Assembly: GCA_963805855.1 (NCBI GenBank)
Contig: CAWDVW010000005.1
Coordinates: 832,001 to 896,000 of the forward strand
From: Candidatus Dadabacteria bacterium
Lineage (GTDB): Bacteria > Desulfobacterota_D > UBA1144 > Nemesobacterales > CSP1-2
Direction of reading: 5' to 3'
Length of the DNA: 64,000 nt
Both the position numbers and the translations under genes were made by a program. Within the stretch, counting starts at the first letter, position 1, and each line of letters begins with the position of its first letter. Shown piece by piece: positions 1-64,000 of this stretch. The notes under the pieces are model-generated. The model worked only from the letters and a program-made list of their open reading frames with translations. It searched no databases and was not told the origin of the DNA.

Positions 1-43
1 CTTCATAGCCACTCTGACGACCTACTGTCTACAGGTCAGCTCA

Positions 44-90
44 TCAAAAATCTAACTTAGACTATGGTCCTATTATAGGGGGGCAGGCCA
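44..90. mobile_element. IS3-family terminal inverted repeat (end of an element extending left of the window)
   Basis: atcaaaaatctaacttagactatggtcctattataggggggcaggcca matches 2600-2646 except for one indel; ends in CA. Confidence 0.75.
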
Positions 91-116
91 TAGGTTAGGT
101 CTCTAGGTGATCGCGG

Positions 117-133
117 TTTCCGGGGGCTTGACA
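117..133. mobile_element. Second IS-end remnant
   Basis: tttccgggggcttgaca is a near reverse complement of the IS3 end tgtcaagcccccgaaa at 1360. Confidence 0.5.
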
Positions 134-159
134 ACTTCTCATAAAATTGATCCTTGACA

Positions 160-201
160 TTAGTATATGGTTATGAGAAATTAGTATATGGTTATGAGAA
201 A
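160..201 (+). repeat. 21-bp perfect tandem duplication
   Basis: ttagtatatggttatgagaaa x2, directly after TTGACA (154-159). Confidence 0.9.
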
Positions 202-227
202 ATAGAAAAATGAGGGAGGTAAATGAT

Positions 228-1172
228 ATGGGTAAATTCATAATAGTCTTTTTAACAATCATTTCTTCTATTGTAATAATCTCCTGTACAACTTACAAAC
301 AACCAGCGGCTGTGAATTTCGTAGATCAATCACAAATAGTCGGAACACAACCTATACCAAATGATAGTTGCGCACGTATAAATGATGGGGTTACTCAGTG
401 CAGATCACAGAATGGACAGTCAATGTGCCAGGCATGTTGTAGCGGGGCATGGCAGCAACTAACTCTCGGCTCGGGAAATATTGAATGCCCGTATAGACCC
501 ACTGATACCACATTTGAATGTAACTCGAATAAGTATTATATAAGTTGTAATTATTATGAGCAACAGCCTCTGTCACAGCAGCAGCAACAACAGCTTATTA
601 ATCAGCAGCAACAGCGCCTGGCGCAGTATCGTCAAAAACTGCAAGAGCAGGAGCGTCTCGCGGAACAGCGTAAAGAACAGCTACAGCAGCAACAGCGCCT
701 GGCGCAGTATCGTTACCAGCAACAGTATCTAGATCGCTTGAGTCAGCAGCAGAAAAGTCTCCCGAATGAGCAGAACTACAATTACAATAATGATCCCTAT
801 TTCAACACGGCTCCGAATTATCGTTACTCTCGTAGCGGCAATTACTATGAAACAAATCAATATGGTGCAAATTTACTCAAGAAGGCCGTAAACTACGGCT
901 ATGAGCAGGGCTTCCGCGCCGGACAGGCGGACCGGGAGGATGGCTGGGGCTACAACTATAAAGACTCTTATGCCTATCAGGACGCGAACTACGGCTATAA
1001 TGGCTTTTACGTAGACCAGAACGATTACAACTACTACTACCGCGAGGGCTTCAGTCGCGGCTACGATGATGGCTACAATAACCGCTATCAATATGGTAGC
1101 TACTCTAACGGCAACTATTCTGTCCAGGACGCTGTAATGTCGCAGATCCTCAACTTGCAGTCGCTTCGCTAA
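228..1172 (+). CDS. Putative lipoprotein with Cys-rich, Gln-rich and Tyr/Asn/Gly-rich segments
   Basis: Signal peptide with lipobox IISC; start at 228 chosen because gggagg precedes it; internal 30-bp repeat at 603-632 and 685-714. Confidence 0.7.
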   Translation: MGKFIIVFLTIISSIVIISCTTYKQPAAVNFVDQSQIVGTQPIPNDSCARINDGVTQCRSQNGQSMCQACCSGAWQQLTLGSGNIECPYRPTDTTFECNSNKYYISCNYYEQQPLSQQQQQQLINQQQQRLAQYRQKLQEQERLAEQRKEQLQQQQRLAQYRYQQQYLDRLSQQQKSLPNEQNYNYNNDPYFNTAPNYRYSRSGNYYETNQYGANLLKKAVNYGYEQGFRAGQADREDGWGYNYKDSYAYQDANYGYNGFYVDQNDYNYYYREGFSRGYDDGYNNRYQYGSYSNGNYSVQDAVMSQILNLQSLR

Positions 1173-1176
1173 AGAC

Positions 1177-1349
1177 TGAGGGATGCTGATTTTGCCGAAG
1201 TGCAACTGCAGGATGGGGTGGATCCCCCGAAGATCCGCCTGGATGTTGAATATGCAAAAGAATACTTCAGAATCAACGAACTTGCTCAGAGGGACATGGA
1301 TTTGATTATTGAAGAGTTAAGAGAGGTAGGTGTTCTTGATGAGAGTTAA
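1177..1349 (+). pseudogene. Possible orphan 3' fragment of an unknown gene
   Basis: Start-less open frame LRDADFAEVQ...EELREVGVLDES*. Confidence 0.35.
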
Positions 1350-1359
1350 TCTGCAAAAG

Positions 1360-2646
1360 TGTCAAGCCCCCGAAAGGTCCACCTTTTAAGTTAGATTTTT
1401 CATATTTTCCTCTAATGAGTTGAAAGAAATATGCCTTCATTTTTCTTGGTTTTATTACTGGATACGATAGCCTGTGGAGCAGGAGGTCTGTATCCAAGTG
1501 AACTGTGTGGTCTTACTTCATTGTAGTGTCTTCTCCACTGCTCAATCAGTACTTGTGCTTCCTTCAGACTGTAAAATATCTCCCGTGTTTAACAGCTCAT
1601 CCCTAAGCTTTCCATTAAAGCTCTCATTGTATCCATTCTCCCAGGGTGACCCAGGCTCTATATATGCTGTCTTTACTCCAAGACTCCCAATCCACTCCCT
1701 TGTAGCTCTTTGCAGTAAACTCACTCCCATTATCTGAACGTATATAATCAGGAACCCCTTCTGTGATGAACAGAGTACTTAATGTTTCCAATACATCATC
1801 AGCTTTTAAGTGAAGACCCCACACGGATTGCAAGACACTTCCTCGTGTATTCATCTATCACAGTCAACATCCTTATCTTCTTTCCATTATGAAGTCTGTC
1901 GGAAACAAAGTCGTAGCTCCAGACATGGTTCTTAAAACAGGGACGAAGCCTTATGCAGGAACCATCATTAAGGTAAAGCCTTCCCCTTTTTGGTTGTTTT
2001 ACAGGAACTCTTAAGCCCTTCCTCTCTCCATATCCTCTCCACACGCTTATGATTCACTACTCCAGCCCTCAGCTCTAAGAAGTGCTGTAATACGCCTGTA
2101 TCCGTACCTGCCGTAATTACTCGGCAAGACGAACTATATCCCCTCGCAGTACCTCTTCTTCCCCTGATTTGTTTGATTGATAACGCTGCACCGAACGTGG
2201 TTGGTTCAAGTACTCTACATGCTCTACGCTCAGATACTCCCAGCTTTTGCTGTATCATGTACCACACATCTGCGTCTACGTTCGGTGCTTAGAAGTTTCC
2301 CTCCGATGCTTCCTTAAGTATCAGGTTATCCAGTGTTAGGTCTGCTACTGCTCTCTTGAGTCTCGAGTTCTCTCGCTCCAGTTCCTTTAATCGTCTTGCC
2401 TGGTCTGATCCGCATACCTCCGTATTCCTTCCTCCAGCGGTAATACGTGTTCTCCGTTACTCCTATCTCCCTGCATATCTCTGATACATTCCTGCCCTGA
2501 GACGAAAGAACTTCTGCCTGTCGAAGTAGCCTTATTATCTGCTCTGGGGTGTAGCGTTTCCTGCCCATTATACATGACCTCCTATATATAGGGTTTTCTA
2601 TCAAAAATCTAACTTAACTATGGTCCTATTATAGGGGGGCAGGCCA
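1360..2646 (-). mobile_element. IS3-family insertion sequence (IS407-like), transposase heavily frameshifted
   Basis: orfA MGRKRYTPEQII from 2568; GGGAAACTTCTAA slip site near 2290-2301; orfB pieces [44 protein letters not shown]; imperfect TG...CA inverted ends; no target duplication. Confidence 0.92.
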
Positions 2647-3296
2647 CTTAGACTTATAGAGCCTCCTTTTATTTTTTCCCAAGCATGAAGCAGATGATCC
2701 GATGTATAAAAATAAACGCGGCCTCTTCCACCAACCCGTACGCGTCGATCAAATAGGGTGGGGGCAACCTTGTTTAAATAGGATAATGCTAAGTTAGACA
2801 TATCGTCGTTAATGTCCGAACTTAAGTCTTTCCAATGAAATAATGTCTCCCATACTACGGCTGCCGGGGGTATCTTGCTTGGAAAGTATTCGTTTAATTT
2901 TGTGTAGTATTCTTTCCCAACTTCTAATACATAAGAGTCGGTCCATCGAAATTCACGTTCTTCAAGACCACCAGACCCACTAGATGAATCCAAGGATTTT
3001 GAAAATTCCTCCTGAAGGTTTTGCCAAAATTCTATATATTGTTTGGAACTTCTTCCGAACCATAGAACGAAATCATTAATTTTCAGTGCTTCAATAAGAA
3101 GATTCGGATCTTTGGAGTCCATTTATTTATCAAGTGTCTCTACAAAATCGTCATAGGAGCCATCATACGGAATTTCATTAAAGCTATAATTTTTTAGTAC
3201 TTTTCTACCCTCAAAAAATGGGGGGAATAATATTGAGGTGTCCGAGGAGGTGTCTATATTGTCCCGTTTAGGATGGGTTTGTTTGCGTTTGGACAC
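2647..3296 (-). pseudogene. Hypothetical gene broken by an in-frame TAA (3125-3123) and truncated by the IS3
   Basis: GTG at 3296 is in frame with ORF 2601-3122 across a single stop; the ORF reads into the IS end at 2646. Confidence 0.55.
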
Positions 3297-3388
3297 TAAT
3301 ATAGTATTGATATAAGTGCCTAGAATTTCAAGGGAATATAGTTAGTTGTGCTTTGTACGGTTTTGTATCCTTTTGAGGCCTAAACGCT

Positions 3389-3430
3389 CTCATAAGGCCT
3401 TTGTCGGAGGTTCGATTCCTCCCGCCGCCA
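3389..3430 (+). tRNA. 3' half of a tRNA with CAT anticodon (Met/Ile2); probable att fragment
   Basis: ctcataa loop, ggcct stem strand, T-arm ggagg-ttcgatt-cctcc, acceptor cgccgcca; no 5' half upstream. Confidence 0.8.
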
Positions 3431-3528
3431 GTAGGAATTTATGAATATATTTGATGAGAAAATACCTTTAGAAGGAATTCAGGTCAGTGTGAAACCCTGA
3501 AGCAGGTTTAGAAGTCGAATCCACAGAA

Positions 3529-4710
3529 TTAATTCATAAAACTTCTAAGTACATCCCTCATGTCCGAGTCGGATAGTTTTGCCAGCGCGGCCTTTTCGAT
3601 CTGCCTAATTCGTTCACGCGTAAGATTAAATATCTTCCCAATTTCATCCAGCGTGTAAGTTGTATTCTGGTCTATTCCGAATCTCAACCTGAGTATCTCT
3701 TCTTCTCTAGGAGTAAGCAATGTTAAAGCCTGCCTTATCCTTTCAAAAAGCATCACCTTTGTCCTAACGAATTCAGGGGCGGGAGATCCCTCATCGATAA
3801 TGAAATCGAGGAGAGTTGTCTTCTCGCCTCGAATAATTGGTGAATCTAAGCTAACAGCATCATTAGTTGATTTCAAAATACGCTTTATGACATCTACAGA
3901 AACCCTTGAGATCTTAGATATTTCTTCCGGCGTGGGACTCCTCCCATATTTCTTACGTAAATTTGAACTTATTCTCGATATCTTATTAGTTTGCTCCAAC
4001 AAATATGCCGGCACCTTTATTGTCCTGGTTTGCTCTTGCAGAGACCTGAACATAGCTTGACGGATCCACCACGAAGCGTATGTCGAAAACTTAAACCCTT
4101 TGGTATGATCGAATCTGTCCACAGCCCTCATCAGCCCGACATTACCCTCCTGTATAAGGTCCGAAATCGGAAGACCCACGCTGATATATCTCTTAGCCAT
4201 TGACACAACTAATCTCAAGTTCGATTTAATGAATCTACATTTAAGGACTCTAGCCTTTTCGGAATACGCCTTATCAAGGGCATTCAATATTATGATCTTC
4301 CTGGAAAGGTCACTTCGCCTAAATTTCTGATGCTTAATCCTTTTATTGTTCCTTAATTCGATCTTGTTCTGAAGCCTCTTAACAACCAGCTTTATTTCTT
4401 TGGACTTCTCGTCACATCTTTTTATCTTAGCCGAAACCTCTATCTCCTCTTTCGGTTTTAACAGGGGTTCATTTGCCATATCCCTGAAATAATAATACAT
4501 GAGTCTATACTGTTCATCCGGAACCCTACTGCGCTGCTCGAAATCTAACGAATCTGAGTCATTGGATTCAATATCAGACTCAGAATCGTCAACATCAATT
4601 AATTTCCCTTTGAAATCTGTAGACCTATAGGTTTCTAAATCATTTGTAAAACCCATATGATCATTGACAGATGAAATTGCGTCGTCGGAATCCAAGTTTT
4701 TACTTCCCAA
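3529..4710 (-). CDS. RpoD/SigA-family sigma-70 factor (no clear region 1.1)
   Basis: [51 protein letters not shown]. Confidence 0.92.
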
Positions 4711-5028
4711 TATAATTCACCCGTTCTACTTTTCTTCGATTACGAAATACTTAAAACAAGTCTTGTATTGTAGCTTAGCGAGCTTACCGCTCTCAATCGG
4801 GATCTTACACAGAAACAATACAAACACACGAGCACTTTTTTTAAATAACCTCAATCTAATAGGTAAGCGCCCTTGCTTAAGATTTTGTGTGTAACAGGAT
4901 CAAAAGATACACTTAATCCGTTAACAAACAGTGAGTGAGCTTGATACACCTCACCACTCATAATAAAGCAACCAATTACAAAAACCTTCCGGTCACCGCT
5001 GATTTATCGGACTTCTAACCCAAAACAC

Positions 5029-5640
5029 CTATTTCGCGGCAGAATAATTCTTTGCCACCTGTTTCCAATTGACAACGCTCCACCATGCCGAAATATATTC
5101 CGGTCTCCTGTTTTGATATTTAAGATAATACGCATGTTCCCAAACATCGAGGCCTAGAACCGGCCTTAATCCATCGGACACCGGATTATCTTGATTTGGT
5201 GTAGAAGTTATTGTCAGTTTCCCGCCTCGATCGACGCAAAGCCATGCCCATCCGCTTCCAAACCTGCCCGCTGCTGCTTTTGAAAATTGGTCTTTGAAAT
5301 CTGAGAAACTACCAAACGACGAATTTATAGCATCGGCCAACTTCCCCTCAGGCTCACCACCGCCATCTGGACTCATAATTGGCCAAAACATCGAGTGATT
5401 GGCATGCCCACCGCCGTTGTTTCTAACCGCGGTTCGTATGTCTTCAGGAATAGAATTTAAATCCTTCAACAAATCTTCAACACTTTTTTTGTCAAGCTCA
5501 GGATGCTTTTCCAGAGCGGCGTTTAAGTTGTTCACATATCCCTGATGGTGCTTCGTATGATGGATCTCCATCGTACGAGCATCGATGTGAGGTTCCAAGG
5601 CATCATATCCGTATGGTAGTCGCGGCAACTCATGTGGCAT
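5029..5640 (-). CDS. sodA: Superoxide dismutase, Mn-type signature
   Basis: [23 protein letters not shown]. Confidence 0.93.
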
Positions 5641-5932
5641 TTAATAGCCTCCTTTTAGCGATTGAATATTATGAAATTACTTATTAATCTTGAATTCGTA
5701 ATCGTTAATAGAGATTTTTTTCTCGATATTTTAACGTGTTCTTCAACTTATGGTATTGTAACGCTTAAATTTGTGAGTGTCAAAATGATTCGACGTTTTC
5801 ATCATACTTTTACAAGTATATACAAGTTATTTATCATGTAGGTAACAAAAATCCCAATATAATCAATTACTATTATAAGAATGGATCTAGGTCCGATATC
5901 ACGAAAAGCTAAAAACATCTAATTTCTCGGCA

Positions 5933-6685
5933 ATGAATAAAAATTACATAATAGAGCTAAAAAACGTTTATAAGTCATTTGATTCAAAGCAGGTACACAC
6001 TGGCGTCAATCTTTCCATAAGAAGCGGAGAAAACATTACGGTGCTGGGAGGAAGCGGATCCGGGAAAAGTGTTTTGCTCAAAGAGATCATCGGTCTAATC
6101 AAGCCAGATGAAGGAGATGTTATTATAGAAAATGAAAACATAGTGCCAATGGATGAGAGTGAATTAGTTCACGTCAGAAAAAAAATGGGTATGCTATTCC
6201 AAGGCGCTGCACTTTTCGATTCCCTCACGGTCGCCGAAAACATCGCATATCCCCTGAGGGAAGGCAATAACCATTCAGAAGAAGAAATCAACGAAATTAT
6301 CTCAACGAACCTAGAGCTTGTGGGACTTCCCGGAATTGAAGATAAACTTCCTTCAGATCTAAGCGGTGGTATGAAAAAGAGGGTGGGGCTTGCAAGGGCT
6401 ATGGCCATGAACCCCAAGATCTTACTCTATGACGAGCCGACAACGGGACTGGATCCTCCAAATATCAGCAGAATAAACCACCTTATTAGAAACATGCAGG
6501 AGAAATTCGGGATCACCGGGGTCATAATTACGCACGATGTGAAGAGCGCACTTGAAATTTCGGACAGGATTGCATTCCTTTACAACGGAAGGATAATCTT
6601 TGAGGGTACCGTTACCGAAGCACAAAATACCGATATAGAACTGTTAAATGATTTTATACTTGGAAGATTAGAATACATAGATTAG
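5933..6685 (+). CDS. mlaF: MlaF/Mkl-family ABC ATPase
   Basis: GGSGSGKS, LFQGAALFDSL, LSGGMKKRVGLARA, YDEPTTGLDP. Confidence 0.85.
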   Translation: MNKNYIIELKNVYKSFDSKQVHTGVNLSIRSGENITVLGGSGSGKSVLLKEIIGLIKPDEGDVIIENENIVPMDESELVHVRKKMGMLFQGAALFDSLTVAENIAYPLREGNNHSEEEINEIISTNLELVGLPGIEDKLPSDLSGGMKKRVGLARAMAMNPKILLYDEPTTGLDPPNISRINHLIRNMQEKFGITGVIITHDVKSALEISDRIAFLYNGRIIFEGTVTEAQNTDIELLNDFILGRLEYID

Positions 6686-6718
6686 AACAGCGACCTCGAA
6701 TCATTTTACCAGAGTCGC

Positions 6719-7183
6719 CTATTCATCGATCCTAACGCCCTCGATTTCCTTTATCTTCCAGGCGCGCAACGTAGTCTTTTCAAGGGTAACGATGATATTC
6801 TCAGGTGATAACTCACTCCCAATTATAGGAAATGATTTACCGGTCTTGATGCCGCTAACATAAAAATCAAGGCTTGCCACTGCTACTTGTTCTTCACCTG
6901 AATCATTAATCGAAACCTTTAAGGCACTATAATTACAGTCAAACCCGTCATAAATAGAGAAGAAATTCGTAACGATGCCTTTTACAACAGGATAAGTTGC
7001 GCCGTTTTCATCCCTATAGTGGATCGAAAAGTGATCCATTACACCGTCTATGTCTTTTTTCCTCCCCGCCATCATAATCTCATCAATCGTAGATTCTATC
7101 TCTCTTGTGTCTTCCCCGGACGATAAGAAAAAAATCATTATCAGGACTACCAAGACTATTAAACCAAGAACAACCTTTTTCAT
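6719..7183 (-). CDS. Membrane-anchored hypothetical protein (possibly NTF2-like)
   Basis: N-terminal TM; DGVMDHFSIHYRD pattern. Confidence 0.6.
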   Translation of the reverse strand: MKKVVLGLIVLVVLIMIFFLSSGEDTREIESTIDEIMMAGRKKDIDGVMDHFSIHYRDENGATYPVVKGIVTNFFSIYDGFDCNYSALKVSINDSGEEQVAVASLDFYVSGIKTGKSFPIIGSELSPENIIVTLEKTTLRAWKIKEIEGVRIDE

Positions 7184-7312
7184 TACTCTCGGCCCACTCT
7201 ATTTGCTGAATCGTATAATACGTCTTACTAATTTGATCAAAATCAGTTTCGTACCCTTTACGCCGTTACGGTACATTTAGAAACATGAGAGGATATACAG
7301 CCTACGGAAAAT

Positions 7313-9685
7313 CTACAACAAATCGCCATTATTGAAAGTCCTAACCCTAAGATCTATGCCATCTGTACGTATGGCAACCATCCCTTCCTTTCCAGTTTCA
7401 ATCAATTTCGATTTCGTATGATGGTTAAAATCTGAAGCGCCTCTTTCATACAACGTTTTAATACCTTCAAATGCACCATTAACTACTACAATCTCGGGCG
7501 ACAAAGTATTCAAAAAATCATTAGTTACCGGGAAACCGCCTTTAAATGCAGGTACATAAACCACCTTAGATTGAATCCGACTATGATAGGTATCTATCAA
7601 TTCCCTTTGCACAGACGGGTCTCCTAAGGACTCTCCCAACAGGAAATTCATTTGTCCAAACCTCAAGTTTAGTATGAGTGGATAGGGTCTGGAAGAATCT
7701 GTTATTTTATAATAACCCCTGGGCTTATAAAACTCGATCCTAACGCCCTCTACTTCAAAATTTTCTACTTCATCCATTATATTCTTCCAGCCTATATTTT
7801 TGCTTCTGACTAAATTCCAGAGCTCCCCGTCCAATTTCGCTCCATTTGTCCAGAGTCTTTTAACATTAAATCTCCGCAGCAGGTATTTGACACCCTCTAA
7901 ATGATCCTTGTCCAATGCACTTAAAATCAGATAATCGATCGTCTTAATGTCGGTATTTAGAAGAAATGGGGAAATTACGCTCCTTTCCATATAGCCGCCC
8001 ATATCGAAGAGCGAATAACCTCCATCGACGAGAATTGTCTTCTTTTGAGGAAGCTTAACAAAGGCTACATTCCTATTTGAAATGTCTAACAAATCTAATT
8101 CCAGATGCCCACTGTTAGACCCACTCACTGGGCTAATTGTCATCTCCATAATCAGCCCCAGAACAAAAAATGGCAAAATATATTTGAGATTTGGGAAAGC
8201 CATCTTAAAGCAAATAACCAGAATTATCAATATATAGAGAACCCAACCCGTAATTCCTAACGGTGTAACCGTTAGAGAAGAAAAGGGTATCTCAACGAGC
8301 TTTTCTATTCCAAAGATAAGAATTCTAATCAGATAAACATTTAGGCTGAGAAATGGCAGTGCTAAATACTGATTTACAGAGAACACCGAAAATGAAATCA
8401 ACCCTAGGGGAACTATTAAGAACTCAACCAGGGGAACAAATATTAAATTGGCGGGCAGTGATATCAACGATAATATACCAAAGGAATTCACGATTAATGG
8501 TGTAGTCGCAAAAGAGGCCCCCATCGTGATCTTAGCACTTGAGATTATCTTTTCGGAGAAGCTGCCGAATTTTAATGGATAAAACTTATTGATAAATATA
8601 ATTCCCAGAACTGCGGAAAAAGAGAGTTGGAATGAAAGTTCAAAAAACGCCCATGGCTGCCACAGCAGAATTATAAACGCAGAAACACCTAGCGTATTTA
8701 ATTTATTTTCCTCTTTACCAAGCACCACCGACATAAGATACACCGCGATCATTAAAAATGCCCTTAGTACGGGGGTAGCAAATCCCGCTACTGCCATGTA
8801 GATGAATAAAGGTATCATGGTTAGTCCAGCAGTAACCCTTGGGACCTGCAATCTAATTAAAAGATACTCCGACCTCTTCAGAATCCATTTTATCGCCAAA
8901 TAGAAAACAAGCGCTATACCCCCTACATGGAGTCCGGATATAGCGAGAAGATGTGCTATACCAGCTTCTGAGAAAAGGTCTTTCAGCCGGTTTGGCATCC
9001 CCCCCTTATCGCCAACTGTAATTGCCTTCAGTATCTCCCCCTCAAATTGAGGAAACCTGTGTTTTACAAAATACCCAAACCTGGTTCTGCACATATCTAT
9101 TAACCTAAGAAAGTAAAAGGGCGTGGGTTTTGGCTCGAATAAAATTATCGAATCCATTCCGGATACGAATCCATAGACATATATCTTCTGTCTTCCATAA
9201 TAGCGTTTGATATCAAAATTTCCGGGATTCTTAAATGCTCTATATGGCTTTAAAACAGTATCTATAACCCTTACATAATCCCCTCGAGATAAACCCTGGA
9301 TTGACTGCTTAGTATTGATGATCGCCCTTCCTGTCGCCGACTTTTTCCTACCGCTTACTATTAGCTCATCAACAGCAACAAACAACCTTGAACCCTCTTT
9401 TCTACTCTGTGGGGATCTATACAACGTTCCCGAAAGGTCAATTTCCTTTCCAACAAAGTTTGCAATGTGATTTTCGGGTAGGGTGAGACTTATCGAAAAT
9501 AGAACTCCGAGGGGCAAAAATAAAAGAAACCTAAGATCCGCCCAAAATAATGACAGCAACCCGAGTATTGGTGAGATAATAAGGACAAAAATCCACTCGT
9601 AGCCCAAATTTTCCGCTATAAATATCCCTGCTATATAACCGATTAGTGGGGGGAGTATAGGATACTTTAAGAAAACCGAGTTCAT
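7313..9685 (-). CDS. comEC: ComEC/Rec2 DNA uptake channel
   Basis: NPGNFD, GIAHLLAISGLHVG, SFQLSF; C-terminal MBL-like domain. Confidence 0.92.
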   Translation of the reverse strand: MNSVFLKYPILPPLIGYIAGIFIAENLGYEWIFVLIISPILGLLSLFWADLRFLLFLPLGVLFSISLTLPENHIANFVGKEIDLSGTLYRSPQSRKEGSRLFVAVDELIVSGRKKSATGRAIINTKQSIQGLSRGDYVRVIDTVLKPYRAFKNPGNFDIKRYYGRQKIYVYGFVSGMDSIILFEPKPTPFYFLRLIDMCRTRFGYFVKHRFPQFEGEILKAITVGDKGGMPNRLKDLFSEAGIAHLLAISGLHVGGIALVFYLAIKWILKRSEYLLIRLQVPRVTAGLTMIPLFIYMAVAGFATPVLRAFLMIAVYLMSVVLGKEENKLNTLGVSAFIILLWQPWAFFELSFQLSFSAVLGIIFINKFYPLKFGSFSEKIISSAKITMGASFATTPLIVNSFGILSLISLPANLIFVPLVEFLIVPLGLISFSVFSVNQYLALPFLSLNVYLIRILIFGIEKLVEIPFSSLTVTPLGITGWVLYILIILVICFKMAFPNLKYILPFFVLGLIMEMTISPVSGSNSGHLELDLLDISNRNVAFVKLPQKKTILVDGGYSLFDMGGYMERSVISPFLLNTDIKTIDYLILSALDKDHLEGVKYLLRRFNVKRLWTNGAKLDGELWNLVRSKNIGWKNIMDEVENFEVEGVRIEFYKPRGYYKITDSSRPYPLILNLRFGQMNFLLGESLGDPSVQRELIDTYHSRIQSKVVYVPAFKGGFPVTNDFLNTLSPEIVVVNGAFEGIKTLYERGASDFNHHTKSKLIETGKEGMVAIRTDGIDLRVRTFNNGDLL

Positions 9686-9692
9686 TTGAACA

Positions 9693-10169
9693 TCAAATTT
9701 TCTTAATCAGAACAACCGCATGGGCAGCAATGCCTTCAACCCTTCCCGTAAAACCGATGCCATCTGTGGTTGTTGCCTTTACTCCCATACAATCTTCTGA
9801 TATTTCAAGAATCGACGATAGGTTTCCTCTGATTTGTGAAACGTACTTACCGATCTTAGGCTTTTCACAAACAACTACACAATCCACATTTTCAATAAGG
9901 AAACCCTTTGATTTGGATAATACAACAGTTTCCCTTAACAGAATTGAACTCGAAATGTTCCTGTATCTTGGGTCATTATCAGGAAATTTACTACCAATAT
10001 CGGGCTCTCCAAGTGCACCAAGTATGGCATCACATATCGAATGAGTAAGAACATCGGCGTCTGAGTATCCTTGAAGTCCCAGTTCAAACGGTATCTCGAC
10101 TCCTCCGAGAATAAGTTTCCTTCCCTTGGAAAATTTATGAACGTCATAACCAATACCTACACGAATCAT
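9693..10169 (-). CDS. ispF: 2-C-methyl-D-erythritol 2,4-cyclodiphosphate synthase
   Basis: RVGIGYDVH, SDADVLTH, DIGSKFPD, VKATT; RBS supports ATG at 10169. Confidence 0.95.
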   Translation of the reverse strand: MIRVGIGYDVHKFSKGRKLILGGVEIPFELGLQGYSDADVLTHSICDAILGALGEPDIGSKFPDNDPRYRNISSSILLRETVVLSKSKGFLIENVDCVVVCEKPKIGKYVSQIRGNLSSILEISEDCMGVKATTTDGIGFTGRVEGIAAHAVVLIKKI

Positions 10170-10432
10170 CGAATACCTCACTAGTTAACATGACTAAAGT
10201 ATACTGCCAAAGTCCGCGACTTTTCCAATTAATGTCATATAATCAGTCGTCATCACTCGAACCGGCTCCTTCCCTACCCTACTCCACCATACAATCGAAC
10301 GTTTTTAATTTCTTGGTTAAATATGACCGGTTTCTGAAACGAACAAATCGCTCGATCCAAGGTGATCGAGAATTTGTCTAGATGCTGGCGATCATTTTGG
10401 GAAATTAGGAAAGTGAAATGGTTGTAATTAGT

Positions 10433-11440
10433 TCAGGCTTTTAATCTAGAGACCATACCTCGTTCAATAACCTTGGAGAATATCATACGTCCTGTAGGGG
10501 TCTGAAGGACACTGGTAACAGAAACCTCTATATCTTTACCTACGTATCTTTTACCATCGTCAACGACAACCATAGTTCCATCTTCAAGATAACCTATACC
10601 TTGATTTTCCTCCTTTCCTTCCTTGACAACACTTATCCTCAGAGCCTCTCCAGGCAGTACCACTGGCTTGAGGGCACTGGATAACTGATTGAGGTTAAGC
10701 ACCTTTACCCCATGAAGTCCCGCAACCTTATTCAGATTATAATCATTAGTGACTATTACCCCTTTTAACCTCTTTGCGAGTTCAACGAGTTTTAAATCAG
10801 CTTCATTAATTTTCGGAAAATCGTGGCTTGTTATCTTTATGACAACGTTTGGAATCTCTTGCTGCATCCTTTTAAGAACATCGAGTCCTCGCCTGCCTCT
10901 GACGCGTTTTATAGGATCAGTGGAATCAGCTATATACTGGAGTTCTTTTATTATGAATTTTGGCACTATCAGAACCCCATCGATAAACCCGGCTTCAGCC
11001 ACATCTGCGATTCTTCCATCGATGATAGCACTAGTGTCTAGAATCTTTGTGCTCGATGGTCCGCTCTTCGCAGTAGTCCTTCTTCCCTGTCGATCAGCTT
11101 CATAGCCTTTTTTTATCCCCTGAGATATGCCTAGGTAAAAAAGCAATATAAAAATGAACACATATATGTACTTAGATATATCCGTTGAAACGTTCAATGC
11201 GTGTATAACCTCTACGATCGCAAAGAAGGTAAGCGAGGCTGTTACGATACCTATTGCTAATCCTAAAGTTGAATTTGTTGGGAAATTTTTAATAACTAGC
11301 TCTATTCCGATCATTACAGCAAGGGTAATGGCACCTATAACAGCGGTGATCATCAAGGAAGTCGTAAGGCTATAGGCTGGATAACTAACCCAAAATCCCG
11401 TTACGATGGACAATAAAAAGAAGAGAAGTTTTAGTTTCAT
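10433..11440 (-). CDS. PIN/TRAM domain membrane protein (YacL family)
   Basis: ILDTSAIIDGRI, RGRRGLD, VTNDYNLNKVA, GYLEDGTMVVV. Confidence 0.92.
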   Translation of the reverse strand: MKLKLLFFLLSIVTGFWVSYPAYSLTTSLMITAVIGAITLAVMIGIELVIKNFPTNSTLGLAIGIVTASLTFFAIVEVIHALNVSTDISKYIYVFIFILLFYLGISQGIKKGYEADRQGRRTTAKSGPSSTKILDTSAIIDGRIADVAEAGFIDGVLIVPKFIIKELQYIADSTDPIKRVRGRRGLDVLKRMQQEIPNVVIKITSHDFPKINEADLKLVELAKRLKGVIVTNDYNLNKVAGLHGVKVLNLNQLSSALKPVVLPGEALRISVVKEGKEENQGIGYLEDGTMVVVDDGKRYVGKDIEVSVTSVLQTPTGRMIFSKVIERGMVSRLKA

Positions 11441-11597
11441 ATCTTCCTCGCCCCGTTCCCTGATCCCTTAACGTTAATGGAATTAAAATGGTAATTATAA
11501 ATCCGAAAAGGTGTTTTAACAAGAAGCAAGCTCGATTTTTATTTTCATAGTAGATACTGACAGAAATCCACACCTGTAAATAATATGGATTATGCCA

Positions 11598-11617
11598 CCC
11601 CGTCTATCAAGACGGGG
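11598..11617 (-). terminator. Hairpin after hsp20 (terminator or REP-derived)
   Basis: ccccgtct-atca-agacgggg; no clear U-tract. Confidence 0.5.
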
Positions 11618-11646
11618 CAGCTTGTAGTTTAGAGTTAAATTATGCT

Positions 11647-12105
11647 TTAGTTAACTTCCACTTTAACTGGCTTGGCTGCCGCTTCTTCTCTCTTCGGAAT
11701 CTTGATCTCCAGTACACCATCGTTATAACTGGCCTTGATCTTCCCCGCCTCAACATTATCCGAGAGGCTAAAGCTTCTTACAAACTTTCCATATTTTCGC
11801 TCTACTCTCACATAATTATCCTTATCAGACTTCTCTTCAAATTTCTTTTCACCCCTTACTGTCAGTATGTTATCTTTGTAATCGATGTCAATGTCCTCTT
11901 TCTTTATACCTGGAAGGTCGGCACTTACCATATAATTATCTTTAGTCTCATATATATCTACCCTTGGTGCCCAGCTACCGGCGCCGAGATCTTCAACCCC
12001 AAATGTAGAAAGAGTCCTGGCTGTATCGTCAAATATTTTGTGAAAAGTTTCACTAAATAAATTTAGACCCTTATAGGGTTCCCAAACGGATAATCCTAAT
12101 CTCAT
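11647..12105 (-). CDS. Hsp20/alpha-crystallin small heat shock protein
   Basis: WAPRVDIYET, DLPGIKKEDI, ERKYGKFVRSFSL, YNDGVLEI. Confidence 0.95.
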   Translation of the reverse strand: MRLGLSVWEPYKGLNLFSETFHKIFDDTARTLSTFGVEDLGAGSWAPRVDIYETKDNYMVSADLPGIKKEDIDIDYKDNILTVRGEKKFEEKSDKDNYVRVERKYGKFVRSFSLSDNVEAGKIKASYNDGVLEIKIPKREEAAAKPVKVEVN

Positions 12106-12306
12106 GCTAACTACCTCCTAAATTGGTTTTTTTGTTATGGGTAGAAATTAATCACGGTCTAGTGGAAGTCAAGGACAATTTTTAATGGATCCGAATAAAT
12201 CACTGGTGGCAGTTTTGTAATACATTAAGCAGATTACATCAAGTTTTCACTTGAATAAAAAATATTCTTACACGGCACTGAAACAACTTAGAATTCTCCA
12301 GCGCTC

Positions 12307-12376
12307 GATAGCCGGGGTTTTCCAACCCCGGTTTTAGGAAAGATTTAGAATGCGGGACAATAATGTCCCGTCTATC
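12307..12376. repeat. Inverted pair of GATAG-flanked palindromes (REP doublet-like)
   Basis: gatag-ccggggtt-ttcc-aaccccgg on + and gatag-a-cgggaca-ttat-tgtcccg on -. Confidence 0.6.
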
Positions 12377-12397
12377 CTTTGTTCGGTTTAAGACGGA

Positions 12398-12505
12398 CTT
12401 CATACAGAGAATTAAGTGGTCTATTGAGTCATAATAAGACATAACATCCGTTTTGCAGAAAAATTCGTGGTTGGGATATGGTGTTATCACTTCCCTTACC
12501 GCAAC
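12398..12505 (-). pseudogene. Reverse transcriptase remnant
   Basis: AVREVITPYPNHEFFCKTDVMSYYDSIDHLIL resembles the RT motif D-h-x-x-(F/Y)-(F/Y)-x-S-I-D-H. Confidence 0.6.
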
Positions 12506-12595
12506 TACTCTGAAAAAACTTAGTATCTATCTTCAACAAGGAAGAAATATGTTGTAAGATAAAACACACCAATAATTAGTCAAAAGGGGGTACTA

Positions 12596-13228
12596 ATGTA
12601 CAAGCTCATGTTAATTCTCGTTGTTTTGACAATCGGTTTTTTCTATGCCGGGTGTAAGACTCAGGAAAGTCCAACTGAGGGCGGTGAAGATACCGAAATT
12701 AACGAGGAGAAATCAGAGGGCGTGGTTCCTGAAATTGAACAGACGATTGAGAAGATGCACGAAGAGCAGGAAAAGAAAGAACAATCAAAGGCTCCCGAAG
12801 AGATAGCCGCTGATCTCTGGAATCTTATGAAGACGGAGAATTACAGAGATCGCTGGCAAATGTGGCCACGGAAGGAACCTCTATACAAAGGGTCAGACCC
12901 GCACGGTGCCCTACTTACCACATATATAAATTCCATCGGTTATGAAGCGGTTGTCAAAAGGGAAAAAGAGCTGCCAGCTGGAACAATTATTGCAATGGAA
13001 AATTACATGGAGGATAAAACGCTTGAAGCCATTGCTGTTATGTATAACCTGGTGCCGTTTGACCCTGAATACGGAAACTGGTTCTGGGTAAAATTTGCGC
13101 CGGATGGTAAGCCAATGAAAGTGGAAAGGGATGGAGAGACGATAACTCTAGCCGGTAAAGTTACCGAATGCATAGAATGCCACTCCGCATCATCGTCTGG
13201 TACTCAATATATCATGACTAACCCTTAA
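12596..13228 (+). CDS. Cytochrome P460/c'-beta family lipoprotein
   Basis: Lipobox YAGC; PHGA, PAGTIIAMENY, GNWFW, C-terminal CIECH. Confidence 0.8.
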   Translation: MYKLMLILVVLTIGFFYAGCKTQESPTEGGEDTEINEEKSEGVVPEIEQTIEKMHEEQEKKEQSKAPEEIAADLWNLMKTENYRDRWQMWPRKEPLYKGSDPHGALLTTYINSIGYEAVVKREKELPAGTIIAMENYMEDKTLEAIAVMYNLVPFDPEYGNWFWVKFAPDGKPMKVERDGETITLAGKVTECIECHSASSSGTQYIMTNP

Positions 13229-13283
13229 TTATCAACGTTGTGATCAATTGTGGCTTTGTATCACGAAGACCATCGGTCTGGGG

Positions 13284-14207
13284 CTACAGAGTTGGTATTA
13301 TGCTGCTTCTCGACCTTATTACAAAATAATTGGAAAGTAGTATAAGCGCACCTCCCAAGATAATATCTAGGCCAATGGGTTGATCGAAGAATAAAGCTGC
13401 GAGTATAGAAGCACTAATAGGCTCCAGTAATAAAAGTATCCCTGCAACAGAGGCTTCTATCTTTTTGAAGCCTCTGTAAAATAATAAATGTGGTATTACC
13501 CCACCAATCGCGGCATATATCACGAGATAGAGCAGAAATACTATTGGCAAATTAACACTTATCCCTGTTATAACGGCGTATGGGAAAAAATAATAAAAGA
13601 TCGGCCAGAGTAACATAAGCCAAATTACGGAGAAGCCGGTCCAGCCAATCGTGGTTGTTACAAAATGCTGTTTTTGAAGTACACTTTTTCTTCCCCATAT
13701 TACCCACAGTGACAATAGAACACCTGAGACCAAGGAAACAACAATCCCAGTTAAAGATTTGGCATTTTTTATTCCCCAGGGTCTAACGAGCAAAATAATT
13801 CCGGACATCGCTATTACAACTGCTATCAATTTCTTAGTTGTTATCCCTTCCCTAAGCAATAATCTTCCGAATATAATGGTCCATATGGGCTGCGTGTAAA
13901 GGAGAAGTGCAACGACAGCAACATGCACACCTAATGCTATACCCCCGAACATCGCTAATTCTAAGAGCCCTCCAATTAATCCGTACACAACGAAGAAGAA
14001 GAGCATTTCTTTTTTGATCAGATATTCACGTTTTATCAGAACGACAGGAAGAAGCATTAAACTCGTTAACAATGCGCGGTAAATAGAAATTTCAAAGAGC
14101 GATAGACCCAGATTAACAAAAAATTGTCCTCCCGCGGTAATCGTACCGTACAGAACTGCAGCTACAATCACGTACCAGTAATGATTATCTGTAGACAATA
14201 AATTCAC
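13284..14207 (-). CDS. EamA/DMT family transporter
   Basis: About 10 TM; LLYTQPIW, LLEPISA. Confidence 0.9.
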   Translation of the reverse strand: MNLLSTDNHYWYVIVAAVLYGTITAGGQFFVNLGLSLFEISIYRALLTSLMLLPVVLIKREYLIKKEMLFFFVVYGLIGGLLELAMFGGIALGVHVAVVALLLYTQPIWTIIFGRLLLREGITTKKLIAVVIAMSGIILLVRPWGIKNAKSLTGIVVSLVSGVLLSLWVIWGRKSVLQKQHFVTTTIGWTGFSVIWLMLLWPIFYYFFPYAVITGISVNLPIVFLLYLVIYAAIGGVIPHLLFYRGFKKIEASVAGILLLLEPISASILAALFFDQPIGLDIILGGALILLSNYFVIRSRSSIIPTL

Positions 14208-14336
14208 TAACCCTTTTTCTTAATTTCCGAAGAATAACTTATTCCAAATTGCGGAAGTGATGAGGTGGTATTATAATTGAGAAAATCCTGATTGTTTACA
14301 TATTATATTTTAACGATCATTAAAGGATAGCTGATC

Positions 14337-15041
14337 ATGAACGGCTTAAAGACTGTCGGTAACTTCATTAGACACTGGGTATTTGGTCACAGGGCACCTC
14401 AATTGTTCTTAAACGGCTTGAGATCGGAAATTAGGACACGTCTCAACAAAAATCCGTCGCCCATGATTAGAGAGATTAGAGAAGAGGCCCGCAAAATTCA
14501 GTTATGTGATAAAAAACTCATAGAGGACGCGCCCTCCAGATGTCATCTTGAATTGACTTCACACATAGTCGCGGCATACAGGGTTTTGTTGCCGGAGGTC
14601 GGTATTGAAAAAGCGACGATACAGTTACTCGAACATGCCATGATGGAAGGTGTTAATACGATGTCGATGCGTTTTTCACTAAAATCAATGTTAACCAGCA
14701 GTCAAAATAACGCTGACCGTCTTTATAACATCTTCACATGGCTGATGAAACAGTATGGAACAACGTTTAAATGGACAGCCCCACACAAGCACAGAAAGGA
14801 AGGAAGTAGCTTTTCAAGTGAGATTCAAAGTTGCTTTTATCATAGCTTTTTTACCGTGCATAATGCTCCATTTCTTACTCCTGTCCTTTGTAAGATTGAC
14901 TCGATTTGGTTCAATATGATTGATCCCCAAAAGCACGGGTTTAGTTTTGATAAATCGCGATACAGAACCCAGGGTTACGGAGCTCCAACGTGCATATTTC
15001 CGATTGTTGAGGCGGTAAAAAAGAAACAGAAGAAGGATTAA
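14337..15041 (+). CDS. L-2-amino-thiazoline-4-carboxylate hydrolase-like protein
   Basis: CFYHSFF...PFLTPVLCKID...TQGYGAPTCIF Cys pattern. Confidence 0.6.
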   Translation: MNGLKTVGNFIRHWVFGHRAPQLFLNGLRSEIRTRLNKNPSPMIREIREEARKIQLCDKKLIEDAPSRCHLELTSHIVAAYRVLLPEVGIEKATIQLLEHAMMEGVNTMSMRFSLKSMLTSSQNNADRLYNIFTWLMKQYGTTFKWTAPHKHRKEGSSFSSEIQSCFYHSFFTVHNAPFLTPVLCKIDSIWFNMIDPQKHGFSFDKSRYRTQGYGAPTCIFPIVEAVKKKQKKD

Positions 15042-15087
15042 AACATTGGAATCTGAGTCGTTTAATGTCTTATACGTTTAAGCCACG

Positions 15088-15723
15088 ATGAAAAATTCAA
15101 CAAAACTTCTCAAGAAAGCAGAAAAAGAATGGAAAAGGATGATCTCGCATCCCTTCCTGATACAGGTTGGAAACGGAACAATCGAGAGAGAAATCTTTGA
15201 CTTCTGGGTGACCCAGGATTACATTTTTGTTCGAGAGGCAATTAGGTTTCTTGGAGCGCTTCAACTAAAGTCACCTGATTATGAGATATCTCTTGTGCTC
15301 GCCGATTCATTCGTGGCTTTAAAGAATGAGCTCGAAATGTTTGAAGGATATAAAAGCGGGCTTTCGCCGCGTGTTGAACCGACCAATATTTGTAGATCGT
15401 ATATAGACTTCCTAATCAGTACAGCACTCACAAAAGGTTTTGAAGAATCCTTTGCCGCCCTCTGGTGCGCAGAGAAGGCGTATTTCGATTCATGGAGCAG
15501 TGCAAAAAGATTGTCAAAAAAGAATAATCCCTATAAAGCTTTTATCGACCGGTGGACCAGCGATGAATTTAAAAAATACGTTAGCTGGATCGAGAAGACG
15601 CTTAATCGACTTTTAAAAGGTATCTCGAAACGGAAGTTAAGATCTGTGGAGAAAACATTTCTAATTACTGCAAATTATGAGTACCAATTTTGGGATATGG
15701 CATATTCAGAAAATAGAGAATGA
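15088..15723 (+). CDS. TenA family protein
   Basis: HPF, FDFWVTQDYIF, FIDRWTSDEF, EYQFWDMAY. Confidence 0.88.
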   Translation: MKNSTKLLKKAEKEWKRMISHPFLIQVGNGTIEREIFDFWVTQDYIFVREAIRFLGALQLKSPDYEISLVLADSFVALKNELEMFEGYKSGLSPRVEPTNICRSYIDFLISTALTKGFEESFAALWCAEKAYFDSWSSAKRLSKKNNPYKAFIDRWTSDEFKKYVSWIEKTLNRLLKGISKRKLRSVEKTFLITANYEYQFWDMAYSENRE

Positions 15724-16403
15724 CCTACGTTACTTCAGTAAATTTGGTACTTGTTATGAGCATGAGCGCCCAAGCACGTAAAATAAGCAAAAAAGAATTA
15801 GGGTTCATTCACCATTTCATACCTTCTTCAAGAAAGATAAATGACGTGATTTTACTATTACATGGAACTGGTGGAGACGAAAACTATTTGCTTAATATTG
15901 GCAGAAGAATTTCTCCTGGGGCCGCCATTCTCAGCCCAAGAGGAAATGTTTTTGAAAACGGGTCGAATAGATTCTGTTTGAGATCGCCCAATGGCGTTTT
16001 CAATATTGATGACTTAAAACTAAGAACAGAGGAGTTAGCTGATTTTATAATAAAAGCCTCTGAGCGCTATAAATTTGATTTGAACAGGCTTTCAGTTATT
16101 GGTTATTCAAACGGAGCGAGCATTGCTGCTAGCGTTATTCTGACGCACCCCGTCATTATCAAAAGAGCCGTTCTATTTCATCCGGGATTACCATTCATAC
16201 CGCGAACACCGCTGGATTTAGTAAACAATAGGGTGTTGATTACATGTGGTAGGCATGACACTATCGTTAAGGCGGGTGAATCTGTAGAGTTAGCCAAACT
16301 CTTGAAACAATGTGGAGCCAACGTTGAAATATATAGGCATGGTAGAGATCACGAGCTTGTGAAGAATGAGATAATGACCGCAAAGAGATTTTTGGAATCC
16401 TAG
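15720..16403 (+). CDS. Alpha/beta hydrolase (carboxylesterase, MhqD-like); true start may be near 15756
   Basis: LLHGTGGDE, SPRG, GYSNGA. Confidence 0.88.
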   Translation: MTYVTSVNLVLVMSMSAQARKISKKELGFIHHFIPSSRKINDVILLLHGTGGDENYLLNIGRRISPGAAILSPRGNVFENGSNRFCLRSPNGVFNIDDLKLRTEELADFIIKASERYKFDLNRLSVIGYSNGASIAASVILTHPVIIKRAVLFHPGLPFIPRTPLDLVNNRVLITCGRHDTIVKAGESVELAKLLKQCGANVEIYRHGRDHELVKNEIMTAKRFLES

Positions 16404-16447
16404 GTCCATTTAGTATATTATTAAGACTTATCACTAACTGATATACA

Positions 16448-16765
16448 ATGTCTTCAGAAAGAAGTCCGAAATTCTCTATTGGTCAAACAGTACACCATAA
16501 GATGTTTGATTACCGTGGTGTGATTATAGACGTAGACGAAGTTTTTAAGGGATCGGAAGAATGGTATGCGATAGTGGCACGTTCCCGTCCCCCGAAAAAC
16601 AAGCCTTGGTATCACGTATTGGTGCATGATTCCTCGGACCGAACCTACGTCGCAGAGCGAAATCTAGAGCCTGATGAATCAGACGAACCAATTAACCATC
16701 CCGAGATATATGACTTCTTTTCTGATCTCGTTGAGGGCTTATATCTCCCTAAAAGCATTAATTAG
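16448..16765 (+). CDS. hspQ: Heat shock protein HspQ (YccV family)
   Basis: KFSIGQTVHH, YRGVIIDVD, PWYHVLV, YVAERNL. Confidence 0.9.
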   Translation: MSSERSPKFSIGQTVHHKMFDYRGVIIDVDEVFKGSEEWYAIVARSRPPKNKPWYHVLVHDSSDRTYVAERNLEPDESDEPINHPEIYDFFSDLVEGLYLPKSIN

Positions 16766-16845
16766 TGACGCAAATCCTGATCTATTTGTGAACAAATATT
16801 ATCTCAATATCGATAATTGAAAGCGAGTAAAAAGGAGTTGAGAAC

Positions 16846-17247
16846 ATGACAAAAAAGATTATAAAATCAGATGAGGAGTGGAAGAGCATGCTCACACCGG
16901 AGCAGTACCATATCACTAGGGAAAGAGGAACGGAAAGACCATTCTCAGGTGAATATAACGACTCAAAAGAAAAGGGTATCTACAGGTGTGTATGCTGCGG
17001 TGCTGAACTTTTCAGCTCTGAGACCAAATTTGAATCGGGAACAGGGTGGCCCAGTTTTTGGGCTCCCGTTAATGAGGAAAACATTAAAGAGGAAACAGAT
17101 AATAGCTTGGGAATGCAAAGAATAGGACTAATGTGCAATATGTGCGATGCCCATTTAGGGCATGTCTTCCCGGATGGACCCAAACCAACAAATCTGCGTT
17201 ACTGTATCAATTCAGCCGCGCTGGAGCTTGAAAAAGAAGAATCGTAA
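16846..17247 (+). CDS. msrB: Methionine-R-sulfoxide reductase
   Basis: [30 protein letters not shown]. Confidence 0.96.
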
Positions 17248-17266
17248 TCCCCTTAAAAGCGGTCTT

Positions 17267-18133
17267 TTAAATTGAACTCCCACCAACCATTGCCTCAAGT
17301 CTTGCTATCCTATCTTCGATAGGTGGGTGCGTACTAAACAGTGACGCAAAACCGCCGCCGAAAAGTGGACTAACGATGAGCATATGAGCAGTGGATTCAG
17401 CTACTTGTTCGTTGACTTGCATAGGTATTCTGCCTGAAACCTGGCCTAGTTTTCTCAGTGCATTTGCTAGATATAAAGGATTACCACAGATCTGTGCACC
17501 GCCTTTGTCGGCTCCATATTCTCTGGTCCGTGATATTGCCATACGTATAATCATCGCCGCTAGAGGAGCAACTATCATCATGATTAGAAGCGTAAATATA
17601 TTTCCTCTACCCCTCTGGTTACCGCCAACTCCTCCGAATATAGCCGCCCACTGCGCCATATAGGCAAGATAGCTGATTGCACCCGCAATTGTCGCAGCAA
17701 TTGTACCAATTAAAATATCCCGATTCTTTACATGGGTTAACTCGTGTGCCAGAACACCCTTTAGTTCTTCGCGGCTGAGTAGTTTCAAGATACCGTTTGT
17801 TACAGCTACGGCCGAATGCTCAGGATTCCTACCTGTTGCAAATGCATTAGGCGCTTCTTGTGGCGTGATGTAAACTTTGGGCATGGGAAGCCCGGCGTTT
17901 TGTGCCAGTTCCTGCACCGTACTATACAGTTCTGGTGCTTCATCATGGGTAACCTCTTTTGCACCATACATTGACAGTACAATCTTGTCACTCCACCAAT
18001 AACTGATGAAGTTCATAACTCCAGCAATCATTAATGCGATTAGAGCCCCGTTTTTACCCCCTATTGCACCGCCTGCCCATATTAGTATGGCGGAAAGTAC
18101 CGCCAAGAGCATAACGCTTTTTAATGTATTCAT
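17267..18133 (-). CDS. htpX: Zinc metalloprotease HtpX
   Basis: [29 protein letters not shown]. Confidence 0.95.
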
Positions 18134-18489
18134 AAACTATCTCCTCAAAATCTAAAGGAACTTAAAATCAAACACATTAAAAAAGATTAATCACTTTGTA
18201 TTTGTTTTCAAGCGTTCACCAAGATAATTCTAATGATTTCAATGAAATAGAATTTAGCTATTTTAAAGCCTTGGGGTTTCCTAATCACTTTGGATTGATC
18301 TCTGACAAGGTCGGGATTATAACAAGGACTCGCTGGATTAAAACCTATGGTTCTCTGGCGCAAATTATATCGATTATTGAACGTGCAACATTACAGCGAT
18401 GCTTCTGACCCCTATGTCTGAAAGTTAATGAACACCTTATGAACGTATAAAAATTTAGATTCTTTATTTGATCCCGGGGTCTTAATTAT

Positions 18490-19317
18490 CTAGTTTTGGT
18501 CTTGCTTCTTGTCATTACTATATCCAGAAATTCTGGCTAGTTCCTTCAGGGATTTTGCTCCAAGATAATATTTGCCGCCTATTTCCCACGTGGGATAACT
18601 TGTTACGCTCTTAGATATGCAAAGTGAGGGATCGGAATTCTTTCCTTTTGGATCACACTCGACATAGTTGATAAAATTAAAAGCCGTTCCGAAAAAGTGC
18701 TTCTGTGCCAGGCAATGAGGACACTGGAATGACCCGTACATGGTGGCACCAATTTCTCTAAGGTGAATGGCAAGCCCTACTTGATAACTATTCGCGGTAG
18801 TGGCCCTAAGCTCACCGCTATTGTTAAAAAAGAAAGAACCTAAAATAACGAGGACGACTATAAAGATGCTAATTGGTATGATTTTTGAAACATTTGCCCG
18901 AAGGTCTATGGGCTTCTTAAACAAAATTAAGATAAAAATAGCTGTTATAACGATCGCCGAAAGTAAGCAGAAAGAACATATGGCTTTTAAAACGAACACC
19001 TCCACGTATGTAAGATAAATTGAAAAAACCAAACCGGGCAAGGATATGAAATAGAGCGTCAGCCATTTTGTTCGTTCTGATATATTTGAAACTGTGATAA
19101 TAAATAACCCAAAATACCCGACTAAACCTATCAGCGGTACAGGTATGCCATCAATCGAGGAATAACCGCTCAATCTTACAATATCGCAGCTCGAGCCTGT
19201 GACGCAAAAGCTTGTTTCCGCCTGGTTATAGTAGACGTAAGTAAGGTAAGCCGCAACCATGAAACCAATAAGAGAGAGAACTGTAATAACCGCACTTGAT
19301 CTGTCCTTGCCGTTCAT
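18490..19317 (-). CDS. VKOR-thioredoxin-like fusion
   Basis: VKOR loop Cys pair and CSFC; C-terminal CPHC, YVEC, YPTW. Confidence 0.88.
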   Translation of the reverse strand: MNGKDRSSAVITVLSLIGFMVAAYLTYVYYNQAETSFCVTGSSCDIVRLSGYSSIDGIPVPLIGLVGYFGLFIITVSNISERTKWLTLYFISLPGLVFSIYLTYVEVFVLKAICSFCLLSAIVITAIFILILFKKPIDLRANVSKIIPISIFIVVLVILGSFFFNNSGELRATTANSYQVGLAIHLREIGATMYGSFQCPHCLAQKHFFGTAFNFINYVECDPKGKNSDPSLCISKSVTSYPTWEIGGKYYLGAKSLKELARISGYSNDKKQDQN

Positions 19318-19342
19318 ACCTATGCAACATTATATATAGAAA

Positions 19343-21496
19343 TTATTCATCGTAAAACTTTTTCCCCTGGCCCATATAATCTTGGAGGAGGTTGGATGGT
19401 ATAAAAAGTTGATCGTGTTTCGATGATAGAAACTCCAGCTTTTTGATCGTGTTTTCGATACCTAAGTTATCGATAAACTTGAAAGGCCCGCCCAGAAACG
19501 ATGGAAATCCAATCCCAATTACAGCACCAATGTCTCCGTCCCTTGGACTGCTTATAATCCCATCTTCAAGACATTTTACCGCTTCATTTATGATAGCGAA
19601 TGAGAGTCTCTCCTGTATCTCAAGCCTTGGGAAGTGTTCTCTAGATTTTCTAAAAGGTAGTAATTTGTATATGGATTTATTCACTATTTTTTTATCATTA
19701 TAGTATGAGTAGAAGGCTTTTCTGTTTTTTAACTGTTTATCCGTCCCTTCAAATAGGATATCAAGCTTTGAAGCAGCCTTAAATCTCTCCCCAAAAGCCT
19801 CATACATTGTGTTTGACCAGCCGATAACTTCATCGATTCCCATTTTGTCCATGAATATAAAGGGACCTTCCCGATATCCCAATTCAATCATTGCATTATC
19901 GATTTCCTCTAATGACCCTACTTCGCTGAGGAGGCGTATGGCTTCATTTATATACGCAAGTATTACCCTGTTGGTGAAAAAGCCTGTCCCCTCCTTTACT
20001 ACTATCGGAATCTTCCCAATGTGCTTAGAAAAATCAAGTACCGTAGCAATGGTAGAGTCCGAAGTATGTTGTGTTATAACAATTTCAGTTAGAGGGTTTT
20101 CGTACATTGGCAGTGAAAAATGAATTCCAACGATTTTATCCAATCGTTTCAGGCGATTGCATGCCTTATTTAATTGAGCCGCACTAACGTTCGAGGCAAT
20201 AACGCATCCCTCACTTATCACGGATTCAACCTCATCCAAGATATTTAGTTTCAGATCTGATTCATCTCGAGTAGTATCGAATACAATGTCTGCCCTTTTA
20301 AATCCTGAATAATCACTGGTACAACTAACCAATTCGAATCCGTTTTCCAATTCAAACTTTGGAGGTTCGTCCCTATTGTATTTATCTTTAAAGTATTCAT
20401 GACAGTCCTTTAGTGCCCTACCTATGCTTGATTCATCTTTATCCATCAGCCTAACTGTAAAACCATTATCGGCAGCCAGCGCTGCAAGAACAGAGCCAAT
20501 TTGCGCTGCACCAACTATACCGACCTTTCTAATCTTCTTTGGTTTGATACCATTTGCTCGAACGACGGGATCGTGTTTTATATCGTCCGAAGCAAGGGAC
20601 AGATGAATCAGATTGTGAGATACCTCACCAGAAGCAAGCTCGCCAAAGTAAACCGACTCGACATGTAGTCCTCTACTGAAGCTGGAGTTTAGTCCAACTT
20701 CCATTGCTTCAATTGACATTATCGGAGCCAGATTTCTATTGTTTGTCTTAACCAATGCCTTTTTTCTTTTCTTTTTAAGCAGAAGATTCCTTAGAACGGA
20801 ATTGCTATAATAAAACGTTTTTAGTCGGTTACTTGCTCGTGAACGCTTTGATCTAATCTTTCCCTTTATTAATTCGAGCGCTCGCATTTTCCCAATTTCC
20901 AATAATGCCTCATTGGGTACTATTTCGTCTATGATCCTAATTGCCCTGGCCTCCTGAGAATTTATGGTCTTTCCTGTGGTCATTAAATCAATAGCACACG
21001 ATGTACCTACTTGGAGTGGTAGTCTTTGCGTTCCACCTCCGCCGCATATTAAACCCAGCTTTATATCGGGGAATCCAAATAGGGTATTTGGCCCATCTGT
21101 CGCAATTCTATATTTGGATGCGAGGCATATTTCTAACCCTATACCAAAACAGCCTCCATTTATCGCTGCTAAAAATGGAATCCTGGATCTCTCAATTTTT
21201 TCTATTACTTCCTGTATTCTAAGGCTATAAGATCGACCTTCGTCGGCTGCCTTGAATTTAAAGAGCTCTCTGAGATCCAATCCTGAAATAAAATAATCCT
21301 GCTTCCCGCTTATGAGAACTATTGCTTTGGTTTCATTTCCTCCCTCTATCTTACTTTTTTCATTTTCTAGCTCGTTTAATAAGCTTTCGATTTCTATTAT
21401 ATGCTCCAGGGAAAGTCTGTTTTCCATCACATCGGGAGCTTCAATTGTCACTATCCCGATTTGTTTATCGTCTACTTCAAAGGAACATATTTTCAT
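19343..21496 (-). CDS. Fatty acid oxidation complex alpha subunit (FadJ-like), divergent
   Basis: Crotonase domain GGGGTQRLP, HAD domain, DGDIGAVIGIGFP. Confidence 0.85.
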   Translation of the reverse strand: MKICSFEVDDKQIGIVTIEAPDVMENRLSLEHIIEIESLLNELENEKSKIEGGNETKAIVLISGKQDYFISGLDLRELFKFKAADEGRSYSLRIQEVIEKIERSRIPFLAAINGGCFGIGLEICLASKYRIATDGPNTLFGFPDIKLGLICGGGGTQRLPLQVGTSCAIDLMTTGKTINSQEARAIRIIDEIVPNEALLEIGKMRALELIKGKIRSKRSRASNRLKTFYYSNSVLRNLLLKKKRKKALVKTNNRNLAPIMSIEAMEVGLNSSFSRGLHVESVYFGELASGEVSHNLIHLSLASDDIKHDPVVRANGIKPKKIRKVGIVGAAQIGSVLAALAADNGFTVRLMDKDESSIGRALKDCHEYFKDKYNRDEPPKFELENGFELVSCTSDYSGFKRADIVFDTTRDESDLKLNILDEVESVISEGCVIASNVSAAQLNKACNRLKRLDKIVGIHFSLPMYENPLTEIVITQHTSDSTIATVLDFSKHIGKIPIVVKEGTGFFTNRVILAYINEAIRLLSEVGSLEEIDNAMIELGYREGPFIFMDKMGIDEVIGWSNTMYEAFGERFKAASKLDILFEGTDKQLKNRKAFYSYYNDKKIVNKSIYKLLPFRKSREHFPRLEIQERLSFAIINEAVKCLEDGIISSPRDGDIGAVIGIGFPSFLGGPFKFIDNLGIENTIKKLEFLSSKHDQLFIPSNLLQDYMGQGKKFYDE

Positions 21497-21514
21497 TTAA
21501 CTTTCCTGACTTAA

Positions 21515-22822
21515 TTAATCTCTCTCGAGAATCATAGTGGCGCCTAGTCCACCGGCTGCACAGGATGTAGCCATACCGAAGTTTTTACCACGCCTCTTCA
21601 GCTCATTCAAAAGGGTGATAGTTAGCCTGATTCCCGTAGAACCAGACGGGTGACCAATTGCAATCGAGCCGCCCAGTACGTTTAGCTTATCAAGATCAAT
21701 TTCTCCAATGGGTGAGCTTTTCCCAAGTCTATCTGCAGCGAATTTTTTAGATGAAAATGCATTTAAGTTTGAAAGAACTTGGGATGCGGATGCCTCGTGC
21801 ATCTCTATTAAATCGACATCACGCAAACCAAGACCGGCCCTCTCCAAAGCGATCGCGGTTGCATAGACAGGACCCATGAGCACTTGATCTTTTGGAGATT
21901 GTGCAGAATAGGCGAATGACTTGATATACCCCAGCGGGTCGTATCCCATCTCTTTTGCCTTTTCCTCCGACATCATAAGTACTACACTCGCACCATCTGA
22001 AAGTGGCGAAGAATTGCCTTCTGTGACAGTACCATAAATTTTATCGGAAATCGGTCTTAGCTTCGCCAGATCTTCTATTCTTATATCTTTGCGAACTCCG
22101 TTGTCAAACCTCACTGCAGTTGAAAAATTGGGTGGGACAAACAGGCTAATGACTTCGTTTTGAAGCCTTGCATCCTCTGTAGCCTGAAAGGCAAGCCTGT
22201 GGCTGCGCAATGAAAATGCATCCTGATCATTACGGCTTATGTGGTTTTCTTTAGCGATTTGTTCGGCATATTTAGCCATGGATATCCCCCCGGATAATTC
22301 GGCGATCTCTCGGGGATTTGGGACAATATCTCGAATTCGCAGCTTAATTAATTGCTGAAGTTTTCTCATAGGGTTGCGGGTCTTCGCGTACTCTTTGAAT
22401 ATTTTTCTAGATCTCTTGTTATACAAAATCGGCAGGCTGGATATCGACTCTGTTCCTCCTGCCAAAACGACGTCATAATTCCCTAACATTATACCCTCGG
22501 CGGCGTTTGTAACGGCTCGGAATGATGATAAGCACGCGCTTGAGAGGGTATAAGCTGGAACATCGATTGGCATGCCAGCACCAAGTGCGATCTCTCTGGA
22601 AAGATTCAATGTTTTTATGATTGGTATTGCCGTACCAAAAATTACTTCTTCTATGCTTTCAGGATCTATTTCAGAGCGGTTTAAGAGTTCGGTTGTAACC
22701 TTTTTACCTAAATCTAAAGAAGATAGATTTTCTATTAGCGTACCAGCTTTTATGAACGGGGTCCTGAGTCCATAAACAATAGCCGCTCGCCTCCCGTTTC
22801 GGTAGAGCTTATTCAAACGCAA
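21515..22822 (-). CDS. fadI: Acetyl-CoA C-acyltransferase (FadI-like thiolase)
   Basis: GLRTPF, SACLSS, MHEA, GGSIAIGHP, CAAGGLG. Confidence 0.85.
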   Translation of the reverse strand: MRLNKLYRNGRRAAIVYGLRTPFIKAGTLIENLSSLDLGKKVTTELLNRSEIDPESIEEVIFGTAIPIIKTLNLSREIALGAGMPIDVPAYTLSSACLSSFRAVTNAAEGIMLGNYDVVLAGGTESISSLPILYNKRSRKIFKEYAKTRNPMRKLQQLIKLRIRDIVPNPREIAELSGGISMAKYAEQIAKENHISRNDQDAFSLRSHRLAFQATEDARLQNEVISLFVPPNFSTAVRFDNGVRKDIRIEDLAKLRPISDKIYGTVTEGNSSPLSDGASVVLMMSEEKAKEMGYDPLGYIKSFAYSAQSPKDQVLMGPVYATAIALERAGLGLRDVDLIEMHEASASQVLSNLNAFSSKKFAADRLGKSSPIGEIDLDKLNVLGGSIAIGHPSGSTGIRLTITLLNELKRRGKNFGMATSCAAGGLGATMILERD

Positions 22823-23059
22823 CTCCCTTGAGAATAACGTATTATTTTATACACACTTGAGGATAGAACAAATGATATTTAAAGATAAAGCTAAAATTTA
22901 CATGAATTAAGACCAGTTTTGAAAAAAATCTCTATTTGACTATAATGTATGAAGGTAAATGCTCTATCGGCAAAGGAGAGAAATTTGTCGCTAGAGCATT
23001 TAGTTTTAATTGCCTTATTAATTCCAGTATTAAGAACTTGATTCAAAGGTATCATAAAA

Positions 23060-24364
23060 ATGAGAAATAATAGCGAGCTTGAACGAGCGAACCAAAGTGA
23101 ATCATTCAATACTGCGCTTTCAAACGGCTACAGAAGAGTCAGGAAATTTTCCGAAGAACTAACTACGCCCCTTGAAACTGAAGATTATGTTATTCAGTCG
23201 ATGCCGGAGGTTAGTCCAACCAAGTGGCACCTAGCTCATACCAGCTGGTTTTTTGAGACATTTGTTCTATCCGAAGTAACCTCCAATTACAGATCACCTC
23301 ATCCACAGTTTAATTTTCTTTTCAATTCATACTATGTTCAAGTCGGTGAACGGCATTGTCGTCCAAAGCGAGGGCTTATATCGAGGCCTACAGTTGCGGA
23401 GGTTTTCGAATACAGACGCCACGTCGATCAGAAAATTTTGGAATTTCTTGAAATTGCAAATGAGGAGCGACTGAGAGAGATCGCTCCGGTTATTGAAATA
23501 GGTCTTCATCATGAACAGCAACATCAGGAATTAATGCTGACCGATATAAAACATGTATTTTCTGAAAATCCGCTTCGACCTGCTTACATGGGTAATGAGA
23601 AGAAACCTTCGGATCGACTACTACCTGACATTTATTGGATAGAATATCCAGAGGGTGTGTATGCAATCGGTCACAATGGGGGAGGTTTTTCATTTGATAA
23701 TGAAACTCCGATGCATAAGGAATATGCTAATCCATTTAAACTTGCCTCTAGGCTTGTTACCAATCGCGAATATCTCGAGTTCATAGAGAATGGAGGTTAT
23801 GAAAGACCTGAGATTTGGCTTTCAGACGGATGGAGCACAGTTGAGGCAAATGACTGGAATGCCCCATTATATTGGGAGAAAAAGAACGGCAGTTGGCAGT
23901 ATTTTACACTTTCGGGTATTCGCAAAATAGCGCTAGATGAACCAGTATGTCATGTGAGTTACTACGAGGCTGATGCATATGCCCGCTGGGCCGGTGCACG
24001 GCTTCCTACTGAGTCGGAATGGGAAATTGCCGCATCTAATCTATCAATAAAAGGAAATTTTGTAGAAAATGAGAATTATCATCCTATGGTTATATCGGTA
24101 GAGACAAATAATCGAGAGCCTGAGCAGATGTTCGGAGACGTATGGGAATGGACACGAAGTCCATACGGACCCTACCCAGGTTACACGACACTTCCCGGCG
24201 CACTAGGTGAATACAACGGGAAATTCATGTGTAATCAGATCGTACTTCGTGGCGGTTCTTGTGCTACTTCCAGGTCGCATATTAGAAAAACATACAGAAA
24301 TTTCTTCCCACCAAACGCAAGATGGCAATTCATGGGAATCCGGCTTGCAAAAGATGCAAAATAA
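23060..24364 (+). CDS. egtB: Ergothioneine biosynthesis sulfoxide synthase
   Basis: SPTKWHLAHTSWFFE, FNSYY, HHEQQHQE, GEYNGKFM, YRNFF. Confidence 0.93.
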   Translation: MRNNSELERANQSESFNTALSNGYRRVRKFSEELTTPLETEDYVIQSMPEVSPTKWHLAHTSWFFETFVLSEVTSNYRSPHPQFNFLFNSYYVQVGERHCRPKRGLISRPTVAEVFEYRRHVDQKILEFLEIANEERLREIAPVIEIGLHHEQQHQELMLTDIKHVFSENPLRPAYMGNEKKPSDRLLPDIYWIEYPEGVYAIGHNGGGFSFDNETPMHKEYANPFKLASRLVTNREYLEFIENGGYERPEIWLSDGWSTVEANDWNAPLYWEKKNGSWQYFTLSGIRKIALDEPVCHVSYYEADAYARWAGARLPTESEWEIAASNLSIKGNFVENENYHPMVISVETNNREPEQMFGDVWEWTRSPYGPYPGYTTLPGALGEYNGKFMCNQIVLRGGSCATSRSHIRKTYRNFFPPNARWQFMGIRLAKDAK

Positions 24365-25316
24365 CCTTCATGAATTAAATAAAATTGATCCACAGGAAAA
24401 AGATCTTTTATCCGAAGTCATCGAAGGTCTAGGACAGCCGCAGAAGAAACTCCCTTCTAAGCTCTTTTACGATCAAAGAGGCTCTGAACTGTTTGATCAG
24501 ATTTGTAACCTCGACGAGTATTATCTGACTAGGACTGAGATGTGGATTATGAATCATTATATTGACGAAATTGCGGAATTGATCGGGAAGAAGTGTTTAC
24601 TGATAGAGTTGGGCAGCGGCAGCAGCACGAAGGTTCGATTGCTCCTAGACCATCTAATCGATCCCGTTGGTTATGTACCTATAGATATTTCTTCCGAGCA
24701 TTTGATTAAAGCTTCAGATTCACTCGCCGCGGATTACCCAAGTATTAAGATTATTCCCGTCTATGCCGATTACACACAGCCATTCGATTTCCCAGATATT
24801 ACATTTAGTTACTCCAAAAAGGTTGTGTACTACCCGGGCTCTACGATTGGAAATTTCACACCCAGATATGCGGCACGTTTCATCAGTCGCATTGCAAACA
24901 GGTCCGGCAAAGGGAGCGGGCTGCTTATCGGAATCGATCTAAAAAAGGATAAAGATACCTTAGAGGCTGCTTATAATGACAGGTATGGGGTTACCGCAGC
25001 ATTCAACCTGAATATTCTTGAAAGACTCAATAGAGAGCTTGGAGCAGACTTTGATACGAGCCAGTGGAAACACCGCGCTTTTTATAATGATGACGAAGGT
25101 AGAATAGAAATGCACTTGGTAAGCCTGGAGCATCAACGAGTAAATGTGAACGGAACGCCGATAAAATTGAAAAAAGATGAAACAATATTGACAGAATTTT
25201 CTTATAAATATACAAACGAAGAATTCGAAAATCTGGTCAGCAATAGTTTTGAATTAGTTAAGGTCTGGACAGACCAAGATGAAAAGTTCAGCATACAATA
25301 TCTAATGGCTCGTTAA
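24354..25316 (+). CDS. egtD: L-histidine N-alpha-methyltransferase
   Basis: KLFYDQRGSELF, EYYLTRTE, ELGSG, PGSTIGNF, AYND-GVTAAFN; ATG at 24354 overlaps the egtB end. Confidence 0.93.
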   Translation: MQNNLHELNKIDPQEKDLLSEVIEGLGQPQKKLPSKLFYDQRGSELFDQICNLDEYYLTRTEMWIMNHYIDEIAELIGKKCLLIELGSGSSTKVRLLLDHLIDPVGYVPIDISSEHLIKASDSLAADYPSIKIIPVYADYTQPFDFPDITFSYSKKVVYYPGSTIGNFTPRYAARFISRIANRSGKGSGLLIGIDLKKDKDTLEAAYNDRYGVTAAFNLNILERLNRELGADFDTSQWKHRAFYNDDEGRIEMHLVSLEHQRVNVNGTPIKLKKDETILTEFSYKYTNEEFENLVSNSFELVKVWTDQDEKFSIQYLMAR

Positions 25317-25500
25317 CCATCTATTAATCCACCAAACCTTCAAGCTACGGATGGCAGAAATGTTCAAGAAAGATTAAATACTAGCAAAAATGTCATCCTG
25401 GAATCCTTTGGGCGAGACCCCCACCTTCTAAAGCCAAACCAAGTTTAACCTGATGTTGTCGAATGGGAATTGTTCCTATAGTATTTACTGATCGAAAGCA

Positions 25501-26799
25501 ATGCCTATCCAAAAGAATAGAAAAGATTTAAATGACCTCATTCGTGATGAGTACGGGGAAATTTTATCCACGTTTACGAGACTATTTGGCATTGAATACC
25601 TGGAGCTGGCAGAAAAAATCATTGACGAGGCCTATGCCAAGGCAAGGTCTAATTCTCAATCCAAGGGTATTCCAAAAAACATTAAAGGCTGGCTTTGGAA
25701 TATAGCAAAGATTAGAGGCAGTGAAATTCTTAGGCGCGAAAACAAACTGTATGATTATGGTCTCACTATGAACCAGATAAGCGGAGAGGAGTTCAAGAAA
25801 CTCATCAAACTTGACGATGAACTACTCATAGATAATCAGCTTAGAATGTTATTTGTCTGCTGCCATCCATCGATCCCCAGGGGATCACAGGTTACGCTTA
25901 CACTTAAATTTTTGCGCGGTCTTAATAATCGAGAAATTGCAACTGTTCTCCTCGCGAATGAATCGACTATTGCAAGAAGATTAGAGGAAGGTAGACTGAC
26001 GGTTAAGAAGCTTAGGATTCACTATGAACTCCCAGAAACATCTGAACAATGTCAAAGACTCGAATCAGTGCTTTCGACTCTAAATCACATATTCAAGCTT
26101 GGATACGACCATTATGGTGGCAAAAGTCAGAACAAGATCGAGTTATGCCAAGAATCAATCAAACTAACAACCCTTCTGACCAATCATAAAAAAACCAACA
26201 GACCAGAGACACACGCGCTTCTGTCACTTATGCTGTTTGAAACCTCAAGGTTGCCAGGGAGATTTCATGAGGAAGGAAGACTCTTGGATCTGCGAGAACA
26301 AGATCGTTCGCTTTGGGATAGAAAAATGATAAATAAAGGGCTATATCATCTCGATATATCCACCAATAGTAAATATGTTTCTGAATATCACCTGCGGGCC
26401 GGAATTTCAGCTTGCCACGCAATCGCGGACAGTTATGAGAAAACCGACTGGAGGAGAATCCTTTTACTCTATGAGAACTACTTGAAGCTGAATGACGATC
26501 CCGAAGTTCACCTTGAGAGAGCCATAGTTTTTTCCAGTATTTTTGGGGCGGGGGAAGACATTAATGAAATAAAAAGAATTCGCAGATCAAAACAACTCCA
26601 ATCAAACCATAGACTTTACTCAATATTGGGCGATCTACATTTACGGTTAAACAACTTCAAAGAGGCACTAGAGAATTATAAGACTGCCATGAAACATGCA
26701 AACGCAAAAGATGATCAATCATTTTACCGGAAAAGAATTGAAATTTGCCAAAATCGACTAAGAATCACAAATAGATACAAACATCAAAAGTCCTTCTGA
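25501..26799 (+). CDS. ECF42-like sigma factor with DUF6596/TPR extension, divergent
   Basis: LRMLFVCCHP, QDRSLWD, YHLRAGISACH, TDW, C-terminal TPR. Confidence 0.8.
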   Translation: MPIQKNRKDLNDLIRDEYGEILSTFTRLFGIEYLELAEKIIDEAYAKARSNSQSKGIPKNIKGWLWNIAKIRGSEILRRENKLYDYGLTMNQISGEEFKKLIKLDDELLIDNQLRMLFVCCHPSIPRGSQVTLTLKFLRGLNNREIATVLLANESTIARRLEEGRLTVKKLRIHYELPETSEQCQRLESVLSTLNHIFKLGYDHYGGKSQNKIELCQESIKLTTLLTNHKKTNRPETHALLSLMLFETSRLPGRFHEEGRLLDLREQDRSLWDRKMINKGLYHLDISTNSKYVSEYHLRAGISACHAIADSYEKTDWRRILLLYENYLKLNDDPEVHLERAIVFSSIFGAGEDINEIKRIRRSKQLQSNHRLYSILGDLHLRLNNFKEALENYKTAMKHANAKDDQSFYRKRIEICQNRLRITNRYKHQKSF

Positions 26800-26815
26800 A
26801 AAATCTGTCGACTCA

Positions 26816-27565
26816 ATGATTAAGCTTCATAACATTTCAAAAACATTTGGCAAAACCAAAGCACTTCATACTACTACTTTAGATCTCCAACCCCGAAGCA
26901 CGACTGTTATTATTGGTCCAAGCGGTTGTGGTAAATCTACCCTCCTGAGGCTGATAATAGGACTCATAAAACCGGATAATGGAAATATCTACGTAGAAGG
27001 AGAAATGATTAGTCCCCAGAATTTATATTCAATTAGGCATAAGGTGGGTTATGTAATTCAGGATGGGGGTCTTTTTGCGCATCTCAATGCACGAGAAAAC
27101 ATTTCACTGCTGGGCACTTACTTAGGTCATGAGAAATCGCAGATCGAGAGTCGAATAAACGAGCTTTGTGAATTAACGAAATACCCCGTTGATGCATTGG
27201 ATAGGTATCCATCACAAATCTCAGGTGGACAGCGGCAGCGTGTGAGCCTAATGAGAGCGCTTATGTTGGATCCCGTCATACTCTTGCTTGATGAACCCCT
27301 TGGAGCCCTAGATCCATTAATACGTTTTGAGCTTCAAAACGATTTAAAGGAAATATTTAAGATATTGGGTAAGACTGTGGTAATGGTTACGCATGATATA
27401 GGTGAAGCTGGATTTTTTGGACACAAGATTGTCTTACTTAGGGATGGGATAATCATCCAAGAAGGAACAATAAATGACTTAGTGAATAATCCATCTGAAA
27501 CTTTTGTAACTGAATTTATTAAAGCGCAAAGAAGTCCATTGGAATCTATGAATCAGGATTCATGA
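26816..27565 (+). CDS. Osmoprotectant-type ABC ATPase (OpuCA/EgtV-like, no CBS domains)
   Basis: GPSGCGKS, GYVIQDGGLF, ISGGQRQR, LDEPLGALDP. Confidence 0.88.
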   Translation: MIKLHNISKTFGKTKALHTTTLDLQPRSTTVIIGPSGCGKSTLLRLIIGLIKPDNGNIYVEGEMISPQNLYSIRHKVGYVIQDGGLFAHLNARENISLLGTYLGHEKSQIESRINELCELTKYPVDALDRYPSQISGGQRQRVSLMRALMLDPVILLLDEPLGALDPLIRFELQNDLKEIFKILGKTVVMVTHDIGEAGFFGHKIVLLRDGIIIQEGTINDLVNNPSETFVTEFIKAQRSPLESMNQDS

Positions 27566-27598
27566 TGCAGGATGCATGATGCAAGATACAGGATGCAG
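27557..27598 (+). repeat. Heptamer tandem array (GATGCAN-like x6)
   Basis: gattcat gatgcag gatgcat gatgcaa gatacag gatgcag. Confidence 0.85.
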
Positions 27599-27672
27599 GT
27601 AACAGGTAGGAGCGGACACCTTCGATGCATTCAGCACAGGCTTGCTGGTACATCTATTTGAAAAATAAACCG

Positions 27673-29250
27673 ATGAAAATCCTCATATCATTAGTGTCGT
27701 TCGAATTCGATTCTCGTTTGTCACTGCGAGCCGCTTATGGCGGCGCGGCAATCTCATTCTTAAGGATTAGGTATTTATTATTTATTCTGTTAGCGGTGTT
27801 CGCTGCTGAGGCTTTTGCAAAAAGTGAAATAAAGGTGGGTTCAAAAAAGTTCACAGAATCCGTGATATTAGGAGAATTAGTATCTCAACTGGCTCGGAAT
27901 GCTGGAATTGACGTTCAATACAGAGAGGAGCTTGGAGGAACCAGGGTGCTTTGGAACGCCCTTCTAAGAGGAGATATTGATATTTACCCCGAATACACGG
28001 GAACTATCATTGAGGAGATACTATCCAAAGAGAATGTTTCCGACGAGGAAGAACTAAGAAATGCTCTGTCCGAAAAAGGCATTCTCGTAAGCGAACCGTT
28101 AGGGTTTAATAACACGTATGCGCTGGGAATGAAGGAGGAGGTTGCTGAAAAACTGGGCATCACAACGATATCGGACTTGCGCAGGTACCCCAACCTGAAA
28201 TTTGGTTTTACAAATGAATTTATGAATCGCCGGGATGGCTGGCAAAGTCTAAAAACCGTGTATCACTTGCCGCAGAGGAATGTTACGGGATTGGACCACG
28301 ACCTTGCCTACCGGGGAGTTGAAAGCGGTGATATCGATGTAGTTGATCTGTATTCGACTGATGCAGAGATCGAATACTATAATTTGAGACGGTTGAAGGA
28401 CGATCGGAACCACTTCACGAACTATAACGCAGTCCTACTTTACCGTTCTGAACTTAAGGAACAAACCCCGGAGGCGCTCAAAATGATATCGAAGCTTCAG
28501 GGTAAAATCTCTGAAGAAGATATGATTAAGATGAATGCACTGGTAAAGATAGATGGAGAGCCCGAGTCTGTGGTTGCGGCGAAGTTCTTGAAGAAGAATT
28601 TACACACAATTACACATCCAATAAAGTACTCATTTTTGATACGGCTTTGGCATAATACACTACAGCATCTTTTTCTCGTCGCGGTCTCCCTTTCGGCTGC
28701 GATTCTGATATCAATACCGCTAGGAATTTGGGCTCACCAAAACGAGAGGCTAGGTCAAGCGATTTTGGGCATTGTCGGGATAATTCAGACTATTCCATCC
28801 CTCGCATTGCTTGTTTTTATGATTCCGCTTCTAGGAATAGGTGCTACACCCGCAATTGTTGCACTATTTCTATATAGCCTGCTCCCGATCGTCCGTAACA
28901 CTTACACCGGCCTACATGATATCCCATCCAATATCCGGGAATCCGCCGAGGCCCTGGGGTTACCGTATTTTGCCAGGCTCAGACTTGTGGAATTGCCAAT
29001 GGCATCCAGGTCCATAATAGGTGGAATCAAAACCTCTGCAGTGATAAATGTTGGGACCGCCACGCTTGGTGCTTTAATAGGCGCGGGTGGATATGGCGAA
29101 CCAATCCTCACAGGAATTCGTCTTGATAACATCCCCCTTATCCTTGAAGGAGCCGTCCCCGCCGCCATTTTAGCACTTCTCGTGCAAGGGTTATTTGATT
29201 TATCAGAATTCGTTTTCGTGCCAAAGGGGTTGCGAATGAAGTCTGAATAA
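27673..29250 (+). CDS. Fused betaine-type substrate-binding protein + permease (OpuBC/EgtU-like); start uncertain
   Basis: VGSKKFTES, YPEYTGT, GFNNTYAL, YSTD; permease QTIPSLAL, LYSLLPIVRNT, GAGGYG. Confidence 0.88.
   Translation: MKILISLVSFEFDSRLSLRAAYGGAAISFLRIRYLLFILLAVFAAEAFAKSEIKVGSKKFTESVILGELVSQLARNAGIDVQYREELGGTRVLWNALLRGDIDIYPEYTGTIIEEILSKENVSDEEELRNALSEKGILVSEPLGFNNTYALGMKEEVAEKLGITTISDLRRYPNLKFGFTNEFMNRRDGWQSLKTVYHLPQRNVTGLDHDLAYRGVESGDIDVVDLYSTDAEIEYYNLRRLKDDRNHFTNYNAVLLYRSELKEQTPEALKMISKLQGKISEEDMIKMNALVKIDGEPESVVAAKFLKKNLHTITHPIKYSFLIRLWHNTLQHLFLVAVSLSAAILISIPLGIWAHQNERLGQAILGIVGIIQTIPSLALLVFMIPLLGIGATPAIVALFLYSLLPIVRNTYTGLHDIPSNIRESAEALGLPYFARLRLVELPMASRSIIGGIKTSAVINVGTATLGALIGAGGYGEPILTGIRLDNIPLILEGAVPAAILALLVQGLFDLSEFVFVPKGLRMKSE
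27719..27755 (+). repeat. Small palindromic element inside the permease 5' coding region
   Basis: tgtcactgcga-gccgc-ttatg-gcggc-gcggcaatctc. Confidence 0.55.
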
Positions 29251-29278
29251 ACTCTTTTTTAACCTCCCGAAGTTAGAT

Positions 29279-29320
29279 CTTTATCATGCATCTTGCATCG
29301 TGTATCCTGCATACTGCATT
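29279..29320 (-). repeat. Heptamer tandem array, inverted relative to 27557-27598
   Basis: + strand ctttatc atgcatc ttgcatc gtgtatc ctgcata ctgcatt. Confidence 0.8.
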
Positions 29321-29474
29321 TTTGCAGCCTAATTAAAGCCAGGCTCATAGATGGGCTGTATAACATGCTTCCAACCGGGAGACGAAATCATGCAGATCAG
29401 ACAGGCTCCTGATCATCCTGTTCATCGCAGTGGGCTGTCAGGTAGCTGATAAACACAAGGAGGTTTGAAAACCC

Positions 29475-30026
29475 ATGAACAGTAGTAAACTTACTCCGAA
29501 GCAACAGGCAATGGTCAAGATTTGGGAGCAGCACATGGCCGCTGAGTTCGAGGAGAAGAGTATCGATGCGACGATGGCGACAATGACGGCTGATCCCTTC
29601 GTCAATCATGTCCCCGTCATGACAGGTGGCGTAGGTTCCAGTGAAGTCCGCCACTTCTATAGCACGTATTTCATCCCGGGTCATCCACCGGACACCGAAG
29701 TCGTACCGGTCGCTCGCACGGTCGGAGAGGACCGCATAGTGGACGAATTGATTCACAGGTTCACCCACACGATCGAGATGCCGTGGATCCTCCCCGGCGT
29801 ACCGCCTACGGGCAAGCGGGTCGAAGTTGGCGTCATTGTGGTTGTGCAGTTTAAAGACGGGAAAATCGCAGGTGAGCGGATCTACTGGGACCAAGCCTCT
29901 GTACTTGCGCAGATCGGCTTGATCGATGCGGAGAAGCTACCAGCGACGGGTATCGAGGCCTCTCGCAAAGTCGTCGATCCCGCACAGGAACCATCCAACA
30001 GGTTAATCAAGCGGATTGAAGAATAA
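29475..30026 (+). CDS. SnoaL-like ester cyclase family protein
   Basis: WEQHMAAEF, PFVNHVPVMTGG, FTHT, ERIYWDQASVL; RBS aggagg. Confidence 0.88.
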   Translation: MNSSKLTPKQQAMVKIWEQHMAAEFEEKSIDATMATMTADPFVNHVPVMTGGVGSSEVRHFYSTYFIPGHPPDTEVVPVARTVGEDRIVDELIHRFTHTIEMPWILPGVPPTGKRVEVGVIVVVQFKDGKIAGERIYWDQASVLAQIGLIDAEKLPATGIEASRKVVDPAQEPSNRLIKRIEE

Positions 30027-30394
30027 CGAAAATAATTGGATTGTTAGAATGATCTCGTTAAATCTATAACGAAGAGCTGCAAAAAAATAGGATTTGCATA
30101 ATGTAGAATTGTGAACTTATAATCATGAATACAAGACAATTTTGTTTTTCAGCTATATAATTAATTCAATAAATAAACATAAAATTATTCTATATAAGTT
30201 AAATTGTTCATTGAGTAAATAATTACGATACATTTTTTTGATACTTTGAAAAAACTAAACTCACTTTTGGTAATTGTATAATGAGTGCGATGAGATCAAC
30301 AAATGTAGTTCGAGAAGGGAGTGCACAATTTAGGCACAAAATTAGAATTAATCATACAAAGATTTGTAACTGCCCGAACTCACATATAAATTGC

Positions 30395-30837
30395 ATGACC
30401 GCTAAAGATTGGCTAAAGAGTCAACTCGGGGTATGGCAATTTACTTATGAAGCTCGCGATATAAGAAAAAAAGAAGTACAGATTCTGAGTCACTGGCCAA
30501 ATCCCGTGAGCTACTGGAGATGTTTGACCAGCCTACCGATCCACCGGATGATGTATTTATATCTGATCAAGTAGCTTGCTTTCCGACCAAATGGGAAGTT
30601 GACCTCGCTGATGAAATTCCGGATCTAGATAGACTTACAGCCGAAGCCCGCAGCAAACTTGGATTGAAAAGCGATACTGGAAAACCTTTGATCGCTCGAT
30701 ATGTCGCCAAGACTCTGACTGCAAGAACTCCGCCTGAAATACCATCTTCATTGCGCACGATCATTGATAAAGCTGTCAATGTCTCGTGGACAAAGTCTTG
30801 CTTGGCCGGAGATGAGTCCAAGGTGGAAGGTAATTAA
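30395..30837 (+). pseudogene. Hypothetical gene, possibly frameshifted near 30520
   Basis: Overlapping ORFs 30281-30574 and 30520-30837. Confidence 0.35.
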
Positions 30838-31219
30838 TCGCCGAAGCAGATCAAAAGGTTAGTTCTCCATGTGTCCTTTCGGCTCGCGATCTCCAGTATT
30901 GTACATATACTATTCGTGGTACTAAGAAAAATGACTAGGAGGTATTGAAAAGTATTACAATTTGGGGTTGCAGGAGGGCGCTAAAAAGATAGCAGATGCA
31001 GAAAACATCATAGAAGTCCAGCTTTTTCCTGATAGCACTCCATACGAGTACCTTATGCGTTTCCTTAACAACGTCATGCTTGGAGTTCATGAGACAATAA
31101 CTGTGAAAGAAAGCGTCGTTGTCATTAAGATGAGTAACAATGGTAACTGAAAAGACTACAGAACTTCGTTTCCTTACATTTCATTATTGTGAACTCTAGC
31201 CGTGTAGCGCTAAGCTCCG

Positions 31220-31903
31220 TTAATAGAATAAGGCAGCCCAAGGTCTTAAAAGGACCCAGTATTCGGAGGGCCTAAGAATTGTTATTCCAAGTTTATTAAG
31301 CCTGTCTCGATAGACCCATATCGATCTGCGATCCATTGTCATAAAAGAATCACATTCTAAACCAACCGATTCGGATACAAGTTTTCTGTCCATCTCATCT
31401 GGCAGAAAATCTAGCAATCCTGAATTATATAATCGTACACCCCGACCAACTGATATGCCTTCTAAACTGATAAATTTATGATCTTCCATTCTAGTCATAC
31501 AATAATCTAATAATTCACAGCCCCATCGAACAAGAGTGTGCTTTTTCTTTAAGTTGGCAATTCCTGAGAACTCGACAACTGACAGGGGAGACGTCACAAA
31601 CTCGAAGGATGCCCTTTGTGCAATTTGGAAAACCGAGGGTAGCGCTTCAATATCGGCTTTAGTCTCTGAATCAAGCGTGTCAAATTTTTCATATTCCTCA
31701 TCATCCATAAAATTATCGCACATAAGTGAAGAGAATGAAGATAGGTTTTGAATTACATTTGTGTCCAAGAATACGCGGCGAGCTAATTTGGTAACTCTTT
31801 CAAATGCCCCACCATCATTTAATGACTCATTAGACATAAAATTCAAGATAGAGTTTGTATCTATTTTGTAAGAATTATCGATGTCACGCAGGCTTCTGTT
31901 CAC
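31220..31903 (-). CDS. PIN-like domain protein; start may be near 31837
   Basis: VFLDTNV, SPLSVVE, DEMD, FMTMD acidic pattern. Confidence 0.65.
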   Translation of the reverse strand: MNRSLRDIDNSYKIDTNSILNFMSNESLNDGGAFERVTKLARRVFLDTNVIQNLSSFSSLMCDNFMDDEEYEKFDTLDSETKADIEALPSVFQIAQRASFEFVTSPLSVVEFSGIANLKKKHTLVRWGCELLDYCMTRMEDHKFISLEGISVGRGVRLYNSGLLDFLPDEMDRKLVSESVGLECDSFMTMDRRSIWVYRDRLNKLGITILRPSEYWVLLRPWAALFY

Positions 31904-33212
31904 CCGAGATTTCAGCGATTTCTTCGGGTTTTAACCTCCTGATCCGGACTCTACGTACCCTTGTCGGATCGGCCTCCAGCACGGTGACCTCATGCTCCCC
32001 CAGTATAGCATTCTCATTCACTGTGGGTATACGACCCAGCTTTTGAATCAACACTCCTCCAATCGTATCGGCATTTAAATCAGACAGTTCAATTTCCAGT
32101 TTTTTTTCAACTTCGTCAACGGTGCAAGCGGCATCAACCTCAAAACTGTCGGCCCCTACCTTCATTATCGATGGCGCTTCAGTATCAAATTCATCCTGTA
32201 TAGGTCCTACCAGCTCTTCAAGCACGTTTTCAATAGTAATCATTCCCGATACAACACCATATTCATCAACAAGGATGGCCAAAGCGGTGTGCTTTTTTTG
32301 AAACTCGCGAAGTAGTGCATCCAGGGTAACGGTTTCGGGAAGGAAGGTAGGTTTGCGTGCAACATCGACAAGAGCCTTAATCTCTTCCCCCATTGCAAGA
32401 GCCTGAAAAATATCCTTAACATGTACGATTCCAATGATATGATCAAGATCATCATCGCAAAGTGGCAGGCGTGTATGGCCGGATTCCGATGCTATTCGTA
32501 GCTTTTCCTCCATCGTGTCATTCTTATCCAAATACACTATCTGGTTCCTGGGCAGCATATATCGACGAGCAATCTTATTTTCCAAATCCAGCACATTTTC
32601 CATGATCAGGCGTTCGCCCGGGGTGAGGTGGCCCACCGCAGCCGATTCAAGAAGGATAGCCCTTACCTCATCCTCCGTATGTACTTCACCATGCTCAGAC
32701 ATGATTTGGATGCCAATAACCCTCAGCATCAAGTTACTTATTGTGTTGAGGACCCAAATGAAAGGTTTGAAAATCTTATAAAAAATGACTAAGGGCATTG
32801 AGATGAAATACGCGGTGGGTCTATGCTTCTTTATGGCTAATATCTTAGGTACCTGCTCACCGGCAGTAATGTGCAGCAGAGTAATTATGATAAAAGCTAT
32901 AGGCAATGCTACAAAATGTACATTCTCCTCAGGGATACCTAGTGTGTTAAAAACTGGTTCAATCATTTTCGCTACCACCGGTTCGCCAACCCACCCAAGA
33001 CCTAAACTGGCAAGGGTAATTCCGAGCTGACAAGCCGATAGATAGGCATCCAAATCTCTAACGATCGCCTCAACTAACTTCGCAGTCTTACTTCCCTTGC
33101 GCGCTAAGATTTTTATTTCTTGTATTCTAAGCTTTACAAGGGCGAATTCGGCAGCAACAAAAAACCCATTTGCGGCAACAAGTGACAAGACTAATAATAT
33201 TTTCCAGAACAT
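31884..33212 (-). CDS. CNNM/hemolysin family protein (DUF21-CBS-CorC)
   Basis: NGFFVAAEFALV, QLGITLASLGLGWVGEP, GHTRLP, VDEYG. Confidence 0.93.
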   Translation of the reverse strand: MFWKILLVLSLVAANGFFVAAEFALVKLRIQEIKILARKGSKTAKLVEAIVRDLDAYLSACQLGITLASLGLGWVGEPVVAKMIEPVFNTLGIPEENVHFVALPIAFIIITLLHITAGEQVPKILAIKKHRPTAYFISMPLVIFYKIFKPFIWVLNTISNLMLRVIGIQIMSEHGEVHTEDEVRAILLESAAVGHLTPGERLIMENVLDLENKIARRYMLPRNQIVYLDKNDTMEEKLRIASESGHTRLPLCDDDLDHIIGIVHVKDIFQALAMGEEIKALVDVARKPTFLPETVTLDALLREFQKKHTALAILVDEYGVVSGMITIENVLEELVGPIQDEFDTEAPSIMKVGADSFEVDAACTVDEVEKKLEIELSDLNADTIGGVLIQKLGRIPTVNENAILGEHEVTVLEADPTRVRRVRIRRLKPEEIAEISGEQKPA

Positions 33213-33791
33213 CTTACTCCTATAAGCTCGACCAATGAAATGAATTCATGGTTTTAAAAAATATAAAACTAAACAATCAAGTGAAAATAATGAATGAATA
33301 GATGGTCACATTTCAATAGTTTAGCATCAATCTGTAGAAATTCTTACCTTTAATGTCCCTTTAACTATTTTGTAAATTTTAAAAATCATCCTTGCTTCAA
33401 TTTCCCCAATAATCTATTCTAAAGAATTTTCACTCTAGCTAAGTCATTAAACCTACAACATTTCCTAAGTCGCAAGAAATATTATTAGACGATATAAAAT
33501 AGTCGAATTAATTTATAAGGTATTTTTGCAAAAGTCGAGGGAATGAACCAAATAACGACCCCAAAATAAATACATTTGCCAGATATGACCAATTTATTAG
33601 TTGACACAAGTCCACTTTGCAAACTCACGGGAAAACTAATGAATGTGGGAAATAAGTGGTAACCCCAATTTCGAGTACTTCTAACAAGAATCTAACTTTT
33701 CCTCAGAAAATATTGTTTTTTCTTATACCCATGACGCATCTATAAAACGCCAGACGGCTCAACGATGCATTGTAAGGTGCCCACGCAATTC

Positions 33792-36700
33792 TCAATTCTT
33801 CTTTATTCTCGGCTTCTTTGCTTTTGATCTTTTTGCTTTTGTAATAAGCCTATTCAGCTCGACTAGGTCAGGATTAAGCAACTCTTTTACACGGTCACTA
33901 TTGACTCCCGCTACAATAATATCGCCAATTTCAGTATTGACCTCGTCATATATGCCCAAAGCTTTCATACCCTTCGTTTGCTTCTGATTATCGTCGGTGG
34001 GGTTAACATAATGTACCGAATCACTTTTATAACGGTGAATCAAAAACAAGTGGATTAATGTCATTAAACGTTTCTTACGAAAATCCTCATCAAATGTATT
34101 TTGATCTCTAACAGAAAGAATATTTTTGCCCCTGAGATCCTGTATGGATCCAAACACAGCATTAGCCACTTTATTTTTCGACTCATCCAAAACACTCAAT
34201 TCCAATAAATCCGAGCCTGCTCTGTGCGGACGTAGTTCAACACGCAATGGCCCTCTAATCTTGTAGTATTCCGCCCAAAGCTCAAGCCAACCTTCCAGAA
34301 GTTTGGGTGGAACCTCTGTCTGGACCAGATGCTGATACTGTGTGGATCCCTTTCCCATGGCCTTTGTCGTTGCCGTACGCCCGGAAGTAGCCATAAGGGC
34401 ACCATCGGCACGGGGGCCACCAACGTAGGTTTGTGGTGTTTTATAGGGTGAATCAACCAACCTGAACTTTCTTTGTAATCGGGCCAGTGCAAGCATTCCA
34501 TCTTCCAGCAGAGCCCTTGAAAATTCTTCAGCAGCCAGTCCGTCTATTTGATGACCTCCGTAGGTGATAAAGTTAAAGACAAACCCGAGTTTTCCCAGCT
34601 CTTTGGGAAAGTTCGCCATTTCTTCATCGGTCATTCCCGTTGTGTCCCAGTTAAATGAAGGTGACAAGTTATAGGCCAACATCTTATCTGGATATACCCT
34701 GTGGATAGCATCAGAAAATTCCTTCGCATCAGCCAGATCAGCCGTTTTTGTCTCCATCCAGAGAATGTCGGCAAAGGGGGCTACAGCAATTGATTTTGCT
34801 ATCGCATATCCGACTCCGCCTTGGATCTGATAATAACCCTCGGGCGTTCTGGACAATTCACAATCCCACGAAGGGTCTATGCCCATCGACCTGGCCTTTT
34901 CACGGGCTTCATGTAATGAAACATTCTTAGCAAATTCGAGCCATTGGTTAATTGTCAAATCGTGTTGTCTTCCTTCTTCGATCTGGAATTCCATCAAATC
35001 TGCTACTGCTTCCCCAAATGTCTTAAGCCCTGACTCGACTTCCCATGTCTCGACGAACTTGGTCGCGACATTATCCAACGGCTTGGTGATGCTCCTTTCC
35101 CTGCCATCCTTTAAAGCTCGTACGTTTTCATCTATGTATGACATTAATCCCACTTGCTCAAACCACTTGTAAGCCTCTTCATATTCGAAATCGGACATCC
35201 TGTATAGCAAGTGACCATTAACATCCTTTATTCCCTTCTCATTAAAAGCCTTCAAAATTGCAAGATAACAATCCTTATAACCGGGTAGATTTGTTTTAGT
35301 AGCACCCAAAATAAAGGGATGATCCCGTTCATCACCCCTTCCGTCCAGTAATGCGGCCGCTTCAGCGTCGGTCCGAGCAACGATGATTCCAGGCACCTTC
35401 ATAACATCAAGTTGAAATCGTGCGGCATTCAGCCTTTTGATTTGTTCATCAACAGGCACGAGAGCCTTACCGCCCTGATGCCCGCATTTCTTTGTGCCCG
35501 GTTTTTGATCTTCGATGTGGTAACCTGCGACACCCGCTTCTACAAATCTCCTGACCAGGTTTCTGACATGGGCGTCACCACCGTGTCCTGTATCGGCATC
35601 TGCTATTATAAAAGGTCTGTAATCAAATTTTGGAGCAGTTTTACGTTCCTTGTCTGTCATTCTAGATCTCATGAATTTCTGATTCTTGTCTGCAGAAAGA
35701 AGGGCTCGAACAAGAGTAGCTGCTTCATCCGGCACCTGACTGAGTGGGTAACTGGCTAAATCGGGACCGGGATCCTCAGTTGTCGACCCTTTAGCGGAAG
35801 TTGCCCAACCTCCCAGATAAATCCCCTTTATACCTGCCCGCTTCAGCATCACTGCTTGGCCAGGAGAATATGGGCCAAATGTTGTAATCTGCTCCGCTTT
35901 TGAGAACAATTCCCTTAAAAGATTATAGAATTCTTCTGATGCCTTCCGTGCAATAGGATAGTCAGTTTCGATCGTTCCGCGCTGTTGCACCACCTGGCGG
36001 GCAGAGTAGAGACGAGTAATGCCCTTGAATCGGTGGCTGCTAACCCATTTTTTTGTTTCCAGAACCTCTTTTTCAAATGATTCCATTTCGTCTTCTGAAA
36101 TGGTCTCAGTTTTTCTGGTGGGGATAAAATCTAAATTCTCAGTAATCCTTGTCCCATCCTCTTTAAATGTATCCATGTACTGTCTAATTCTCCTTTTAGC
36201 TTCATATAAATCATGATTATTTAGATTAATATTCAAAAGGTCAATATACCAGGGTGCTTTGACATCATCTAAAACGTAGGTTTCAACAATCTCTCTGGCA
36301 ATTGGTAGGGTTGTTCCTTTTGAATCGTCGTGAACATCTTTATCTTTTGCATGCAGAAGTTTTTCGTATTCTTCAGCCAGTAACCTTCGAAATATGTCGG
36401 CAGTAAAAACGTCTCCCGCTTTTGACCCCGTTTCCGGATCATCCTCGTTTAGTTTCGCACCCTTGTGGACCCACTCCCACAATATGCTAAGACGAATTTC
36501 TCCTGTGGCCATATCTTCCATCAGATACAAGATGTCATCATTATTGAAAAAGTCGGCTGGCTTTAGCGCCGCTGCCTGAAATCCCTGACCAAACGCATTT
36601 CCATATTGCAAACCAACGCTCAAAAGATTTCGAGCTCCCCTAATCGTTCTGGGCGCCGGTTCGAGAAGCGTTAGACCATCAGCGTCCTCCTGAGTATAGG

Positions 36701-38051
36701 TTAGAGGGGGGAAAACTCTACCGAGCTGGTTGTCCTCTCCAATCCTTTCCCAGACCGGTCGAATAATGTGAACCATCCTCCAATGTGCTACCCATTTACC
36801 ACTTGCACCCTCTTTCTGCTCACGCATAGAACCCTCGACGGCTTTCTTCATACCGCTTGTAACACCCTCTTCCGAACCTACAGGAATGTTGGGTTCCATT
36901 CCACCCTGCCAAAGCGCAAAATTTCCGTTAATATCGGGCGTGTTTACAGCCCTACGGACCCTATCTTCGTAATTTCTCATGTAACCATAAGTCATTGTAA
37001 TAGATTCGATGTTGGGATTGATAAAATCTTTATCCCAGGTCATAGCATCAGCGACGCTGTTAATGTAGTCCCATCTTCCGGTATTGAATCCGACGAAATG
37101 TCTGTCTAAGGCGGCCCTAATTCCCATAAGCTGAAATGTTGCCTCAAGTTGTTCAACAAGAACATAGACCTTGATTGTGCCAACCGGGAGGTCAAGATGT
37201 TCTTCAAGAGCTGATATAATTTCATTCCAAAACGCCGCCTCCTCAGCCGTCTGGATCTTAGGCAGATACAATACTATGGAGGAACCCGCCTTCATTAAAT
37301 TCTTATGGTTGTTCACAACATACAGTGTCATATCGACAATTGAAGCCGAAAGAGCCACACCATTTTCATCACGGATATGTCTATCGTCTAAGTGTAATCC
37401 CCGGCAGCGGAATATCTTTGTTGTAAAATCTAATTGAGTGTTCCAATCTTTTATGATCTTTTTGCCGAAAAACCCTGATGACCATTCGTTCATCTCCCTT
37501 GCAACCTTCTCAGCCACTCGCAAAAAGATTGGGTCTTTTTGTATTGCCAATTTCAAATTTCTTTGATTGTCTAACGACATCGTGTTAATCTGACCAACGG
37601 CGTCTTCCCCATCAAACATCCAGCCATCCGCACCCGAAAGCAATCCATAGGCAACATTCCTTATGCTTTTTTCAATCGGCGAGTTCGGCTTGGCAGCCGG
37701 CCCCGTCCCCTGAATCCACTGTCGCTGCAAATCTTTTGGAATTTCCGGACCGACGAACTTCCCGTCTCTTGCGTCTTGCACCTTTATGTTGGTCCGAGGA
37801 ATATAGTCATTCGGATCCATAAACCTGATTCTGTGTCTATTCCGAGTTCTTTCCGCCCTTCTTTCGATTCTTTTTGCCATGACCATTTTTTGATCCTCAT
37901 TGAATCTAGCCAATGATGCCAAAGCGGTCATAACCTCAGGGGTGTATACATCAGGGTAGGAATTCTCGAGATTGTCTCGAATCTCTAACTCGCCATACCC
38001 ACTGATGACCTTAAAGGATCGATCATTTGATTTACGAACGATAGTCATCAC
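33792..38051 (-). CDS. Bifunctional malate synthase-isocitrate lyase with ICL2-type C-terminal domain
   Basis: MS motifs [31 protein letters not shown] motifs [37 protein letters not shown]. Confidence 0.9.
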
Positions 38052-38303
38052 CAGTTCTCCTCACTCGTCTTGTATGATTTTTATGCTTTGAATAATAAGG
38101 CCAACAATTATACATATTATGCGTCTTATTTCCAAATAATTGTGTTATTAAGTGTATGTTATGAGAGATTTGTTGGCAAGCAGCAAATCTTTGACGTTGA
38201 CTCATTAATACTATTTTCAGTTGGAACTAGTAGTTATAGATAAAATCGCATATAATAGTTATGCAAATTGTAAACTTAGAAACTGTTGTATAAGGAGATA
38301 AGA

Positions 38304-38660
38304 ATGAATATTTATGTGGGAAATTTATCATATGAGGTCAGCGAAGAGGACTTACGATCGGCTTTCGAAGAATTTGGGCAGGTCTTGTCCGCCTCTATCA
38401 TAAAAGATAAGTACACTGGAGAATCAAAGGGATTTGGATTCGTCGAGATGCCAACTCTGGAGGAGGCTCAAGCTGCTATCAGTGCTCTAAATGGGAAAGA
38501 GCTGAAAGGAAGGGCAATTAACGTGAATGAAGCCCGCCCACGCACAGAAAAACGTGTTGGTGACCGAGGAGGAAGAGGAGGCTTTGGCAAGGGAGGAGGA
38601 GGAAGGGGAGGCTTTGGCAAAGGGGGAGGAGGCAGAGGAGGTGGCCGTAGTAGATACTAA
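38304..38660 (+). CDS. RRM RNA-binding protein with RGG-rich tail
   Basis: IYVGNL (RNP2), KGFGFVEM (RNP1); RBS aaggag. Confidence 0.95.
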   Translation: MNIYVGNLSYEVSEEDLRSAFEEFGQVLSASIIKDKYTGESKGFGFVEMPTLEEAQAAISALNGKELKGRAINVNEARPRTEKRVGDRGGRGGFGKGGGGRGGFGKGGGGRGGGRSRY

Positions 38661-38702
38661 TCATCTGCTTACAATCTATTTAAAAATATCAAACAAGGCG
38701 AC

Positions 38703-38760
38703 GCCTAACTAGCCGCTTGAGATTGACCGGAAAGGCTAATTCTCTAACGGTCAACTTAAG
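38703..38760 (+). other. attC-like hairpin, right end degenerate (or terminator)
   Basis: GCCTAAC then cttgagattgaccg...cggtcaacttaag. Confidence 0.4.
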
Positions 38761-39255
38761 TGTATTTACCGTCTCAGATACTCCAGGGGTATGTTAAATG
38801 TCCTCCTTGATATTCATCGCGTGTAGGTGCACAGCAACCCATTTGTGAGACCAGATACCTATTTGGAAGTATCCAAAATTCTTTCTTGAAATAACTAATA
38901 TTTGAAAATTGAACCGTCTTCCATGATATATTATCCAGATTCTAAATCCATATAATTTCGGCCTTAACATTAATTTTGATACTAATTAATGACGGAATGT
39001 TGGAATAGAATTTAATATTGATTGCTTATGGAAGCTATCAATGATATGCAGGAAATGACCGAAGAATAGAGGACGAGATGTTTCCGGGTTTATCCGGCTG
39101 AAATCAAATCCGTGTACAAAACACACAAGCGTTTTGTTTAAGGCTTAATCCCGTCATGTAAGTCTCATATAATATATAGATAATTGACCTACTCATAATT
39201 TAGATTATCAAGATGGGTTTTACTGTTAAACAATTCCTAAGAAGGAGATAGTGAA

Positions 39256-39684
39256 ATGAAAGTGATGACAAAGGCTGAGTATAAAAGGTTTTTGATCCAA
39301 GGGACAAAGACCGGCAAAATCGCTACTGTGAAAACGGATGGTAGTCCGCACGTGGTTCCCATCTGGTTTGATCTTGATCATGGGAATATAGTTTTTACGA
39401 CTGGTGGAAATTCAGTTAAAGCGAAGAATATGAGGCGTGATCCAAGGGTTTGTCTAACAGTGGACGATCAAACCCCGCCATACGCCTTTGTTCAAATTGA
39501 GGGAATAGTTAGCTTTTCAGACGACCTGAAAGAAATGTTGCACTGGGCTACTCGTATTGGCGGGAGATATATGGGTGACGATCAAGCCGAGGTATTTGGT
39601 AAGCGAAATGCCGTAGCGGGCGAACTGTTAGTGAGAATCAGACCTGCTAAGGTCATTGCCTATAAAGATGTAGCTGGCTGGTAG
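39256..39684 (+). CDS. PPOX-class putative F420-dependent oxidoreductase
   Basis: ATVKTDGSPHVVPIWF, KAKNMRRDPRVCLTVDD. Confidence 0.9.
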   Translation: MKVMTKAEYKRFLIQGTKTGKIATVKTDGSPHVVPIWFDLDHGNIVFTTGGNSVKAKNMRRDPRVCLTVDDQTPPYAFVQIEGIVSFSDDLKEMLHWATRIGGRYMGDDQAEVFGKRNAVAGELLVRIRPAKVIAYKDVAGW

Positions 39685-39704
39685 TATTTGTAGTGGGAAT
39701 AAAA

Positions 39705-39800
39705 ATGAGCACTTCTAAGAATGGCCATGTAATAATTGTTGGTGCCGGACCAGTTGGTCTGACGGCGACTCTGGAATACCAAGCCAAAATTAAGCGTTAG
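39705..39800 (+). pseudogene. N-terminal remnant of an FAD-dependent oxidoreductase
   Basis: MSTSKNGHVIIVGAGPVGLTATLE then stop. Confidence 0.65.
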
Positions 39801-39862
39801 ATATTCAACCATATGTTCGATCGCACAAACCGGTTTACGATGTCTCACCGGATTTGTTGAAC

Positions 39863-39912
39863 GTAACAATTTATATACAAACAACTACTTGTTTGAGGTT
39901 ATAAGATGTTAC
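39863..39912 (+). other. attC-like imperfect hairpin
   Basis: gtaacaatttata...aaacaa-ctac-ttgttt...tataagatgttac. Confidence 0.4.
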
Positions 39913-39928
39913 AATAACTACCAATTAA

Positions 39929-40279
39929 ATGGCTTATTACATCGTCAAGGTTTTCATTACGGCAATTTTGGTTGTATTGATATCAGAGATCTCCAAAAGA
40001 AGTTCACTAATCGGAGCGATATTGGCTTCTCTTCCCGTAGTTTCCATACTTGCGTTTATATGGCTTTATATTGATACTAAAAGTGTGGAAAAGATATCGG
40101 AACTCTCTATCGGTATTTTTTGGCTTGTAATCCCTTCCTTGTCGCTTTTCATAGCACTACCGCTTCTACTTAAATCCAAAGTTAACTTCTATGCAAGCCT
40201 GATAATTTCGTGTGCAATCATGGTCCTACTATATTTCACAATGGTTTTCATCCTAAAGAGACTAAACATAAATCTTTAA
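39929..40279 (+). CDS. DUF3147 family membrane protein
   Basis: ISEISKRS, GAILASLPVVS, IFWLVIPSL. Confidence 0.8.
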   Translation: MAYYIVKVFITAILVVLISEISKRSSLIGAILASLPVVSILAFIWLYIDTKSVEKISELSIGIFWLVIPSLSLFIALPLLLKSKVNFYASLIISCAIMVLLYFTMVFILKRLNINL

Positions 40280-40648
40280 TTGTCATTTCGGTATTAAAAA
40301 AACCACCCTTGCGATATATGTATATTAGTCATTACGAATCCTGATCTAGATAAGGACGTGCTCGTCTCATCATCTCTTGTCCGCGTTAGATCGTGATACA
40401 GATTTGAAATGACAAATATCAGGCCGAATTAGATTTTTCTGTTCTGAGGTAAGTGAATAATAGGTAATGCTTTGGATAGACTTATGCTTATTTTAGCTCG
40501 AAGGGTTACTTCCTCGGTACTCTCTGATCAACAATGCCCTGACGATTAATCATGATCTGCTCCGCATTACCAAAACGAAGCTAAAACTAAACTATCCGCC
40601 CGTCACCAATATGTTGCTCTCCAACTGATGCGCTCCATAGTATGAGCT

Positions 40649-40810
40649 TTAGTCTAGATGAGAAAAGATCAACCGTTCTACCTCCTCACAGGGCATCCGC
40701 GTCGCTATGCCAACCGCACGCACTGCGCAATCACCACCTGCGTAGCCCTTGAACCCCGCCTCGGCACGCCCTCCATCATCATAGCGGAAAGCACATAAAC
40801 CCTGTCGCAT
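40649..40810 (-). pseudogene. Truncated hypothetical gene, phage-like by recollection
   Basis: 53 aa FRYDDGGRAEAGFKGYAGGDCAVRAVGIAT; locally GC-rich. Confidence 0.45.
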
Positions 40811-41202
40811 AAGCAGAGTCCTCTAATTGGCCAAACCGAATTCCGCTACACCTAAGATTATACTGGCAACTACTACGCCAATCCCTAGAAAGATTGGTGA
40901 CAAGTATAGCACCCATCTCCAAAACGATATATTACTCATGTATCCCCTCAACTATACGACAGCATACTTAAGATACAGATTTATGGGACAAATTATCATA
41001 CGGACTTCGACGGTTCGCTCGTGTATATATAGGTTGAATGTTACAATCGCTTTCTTGCTCGATCGAATCCAACAGGTACTAGTAGCGCCAACATCTACTC
41101 GGTTACTTCAGGTCCATCTTTGTAAGATTTACCTCAAAATGATTCGCCTGCGAGATGCAGACGCTACTTTTTATCCCTAAACGTATTTTTCTCGAATCCT
41201 GA

Positions 41203-41622
41203 TTATACTCTGAACGAGTTCAAATAATCGTCGAATAACGAAAATGCCTTCTCAAGATTCTTATGTGTAAGATCACGTGTTTCCCTTGTAAGCTTATCAG
41301 ACACTTTTCTTACAGCATTTAGATATTCCTTCTGAAAAGCCACGATACGGTCAACTCCGTCATCTAAAGCCTTAGAATTCCCATTTCCAAAAGGATTAAC
41401 TTCCTTTGGCAGGTTTGAATAAAATTCCTTCAAGGATTTCACGTAATCCTTTTCGGCATTGATCAGATAATCACCCTGGGTATTCAAAGACTTGACATTT
41501 TCTTCCCAGAGGGATACGGCAAATTCAAAGCCGTTCAGATAACTTTCTTTCACAAGACCAGTAAGTTCTTTTACCGGATTCGTAACGTCCTTGGATCTTT
41601 GAGTTTCCTTTTTCTCTACCAT
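41203..41622 (-). CDS. Helical hypothetical protein, phasin-like
   Basis: Amphipathic helical composition; RBS aggagg. Confidence 0.55.
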   Translation of the reverse strand: MVEKKETQRSKDVTNPVKELTGLVKESYLNGFEFAVSLWEENVKSLNTQGDYLINAEKDYVKSLKEFYSNLPKEVNPFGNGNSKALDDGVDRIVAFQKEYLNAVRKVSDKLTRETRDLTHKNLEKAFSLFDDYLNSFRV

Positions 41623-41825
41623 TTTACAGCCTCCTAAATAATTGATTTTGAATCTAATATAACAATTCTCAACGAATTGTCAAGGCTTGTTCTTCGCAAA
41701 TGCAAAATAACTTAAGTCTTAATTCTACTGCTATTATTAGGTGGTGAGAGTATGCTTATTGTATAAAGTACGCATATGCTAATTAACTAGCGATCTGAAT
41801 TTAAAGGATATTAAAAGTAAATATT

Positions 41826-42794
41826 TCATAATTTTGAACCTGGCTCGTAATCTAATCTCTCCAACTCATAATCGAGTTCTGTCTTGAGCCCTAGCTTGTG
41901 AAGAGCGTCGTTTGCTTCAGCAAGGCTTCCACATTCAGAGATGGTCCTAGCGGGTTTCGATATCTTCTCAAAGACAACTCTAGGCGACAAATAGAAGGTA
42001 ATAGTGGAAATAACCGATAGAGATACACTTCGCCTGCCGCTTCGGATGGTAGTCCTGTTAAATATTCCCTTTGCAGCTTCTACAGGCAGGCGGCTAGCTT
42101 CGGTAGGCACAATTTCAACTACTTTCTCGAGCTCTTTCAGTGTATCATGTGTGATACCCCAGCTTCCAAGAAGACCACCCTCCCTCGCTATTTTTCTGAT
42201 TGATTTTTCCAATTCGGGCATGGTGAGTTCTCCGTCGCAACCAAATCCAAAAACTCCCATCACCGTAGGCATTCTTTTTTCTAGCTCTGAAAGTGAGGCC
42301 GTCATTATTGCATCCGCCAGTGGACTCATAATCCCCGGCTCATTTCCAAATGCAATTGCGTCGCCACCAACATCAATCCCGACTATCAAATCAGCGTCTA
42401 ACTTATCAACAGCATCCAAGAGTCCCTTAACAACTTCTTTCGCACCACAGTTAATATCAACCAACAAAGTCTCTCTCCCGTAGAATTCCGCTATCCAAGA
42501 CTCTGCGAACCTCACACCAGTGCTCGTGGTTGTCTTTTGGTTTGTATACCAAACTGTATCGTTTATCTTCCTGGCATTTAGAGTTTCATGGAAGTTCCTC
42601 GGCCCCGGAACCGGATCTATAACAGATCTTTCCCAAGAAAGTCCGCCCATAACATTTTCAACTCCGAAGTTTTCTAGCAGTTTGGCGGTAGGAATCGTTC
42701 CAACAATATCTCCGCCACCACCTATACCTAGCAGTATAGCCCTCTTAGAGTTTTTGAATATATTTTCTAGTGTCCTAAATTTGTTCATTCTCAT
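41826..42794 (-). CDS. DUF1152 family protein
   Basis: GIGGGGD, DVGGD, SPLADA, GCDGEL. Confidence 0.8.
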   Translation of the reverse strand: MRMNKFRTLENIFKNSKRAILLGIGGGGDIVGTIPTAKLLENFGVENVMGGLSWERSVIDPVPGPRNFHETLNARKINDTVWYTNQKTTTSTGVRFAESWIAEFYGRETLLVDINCGAKEVVKGLLDAVDKLDADLIVGIDVGGDAIAFGNEPGIMSPLADAIMTASLSELEKRMPTVMGVFGFGCDGELTMPELEKSIRKIAREGGLLGSWGITHDTLKELEKVVEIVPTEASRLPVEAAKGIFNRTTIRSGRRSVSLSVISTITFYLSPRVVFEKISKPARTISECGSLAEANDALHKLGLKTELDYELERLDYEPGSKL

Positions 42795-43322
42795 CCCTTA
42801 CAATTTCTGCCCTTTCTTACGTGGACCACATTCCTACTACATAGTCAAGATTGGGAAAGTATTATACCCCCGCAGCTTGATAACTGAAGAATCATGCAAA
42901 TTATTCTCATCCTTGTCCTTGACGATACTAATATAAGGATTGAGGTCTAACGATCGAAACAATGATTCTGAATCAGGACTTCGGCTTTTCCAAGAGCAAA
43001 AAAAGTATATTATCGGTGAAAGCGGGATCCTTAGTAATGCCTACGCTGATTAAATAGGCAAAAACAATTACCGATAAAATTCTGTTACTCTTCATTGTGA
43101 TCAGGCCTGCTAGAAACAATTTTCCTAAAGTACGGCGTTGGAATTATAATACGATAGAATTTAACTTGCAATCATAACTACCTTTTGCCATTTTATTTTT
43201 TGAAACATTAGATTGATAAGAATTAAAAAAGGATTCGAATTTGAATAAGGCCTATCGATGATTAAGACTAAATATGAAATTTCTTTCAATCAATTCATAT
43301 TGGAAACCAACAGGAGATAACC

Positions 43323-44057
43323 TTGGAAAGATCGATAGAATTAATTTTAATGTTCACGCTGCTACCGGTCATTGCTGTTATTATCGGTGGGATAATTTCT
43401 GCTTATCGACAACCGAGCCAGGCGCTTAGAGTAATTATTCAGCATTTTGCCGCTGGTGTAGTTTTTTCGGCTGTTGCTTTACAGATCTTGCCCGAACTCG
43501 TTCTGAAACTAAAAATTTCCCCGTTGGTTTTTGGGTTTTCGTTTGGAGTAGTTTTCATGATTGGTGCGGAGTGGTTAGTAGAAAAACTAATCGCAGGTAA
43601 TAATGAGGTCGGAGGTAGAGGTTCGGGAGGCCTGGCATTCGCTTCTGGCATCGACATGTTTATTGACGGGCTGCTGTTAGGAGTCAGTTTTGGGATTGGG
43701 AAAAAACAAGGAATAATGATAACAATCGCCCTAACAATTGAGATGCTCTTATTGGGTTTGTCTGTCGCATCGTCAATGGTAAGGGATCGCGTAATCAGGA
43801 GTAGAGTAATAGCAATAACGACTATGTTAGCATTTTGCGTAGTTCTTGGTGCCGCAATAGGCGGTATCTTACTTGAAGGCCTTTCTGGCGCGGGTTTGGT
43901 ATCGGTCCTGGCTTTTGCAACGTCTGCCTTCCTTTATTTAGTGACTGAAGAATTGTTGGTCGAGGCTCATAAAGGACCAGATACCAGATTTGCTACGTCT
44001 ATGTTTTTTGTTGGTTTTCTTTTGATGATGGTAATTGAGACGAGCGTAGCTAAATAA
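43323..44057 (+). CDS. ZIP family metal transporter
   Basis: QHFAAGVVF, DMFIDG, LYLVTEELLVEAH. Confidence 0.88.
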   Translation: MERSIELILMFTLLPVIAVIIGGIISAYRQPSQALRVIIQHFAAGVVFSAVALQILPELVLKLKISPLVFGFSFGVVFMIGAEWLVEKLIAGNNEVGGRGSGGLAFASGIDMFIDGLLLGVSFGIGKKQGIMITIALTIEMLLLGLSVASSMVRDRVIRSRVIAITTMLAFCVVLGAAIGGILLEGLSGAGLVSVLAFATSAFLYLVTEELLVEAHKGPDTRFATSMFFVGFLLMMVIETSVAK

Positions 44058-44176
44058 ATCCTTGGTTTCCAATCAGTTTGACAGATTTTGATGCCAATGA
44101 TGATATTCACTCTAAAACACTAGAGCCTAAATTGAAAGTTATAAAATATTAAGAAAACGCTTGTGGGATAGGTGAC

Positions 44177-44665
44177 ATGGTCATCATTATAATGGGTGTG
44201 GAAGGAACCGGTAAAACGACTATCGGGAAAATGCTCGCTCAAAAGCTCGGATGGAAATTCTATGATGCCGACGATTACCATCCCAAACGCAACATAGAGA
44301 AGATGCGAGGTGGTGTACCACTGAATGATGAAGACAGGTGGCCCTGGCTTAAGGAGGTACGTAAGCTGATCGACTCCTCTTTGAATATTAATGAACCATC
44401 TATCATTGCTTGTTCAGCCTTAAAAAGTTCGTATCGCCAGTACTTAAAACAACAAGAAGAGAAGATAATATTTGTTTATTTAAAGGGCGATAAGAATACA
44501 ATTTTGAAACGGTTGGCTTCGCGTGAAAAACATTTCGCTGGAACTCAACTACTTGAAAGTCAACTACAAACACTCGAGGAACCGGAAGGTGCAATAGCCT
44601 GTGATATTTCAGGAGAACCCGAAGTCATCACCGATTACATAATTGAAAAATTAGAACTTTCATAG
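44177..44665 (+). CDS. Gluconokinase (GntK/IdnK family)
   Basis: GVEGTGKTT, DADDYHP, DEDRWPWL, ACSALK. Confidence 0.92.
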   Translation: MVIIIMGVEGTGKTTIGKMLAQKLGWKFYDADDYHPKRNIEKMRGGVPLNDEDRWPWLKEVRKLIDSSLNINEPSIIACSALKSSYRQYLKQQEEKIIFVYLKGDKNTILKRLASREKHFAGTQLLESQLQTLEEPEGAIACDISGEPEVITDYIIEKLELS

Positions 44666-44851
44666 TCATAAGAATTATCTATGACTCTATAATGAGCGCT
44701 TCCGACTGTACTAACCATTTGTGATCATAGTAATCACTTACTTGTTTCAAGGGCAGAAATCGATATATAATGCTAAATAAAACTGTGCTTATAAATCATC
44801 CTACTCGACCATCGAGTCCTCACATCTTTTGCACGTGGATTGGAGGATCCC

Positions 44852-46258
44852 ATGCCAGACAAACCTGAGAATACCTCTCCGCAATCAATGACATACGAAT
44901 CTGTTTCCCATCGTGCCAAAGTTGGAACCTTAGGAAGATTCCTCGAAGCCGAAAAGAGGAATACCCCTGTACTATTTTGGGCCCTCGTGGTTGGATGCCT
45001 CACTGGGTTGCTAGGCGCCGTATTCCAGATAATACTGACCACAATCGCAACGTGGAAGGCCTCACTCTTAATTTGGGCTCAAAATTATGAGTTCTTATCC
45101 TGGGGTCTCCCGATTTTCTTATCAGCAGTAATGGTTTATGTCGCCCTTCTTATGGTCCGAAGGATCGCGCCGGAAACTGGCGGAAGTGGGATTCAGGAGA
45201 TTGAGGGAGCATTAGACGACGAAAGGCCTCTTCGCTGGAAACGAGTTATTCCGATAAAGTTCCTCAGCGGTATCTTTGCCCTTGGAGCGGGCATGGTTCT
45301 TGGTCGAGAGGGTCCGACGATTCAGATGGGGGGGAACATAGGAAAGATGATCGCGGACCTGTTTAATGTCTCCAAAGATGATCTTCATACATTGGTAGCT
45401 GCAGGAGCCGGTGCCGGCCTTGCTGCCGCATTCAATGCTCCATTGGCAGGGATCCTTTTTGTAATCGAGGAGATGCGACCCCAGTTCAAGTTCACCTTCC
45501 TTTCATTTCAATCAGTTTTGATCGCTTGCGCTGTGTCTGACATTGTACTTCGCAGCCTTATGGGACAGGGACCAGACATCGTGATGTCTCAATTCCCTTC
45601 GCCACAGCTGTCATATCTATGGGTCTTTCTTGTCTTTGGATCGATCTTCGGAATATTCGGATACCTCTTTAACCATCTGTTGATTGTATCCCTTAACTTT
45701 TTCGCCGGATTGCGTGGCTGGTTATATATCTTTACGGGACTTATTGTCGGGGGAATAATAGGTATTTTGGTATGGCTCTTTCCCGACACGGTAGGAGGTG
45801 GTTACGACGTAATTCCTAAAGCATTTCATAACACCTTTGTCCCGATGACCCTCTTGATTCTATTTGTGGCCAGGTTTGGGACTACAGCCTTCAGTTATGG
45901 CTCCGGAGCCCCCGGCGGCATCTTCGCACCGATGCTGGCTTTAGGGACACTCTTTGGCCTGTGGTTTGGCCACTTCACTCATGAGCTGTTTCCGGCCCAC
46001 GTTTTACATCCTGGAATTTTTGCCGTCGCGGGAATGGCCGCGCTATTTTCTGCCACCGTTCGAGCCCCCCTGACAGGAATTGTATTGACTGTTGAGATGA
46101 CACTAAATTATTCTCAAATCCTCCCTCTCATCCTGACTTGCATGTCAGCCACTATCGTCGCCCAGGGTTTAGGAGGAAAACCAATATATACGGTTCTTCT
46201 GCATCGAACCCTGACGCTGGCCAGGTCAAAGACGAAAGAGGTTAAAGAGGGGGAGTAG
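44852..46258 (+). CDS. clcA: H+/Cl- exchange transporter
   Basis: GSGIQE, GREGPT, AAAFNAPLAG, GGIFAP, GGKPIY. Confidence 0.93.
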   Translation: MPDKPENTSPQSMTYESVSHRAKVGTLGRFLEAEKRNTPVLFWALVVGCLTGLLGAVFQIILTTIATWKASLLIWAQNYEFLSWGLPIFLSAVMVYVALLMVRRIAPETGGSGIQEIEGALDDERPLRWKRVIPIKFLSGIFALGAGMVLGREGPTIQMGGNIGKMIADLFNVSKDDLHTLVAAGAGAGLAAAFNAPLAGILFVIEEMRPQFKFTFLSFQSVLIACAVSDIVLRSLMGQGPDIVMSQFPSPQLSYLWVFLVFGSIFGIFGYLFNHLLIVSLNFFAGLRGWLYIFTGLIVGGIIGILVWLFPDTVGGGYDVIPKAFHNTFVPMTLLILFVARFGTTAFSYGSGAPGGIFAPMLALGTLFGLWFGHFTHELFPAHVLHPGIFAVAGMAALFSATVRAPLTGIVLTVEMTLNYSQILPLILTCMSATIVAQGLGGKPIYTVLLHRTLTLARSKTKEVKEGE

Positions 46259-46464
46259 ATCATTTAGTGCTGAAATGATGTAAGTATTGACACGGTTAAC
46301 ACTGATATAATATAGTTACAAGGGTAAGTGATGTTAAATTAGTAGTTTAAAGTGTAATAATTGGTTTTTGCATTAGATATCTGGCCTAACGATTTGATAT
46401 AGTTAGCGTAACAGAATATTTAATTGCTATTTAAAAAAATCATCCGGTTCCGGGAACGGGAGTA

Positions 46465-47403
46465 ATGAGGAGTAATAATATGATCAACCATAATAAATTC
46501 CTATTTATTAATATTTTGATTTCGTTGATCTTGATAAGTCCGGAAATCAGCTATGGACAGAATCTGGAGAATCGCGTTAGTAAGCTTGAGGCAAGAATCT
46601 CGGCTCAGCAGAAACAATTAGAGGAAGCGTATAAGACGATATCAAAGCTCCAGGAAGAGCTGAATTCATTGAATGCAGACCTGGGCACTTTTCGTAATTT
46701 GAAAGGATATGTGAGGCTAGTCCCTGGAACTATGCAAGGAGTTAGGGGACCAAATTTGATCTTCGAAGGAGTTAATGTTCATATACGCAATAAAAGATCT
46801 TCCACAACAATGGTTGACGGTTTGGGAAATCTAATCATCGGATATAATGAGATTGGCGACGAGGCCGGCTTATTTTATCCTCCACCAGTCAGAAACGGTT
46901 CACACAATCTCATCGTAGGTTCAGGCCACTCATATAGCAGCGCTGGAGGTTTTGTAGCCGGTTACAGAAATACTATAGGAAATAGTTTTTCAACGGTTAC
47001 CGGAGGGTTTTTAAATGTGGCCAACGGAGAGTATTCCTCGGTGTCGGGCGGCCTGCTTAACATAGCCGGTGGAGAGTTCTCGGCAGTATCTGGCGGAATG
47101 CAAAACGATACGGCTAGTTTTGCATCATCAGTCGCTGGAGGGTCGTACAATGAGTCTGAAGTAATGTTATCATCGACTAGCGAAACCTCTGATAATGCTT
47201 TAGACGCTAACAGCAATAACACTGGACCTGAGATAGAACTTACCTTTGAAAACGATGGCACAAAAAATGAGACCAGTGTTAAGAATCGTAGCTCCGAGAA
47301 TGAGACGCGGGCCGATACAGGTAAAGATGTTATCACTGTATTGGATGGTTCTAGGTCTCAGCCGAACTTAACAGATAACACGGACAAGGGTGCCGAAGAT
47401 TAG
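46465..47403 (+). CDS. Secreted protein with coiled coil and Gly-rich beta repeats
   Basis: Signal peptide; repeated (S/A)V(S/T/A)GG-x-x-N units. Confidence 0.7.
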   Translation: MRSNNMINHNKFLFINILISLILISPEISYGQNLENRVSKLEARISAQQKQLEEAYKTISKLQEELNSLNADLGTFRNLKGYVRLVPGTMQGVRGPNLIFEGVNVHIRNKRSSTTMVDGLGNLIIGYNEIGDEAGLFYPPPVRNGSHNLIVGSGHSYSSAGGFVAGYRNTIGNSFSTVTGGFLNVANGEYSSVSGGLLNIAGGEFSAVSGGMQNDTASFASSVAGGSYNESEVMLSSTSETSDNALDANSNNTGPEIELTFENDGTKNETSVKNRSSENETRADTGKDVITVLDGSRSQPNLTDNTDKGAED

Positions 47404-47774
47404 AATGGTTTAATTGGTTCCCTAAGCAGAATTGCAATTCGGGCGGCTCTATGAACTATTATGAACTATAATGTAAAGCCCGTGCCAAAAAAGCCTCAGT
47501 CGTTTGACCCAATCTGATGGAGAGAATTTTCTCATAAACGGGATTGTTCGATTTAAATCTGATATAAAAAGAATATTATTTATTTATTATAGTCAAATGA
47601 TATTTCCTATTAGCAATATAACGTACTTGGCTTGCAAACTTCGCGTAGCTTGCTGCGACGAGTTCCATTATTCTTTAATACATATGCGTCAAAAAACGAT
47701 CGCAAAAGTTCCGAACGGACTGGAAAGACTTTATTAAGGTGTTAGAATAAGTCTCGACTGAAATCATAGAGAAA

Positions 47775-48377
47775 ATGTACAGTAAGTGGGTTTCTAGACT
47801 AAAGGGAATTATTTTGTTCCCAACTTTGTTCTACTTGACCGTTTACACACCATTGGTCTTCATTGTATACCTTCCATATTGGTATAAATTCAATTGTAAC
47901 TGGAATGAACGCTGCGATACGATCGGTTATGAAAGGGCCGAAAAAGGAATCGATGATCTGACATCATTTTTTTTGCATAAAGGGGAACTGGTATCATTCT
48001 GGACGAAAAAGGAAAAGTTACATTTAGGTGAGGTCCGTGATATTTTTGATAATATGTTTATTATTGCCGTTTTCTGTGTCATCTGTTTAATACTGACGTT
48101 TGACAGGCTCCGGGTTTCTAAATTTGCGATAGTGAATGCAGCAATTATCTTCGCTTTATTAGTTGTATTACCCTTCTTCACAACTTTTTGGAGGGATATT
48201 TTCCATCCCTTGCTATTTAGCAATCAGCTCTGGATGAATAACAGGTTTGATCTTTCATTCTACATAATGCCCAGACAGTTCTTTAAATATACAACAGTGC
48301 TTTTAGTCGCATCCAGTGTGATACTCAACCTTGCAATCTGGTCGGTATCTCGTAGACGTATCGCGAGCCCTCGATAA
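47775..48377 (+). CDS. DUF1461/TIGR01906-like membrane protein
   Basis: EKLHLGEVRDIF, IFHPLLFSN. Confidence 0.65.
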   Translation: MYSKWVSRLKGIILFPTLFYLTVYTPLVFIVYLPYWYKFNCNWNERCDTIGYERAEKGIDDLTSFFLHKGELVSFWTKKEKLHLGEVRDIFDNMFIIAVFCVICLILTFDRLRVSKFAIVNAAIIFALLVVLPFFTTFWRDIFHPLLFSNQLWMNNRFDLSFYIMPRQFFKYTTVLLVASSVILNLAIWSVSRRRIASPR

Positions 48378-48482
48378 TCTTGTTAATTTTCCCTTTTAAA
48401 TTAGACATGTGGCTATAGCTATGGTAGAGTATCGTTTATTACTCGTTACCGAGTTGCAAGCCTTTATTAGCCCGCTTAAATC

Positions 48483-48537
48483 TTGACAAATATACCGGAG
48501 AAGTATAATATATACATTATGGATGTATGATATCCAT
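48483..48537 (+). promoter_or_regulatory. Sigma-70 promoter plus 8-3-8 inverted repeat (putative Rrf2 operator)
   Basis: TTGACA at 48483, TATAAT/TAATAT at about 48504-48511, atggatgt-atg-atatccat at 48519-48537. Confidence 0.6.
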
Positions 48538-48560
48538 GATTCCTCTTCAGGTTAGAAAAT

Positions 48561-48977
48561 ATGCAAGTAAGCAGAACATTAGATTATGCTGTGAGGTCGC
48601 TAGCCTATATGGGGAAAAACCCTGTATTAACCTCAAGCATGAAAGAGATATCGCAAAATCAACACATACCGATTAATTACCTTGCTAAGATCATGCGGAG
48701 GCTTGTCAAAAGGGGTCTTATAAGATCGATGGTCGGGCCGGATGGAGGTTATGTTCTACGAAAATCTCCACGAGAGATTAACCTTAGAGAGGTATATGAG
48801 GCTATCGAAGGTGAATTGAGGATTATCGATTGTATGGATAAGGCTGAGATCTGTGCACTTCATCAGTATTGTCCGCAACTCCCGGTATGGGACAGGGTTA
48901 GATTATCTATGATAAAGATACTTGAGGACACGACACTCGACGATATGTTAAAGCAGATTGGAACTGATTTGAGTTGA
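48561..48977 (+). CDS. Rrf2-family regulator with three Cys
   Basis: DYAVR, GPDGGY, EAIEG, C-x6-C-x5-C. Confidence 0.92.
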   Translation: MQVSRTLDYAVRSLAYMGKNPVLTSSMKEISQNQHIPINYLAKIMRRLVKRGLIRSMVGPDGGYVLRKSPREINLREVYEAIEGELRIIDCMDKAEICALHQYCPQLPVWDRVRLSMIKILEDTTLDDMLKQIGTDLS

Positions 48978-49014
48978 AAAAAATATTGATATACTTAAAC
49001 TTGGAGGCTTTTAA

Positions 49015-50451
49015 ATGAGCGTAGATCTGGAACGGTTGTCAAAACAAGAATACAAATACGGATTCGTTACGAACATCGAGCAGGAAATTGCACCTAAGGG
49101 TTTGAACGAAGATACCATTCGAATGATCTCGGCTAAGAAGAATGAGCCTGAATGGTTGTTGGAGTGGCGTCTAAAAGCTTACAGGCATTGGCTTACAATG
49201 AAGGAGCCAAAATGGCAAAATGTTCATTATCCTCCCATCGATTACAACGATATTAGCTATTATGCCGCGCCTAAACAGGCAAATAAGGCTAAGAGTCTCG
49301 ATGATATAGACCCAGAATTAAGGGCAACCTATCAGAAACTCGGAATTCCTCTCGAAGAACAGATGATGCTTGCAGGTGTGGCCGTAGATGCAGTCTTTGA
49401 CAGTGTTTCGCTGATTACAACATTCAAGGAAAAACTTGCTGAATTAAATATAATATTTTGTTCTATTTCAGACGCTGTGCAGGAATATCCAGAATTGGTA
49501 AAGAAATACATGGGGTTTGTAGTACCCAATAACGACAACTACTTTGCCGCTCTCAACTCTGCCGTGTTTACGGATGGTTCCTTCGTTTACGTTCCAAAGG
49601 GCGTTCGCTGTCCGATGGAATTGTCTACGTATTTCCGTATAAACGCAGAGAATACAGGTCAGTTTGAAAGAACGCTGATCATTGGGGAAGAAGGCAGCTA
49701 CGTCAGCTATCTGGAGGGATGTACTGCGCCAAAACGCGATGAAAACCAGTTACATGCGGCTGTAGTGGAACTCATAGCTCACACTGACGCTACAATCAAG
49801 TATTCTACGATACAGAATTGGTATCCCGGTGACAAGGATGGTAAAGGGGGTATTTACAACTTTGTCACAAAACGGGGAAGATGCCTAGGTAGAAATTCTC
49901 ATATTTCCTGGACCCAAGTCGAGACTGGTTCTGCAATAACATGGAAATATCCGAGCTGTATTCTCGAGGGTGACAATTCGGTCGGTGAATTTTATTCTGT
50001 TGCATTAACTAATAATCGCCAGCAGGCTGATACAGGAACTAAGATGATACATATTGGTAAGAATACCAGTAGCACAATCGTCTCAAAGGGTATATCTGCT
50101 GGCCACGGTCAGAACACATACCGAGGGCTCGTCCAGATTGGTAAAAATGCTACCGGAGCGCGTAACTATACCCAGTGTGACTCAATGCTCATAGGAGATA
50201 AGTGCGGAGCCCACACATTTCCTTACATCGAGGTTAAGAACTCTACGGCCCGGATGGAACATGAAGCTAGTACTTCTAAGATTGGTGACGACCAGATTTT
50301 TTATTGCCAACAAAGGGGTCTTTCCGCGGAGGACGCTGTGTCACTCATAGTCAATGGTTTTTGCAAGAAGGTATTTCGAGAACTGCCATTCGAATTTGCT
50401 GTAGAGGCAGAACGACTATTGAGTGTCAGTCTTGAGGGAAGCGTCGGATAG
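49015..50451 (+). CDS. sufB: Fe-S cluster assembly protein SufB
   Basis: [37 protein letters not shown]. Confidence 0.97.
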
Positions 50452-50522
50452 ACAATCCATACTAAACCTATTACTCATAGTTACGAAAACTACTATTTAT
50501 AAGATAACTATTCGGAGGAATT

Positions 50523-51293
50523 ATGCTTGAGATAAAGAATTTACATGTGAGCATTGAAAACCAAGAGATTCTTAAGGGATTGAATCTATTGATTAATCCC
50601 GGCGAGGTACATTCGATAATGGGACCGAACGGTTCAGGAAAGAGCACTCTTGCTCAGGTACTTGCAGGCCGCGATACGTATGAAGTTACAGAAGGTGAAA
50701 TTCTCTACGAAGGTAGAAACCTGCTGGACATACTTCCTGAGGAGAGGGCGCGAGAGGGTATTTTCATGGCTTTCCAATATCCTGTAGAAATACCGGGCGT
50801 TGCAAATACATACTTCCTCCGGGAAGCGTTGAATGCCATAAGAAAGCACAAGGGACTGGAACCACTTAAGCACGTTGAATTTGTCAAGATGGTAAAACAG
50901 AAGATGAAAGCCCTGGATATGGATGAAAACCTTCTACAACGCTCCGTTAATGAGGGTTTTTCCGGGGGTGAGAAGAAGCGGAATGAGATCTTTCAATTGC
51001 AGGTTCTGGAGCCCAGGCTTGCCATATTAGACGAGACTGATTCGGGGCTAGATATTGATGCCCTTAAGATCGTCGCCAAGGGTGTGAACATGATGCGAAC
51101 AGATGAACGAGCCTTTTTGATAATTACTCATTACCAGAGACTCCTCAACTACATCATTACTGATTTTGTCCACGTCCTCGTAGATGGGAGGATAGTAAAA
51201 TCAGGTGGAAAAGAATTGGCACTAGAGCTAGAAGACAAAGGGTACGCGCGGGTGGGCGATGAATTGACTGACGCCAACGTGGCTCAAAATTAA
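50523..51293 (+). CDS. sufC: Fe-S assembly ATPase SufC
   Basis: GPNGSGKST, FSGGEKKRNE, DETDSGLDIDAL. Confidence 0.97.
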   Translation: MLEIKNLHVSIENQEILKGLNLLINPGEVHSIMGPNGSGKSTLAQVLAGRDTYEVTEGEILYEGRNLLDILPEERAREGIFMAFQYPVEIPGVANTYFLREALNAIRKHKGLEPLKHVEFVKMVKQKMKALDMDENLLQRSVNEGFSGGEKKRNEIFQLQVLEPRLAILDETDSGLDIDALKIVAKGVNMMRTDERAFLIITHYQRLLNYIITDFVHVLVDGRIVKSGGKELALELEDKGYARVGDELTDANVAQN

Positions 51294-51307
51294 CAGGGTG
51301 ATCGAAA

Positions 51308-52648
51308 ATGGAAATTGAAATGCAGGATATTAATAGCTATCTTGAAGGCTTTTTTAAACACCAGGAGTATTCTCCCGGTAGAGAGATTAAATGGTTTAGG
51401 GAAAATCGAGAAAAAGCCATACATGCATTTAAGAAATTGGGGTTTCCTACAATCCATGACGAGGATTGGAGGTTTACAAGCCTGGCTCCAATTGAACGGA
51501 CTGTCTTCAGATTAATGCCGAATGGGAAACCAAAGCTAACAAGGAATGATATAGCGCCATTTGTCTTTTCTGATTCATTACGAAATCAACTAGTCTTTAT
51601 CGATGGCAGATTTTCGGTTGAACTTTCTTCCCAGGATACTAATGGTGGAGTTAGAATATCAAATCTTACAAAAGCACTGATTGATTATCAGGATTTGTTG
51701 AGCGAGCATCTCACTCGCTATGCTGACTTCGAACATGAAGCTTTGACAGCACTGAATACCGCCTTTATGGAAGATGGCGCATTCGTATTGATACCAAAAG
51801 GTGTCTTGCTTTCTGAACCAATCCATTTGTTATACATATCAACGATCAATGATGTTCCCTCTCTTTCAAATCCCCGTAACTTGATAATTCTTGAAGATAA
51901 CAGTCAGGCTAATATTATCGAACATTACGTCTCACTGGGTAGCAATGTCTATTTTTCTAACGTCGTTACAGAGGTTGTTATTGGTGAGAACAGTACGCTT
52001 GATCATTATATGATTGAGATAGAAAGCGCAAAGGCCTATAACGTTTCTACTCTGCGGGTTGAGCAAAAGCGTAATAGCAGCCTAAATTCCCACTCTTTGC
52101 TGCTTGGTGGATCTCTTGTAAGGAATAATGTTCATCCGGTGCTTGCTGGAGAGGGCTGCCATTCATTTATAAACGGTTTATTCATGTCTAGAGATAGACA
52201 ACACATGGATAATTACATGAAAGTAGAACATGCTAGTCCGAATTGCGACAGTCGACAACTTTATAACGGAGTCTTAGATGGCAAGTCGAGGGGGGTATTC
52301 CACGGCCGAATTATTGTGCATAAAGATGCCCAGAAGACGGATGCCAAACAGACAAATAGAAATCTTCTACTTTCCGATTCAGCACAGATCGATACTAAAC
52401 CCCAACTTGAAATTTATGCCGACGATGTGAAATGCACCCACGGTGCTACGATTGGACAGCTAGATGAAAATGCCATTTTCTATATTCGATCCCGTGGCTT
52501 ATCAGAAGAATCTGCTCGTGAAATGCTACTGCATGCTTTCGCAAGCAAGAGCCTCGAGAGTATGAAAGTAAAAGAAATAAGAGATTATGTTGAAAGGCTT
52601 GTGACAGAGTGGTTTGCGAAAGGGAATTTAGTTCAATTATCAGGCTAG
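51308..52648 (+). CDS. sufD: Fe-S assembly protein SufD
   Basis: EDWRFT, KPQLEIYADDVKCTHGAT. Confidence 0.95.
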   Translation: MEIEMQDINSYLEGFFKHQEYSPGREIKWFRENREKAIHAFKKLGFPTIHDEDWRFTSLAPIERTVFRLMPNGKPKLTRNDIAPFVFSDSLRNQLVFIDGRFSVELSSQDTNGGVRISNLTKALIDYQDLLSEHLTRYADFEHEALTALNTAFMEDGAFVLIPKGVLLSEPIHLLYISTINDVPSLSNPRNLIILEDNSQANIIEHYVSLGSNVYFSNVVTEVVIGENSTLDHYMIEIESAKAYNVSTLRVEQKRNSSLNSHSLLLGGSLVRNNVHPVLAGEGCHSFINGLFMSRDRQHMDNYMKVEHASPNCDSRQLYNGVLDGKSRGVFHGRIIVHKDAQKTDAKQTNRNLLLSDSAQIDTKPQLEIYADDVKCTHGATIGQLDENAIFYIRSRGLSEESAREMLLHAFASKSLESMKVKEIRDYVERLVTEWFAKGNLVQLSG

Positions 52649-52750
52649 TGTAACAGAAGTGTATTTGCACCTATCCCGTGAGCTCTATTGTTTTGTGAAA
52701 TCCGGATAGGTATTGACGAACGTAATTATTAAATTGAGAACAAATTAAAG

Positions 52751-53137
52751 ATGAACACTGAGCAATTTGATCATATTCTAGATCACTTTAAACACCCAAG
52801 AAACTACAAAAGGCTCAGTGAACCGGATATCTCTCATGAAGAAGGTAATCCTCTGTGCGGTGACGTAATACGATTCGATTTTAAAATTAAGAATAACAAG
52901 GTTAGTGAGACAGGATTTTCTGGTAAAGGATGCGCTATAAGCCAGGCTTCTGCGTCAATATTAACTGAAATGATAGTCCACAAAGATTTGGAATCTATCA
53001 GAGAAATTACTGCGGATGATTTGCTAGAAGCGATTGGGATGAGGATTAGTCCCGTCAGGCTAAAATGTGCACTGTTATCTCTTAAGGTTTTACGATCCGG
53101 ACTATTCGGGAAAAATAACTGGCCCGGAGAAGATTGA
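52751..53137 (+). CDS. sufU: SUF-system NifU-family scaffold
   Basis: HPRN, NPLCGD, GCAISQASAS, RLKCA. Confidence 0.9.
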   Translation: MNTEQFDHILDHFKHPRNYKRLSEPDISHEEGNPLCGDVIRFDFKIKNNKVSETGFSGKGCAISQASASILTEMIVHKDLESIREITADDLLEAIGMRISPVRLKCALLSLKVLRSGLFGKNNWPGED

Positions 53138-53205
53138 CGCATTTAAGAAACGTAAGACTAAAAGAGTTACAAATCTCTGCAAGGTGAAAACCTAAGAACA
53201 GTTAC

Positions 53206-53520
53206 ATGAATAACGGATTTATCAGGGTTGCTAAAAGGTCTGAAATATTACCTGGGGATGTGAAACCGTTTTTTGTGGATAACGAGAGCATTGCGATTTG
53301 CAATGTTGGTGGAAAGTTTTATGCAATCAAAGACGAATGTACCCACATGGAATTTCCACTTTCAGACGGGGTGTTAGAGAGTGAAACCATCACTTGCGCT
53401 TACCACGGTGCGGAGTTCAATGTGAAGACCGGTGAAGCCCTTTGCATGCCTGCTGTAGAACCAGTGGAAACATATGAATTAAAAGTCGAGGGGGATGATA
53501 TATACATTTTATTTGATTGA
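53206..53520 (+). CDS. Rieske-type ferredoxin
   Basis: CTH...CAYH. Confidence 0.92.
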   Translation: MNNGFIRVAKRSEILPGDVKPFFVDNESIAICNVGGKFYAIKDECTHMEFPLSDGVLESETITCAYHGAEFNVKTGEALCMPAVEPVETYELKVEGDDIYILFD

Positions 53521-53544
53521 TAACGGACAAACTCGTGGCTAGTT

Positions 53545-54795
53545 ATGCAAAAGGAATATCTAAATTCTATAAAATTTGAATGTAATGAGATTAGAAAAGA
53601 CTTTCCTATTTTCAAAAGAAAAATAGGAGGCAAACCCCTTATCTATCTTGACAATGCCGCAACAACTCAAAAACCAAGACAGGTGTTAGAGGCCGAGAAA
53701 ATATTTTATGAGACAGCATACGCAAATATTCATCGGGCTGTCCACACGCTCAGTCATGAATCTACTGTCCTATATGAAAACGCCCATAAGCGTGTTGCGA
53801 ATTTCATCGGTGCGAAGAGTTGGAGAGAAATAATATTTACAAGAAATGCCACCGAGGCAATAAACCTCGTAGCATATGCATGGGGACTTCACAGTCTTCG
53901 GAAAGGGGACGAGATCGTAACTACCATTATGGAGCATCACTCAAATATAGTTCCATGGCAAATGCTTAAGGAATTAAAGGGAATTAAACTCAAGTTTTTG
54001 GACGTAGACGATGAAGGCAGATTGAGGTTTGAAGATCTTCAAAAGCTTATTTCAGAAAGGACAAAACTTGTATCCGTAGTTCATGCATCAAACGTTTTGG
54101 GTGTGGTTAATCCCATAAAAGAGATCATTGACGAGGCCAAAAAGGTTGGGGCCTTGGTCTTGGTCGACGCAGCTCAGTCCGTTCCCCATATGCCAGTTGA
54201 TGTTTCGTCGCTCGGTTGTGATTTTCTGGTAGCTTCAGGACATAAGATGTTGGGGCCGACAGGCATCGGTTTTCTCTACGGTCGAAACGAACTTCTTGAA
54301 CAGATGGAACCCTTTAATTATGGCGGAGATATGATAGAGACTGTAACTACTGATAAATCAACATGGAATGAACTACCGTGGAAGTACGAAGCCGGCACGC
54401 CGAATATCGCAGGTGGCATAGGCCTAGGTGCAGCTATCGATTATTTGAATAGGATCGGCTTCGAAGAAATTCAAAACTATGAAAAATCACTCACAAACTA
54501 CACTCTTCAGGGACTGCTGGATCTGCCATGGATTGAGCTTCACGGTCCAAAAGATTTAGATAAGCTCGGAGTATTTACATTTAACATGAAGGATATACAT
54601 CCGCATGATATTTCATGGATACTGGATGGTGAGGGAATCGCAGTACGCTCTGGCCATCACTGCGCACAACCTCTTATGAGGAGACTTAACATAGATAACG
54701 CTGTTAGGGCAAGTTTATACCTTTACAATACTATGGAGGAAATTGATAGGTTAATCGAGGCGCTAAAAAAGGCCCACAATCTGTTTAAAAATTAA
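53545..54795 (+). CDS. sufS: Cysteine desulfurase SufS
   Basis: YLDNAATTQKP, SGHKMLGPTG, RSGHHCAQP. Confidence 0.96.
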   Translation: MQKEYLNSIKFECNEIRKDFPIFKRKIGGKPLIYLDNAATTQKPRQVLEAEKIFYETAYANIHRAVHTLSHESTVLYENAHKRVANFIGAKSWREIIFTRNATEAINLVAYAWGLHSLRKGDEIVTTIMEHHSNIVPWQMLKELKGIKLKFLDVDDEGRLRFEDLQKLISERTKLVSVVHASNVLGVVNPIKEIIDEAKKVGALVLVDAAQSVPHMPVDVSSLGCDFLVASGHKMLGPTGIGFLYGRNELLEQMEPFNYGGDMIETVTTDKSTWNELPWKYEAGTPNIAGGIGLGAAIDYLNRIGFEEIQNYEKSLTNYTLQGLLDLPWIELHGPKDLDKLGVFTFNMKDIHPHDISWILDGEGIAVRSGHHCAQPLMRRLNIDNAVRASLYLYNTMEEIDRLIEALKKAHNLFKN

Positions 54796-54843
54796 TATAT
54801 ATATAGTGATGAAGCGGATTCGAATCAATTAAAAAAATAACGA

Positions 54844-56160
54844 TTACTGATTCATAAGATTGAGAAATTCCTTATTAGTTTTGGTACCACTCATTTTGTC
54901 TAAAAGAAATTCCATTGCTTCGGTTGTATTCATGGGACTTAGTATCTTTCTCAGTAGCCATACCCTATTGATAACATCCGCTGGAAGCAATAGTTCTTCT
55001 TTCCTTGTTCCGGATTTTTGAAGATCAATCGCCGGAAAAATTCTCTTATCGGCCAATCTCCTGTCTAAGTAGACCTCCATATTTCCAGTGCCTTTAAATT
55101 CTTCAAAAATGACCTCGTCCATCCTGCTCCCAGTATCTATTAAGGCCGTGGCTATAATTGTAAGGCTGCCACCTTCCTCCGTATTCCTGGCGGCCCCAAA
55201 AAATCTCTTGGGTCTTTGGAGAGCGTTCGCTTCCATGCCTCCGGACAATACTCGTCCACTGGCCGGAGTTACCGTGTTGCTAGCACGCGCGAGCCTCGTG
55301 AGACTGTCGAGAAGAATAACCACGTCTTTCCCGTGTTCAACGAGTCTCTTTGCCTTTTCAAGCACCATATCGGCAACCTGGATATGACGCTGCGCTGGTT
55401 CGTCAAACGTTGAACTGACGACTTCCCCTATTACCGACCTTTCCATATCTGTCACTTCTTCAGGACGCTCATCTATAAGTAGTACTATAAGGACTATTTC
55501 TGGGTTATTCTTTGTGATTGCGTTTGCGATTCTCTGAAGAAGAATGGTTTTCCCAGTTCTTGGCGGCGCTACTAGGACGCCCCTCTGGCCTTTACCCACA
55601 GGTATGAATAGATCCATCACTCTTGAGCAAAATTCATTCGGGTCATACTCCAGGTTGATTTTCTCATCAGGATGAAGCGGGACGAGCCCTTCGAAGGGAA
55701 CCCTATCTTTGCATGATTCAAGTGAATCTTGGTTTACTTGTTCAATTTTCAAAAGCGCAAGGTTCTTCTCCCCCTCCCTAGGAAGGCGAACCTGGCCACC
55801 AACGGTGTCACCTGTCTTGAGATTAAATGAGCGGATCTGTGACTTTGAGACGTAAATGTCATCAGGACCGGGAAGATAACTGTATTTTGGTGATCTTAAA
55901 AAACCGTAACCTTCCGAAAGTATTTCGAGAACACCCTCGGCGTAGATCATCCCCTCCTTCTCGCTCTGGGCTTTTAAGACCGCATATATAAGATCTTGCT
56001 TTGACATTCTAGATGTTTCTTCGATATGTAGCTCCCGTGCCATCTTCATTAATTCTGAAGTTCTCCTATCTCTTAGCTCATTCAAGTTAAGAAAACGAGA
56101 CTCAGATTCTTCTAGCACTTTTTCTTCGGTGGATTGTTGCGCTTTCGAAGCTCTTGCCAT
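54844..56160 (-). CDS. rho: Transcription termination factor Rho
   Basis: [33 protein letters not shown]. Confidence 0.98.
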
Positions 56161-56453
56161 AAATATTTATGTTCTCGATTCAATAATAAATCTTAGGATA
56201 AAAGATCTCGACTCAATATAGAGGAAATAGTTTAACGGTTCATTTAGAGTTGCATTTAGCTATGTGATTAATATTATGCACACTAACAGTACGATTTGTC
56301 AAGTGGAATTTATTCAAAAGTTAAATATTGCTATGCTGAAATTAAGTATAACACAAAACCTTACATTGTTAGAATCAAACTGTAAAAATTGATTTTTTCT
56401 TATAATTATATTATATATAAGACTAAGATTTATTACAATTATCCCATCGAGAA

Positions 56454-57455
56454 TTGATGACAATTAAAACCTATTTATCGACGTATTTGATTTATTTTAC
56501 AGTCTTATTTCTTTCCTCTGTAAGCATAAGGCCGGCTGGTGGCTCTGCGTTTGAGAGTTTAAATAATTTCGACGAAAATAGTACGAAGCAGACCTTACTG
56601 GCCCAAGGAGCAAAAGGTATGGGATCAAATGTGCAAACCCGCTCACGCCTGCTTCTATCAACGGAGATTCTTTTGACCTCAATTTCAGGAGAAATTTATC
56701 TAAATCCAAAGCACATCGGAAGAATCGTATCGATAACACCTCTTGGAACAGGCAATTCTAGTTCAAGTAAACGTGAAATAGAATTCAATCAAAGCAAGGA
56801 CCTCTGGCCAGTAGTTATTGTCCCACAATCCATTTCAAATCTCGAAGGTCTGAACGTCACTGGTGAGGAAGGTAGCATAAGTATATCAAGGTCAGGCGTA
56901 GAAAAGGCTCTTAATCCCGATAATAATGAACTAAAAACCATTACAAAGCCTAAAGTTGCGTTTGGCCAATTAAGCTCAACTATTTTATTCACGGACATGA
57001 ACGTCAATAATCCGAGTAAATTTGAGATAGGCGTATTCGACTTTAAAGATAATAAATTCATAAATGGTGATATAATAGCCCTAACAAAGAATCAGATGGC
57101 GGTAAAGTTCGAGAATTTACCGTCAACGGTAATTAGTAACAAAGGAAAGCTTAGATACAGCCTTAAGGATGAGGATGGTAGTTTCATTAACTCTGAGATG
57201 AATGCTTGGGGTTGTGAATTACTAATTCCCGATACTCAAGTAGGAAAGAATGTTCCCGTAAAGGCCCGGATCTTTGGGCTTACCGATGAAGCTAAGGTCA
57301 AGTTTACCTTTCAGCCATTAGAGGGGCAAAAGTATTCCCTACCTGTAAGCACCCTATCGGTAAGGGAAATTAATTCCGGACAACCTATTACCATGATTTC
57401 TACTTCAATCACCGGAAACCAGCTAATTAGCGTAACTGTTGAAGAGTCTTTATAG
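56454..57455 (+). CDS. Secreted hypothetical protein
   Basis: 333-aa ORF with N-terminal hydrophobic segment. Confidence 0.6.
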   Translation: MMTIKTYLSTYLIYFTVLFLSSVSIRPAGGSAFESLNNFDENSTKQTLLAQGAKGMGSNVQTRSRLLLSTEILLTSISGEIYLNPKHIGRIVSITPLGTGNSSSSKREIEFNQSKDLWPVVIVPQSISNLEGLNVTGEEGSISISRSGVEKALNPDNNELKTITKPKVAFGQLSSTILFTDMNVNNPSKFEIGVFDFKDNKFINGDIIALTKNQMAVKFENLPSTVISNKGKLRYSLKDEDGSFINSEMNAWGCELLIPDTQVGKNVPVKARIFGLTDEAKVKFTFQPLEGQKYSLPVSTLSVREINSGQPITMISTSITGNQLISVTVEESL

Positions 57456-57555
57456 AAATTAAAAATCCCGAAGTAGATATTGCTACTTATTTGGTATTCC
57501 TATAAAATAATTAACTAAAGCAAGATCATTTTAAAGATAGAAGGTGTGAGAACAT

Positions 57556-58302
57556 ATGTCAGGTCATTCCAAATGGGCAAATATAAAACACAGAAAGGCA
57601 GCCGTTGATGCCAAGCGCGGAAAAATTTTCACAAAGTTAATCAGGGAAATCACGATTGCTGCTAGGCAGGGCGGAGGTGATCCCGAATCCAATTCTAGGC
57701 TTAGAGCAGCTATTTCCGCTGCGAGAAACAATAACATGCCTGGCGACACCATAGAACGAGCCGTTAGCCGTGGTGCCGGGAAGGGAGGTTCCGAAGAAAT
57801 TCATGAAACTTATTACGAGGGCTACGGTCCAGGCGGAAGTGCAGTGTATATTCATGTCATGACGGATAATAAAAATCGTACTGTTTCTGAGATTAGAAGG
57901 ATATTCACGAAGTATGGCGGAAGTCTTGGCGAAAGCGGTTGTGTAGCCTGGATATTCGATACGAAGGGGAGGATTTCTTTTGACAAAAAAAGCGTTGATG
58001 AAGATAAGATTTTCGAGATTGCTATAGATGCAGGAGCAGAAGACGTACGGACTGAGGATAGTGAACTAATTGTTATCACGAATACTGAGAATTTTGAAAA
58101 TGTTAAGGACGAAATTGACAAGAAAGGACTCAAGTACTTATCGGCAGAGATTACCATGATACCACAGACTAATGTCAGGATCGAAGGCAAAGATGCTGAG
58201 CAAATGCTGCGTCTCATGGAAGCACTAGATGATAGTGACGACGTTCAAAATGTCTACTCAAATTTTGATATCGAAGATGAACTCTTGGAAGCGTTGGGAT
58301 AA
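57556..58302 (+). CDS. yebC: YebC/PmpR family protein
   Basis: [29 protein letters not shown]. Confidence 0.96.
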
Positions 58303-58307
58303 CATTG

Positions 58308-58853
58308 ATGAGAGTAATTGGCGTAGACCCTGGAACCAGGGTTTGTGGATTCGGGATAGTGGACAGCATAAACGGAAGTTTAACACATGTTACAAGTGGA
58401 GCCATAGTCCCTACGTCTAGCCATTCTATTACTTTTAAATTGAAAACCATTCATGAAGGTCTGGTGCAGGTAATACAGGAATTTGCTCCCGACGCTATGT
58501 CTATCGAAGGTCTTTTTTTCGCCAAAAATGCCAAAAGTGCAATTAAGCTAGGGGAAGCAAGGGGTGTTGCATACCTGGCGGCTGCTTTCTCAGGCTTATC
58601 CGTTCACGAATATGCTCCTACCGAAGTAAAACTTGCCGTCACTGGTCGAGGAAGGGCGAAAAAAATCGAAGTTCAGAAGATGATTTCAACAATTTTCGGA
58701 ATTAATAGATGGGAATGGACAGACGTGTCAGATGCAATCGCAATAGCACTTTGCCACATCAATTTAGCTGAGAAAAAAGAGAGGCTCGGGATTGAAGTTC
58801 TAAGGTCTAGGAGAAGGAGGAGGCGTTTTTCGATAAATGATCTCCCTTCTTAG
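58308..58853 (+). CDS. ruvC: Holliday junction resolvase RuvC
   Basis: IGVDPG, LGEARG, EYAP, DVSDAIAIA. Confidence 0.95.
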   Translation: MRVIGVDPGTRVCGFGIVDSINGSLTHVTSGAIVPTSSHSITFKLKTIHEGLVQVIQEFAPDAMSIEGLFFAKNAKSAIKLGEARGVAYLAAAFSGLSVHEYAPTEVKLAVTGRGRAKKIEVQKMISTIFGINRWEWTDVSDAIAIALCHINLAEKKERLGIEVLRSRRRRRRFSINDLPS

Positions 58854-59424
58854 AGGCATAATTGCAGAGAAATCAATTGGAAAGATCATTATAGACATTC
58901 ATGGAGTGGGTTACGGAGTTACAGTCCCACTCTCTACATATTACCGTCTCCCAGACGCGGGTTGTGAGACTGAGTTAAAAATTTACACCCACGTGAAGGA
59001 GGACAGTATAGAGCTTGTCGGTTTTCTCACAGAAGACGAAAAAAGGATCTTCACTTTATTACTGGGCGTTTCTGGTGTAGGACCTAAAGGGGCAACAAAC
59101 ATTCTTTCTAATATTTCTCCTCAGGAGCTGGTTTCAGCAATTTCTTCTGGTGATCTAACAAGAAGAAAGATACATGGCGTTGGACCAAAGCTCGCATCAA
59201 GACTTATAACTGAATTAAAAGATAAGATCTCAAGCCTTAGACTCCTCGAAAAGTATCATCATAATAATGGAAACCTGGATGACGTAATCTCCGCACTCCT
59301 TAATCTAGGATATACAAAGATCGAAATAGATGAGCAGATTATAAAAATTGAAGAGATAGCAGGAAAAGAAAAAGATATAGAAATTGCTTTGAGAGAATCA
59401 TTAAAGGTAATGAGAAAGGAATGA
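58837..59424 (+). CDS. ruvA: Holliday junction branch migration protein RuvA
   Basis: GVGY, VSGVGPK, GVGPKLASR, ALLNLGY. Confidence 0.95.
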   Translation: MISLLRGIIAEKSIGKIIIDIHGVGYGVTVPLSTYYRLPDAGCETELKIYTHVKEDSIELVGFLTEDEKRIFTLLLGVSGVGPKGATNILSNISPQELVSAISSGDLTRRKIHGVGPKLASRLITELKDKISSLRLLEKYHHNNGNLDDVISALLNLGYTKIEIDEQIIKIEEIAGKEKDIEIALRESLKVMRKE

Positions 59425-59502
59425 CGGCTATTACCGGGTATTAAATTCTTGATCTGTAACTAAGTTCGGACTCAAATAATTTTAACTTTATACATACCAG
59501 AT

Positions 59503-60537
59503 ATGGAAGAACGAATTGTAAATCCAAAAACCCAGGAAGAAGATTCGATCTATGACCCGAATCTCAGACCAAGGTTTTTGAGCGAGTTTCTAGGACAGAG
59601 TAAGGTAAAAGAGAAAGTTGATATTTTCATTGAGGCAGCAAAGCGTAGAAAAGAAGCTCTCGACCATGTTCTTCTCTATGGTCCCCCGGGGCTCGGAAAG
59701 ACAACGCTGGCTCATATTATGGCTAATGAACTGGGTGTAAAAATACATGCAACTTCAGGTCCCGTGATAGAGAGGGTTGCTGATCTCGCATCTATTCTTA
59801 CCAACTTAGATGAAAGAGATGTCTTGTTTATTGATGAAATTCACAGGCTTAACCGTATTGTAGAGGAGTATCTATATTCGGCTATGGAGGATTATAAGAT
59901 TGATCTTATGATCGGGGAAGGACCAACAGCGAGGTCAATGAAAGTCGCTGTTAATAGGTTTACTTTGATAGGCGCCACTACAAGAACCGGTCTTATAACA
60001 TCGCCCCTGAGATCCCGCTTTGGGGTAAACTTGAGGCTTGACTATTATGATCCCGAGGAACTTGGGAGCATAATCAGGAGGTCTGCTGGAATTCTTGGCG
60101 TCGAAACTACGGGTGACGGCGAGTCTGAAATTGCCTGCAGAGCTAGGGGAACACCGAGGATCGCAAACAGACTCTTAAAAAGGGTGAGGGATTATGCAGA
60201 GGTAAGGGCCGACGGAATTATAGATAAGGACGTAGCCAAGAGCGCACTTACTATGTTGGAAGTAGATTCCATCGGACTTGACAGCGTTGACATGACGATA
60301 CTTAGAACTATTATAGAAAAGTTTAGCGGCGGCCCGGTTGGTATCGAAACAATCGCAGCAGCCGTAAGCGAGGATAAGGATACAATCGAAGAGGTTTATG
60401 AACCCTATCTGATCAGGCAGGGTTTTATTGCGAAGACACCCCGGGGACGAGCGGCAACCCCACTTGCCTATTCCCATCTTAATTTACCTTCCCCCATAAG
60501 CAAAACAGTCTCTTTAAAGGCTAGAACAATATTGTAG
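59503..60537 (+). CDS. ruvB: Holliday junction helicase RuvB
   Basis: [32 protein letters not shown]. Confidence 0.98.
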
Positions 60538-60560
60538 GGGCGTTCAACTGAACGCCCCTA
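60534..60560 (+). repeat. GTAG-type REP palindrome 1
   Basis: g-taggggcgttca-ac-tgaacgccccta. Confidence 0.9.
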
Positions 60561-61214
60561 TTCTTTAGCATATAACATATCTTGAAATTGACCCCATTTA
60601 CTGTTGTAAGATTGATCTTCGGTGTGATCTGGATTTTCCCTATCAAATTGCCATTGTAACGGATTGCTCACTATATATTCTCGAATGCGGCCTAATACAT
60701 CTTCATTTCTCACAATATGTTCGTAATAATTCCTTTGCCATCCAGGAAAATGATATTTTCTCCTACGACATTGTGCTGTTACAGCGGCTTTGAATGTTCG
60801 GATGATAACGGATAATGTTCCTTGCTTTGGTGAAATTGATTTATAATAATTCGCTGTTGTCAAATCTGGGGCGTTCGATTGAACGCCCCTACAATGGTCT
60901 GTCAAGATGAGAACCCCATGCAGATGATTTGGCATGACAATAAATGCATCTAATTTCACATAAGAAAAATGATCAGGGATTTCCTTCCAAAATTGATGGG
61001 CGATTTCCCCAATTGGTGACAAATCAACATTACCATTTTTGATATCTCCTAGAATGGACTTCCTATCCTTAATGCATATGGTAATGAAATACGCACCTGC
61101 GAGAGAATAGTTATAATCGACTAAACGAATTGAGCGACGGCGATTTTCCCCAGAGCTACTAAATTGTTTCAAATCCTCGATAGACGCCTGTTTAAGTTCT
61201 GAGAGGTACGGCAT
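60558..61214 (-). mobile_element. REP-associated tyrosine transposase (RAYT, IS200/IS605 Y1 superfamily)
   Basis: RRRSIRL, GAYFITIC, VMPNHLH (HUH), WQRNYYEHIVR, YIVSNP. Confidence 0.92.
60868..60892 (-). repeat. REP 2, inside the RAYT coding sequence
   Basis: Minus strand GTAGGGGCGTTCAATCGAACGCCCC. Confidence 0.88.
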
Positions 61215-61247
61215 CTAAAAAAAATTATACACCCATTCTCTTTTTAT

Positions 61248-61271
61248 GGGCGTTTATTTAAACGCCCCTAC
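61248..61271 (-). repeat. REP 3
   Basis: Minus strand GTAGGGGCGTTTAAATAAACGCCC. Confidence 0.85.
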
Positions 61272-61292
61272 GGGTTATTACGAAATCTGTCG

Positions 61293-61766
61293 TTAGGGGC
61301 GTTCGACTGAACGCCCGTATTTGTTCAAAGGAATCTCCCTGATTAATTCATCCCAGTGTTCTTCGGTAATCAGAGAAATCTCTTTTCTAAAACTTTCATA
61401 ACCGCTCTGACTAGGGAAGAGCTTATTAACGATATTGTCTCTTTCCTTAAGCCACCCGTCTATTGACGCATAGCTTTTGAACCTGACAACCGTCTTATAC
61501 GTCCATTTAGGTTCAAGGGTGTGAAGCCTTTGCGAATACATCTTAATATCTCCGTCGATTAACCCCATTTTATTCATTTCCCTCCAGAATGGATAGACCT
61601 TTTCCTTATAAATTTCTAAAAACTTATCTTGATTCTCAGGACTGACTACATAAAAGGATTCCTCTATAACGGTCTGATACTTGCCTTCTTCAGCGGAGGC
61701 ACCAGGATTGAAAAAAAATAGAGTGATCAATAATTCGGCAACCATGATAGTCATAAATCTTTTCAT
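61293..61766 (-). CDS. Secreted hypothetical protein (possibly NIPSNAP-like fold)
   Basis: Signal peptide; RBS gaggtg before ATG 61766; ends EHWDELIREI plus REP-derived YGRSVERP. Confidence 0.65.
   Translation of the reverse strand: MKRFMTIMVAELLITLFFFNPGASAEEGKYQTVIEESFYVVSPENQDKFLEIYKEKVYPFWREMNKMGLIDGDIKMYSQRLHTLEPKWTYKTVVRFKSYASIDGWLKERDNIVNKLFPSQSGYESFRKEISLITEEHWDELIREIPLNKYGRSVERP
61294..61319 (+). repeat. REP 4, overlapping a gene 3' end
   Basis: taggggcgttcgactgaacgcccgta. Confidence 0.85.
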
Positions 61767-61921
61767 AAAACACCTCGCTAAAATTGTATTTACACAAGTC
61801 ACTAAATGAACATAAAAATGTTTTCAACAATTTCTCAAAAGTAGCCGTATACTTCCCAATAACCGCGGATTATCCATTGTTCTGTGATCAGCACATAGAT
61901 TCTGTGAGGAGGTCGATAAGC

Positions 61922-62956
61922 ATGAATAAAGAAATGAGTAGGAATCCCATTGAACGTCATATGTTTGATTATAAATCGTTATTTGAACTTTTAATATATA
62001 TTATTTTGGCATCATCAATTTCCTGGGCGTCATCCGCTTCTGCTAATACGATTAACAAGATTCTCATCAATGAAGTTGACTCCGACACGCTTGGAGCTGA
62101 CACGCTCGAATTCGTCGAGTTATACGATGGTGGGTCTGGAAACACGCCACTGGATGGATTGGTAATTGTCTTTTACAACGGGAGTGATGACTCCTCCTAT
62201 GCCGCGCTTCACCTGGACGGTTTCACAACAGATGAAAATGGATACTTTCTGATTGGCCGGAGTGGCGTCTCGCCCACCCCCGACATCATATTCGGCCGTA
62301 TTCAGAATGGTGCCGATGCCGTGGCCCTGTATATCGGCGATGACAGCGACTTTCCGAATGGTACCCCGGTGACAATAGAGTATCTGATCGATGCCATTGT
62401 CTATGACACAGACGATGCAGACGATCCAGGACTATTGATTTTGCTGAACGATAGCCAAGGTCAGGTAAATGAAAATGGCGGTGGCGATAAGGATAATCAA
62501 TCCAATTCACGCTGTCCAAATGGATGGGGTAGAGCTCGCAACACTGACCGCTATGTCCAGACAAGTCCGACCCCCGCCTCGGATAATATTTGTGACTCAG
62601 TTCTAGAAGTAACTGTCGATATAAAACCTGGCTCTGATTGGAATGCAATCAACTGTGGGAATGAGACCGGTGTCATTCCTGTTGCGATTCTATCGACAGA
62701 CGCATTCGACGCAACTTCGGTTGATCACACCACTGTGTCATTCGGAGGTGCATGTGAGACTCATATAAGTAATAAAACTGGGGAGCTCCGGAGACACGAA
62801 GAGGATGTAGACGGAAACGGTTACACCGACTTGGTATTTCATTTGCTAATAGGTGATACCGATTTAGACTGCGATTCCATAGAGGGCAAGATCGTTGGGG
62901 AAACCTTTTCAGGTGAAATCTTTGAAGGATCTGATATGGTTCATATGTTAAAATGA
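61922..62956 (+). CDS. Secreted lamin-tail-like domain protein with Asp-rich C-terminal module
   Basis: ILINEVDSDT, EFVELYDGG, IQNGADAVALY; VDIKPGS, IPVAILS, DVDGNGYTDL; RBS gaggagg. Confidence 0.75.
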   Translation: MNKEMSRNPIERHMFDYKSLFELLIYIILASSISWASSASANTINKILINEVDSDTLGADTLEFVELYDGGSGNTPLDGLVIVFYNGSDDSSYAALHLDGFTTDENGYFLIGRSGVSPTPDIIFGRIQNGADAVALYIGDDSDFPNGTPVTIEYLIDAIVYDTDDADDPGLLILLNDSQGQVNENGGGDKDNQSNSRCPNGWGRARNTDRYVQTSPTPASDNICDSVLEVTVDIKPGSDWNAINCGNETGVIPVAILSTDAFDATSVDHTTVSFGGACETHISNKTGELRRHEEDVDGNGYTDLVFHLLIGDTDLDCDSIEGKIVGETFSGEIFEGSDMVHMLK

Positions 62957-63517
62957 TTTCGTCTAGCGTACCCATAGTCCAGGTCTTCAAGCCTAGGATT
63001 AGTCTTTCATCTTTTTTATGGATCCGGAGTCAATCCTGTCCTCGAGGGGTTTACTAGCGAACATTCTGGCGACCACGATGGCATGTTATTAAACCGTCGC
63101 GGCGAAATTAGAGTTTCCAACTAACTGATTTAGACCTTTCCTTACTGAAAGCTATTCAAAAATATTATTGGAACATATGTATATCTCCATAAGTGCGTAG
63201 TAGCACATGATTTCAACCCCTTTATAGGGATTTAATCGCTACCCCGCACTTTGGTTTTGTGTTGCAATCATAAGATGGTCTTCATATCTAGCCTCCCATC
63301 TTATTCTCTTAATTCCAAATAGAAGAAGAGACCCTGAGTATGAAGCCACCTGGTTAGGTAACAGTAAACAAATTAAATATATTGATAGGTATAAATTTGA
63401 TTTTGGTATTTTTGTATGGGAAAATGTATTGAACATGTATGAAATTTCTTGCTTAACATTTCCACCTAATTATCCATGGAAATCCGCTAATCCCTAAAAC
63501 AAGTTGGTAAATAAAAA

Positions 63518-64000
63518 ATGATTAATTGGTTCTATTTTGTGCTGCAGACTGCCGAGGTTGTAGAGATGAAGGAAGTAAGGGTGCTTGGACTCATAACATC
63601 GGCTGGCCCAGTCGTAAAAGTTGTCCTCTTTTTGCTATTGCTAATGTCGATAATCTCCTGGGCAATTATTTTTTCAAAGCATTTTATGCTCAGGAAAGCT
63701 ATGAAAAGATCCGAAAAATTTTTAGATCTTTACAATTCAACTGGAAATTTCAGTAATCTCTACCAGTCAACTAAACACTTAAAAGGTCCTATAGCGAACC
63801 TTTTCAGATCAGGTTATGAAGAGCTCCTTAAGATAAAGAGGTCTGGAACCGGGGGCGCAGTGAGAAACCCAGAATCCCAGAGCAATCCCGAAATGGTATT
63901 TGCGGCGGATCTAGGCGTAGTGGAACTTGTTGAAAGGGTATTAAAAAAGGAAATGTCTGCCGAGGTCTCTAGACTTGAGAGCTCGCTCATTTTTCTTGCA
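63518..64000 (+). CDS. tolQ: TolQ (MotA/TolQ/ExbB family), runs off the window end
   Basis: Manual translation GPVVKVVLFLLLLMSIISWAIIFSK...RLESSLIFLA; lies downstream of ruvB as is usual. Confidence 0.85.
   Translation, partial: MINWFYFVLQTAEVVEMKEVRVLGLITSAGPVVKVVLFLLLLMSIISWAIIFSKHFMLRKAMKRSEKFLDLYNSTGNFSNLYQSTKHLKGPIANLFRSGYEELLKIKRSGTGGAVRNPESQSNPEMVFAADLGVVELVERVLKKEMSAEVSRLESSLIFLA

Follow-up and report, generated by a model that had tools for sequence, protein, structure and literature searches.

A putative bifunctional glyoxylate-shunt enzyme of Candidatus Dadabacteria that joins a malate synthase to an ICL2-type isocitrate lyase

Can one bacterial gene encode both enzymes of the glyoxylate shunt, malate synthase (MS) as well as isocitrate lyase (ICL), together with the regulatory domain of ICL2? 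The question is raised by a long open reading frame in the 64,000-nt stretch of Candidatus Dadabacteria DNA analysed here (the window). With a probability of roughly 0.75, we read its product as a genuine bifunctional shunt enzyme, composed of a divergent MS, a 13-residue tether and a complete ICL2-type (Group III) ICL, whose gene would have originated at an operon junction. The gene and the site in front of it are as follows.

33792..38051, minus strand: the complete fused gene, with 1419 codons and a stop (ORF call, homologue lengths).
38107..38135, minus strand: a site resembling a promoter, TTGGAA-17-TATAAT, located some 55 nt upstream of the start (by match to the consensus only).

The frame had been described as uninterrupted, and it is indeed a single 1419-residue ORF with no internal stop codon, annotated from a GTG. 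The true start is likelier to be the ATG at 38046-38048, because this ATG follows the GTG and the closest homologue (P0002) has 1418 residues. Eight promoter-like sites occur in the region versus a mean of 10.9 after shuffling, i.e., there is no excess, and the promoter/terminator scan of the region listed no terminator-like site downstream of the fused-gene stop. The fad-like genes at 19343-22822 lie 11 kb away with plus-strand genes in between and are not co-transcribed with the fused gene.

A single frame could also be an artefact of assembly or sequencing, produced by a lost stop codon or by a chimeric join of neighbouring aceB-like and ICL2 genes. This has some appeal because close relatives carry two genes at the junction, and in seven sampled split loci MS and ICL2 are in frame and parted by just one stop codon. 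In three DNA runs taken from different studies, however, the contigs showed no indel and no joint over 35500-36700, all of which is covered by one 2561-nt contig, and a 151-nt RNA-library contig (35991-36141) crosses the MS/ICL junction with 0 differences. The initial annotation had singled out 36090-36130 for such a check, and the linker there is crossed by independent DNA runs and by the RNA library without a stop. Strain variants near the linker (S652L, L640V and five synonymous changes) do not create a stop either. In addition, an uninterrupted full-length fused match was found in 34 of 120 genomes of the same phylum, all 120 full-length homologues among the matches listed carry the fusion and stem from many different sources, and the linker motif xP...EDE is kept across two families. 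The artefact is thus largely refuted and can hardly be the explanation. RNA-library contigs (X23) fall in 9 of 30 bins of the gene, which indicates presence in an RNA library and stops short of proving transcription.

As had been proposed from its motifs, the N-terminal part of the protein is a malate synthase module, and the residues that matter most for its reading are listed with it.

36126..38051, minus strand: malate synthase module, residues 1-642, ending ...RITENLDF (Pfam PF01274/PF20659; 3cux 1.1e-45, 3cuz 1.4e-41).
37407..37409, minus strand: R215, counterpart of the catalytic Arg166 in E. coli MSA (alignment; invariant in 35 rows).
37152..37154, minus strand: E300, aligned with Glu250 of E. 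coli MSA (alignment; invariant in 35 rows).
37068..37070, minus strand: D328 in GRWDY, aligned with Asp278 of E. coli MSA (alignment; invariant in 35 rows).
36513..36515, minus strand: D513 in LMEDMAT, counterpart of the catalytic Asp447 in E. coli MSA (alignment; invariant in 35 rows).

PF01274 (MS_TIM-barrel) matched residues 213-442 with 159.2 bits (1.2e-46; cut-off 26.4) and PF20659 (MS_C) matched residues 507-571 with 32.7 bits (cut-off 23.1); with the ICL family described below, all three Pfam domains fall in one ORF, as the scan suggested at the outset was meant to reveal. The equivalog model of malate synthase A (TIGR01344) gave 241.5 bits over residues 35-595, far below its cut-off of 594.5, which sets the MS half apart from canonical MSA, and MSG models gave only 20-24 bits. 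Judged by these scores, the MS half is a divergent malate synthase subfamily; the same type also occurs as a stand-alone gene (P0242, L007).

The low equivalog score, together with a length about 110 residues beyond that of MSA, might be taken to mean that the MS half serves as an accessory domain that binds acetyl-CoA but is catalytically inactive, and that the protein is an ICL only. Against this stand the four invariant residues, of which E300 and D328 correspond to E250 and D278 of E. coli MSA, which we take to be Mg ligands. R215 and D513 correspond to R166 and D447, given as catalytic in the available text of PMC11347633. The MS half is also well conserved (column identity averages 67%, identity between families is 77-80%), no other malate synthase was found in the genome, and stand-alone genes of this type exist. 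We consider a dead MS half very improbable.

The remainder of the protein aligned with ICL2 of Mycobacterium tuberculosis (Mtb) over nearly its whole length, and its modules are as follows.

34383..36086, minus strand: ICL2 catalytic domain, residues 656-1223, equivalent to Mtb 15-582 (6edw alignment; TIGR01346).
35478..35492, minus strand: KKCGH catalytic loop, residues 854-858 (invariant in 75 rows).
34845..35297, minus strand: helical insert, called the “unique helical substructure” and spanning residues 919-1069, equivalent to Mtb 278-428 (ungapped alignment; limits from the available text of PMC13102942).
34329..34382, minus strand: flexible linker before the C-terminal domain, residues 1224-1241, equivalent to Mtb 583-600 (92-96% mean pairwise identity).
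33831..34328, minus strand: ICL2 C-terminal domain, GNAT-like, residues 1242-1407 (6edw, 8g8k).
33795..33830, minus strand: basic C-terminal tail, past the end of the Mtb alignment (ORF translation, alignment).

Pfam ICL (PF00463) matched residues 662-927 and a second stretch (2.4e-130), and TIGR01346 scored 446.3 bits, above its cut-off of 275.9. Residues 656-1405 aligned with chain positions 35-784 of Mtb ICL2 (6edw) in one ungapped 749-residue stretch at 1165-1166 bits, a score from which identity is estimated at roughly two-thirds. The intact KKCGH lies at exactly the coordinates originally assigned to it. Group III ICLs are recognised by the helical insert, through which the alignment runs without a gap at residues 919-1069, and by a GNAT-like C-terminal domain on a flexible linker (Mtb 583-766); the latter is present as well, as the 6edw alignment extends to residue 1405 and the entry for the isolated C-terminal domain (8g8k) matched residues 1246-1405 (2.2e-57). 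The resemblance of the tail of about 170 residues to the activating domain of Mtb ICL2, and with it the order MS, ICL, ICL2-type C-terminal domain, had been proposed before and now stands on alignments.

Whether the C-terminal domain acts here as it does in Mtb ICL2 is less straightforward. In the available text of PMC6788997 and PMC13102942, the Mtb domain binds acyl-CoA and acetyl-CoA activates the enzyme; the latter source describes an inactive state in which the domain is latched to the insert via E385/E387 with R608/R699. Two of these four latch residues are kept (E385 as E1026, R699 as R1340) and two are replaced (E387 by R1028, R608 by P1249), the loss of E387 and R608 being a difference from Mtb ICL2. 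A further substitution, Y716 to K1357, is near the CoA pocket. Both activities might then be real while the C-terminal domain has no role as an acetyl-CoA on-switch: the enzyme may be constitutive, respond to another ligand such as succinyl-CoA, or use the domain mainly for assembly. The half-lost auto-inhibitory latch, which is common to fused and unfused relatives, speaks for this possibility, as do Omnitrophota MS-ICL fusions of the same MS type that have no C-terminal domain at all. On the other hand, the domain is equally constrained in both forms (mean pairwise identity 0.61 in 34 fused versus 0.62 in 41 non-fused rows), 16 of its residues including R1340 are invariant in 75 rows, T1352, D1354 and T1359, which flank the pocket, are retained in this protein and are the majority residues among the 75 relatives, and the flexible linker is highly conserved. 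We regard the loss of the switch as fairly unlikely.

How the two enzymes came to be joined is suggested by the junction itself, for which 17 fused and 24 split loci were compared.

36087..36125, minus strand: inter-module linker of 13 residues, 643-655 (junction comparison with split relatives).
36084..36086, minus strand: M656, at the position where the separate ICL2 gene of 24 split relatives has its ATG start (alignment).

In sister families MS and ICL2 are adjacent genes with about 45 nt between them. The linker of the fused protein is acidic, and its position and approximate length equal those of the stop codon, spacer and Shine-Dalgarno of the split relatives. The fusion would therefore have originated where MS and ICL2 met in an operon: the linker would take the place of the former stop, spacer and Shine-Dalgarno, and M656 would be the former ICL2 start. 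At least three changes between fused and split states are needed on the tree (AU p=0.0088), which does not polarise the direction of fusion versus fission; among relatives the two states have replaced one another repeatedly. The occurrence of fused/split pairs within one phylum, with the ICL2 start codon aligned with M656, is one of two new points here, the other being how widespread ICL2-type enzymes are.

Retention of a former start raises the possibility that two proteins are made from the gene, namely the full-length fusion and a free ICL2 from internal initiation at M656. Of the 17 fused loci of the phylum, 5 keep ATG at this position; M or V is found in 16 of 34 fused rows, and several fused loci have a purine-rich GAGGA/GAAGA 6-9 nt upstream. 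Most of the f8 fused genes, however, have CTC/CTT (Leu) at the former start, and the sequence upstream of M656 in the window, GAAGACGAA, is a weak Shine-Dalgarno. A second product is improbable, and the bifunctional enzyme as a single polypeptide remains our preferred reading.

Far from being rare, the architecture is common among environmental bacteria. Hundreds of database proteins have it, the full-length homologues among the matches listed span 1366-1428 residues, and their carriers include the cultured Planctomycetes Aeoliella straminimaris and Bythopirellula polymerisocia. A bacterial MS/ICL fusion was moreover already listed for Anaeromyxobacter in 2006 (PMC1630690) and 2016 (PMC4921024), as seen in the available parts of both papers, and the novelty first attributed to the architecture was overrated. 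We know this protein, likewise one bacterial gene for both shunt enzymes, from the papers' descriptions; its ICL was grouped with mycobacterial and eukaryote-type insert-bearing ICLs (PMC1630690), and the available text of the two papers contains no discussion of a regulatory domain. No Anaeromyxobacter-named fused protein was among the 120 matches listed for a Myxococcota-labelled ICL2 query. In the literature searched, no paper was found that described or assayed a bacterial MS-ICL2 fusion with the regulatory domain. Two statements in the literature, each taken from partial text, are corrected by these observations: that mycobacteria alone have been seen to possess Group III ICLs, made in 2026 (PMC13102942), whereas ICL2-type enzymes are widespread, and that Euglena and Acanthamoeba are the only reported sources of MS/ICL fusions (PMC8219788).

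Among known systems, Mtb ICL2 (the AceA long form; 6edw, 6ee1, 9obo) shares the KKCGH, helical insert, flexible linker and GNAT-like domain, and the protein described here differs from it in adding an N-terminal 642-residue malate synthase and in being the only ICL of its genome. The MS-ICL proteins of Euglena gracilis and Acanthamoeba have the same order, MS then ICL, according to the descriptions in the accessible text of PMC8219788 and PMC13632651, but are eukaryotic and mitochondrial, unlike the bacterial fusion; the source of the euglenophyte gene is called unknown in that part of PMC8219788. ICL-1 of Caenorhabditis elegans also carries both enzymes in one polypeptide, in reversed order, with an ICL of proteobacterial type and an MS of Bacillus type (available text of PMC1630690), and an ICL2 C-terminal domain is not described for it. 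E. coli AceB (MSA) and AceA catalyse the same two reactions, and the MS active-site residues align with those of the fusion, but the two are separate proteins and the branch point is controlled by AceK through phosphorylation of IDH.

The fused gene is also the only strong MS of its genome: the other PF00463 and PF01274 matches there are a PrpB-like and a CitE-like ORF. The genome (93.8% complete) yielded Iso_dh-family genes but no AceK, which makes branch-point control at ICL plausible.

We infer both activities, the oligomeric state, activation by acetyl-CoA and any channelling along the following lines. Homology with Mtb ICL2 suggests that the ICL half forms a tetrameric core and that the C-terminal domains bind acetyl-CoA or propionyl-CoA, raising ICL activity; the MS half would then condense glyoxylate with acetyl-CoA. 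The net effect would be a co-localised 1:1 pair in which the co-substrate of MS also turns on glyoxylate production, so that the reactive aldehyde would be made only when its sink is supplied. It is plausible that glyoxylate is channelled and that ICL is switched on only by acetyl-CoA. The 13-residue tether suggests proximity and not a sealed tunnel.

A broader joint reading is possible, if somewhat doubtful. The acetyl-CoA switch of ICL2 may have evolved within a unit of two enzymes, the other being malate synthase: in many phyla ICL2 would lie directly behind MS or be fused to it, and glyoxylate production would be gated by the co-substrate of MS. The operon junction could serve as an evolutionary toggle, a one-codon change fusing or splitting the pair repeatedly. 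Offshoots of this MS-linked lineage might include the stand-alone ICL2 of mycobacteria, the Omnitrophota mega-fusions and perhaps also the MS-ICL enzymes of eukaryotes.

The gene offers a functional rationale for a regulator that has been puzzling: the next enzyme uses acetyl-CoA, the activator of Mtb ICL2, as its co-substrate, and this enzyme, MS, is joined to ICL2 or encoded directly upstream of it in many environmental bacteria. The fused/split pairs of sister families, whose carriers are non-pathogenic and include cultured Planctomycetes, provide a natural experiment on what a fusion of this kind may confer, be it channelling, stoichiometry or regulation.

The open reading frame at window 33792-38051 (−) comprises 1419 codons and has no internal stop, as the initial annotation had claimed; it starts with a GTG. 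Because an ATG lies one codon inside the GTG (38046-38048) and the closest homologue among the matches listed has 1418 aa, this ATG is the likelier start. A Pfam scan, which the initial annotation had proposed, matched both malate synthase (MS) domains and the isocitrate lyase (ICL) domain, and the KKCGH motif was exactly where it had been placed. The features of the protein are as follows, those from KKCGH onward being located in the alignment with Mycobacterium tuberculosis (Mtb) ICL2 (6edw).

Residues 213-442, MS TIM barrel (Pfam, 1.2e-46)
Residues 507-571, MS C-terminal domain (Pfam)
ICL domain (Pfam, 2.4e-130)
Residues 854-858, nt 35478-35492 (−), KKCGH
Residues 919-1069, helical insert
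Residues 1224-1241, flexible linker
Residues 1242-1407, C-terminal domain

The possibility that the two halves were joined by misassembly was addressed with other assemblies. Window 35500-36700, which spans the 13-residue MS-ICL linker, was found in 24 metagenome runs from marsh, salt marsh, mangrove and soil (21 studies), and in 12 of these runs half or more of the sampled words were present. Contigs of four of the 24 runs were aligned to this interval and showed no indels or joints; a single 2561-nt contig covers all of it, contigs of another run also cross the linker, and a 151-nt contig from an RNA library (35991-36141) is identical to the window. Strain variants at window 36097 and 36134 in one salt-marsh run change the protein (S652L and L640V), five nearby variants are synonymous, and no stop codon occurs among the linker-region variants. 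The independent contigs are continuous across the linker, with no stop, and the fusion gene is real.

In a search of solved structures, residues 656-1405 aligned with Mtb ICL2 without a single gap over 749 residues (1166 bits), and the isolated C-terminal domain entry 8g8k matched residues 1246-1405 (2.2e-57). Because the ungapped alignment runs through the tail and 8g8k matches it, the earlier suggestion that the tail resembles ICL2 was right, and the ICL half is, as judged from these alignments, a complete ICL2. Published accounts describe Mtb ICL2's C-terminal domain as GNAT-like and binding acetyl-CoA or propionyl-CoA, with a ~50-fold rise in catalytic efficiency conferred by this acyl-CoA-binding domain and an inactive state held by contacts of insert residues E385/E387 with R608/R699 of the C-terminal domain (PMC6788997, PMC13102942). 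Two of these latch residues are retained in the window protein (E385 as E1026, R699 as R1340, the latter invariant in the 75 rows of the ICL2 alignment) and two are replaced (E387 by R1028, R608 by P1249). Around the CoA pocket, T711, D713 and T718 are retained and Y716 is replaced by K. The C-terminal domain has 16 invariant residues in the 75 rows, and the 34 fused rows average 0.61 in pairwise identity over it versus 0.62 for the 41 non-fused rows, giving no sign in this comparison that the regulatory domain decayed after MS attachment.

The ICL half clears the NCBIfam isocitrate lyase equivalog cut-off (446 vs 276 bits). The MS half scores well under that for malate synthase A (MSA; 241.5 vs 594.5 bits) and is therefore classed as a divergent malate synthase. 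In an alignment with the MSA of E. coli (3cuz) and the MS of B. anthracis (3cux), its R215, E300, D328 and D513 correspond to E. coli R166, E250, D278 and D447, of which E250 and D278 are Mg ligands. None of the four varies among 35 homologues, which include fused, split and stand-alone forms. R166 and D447 are the catalytic pair (PMC11347633). The MS half thus looks active, and the enzyme is probably bifunctional.

In this 3.11-Mb genome (93.8% complete), the other PF00463/PF01274 matches are only a PrpB-like ORF (294 aa; 266 bits, under its 354 cut-off) and a CitE-like ORF (379 aa), which leaves the fusion gene as its sole ICL and sole strong MS. A search of the genome for AceK found none, and three Iso_dh-family genes are present. 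The fusion gene looks monocistronic: it shares a 234-bp upstream region with a divergent gene, and a 580-bp gap downstream precedes a CNNM/CorC gene.

38107-38135, promoter-like site upstream of the fusion gene
38286-38660 (+), gene for a small RRM-domain RNA-binding protein, upstream and divergent
19343-22822, fadB/J-like and thiolase genes, 11 kb from the fusion gene with + strand genes between

Elsewhere in the window are an EgtB-like ORF (DinB_2 + FGE-sulfatase) with an EgtD-like histidine methyltransferase ORF behind it (23060-25316, +), a pair suggestive of ergothioneine synthesis; a gene for an Rrf2-family regulator followed by SufB, SufC-like ABC ATPase and SufD genes (48561-52648, +); and a DUF1152 protein (41826-42794, −; 1.4e-90) among several small ORFs lacking a Pfam match.

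The whole protein as query matched 748 of 8000 scored candidates at E<=1e-3. Each of the 120 matches listed has 1366-1428 aa, both MS and ICL domains and 68-97% identity, and among the names of their sources are Thermodesulfobacteriota, Planctomycetes isolates (Aeoliella, Bythopirellula), Acidobacteriota, Holophagae and Thermoanaerobaculales. Unfused ICL2-type proteins (~750-775 aa) likewise abound; identity is 68-82% throughout the 120 listed, some carry the NCBI name "isocitrate lyase ICL2", and their sources include Acidobacteria, Dadabacteria, Calditrichaceae, Anaerolineae and Gammaproteobacteria. In two Terriglobia MAGs (L009:2378-6568, L011:2396-6614), the gene before an ICL2 80-81% identical to the window ICL2 half encodes a different MS of canonical length (557-563 aa, only 26-28% identical to the window MS), so MS-ICL2 adjacency recurs with another MS type. 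A Deferribacteres-labelled MAG (L007:2492-4369) has a stand-alone MS of the window subfamily (625 aa, 79% identical), with no ICL2 within 2.5 kb downstream.

Giant bacterial proteins of 1950-4828 aa (P0245, P0246, P0248-P0251, P0257, P0264, P0367; by name two Candidatus Omnitrophota and one Chlamydiota) contain the window MS type (33-54% identity) and an ICL domain in either order. Extra domains are PEPCK (P0246), TIM with class-II aldolase and GAPDH (P0264), aminotransferase V (P0250) and HEAT repeats (P0245); P0248 and P0257 are collinear with the window protein across the MS-ICL junction and lack an ICL2 C-terminal domain. The giant proteins may unite the glyoxylate shunt and gluconeogenesis as mega-fusions, or may result from the merging of gene calls.

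Within the phylum, 87 of 120 genomes had a match. It was uninterrupted and full-length in 34, all of them in families f1 and f8, and in four further genomes stop-free across the junction and cut by a contig end or frameshift. In one genome (G076:C2:121630-125867) the fused gene is divided on one contig between two matches that overlap (residues 2-731 and 728-1413). A frameshift within the ICL domain, from pseudogene formation or sequencing error, is suggested by this. In f3, f4, f6 and f7 an MS gene lies directly upstream of an ICL2 gene, and in 10 genomes (f3, f6, f7) the match continued through in-frame stops. We took 40 loci (16 of 33 other fused genomes, all 10 read-through genomes, 14 of ~35 two-match genomes), giving 17 fused loci, window included, and 24 split loci. 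Split MS genes mostly end in "...RITENLDF" plus 2-4 residues (up to 9), followed by an A/T-rich spacer of ~30-48 nt with AGGAGA and then the ICL2 ATG, whose counterpart in the window protein is M656. The 13-residue linker of the fusion occupies this stop-spacer-Shine-Dalgarno interval, and purine-rich triplets where the Shine-Dalgarno would be encode its conserved "EDE". At seven loci the MS frame would run on into the ICL2 ATG but for one stop codon. Of 34 fused rows, 16 have M or V at the junction. The linkers fall into four classes.

13 aa, "xP...EDE": f1, f8 and the database proteins P0020/22
8 aa, "TA...DE": a clade of Acidobacteriota and Planctomycetota
13 aa, "...GDD": the database proteins P0053/55
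17 aa: one genome, G078

On a FastTree of 76 ICL2 parts, the fused label needs five changes, and starred branches force four of these. Three are needed on a 50-row tree of concatenated MS+ICL2, computed with linker columns, nine near-duplicate f7 rows, long-branch P0243 and 17 rows without an MS partner excluded. An AU test, picked after the tree had been seen, rejects an arrangement in which one branch sets all fused rows apart (delta lnL 57.8, p=0.0088). Because the tree is unrooted, gains and losses of the fusion are indistinguishable on it; from the relic start codons and the differing linker classes, we favour several independent fusions.

The architecture is widespread, with at least 120 full-length matches, and the kind is in print. 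Two papers describe an Anaeromyxobacter MS/ICL fusion whose ICL grouped with the mycobacterial, insert-bearing type (2006, PMC1630690) and, for Anaeromyxobacter sp. Fw109-5, list an ICL/MS fusion as one formed around a reactive metabolite (2016, PMC4921024); a third has MS/ICL fusion reported only from Euglena and Acanthamoeba (2021, PMC8219788). A further paper confines Group III (ICL2-type) ICLs to mycobacteria (2026, PMC13102942), to which the abundance of ICL2-type proteins in other bacteria runs contrary. The literature searched contained no assay of a bacterial MS-ICL fusion and did not mention an ICL2 regulatory domain on one, and by its homologues the gene belongs to a large but uncharacterised family. 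We hypothesize that the enzyme might channel glyoxylate and that acetyl-CoA might gate it. The useful additions are the linkage of the ICL2 acyl-CoA sensor to MS and the toggle between fused and split states.
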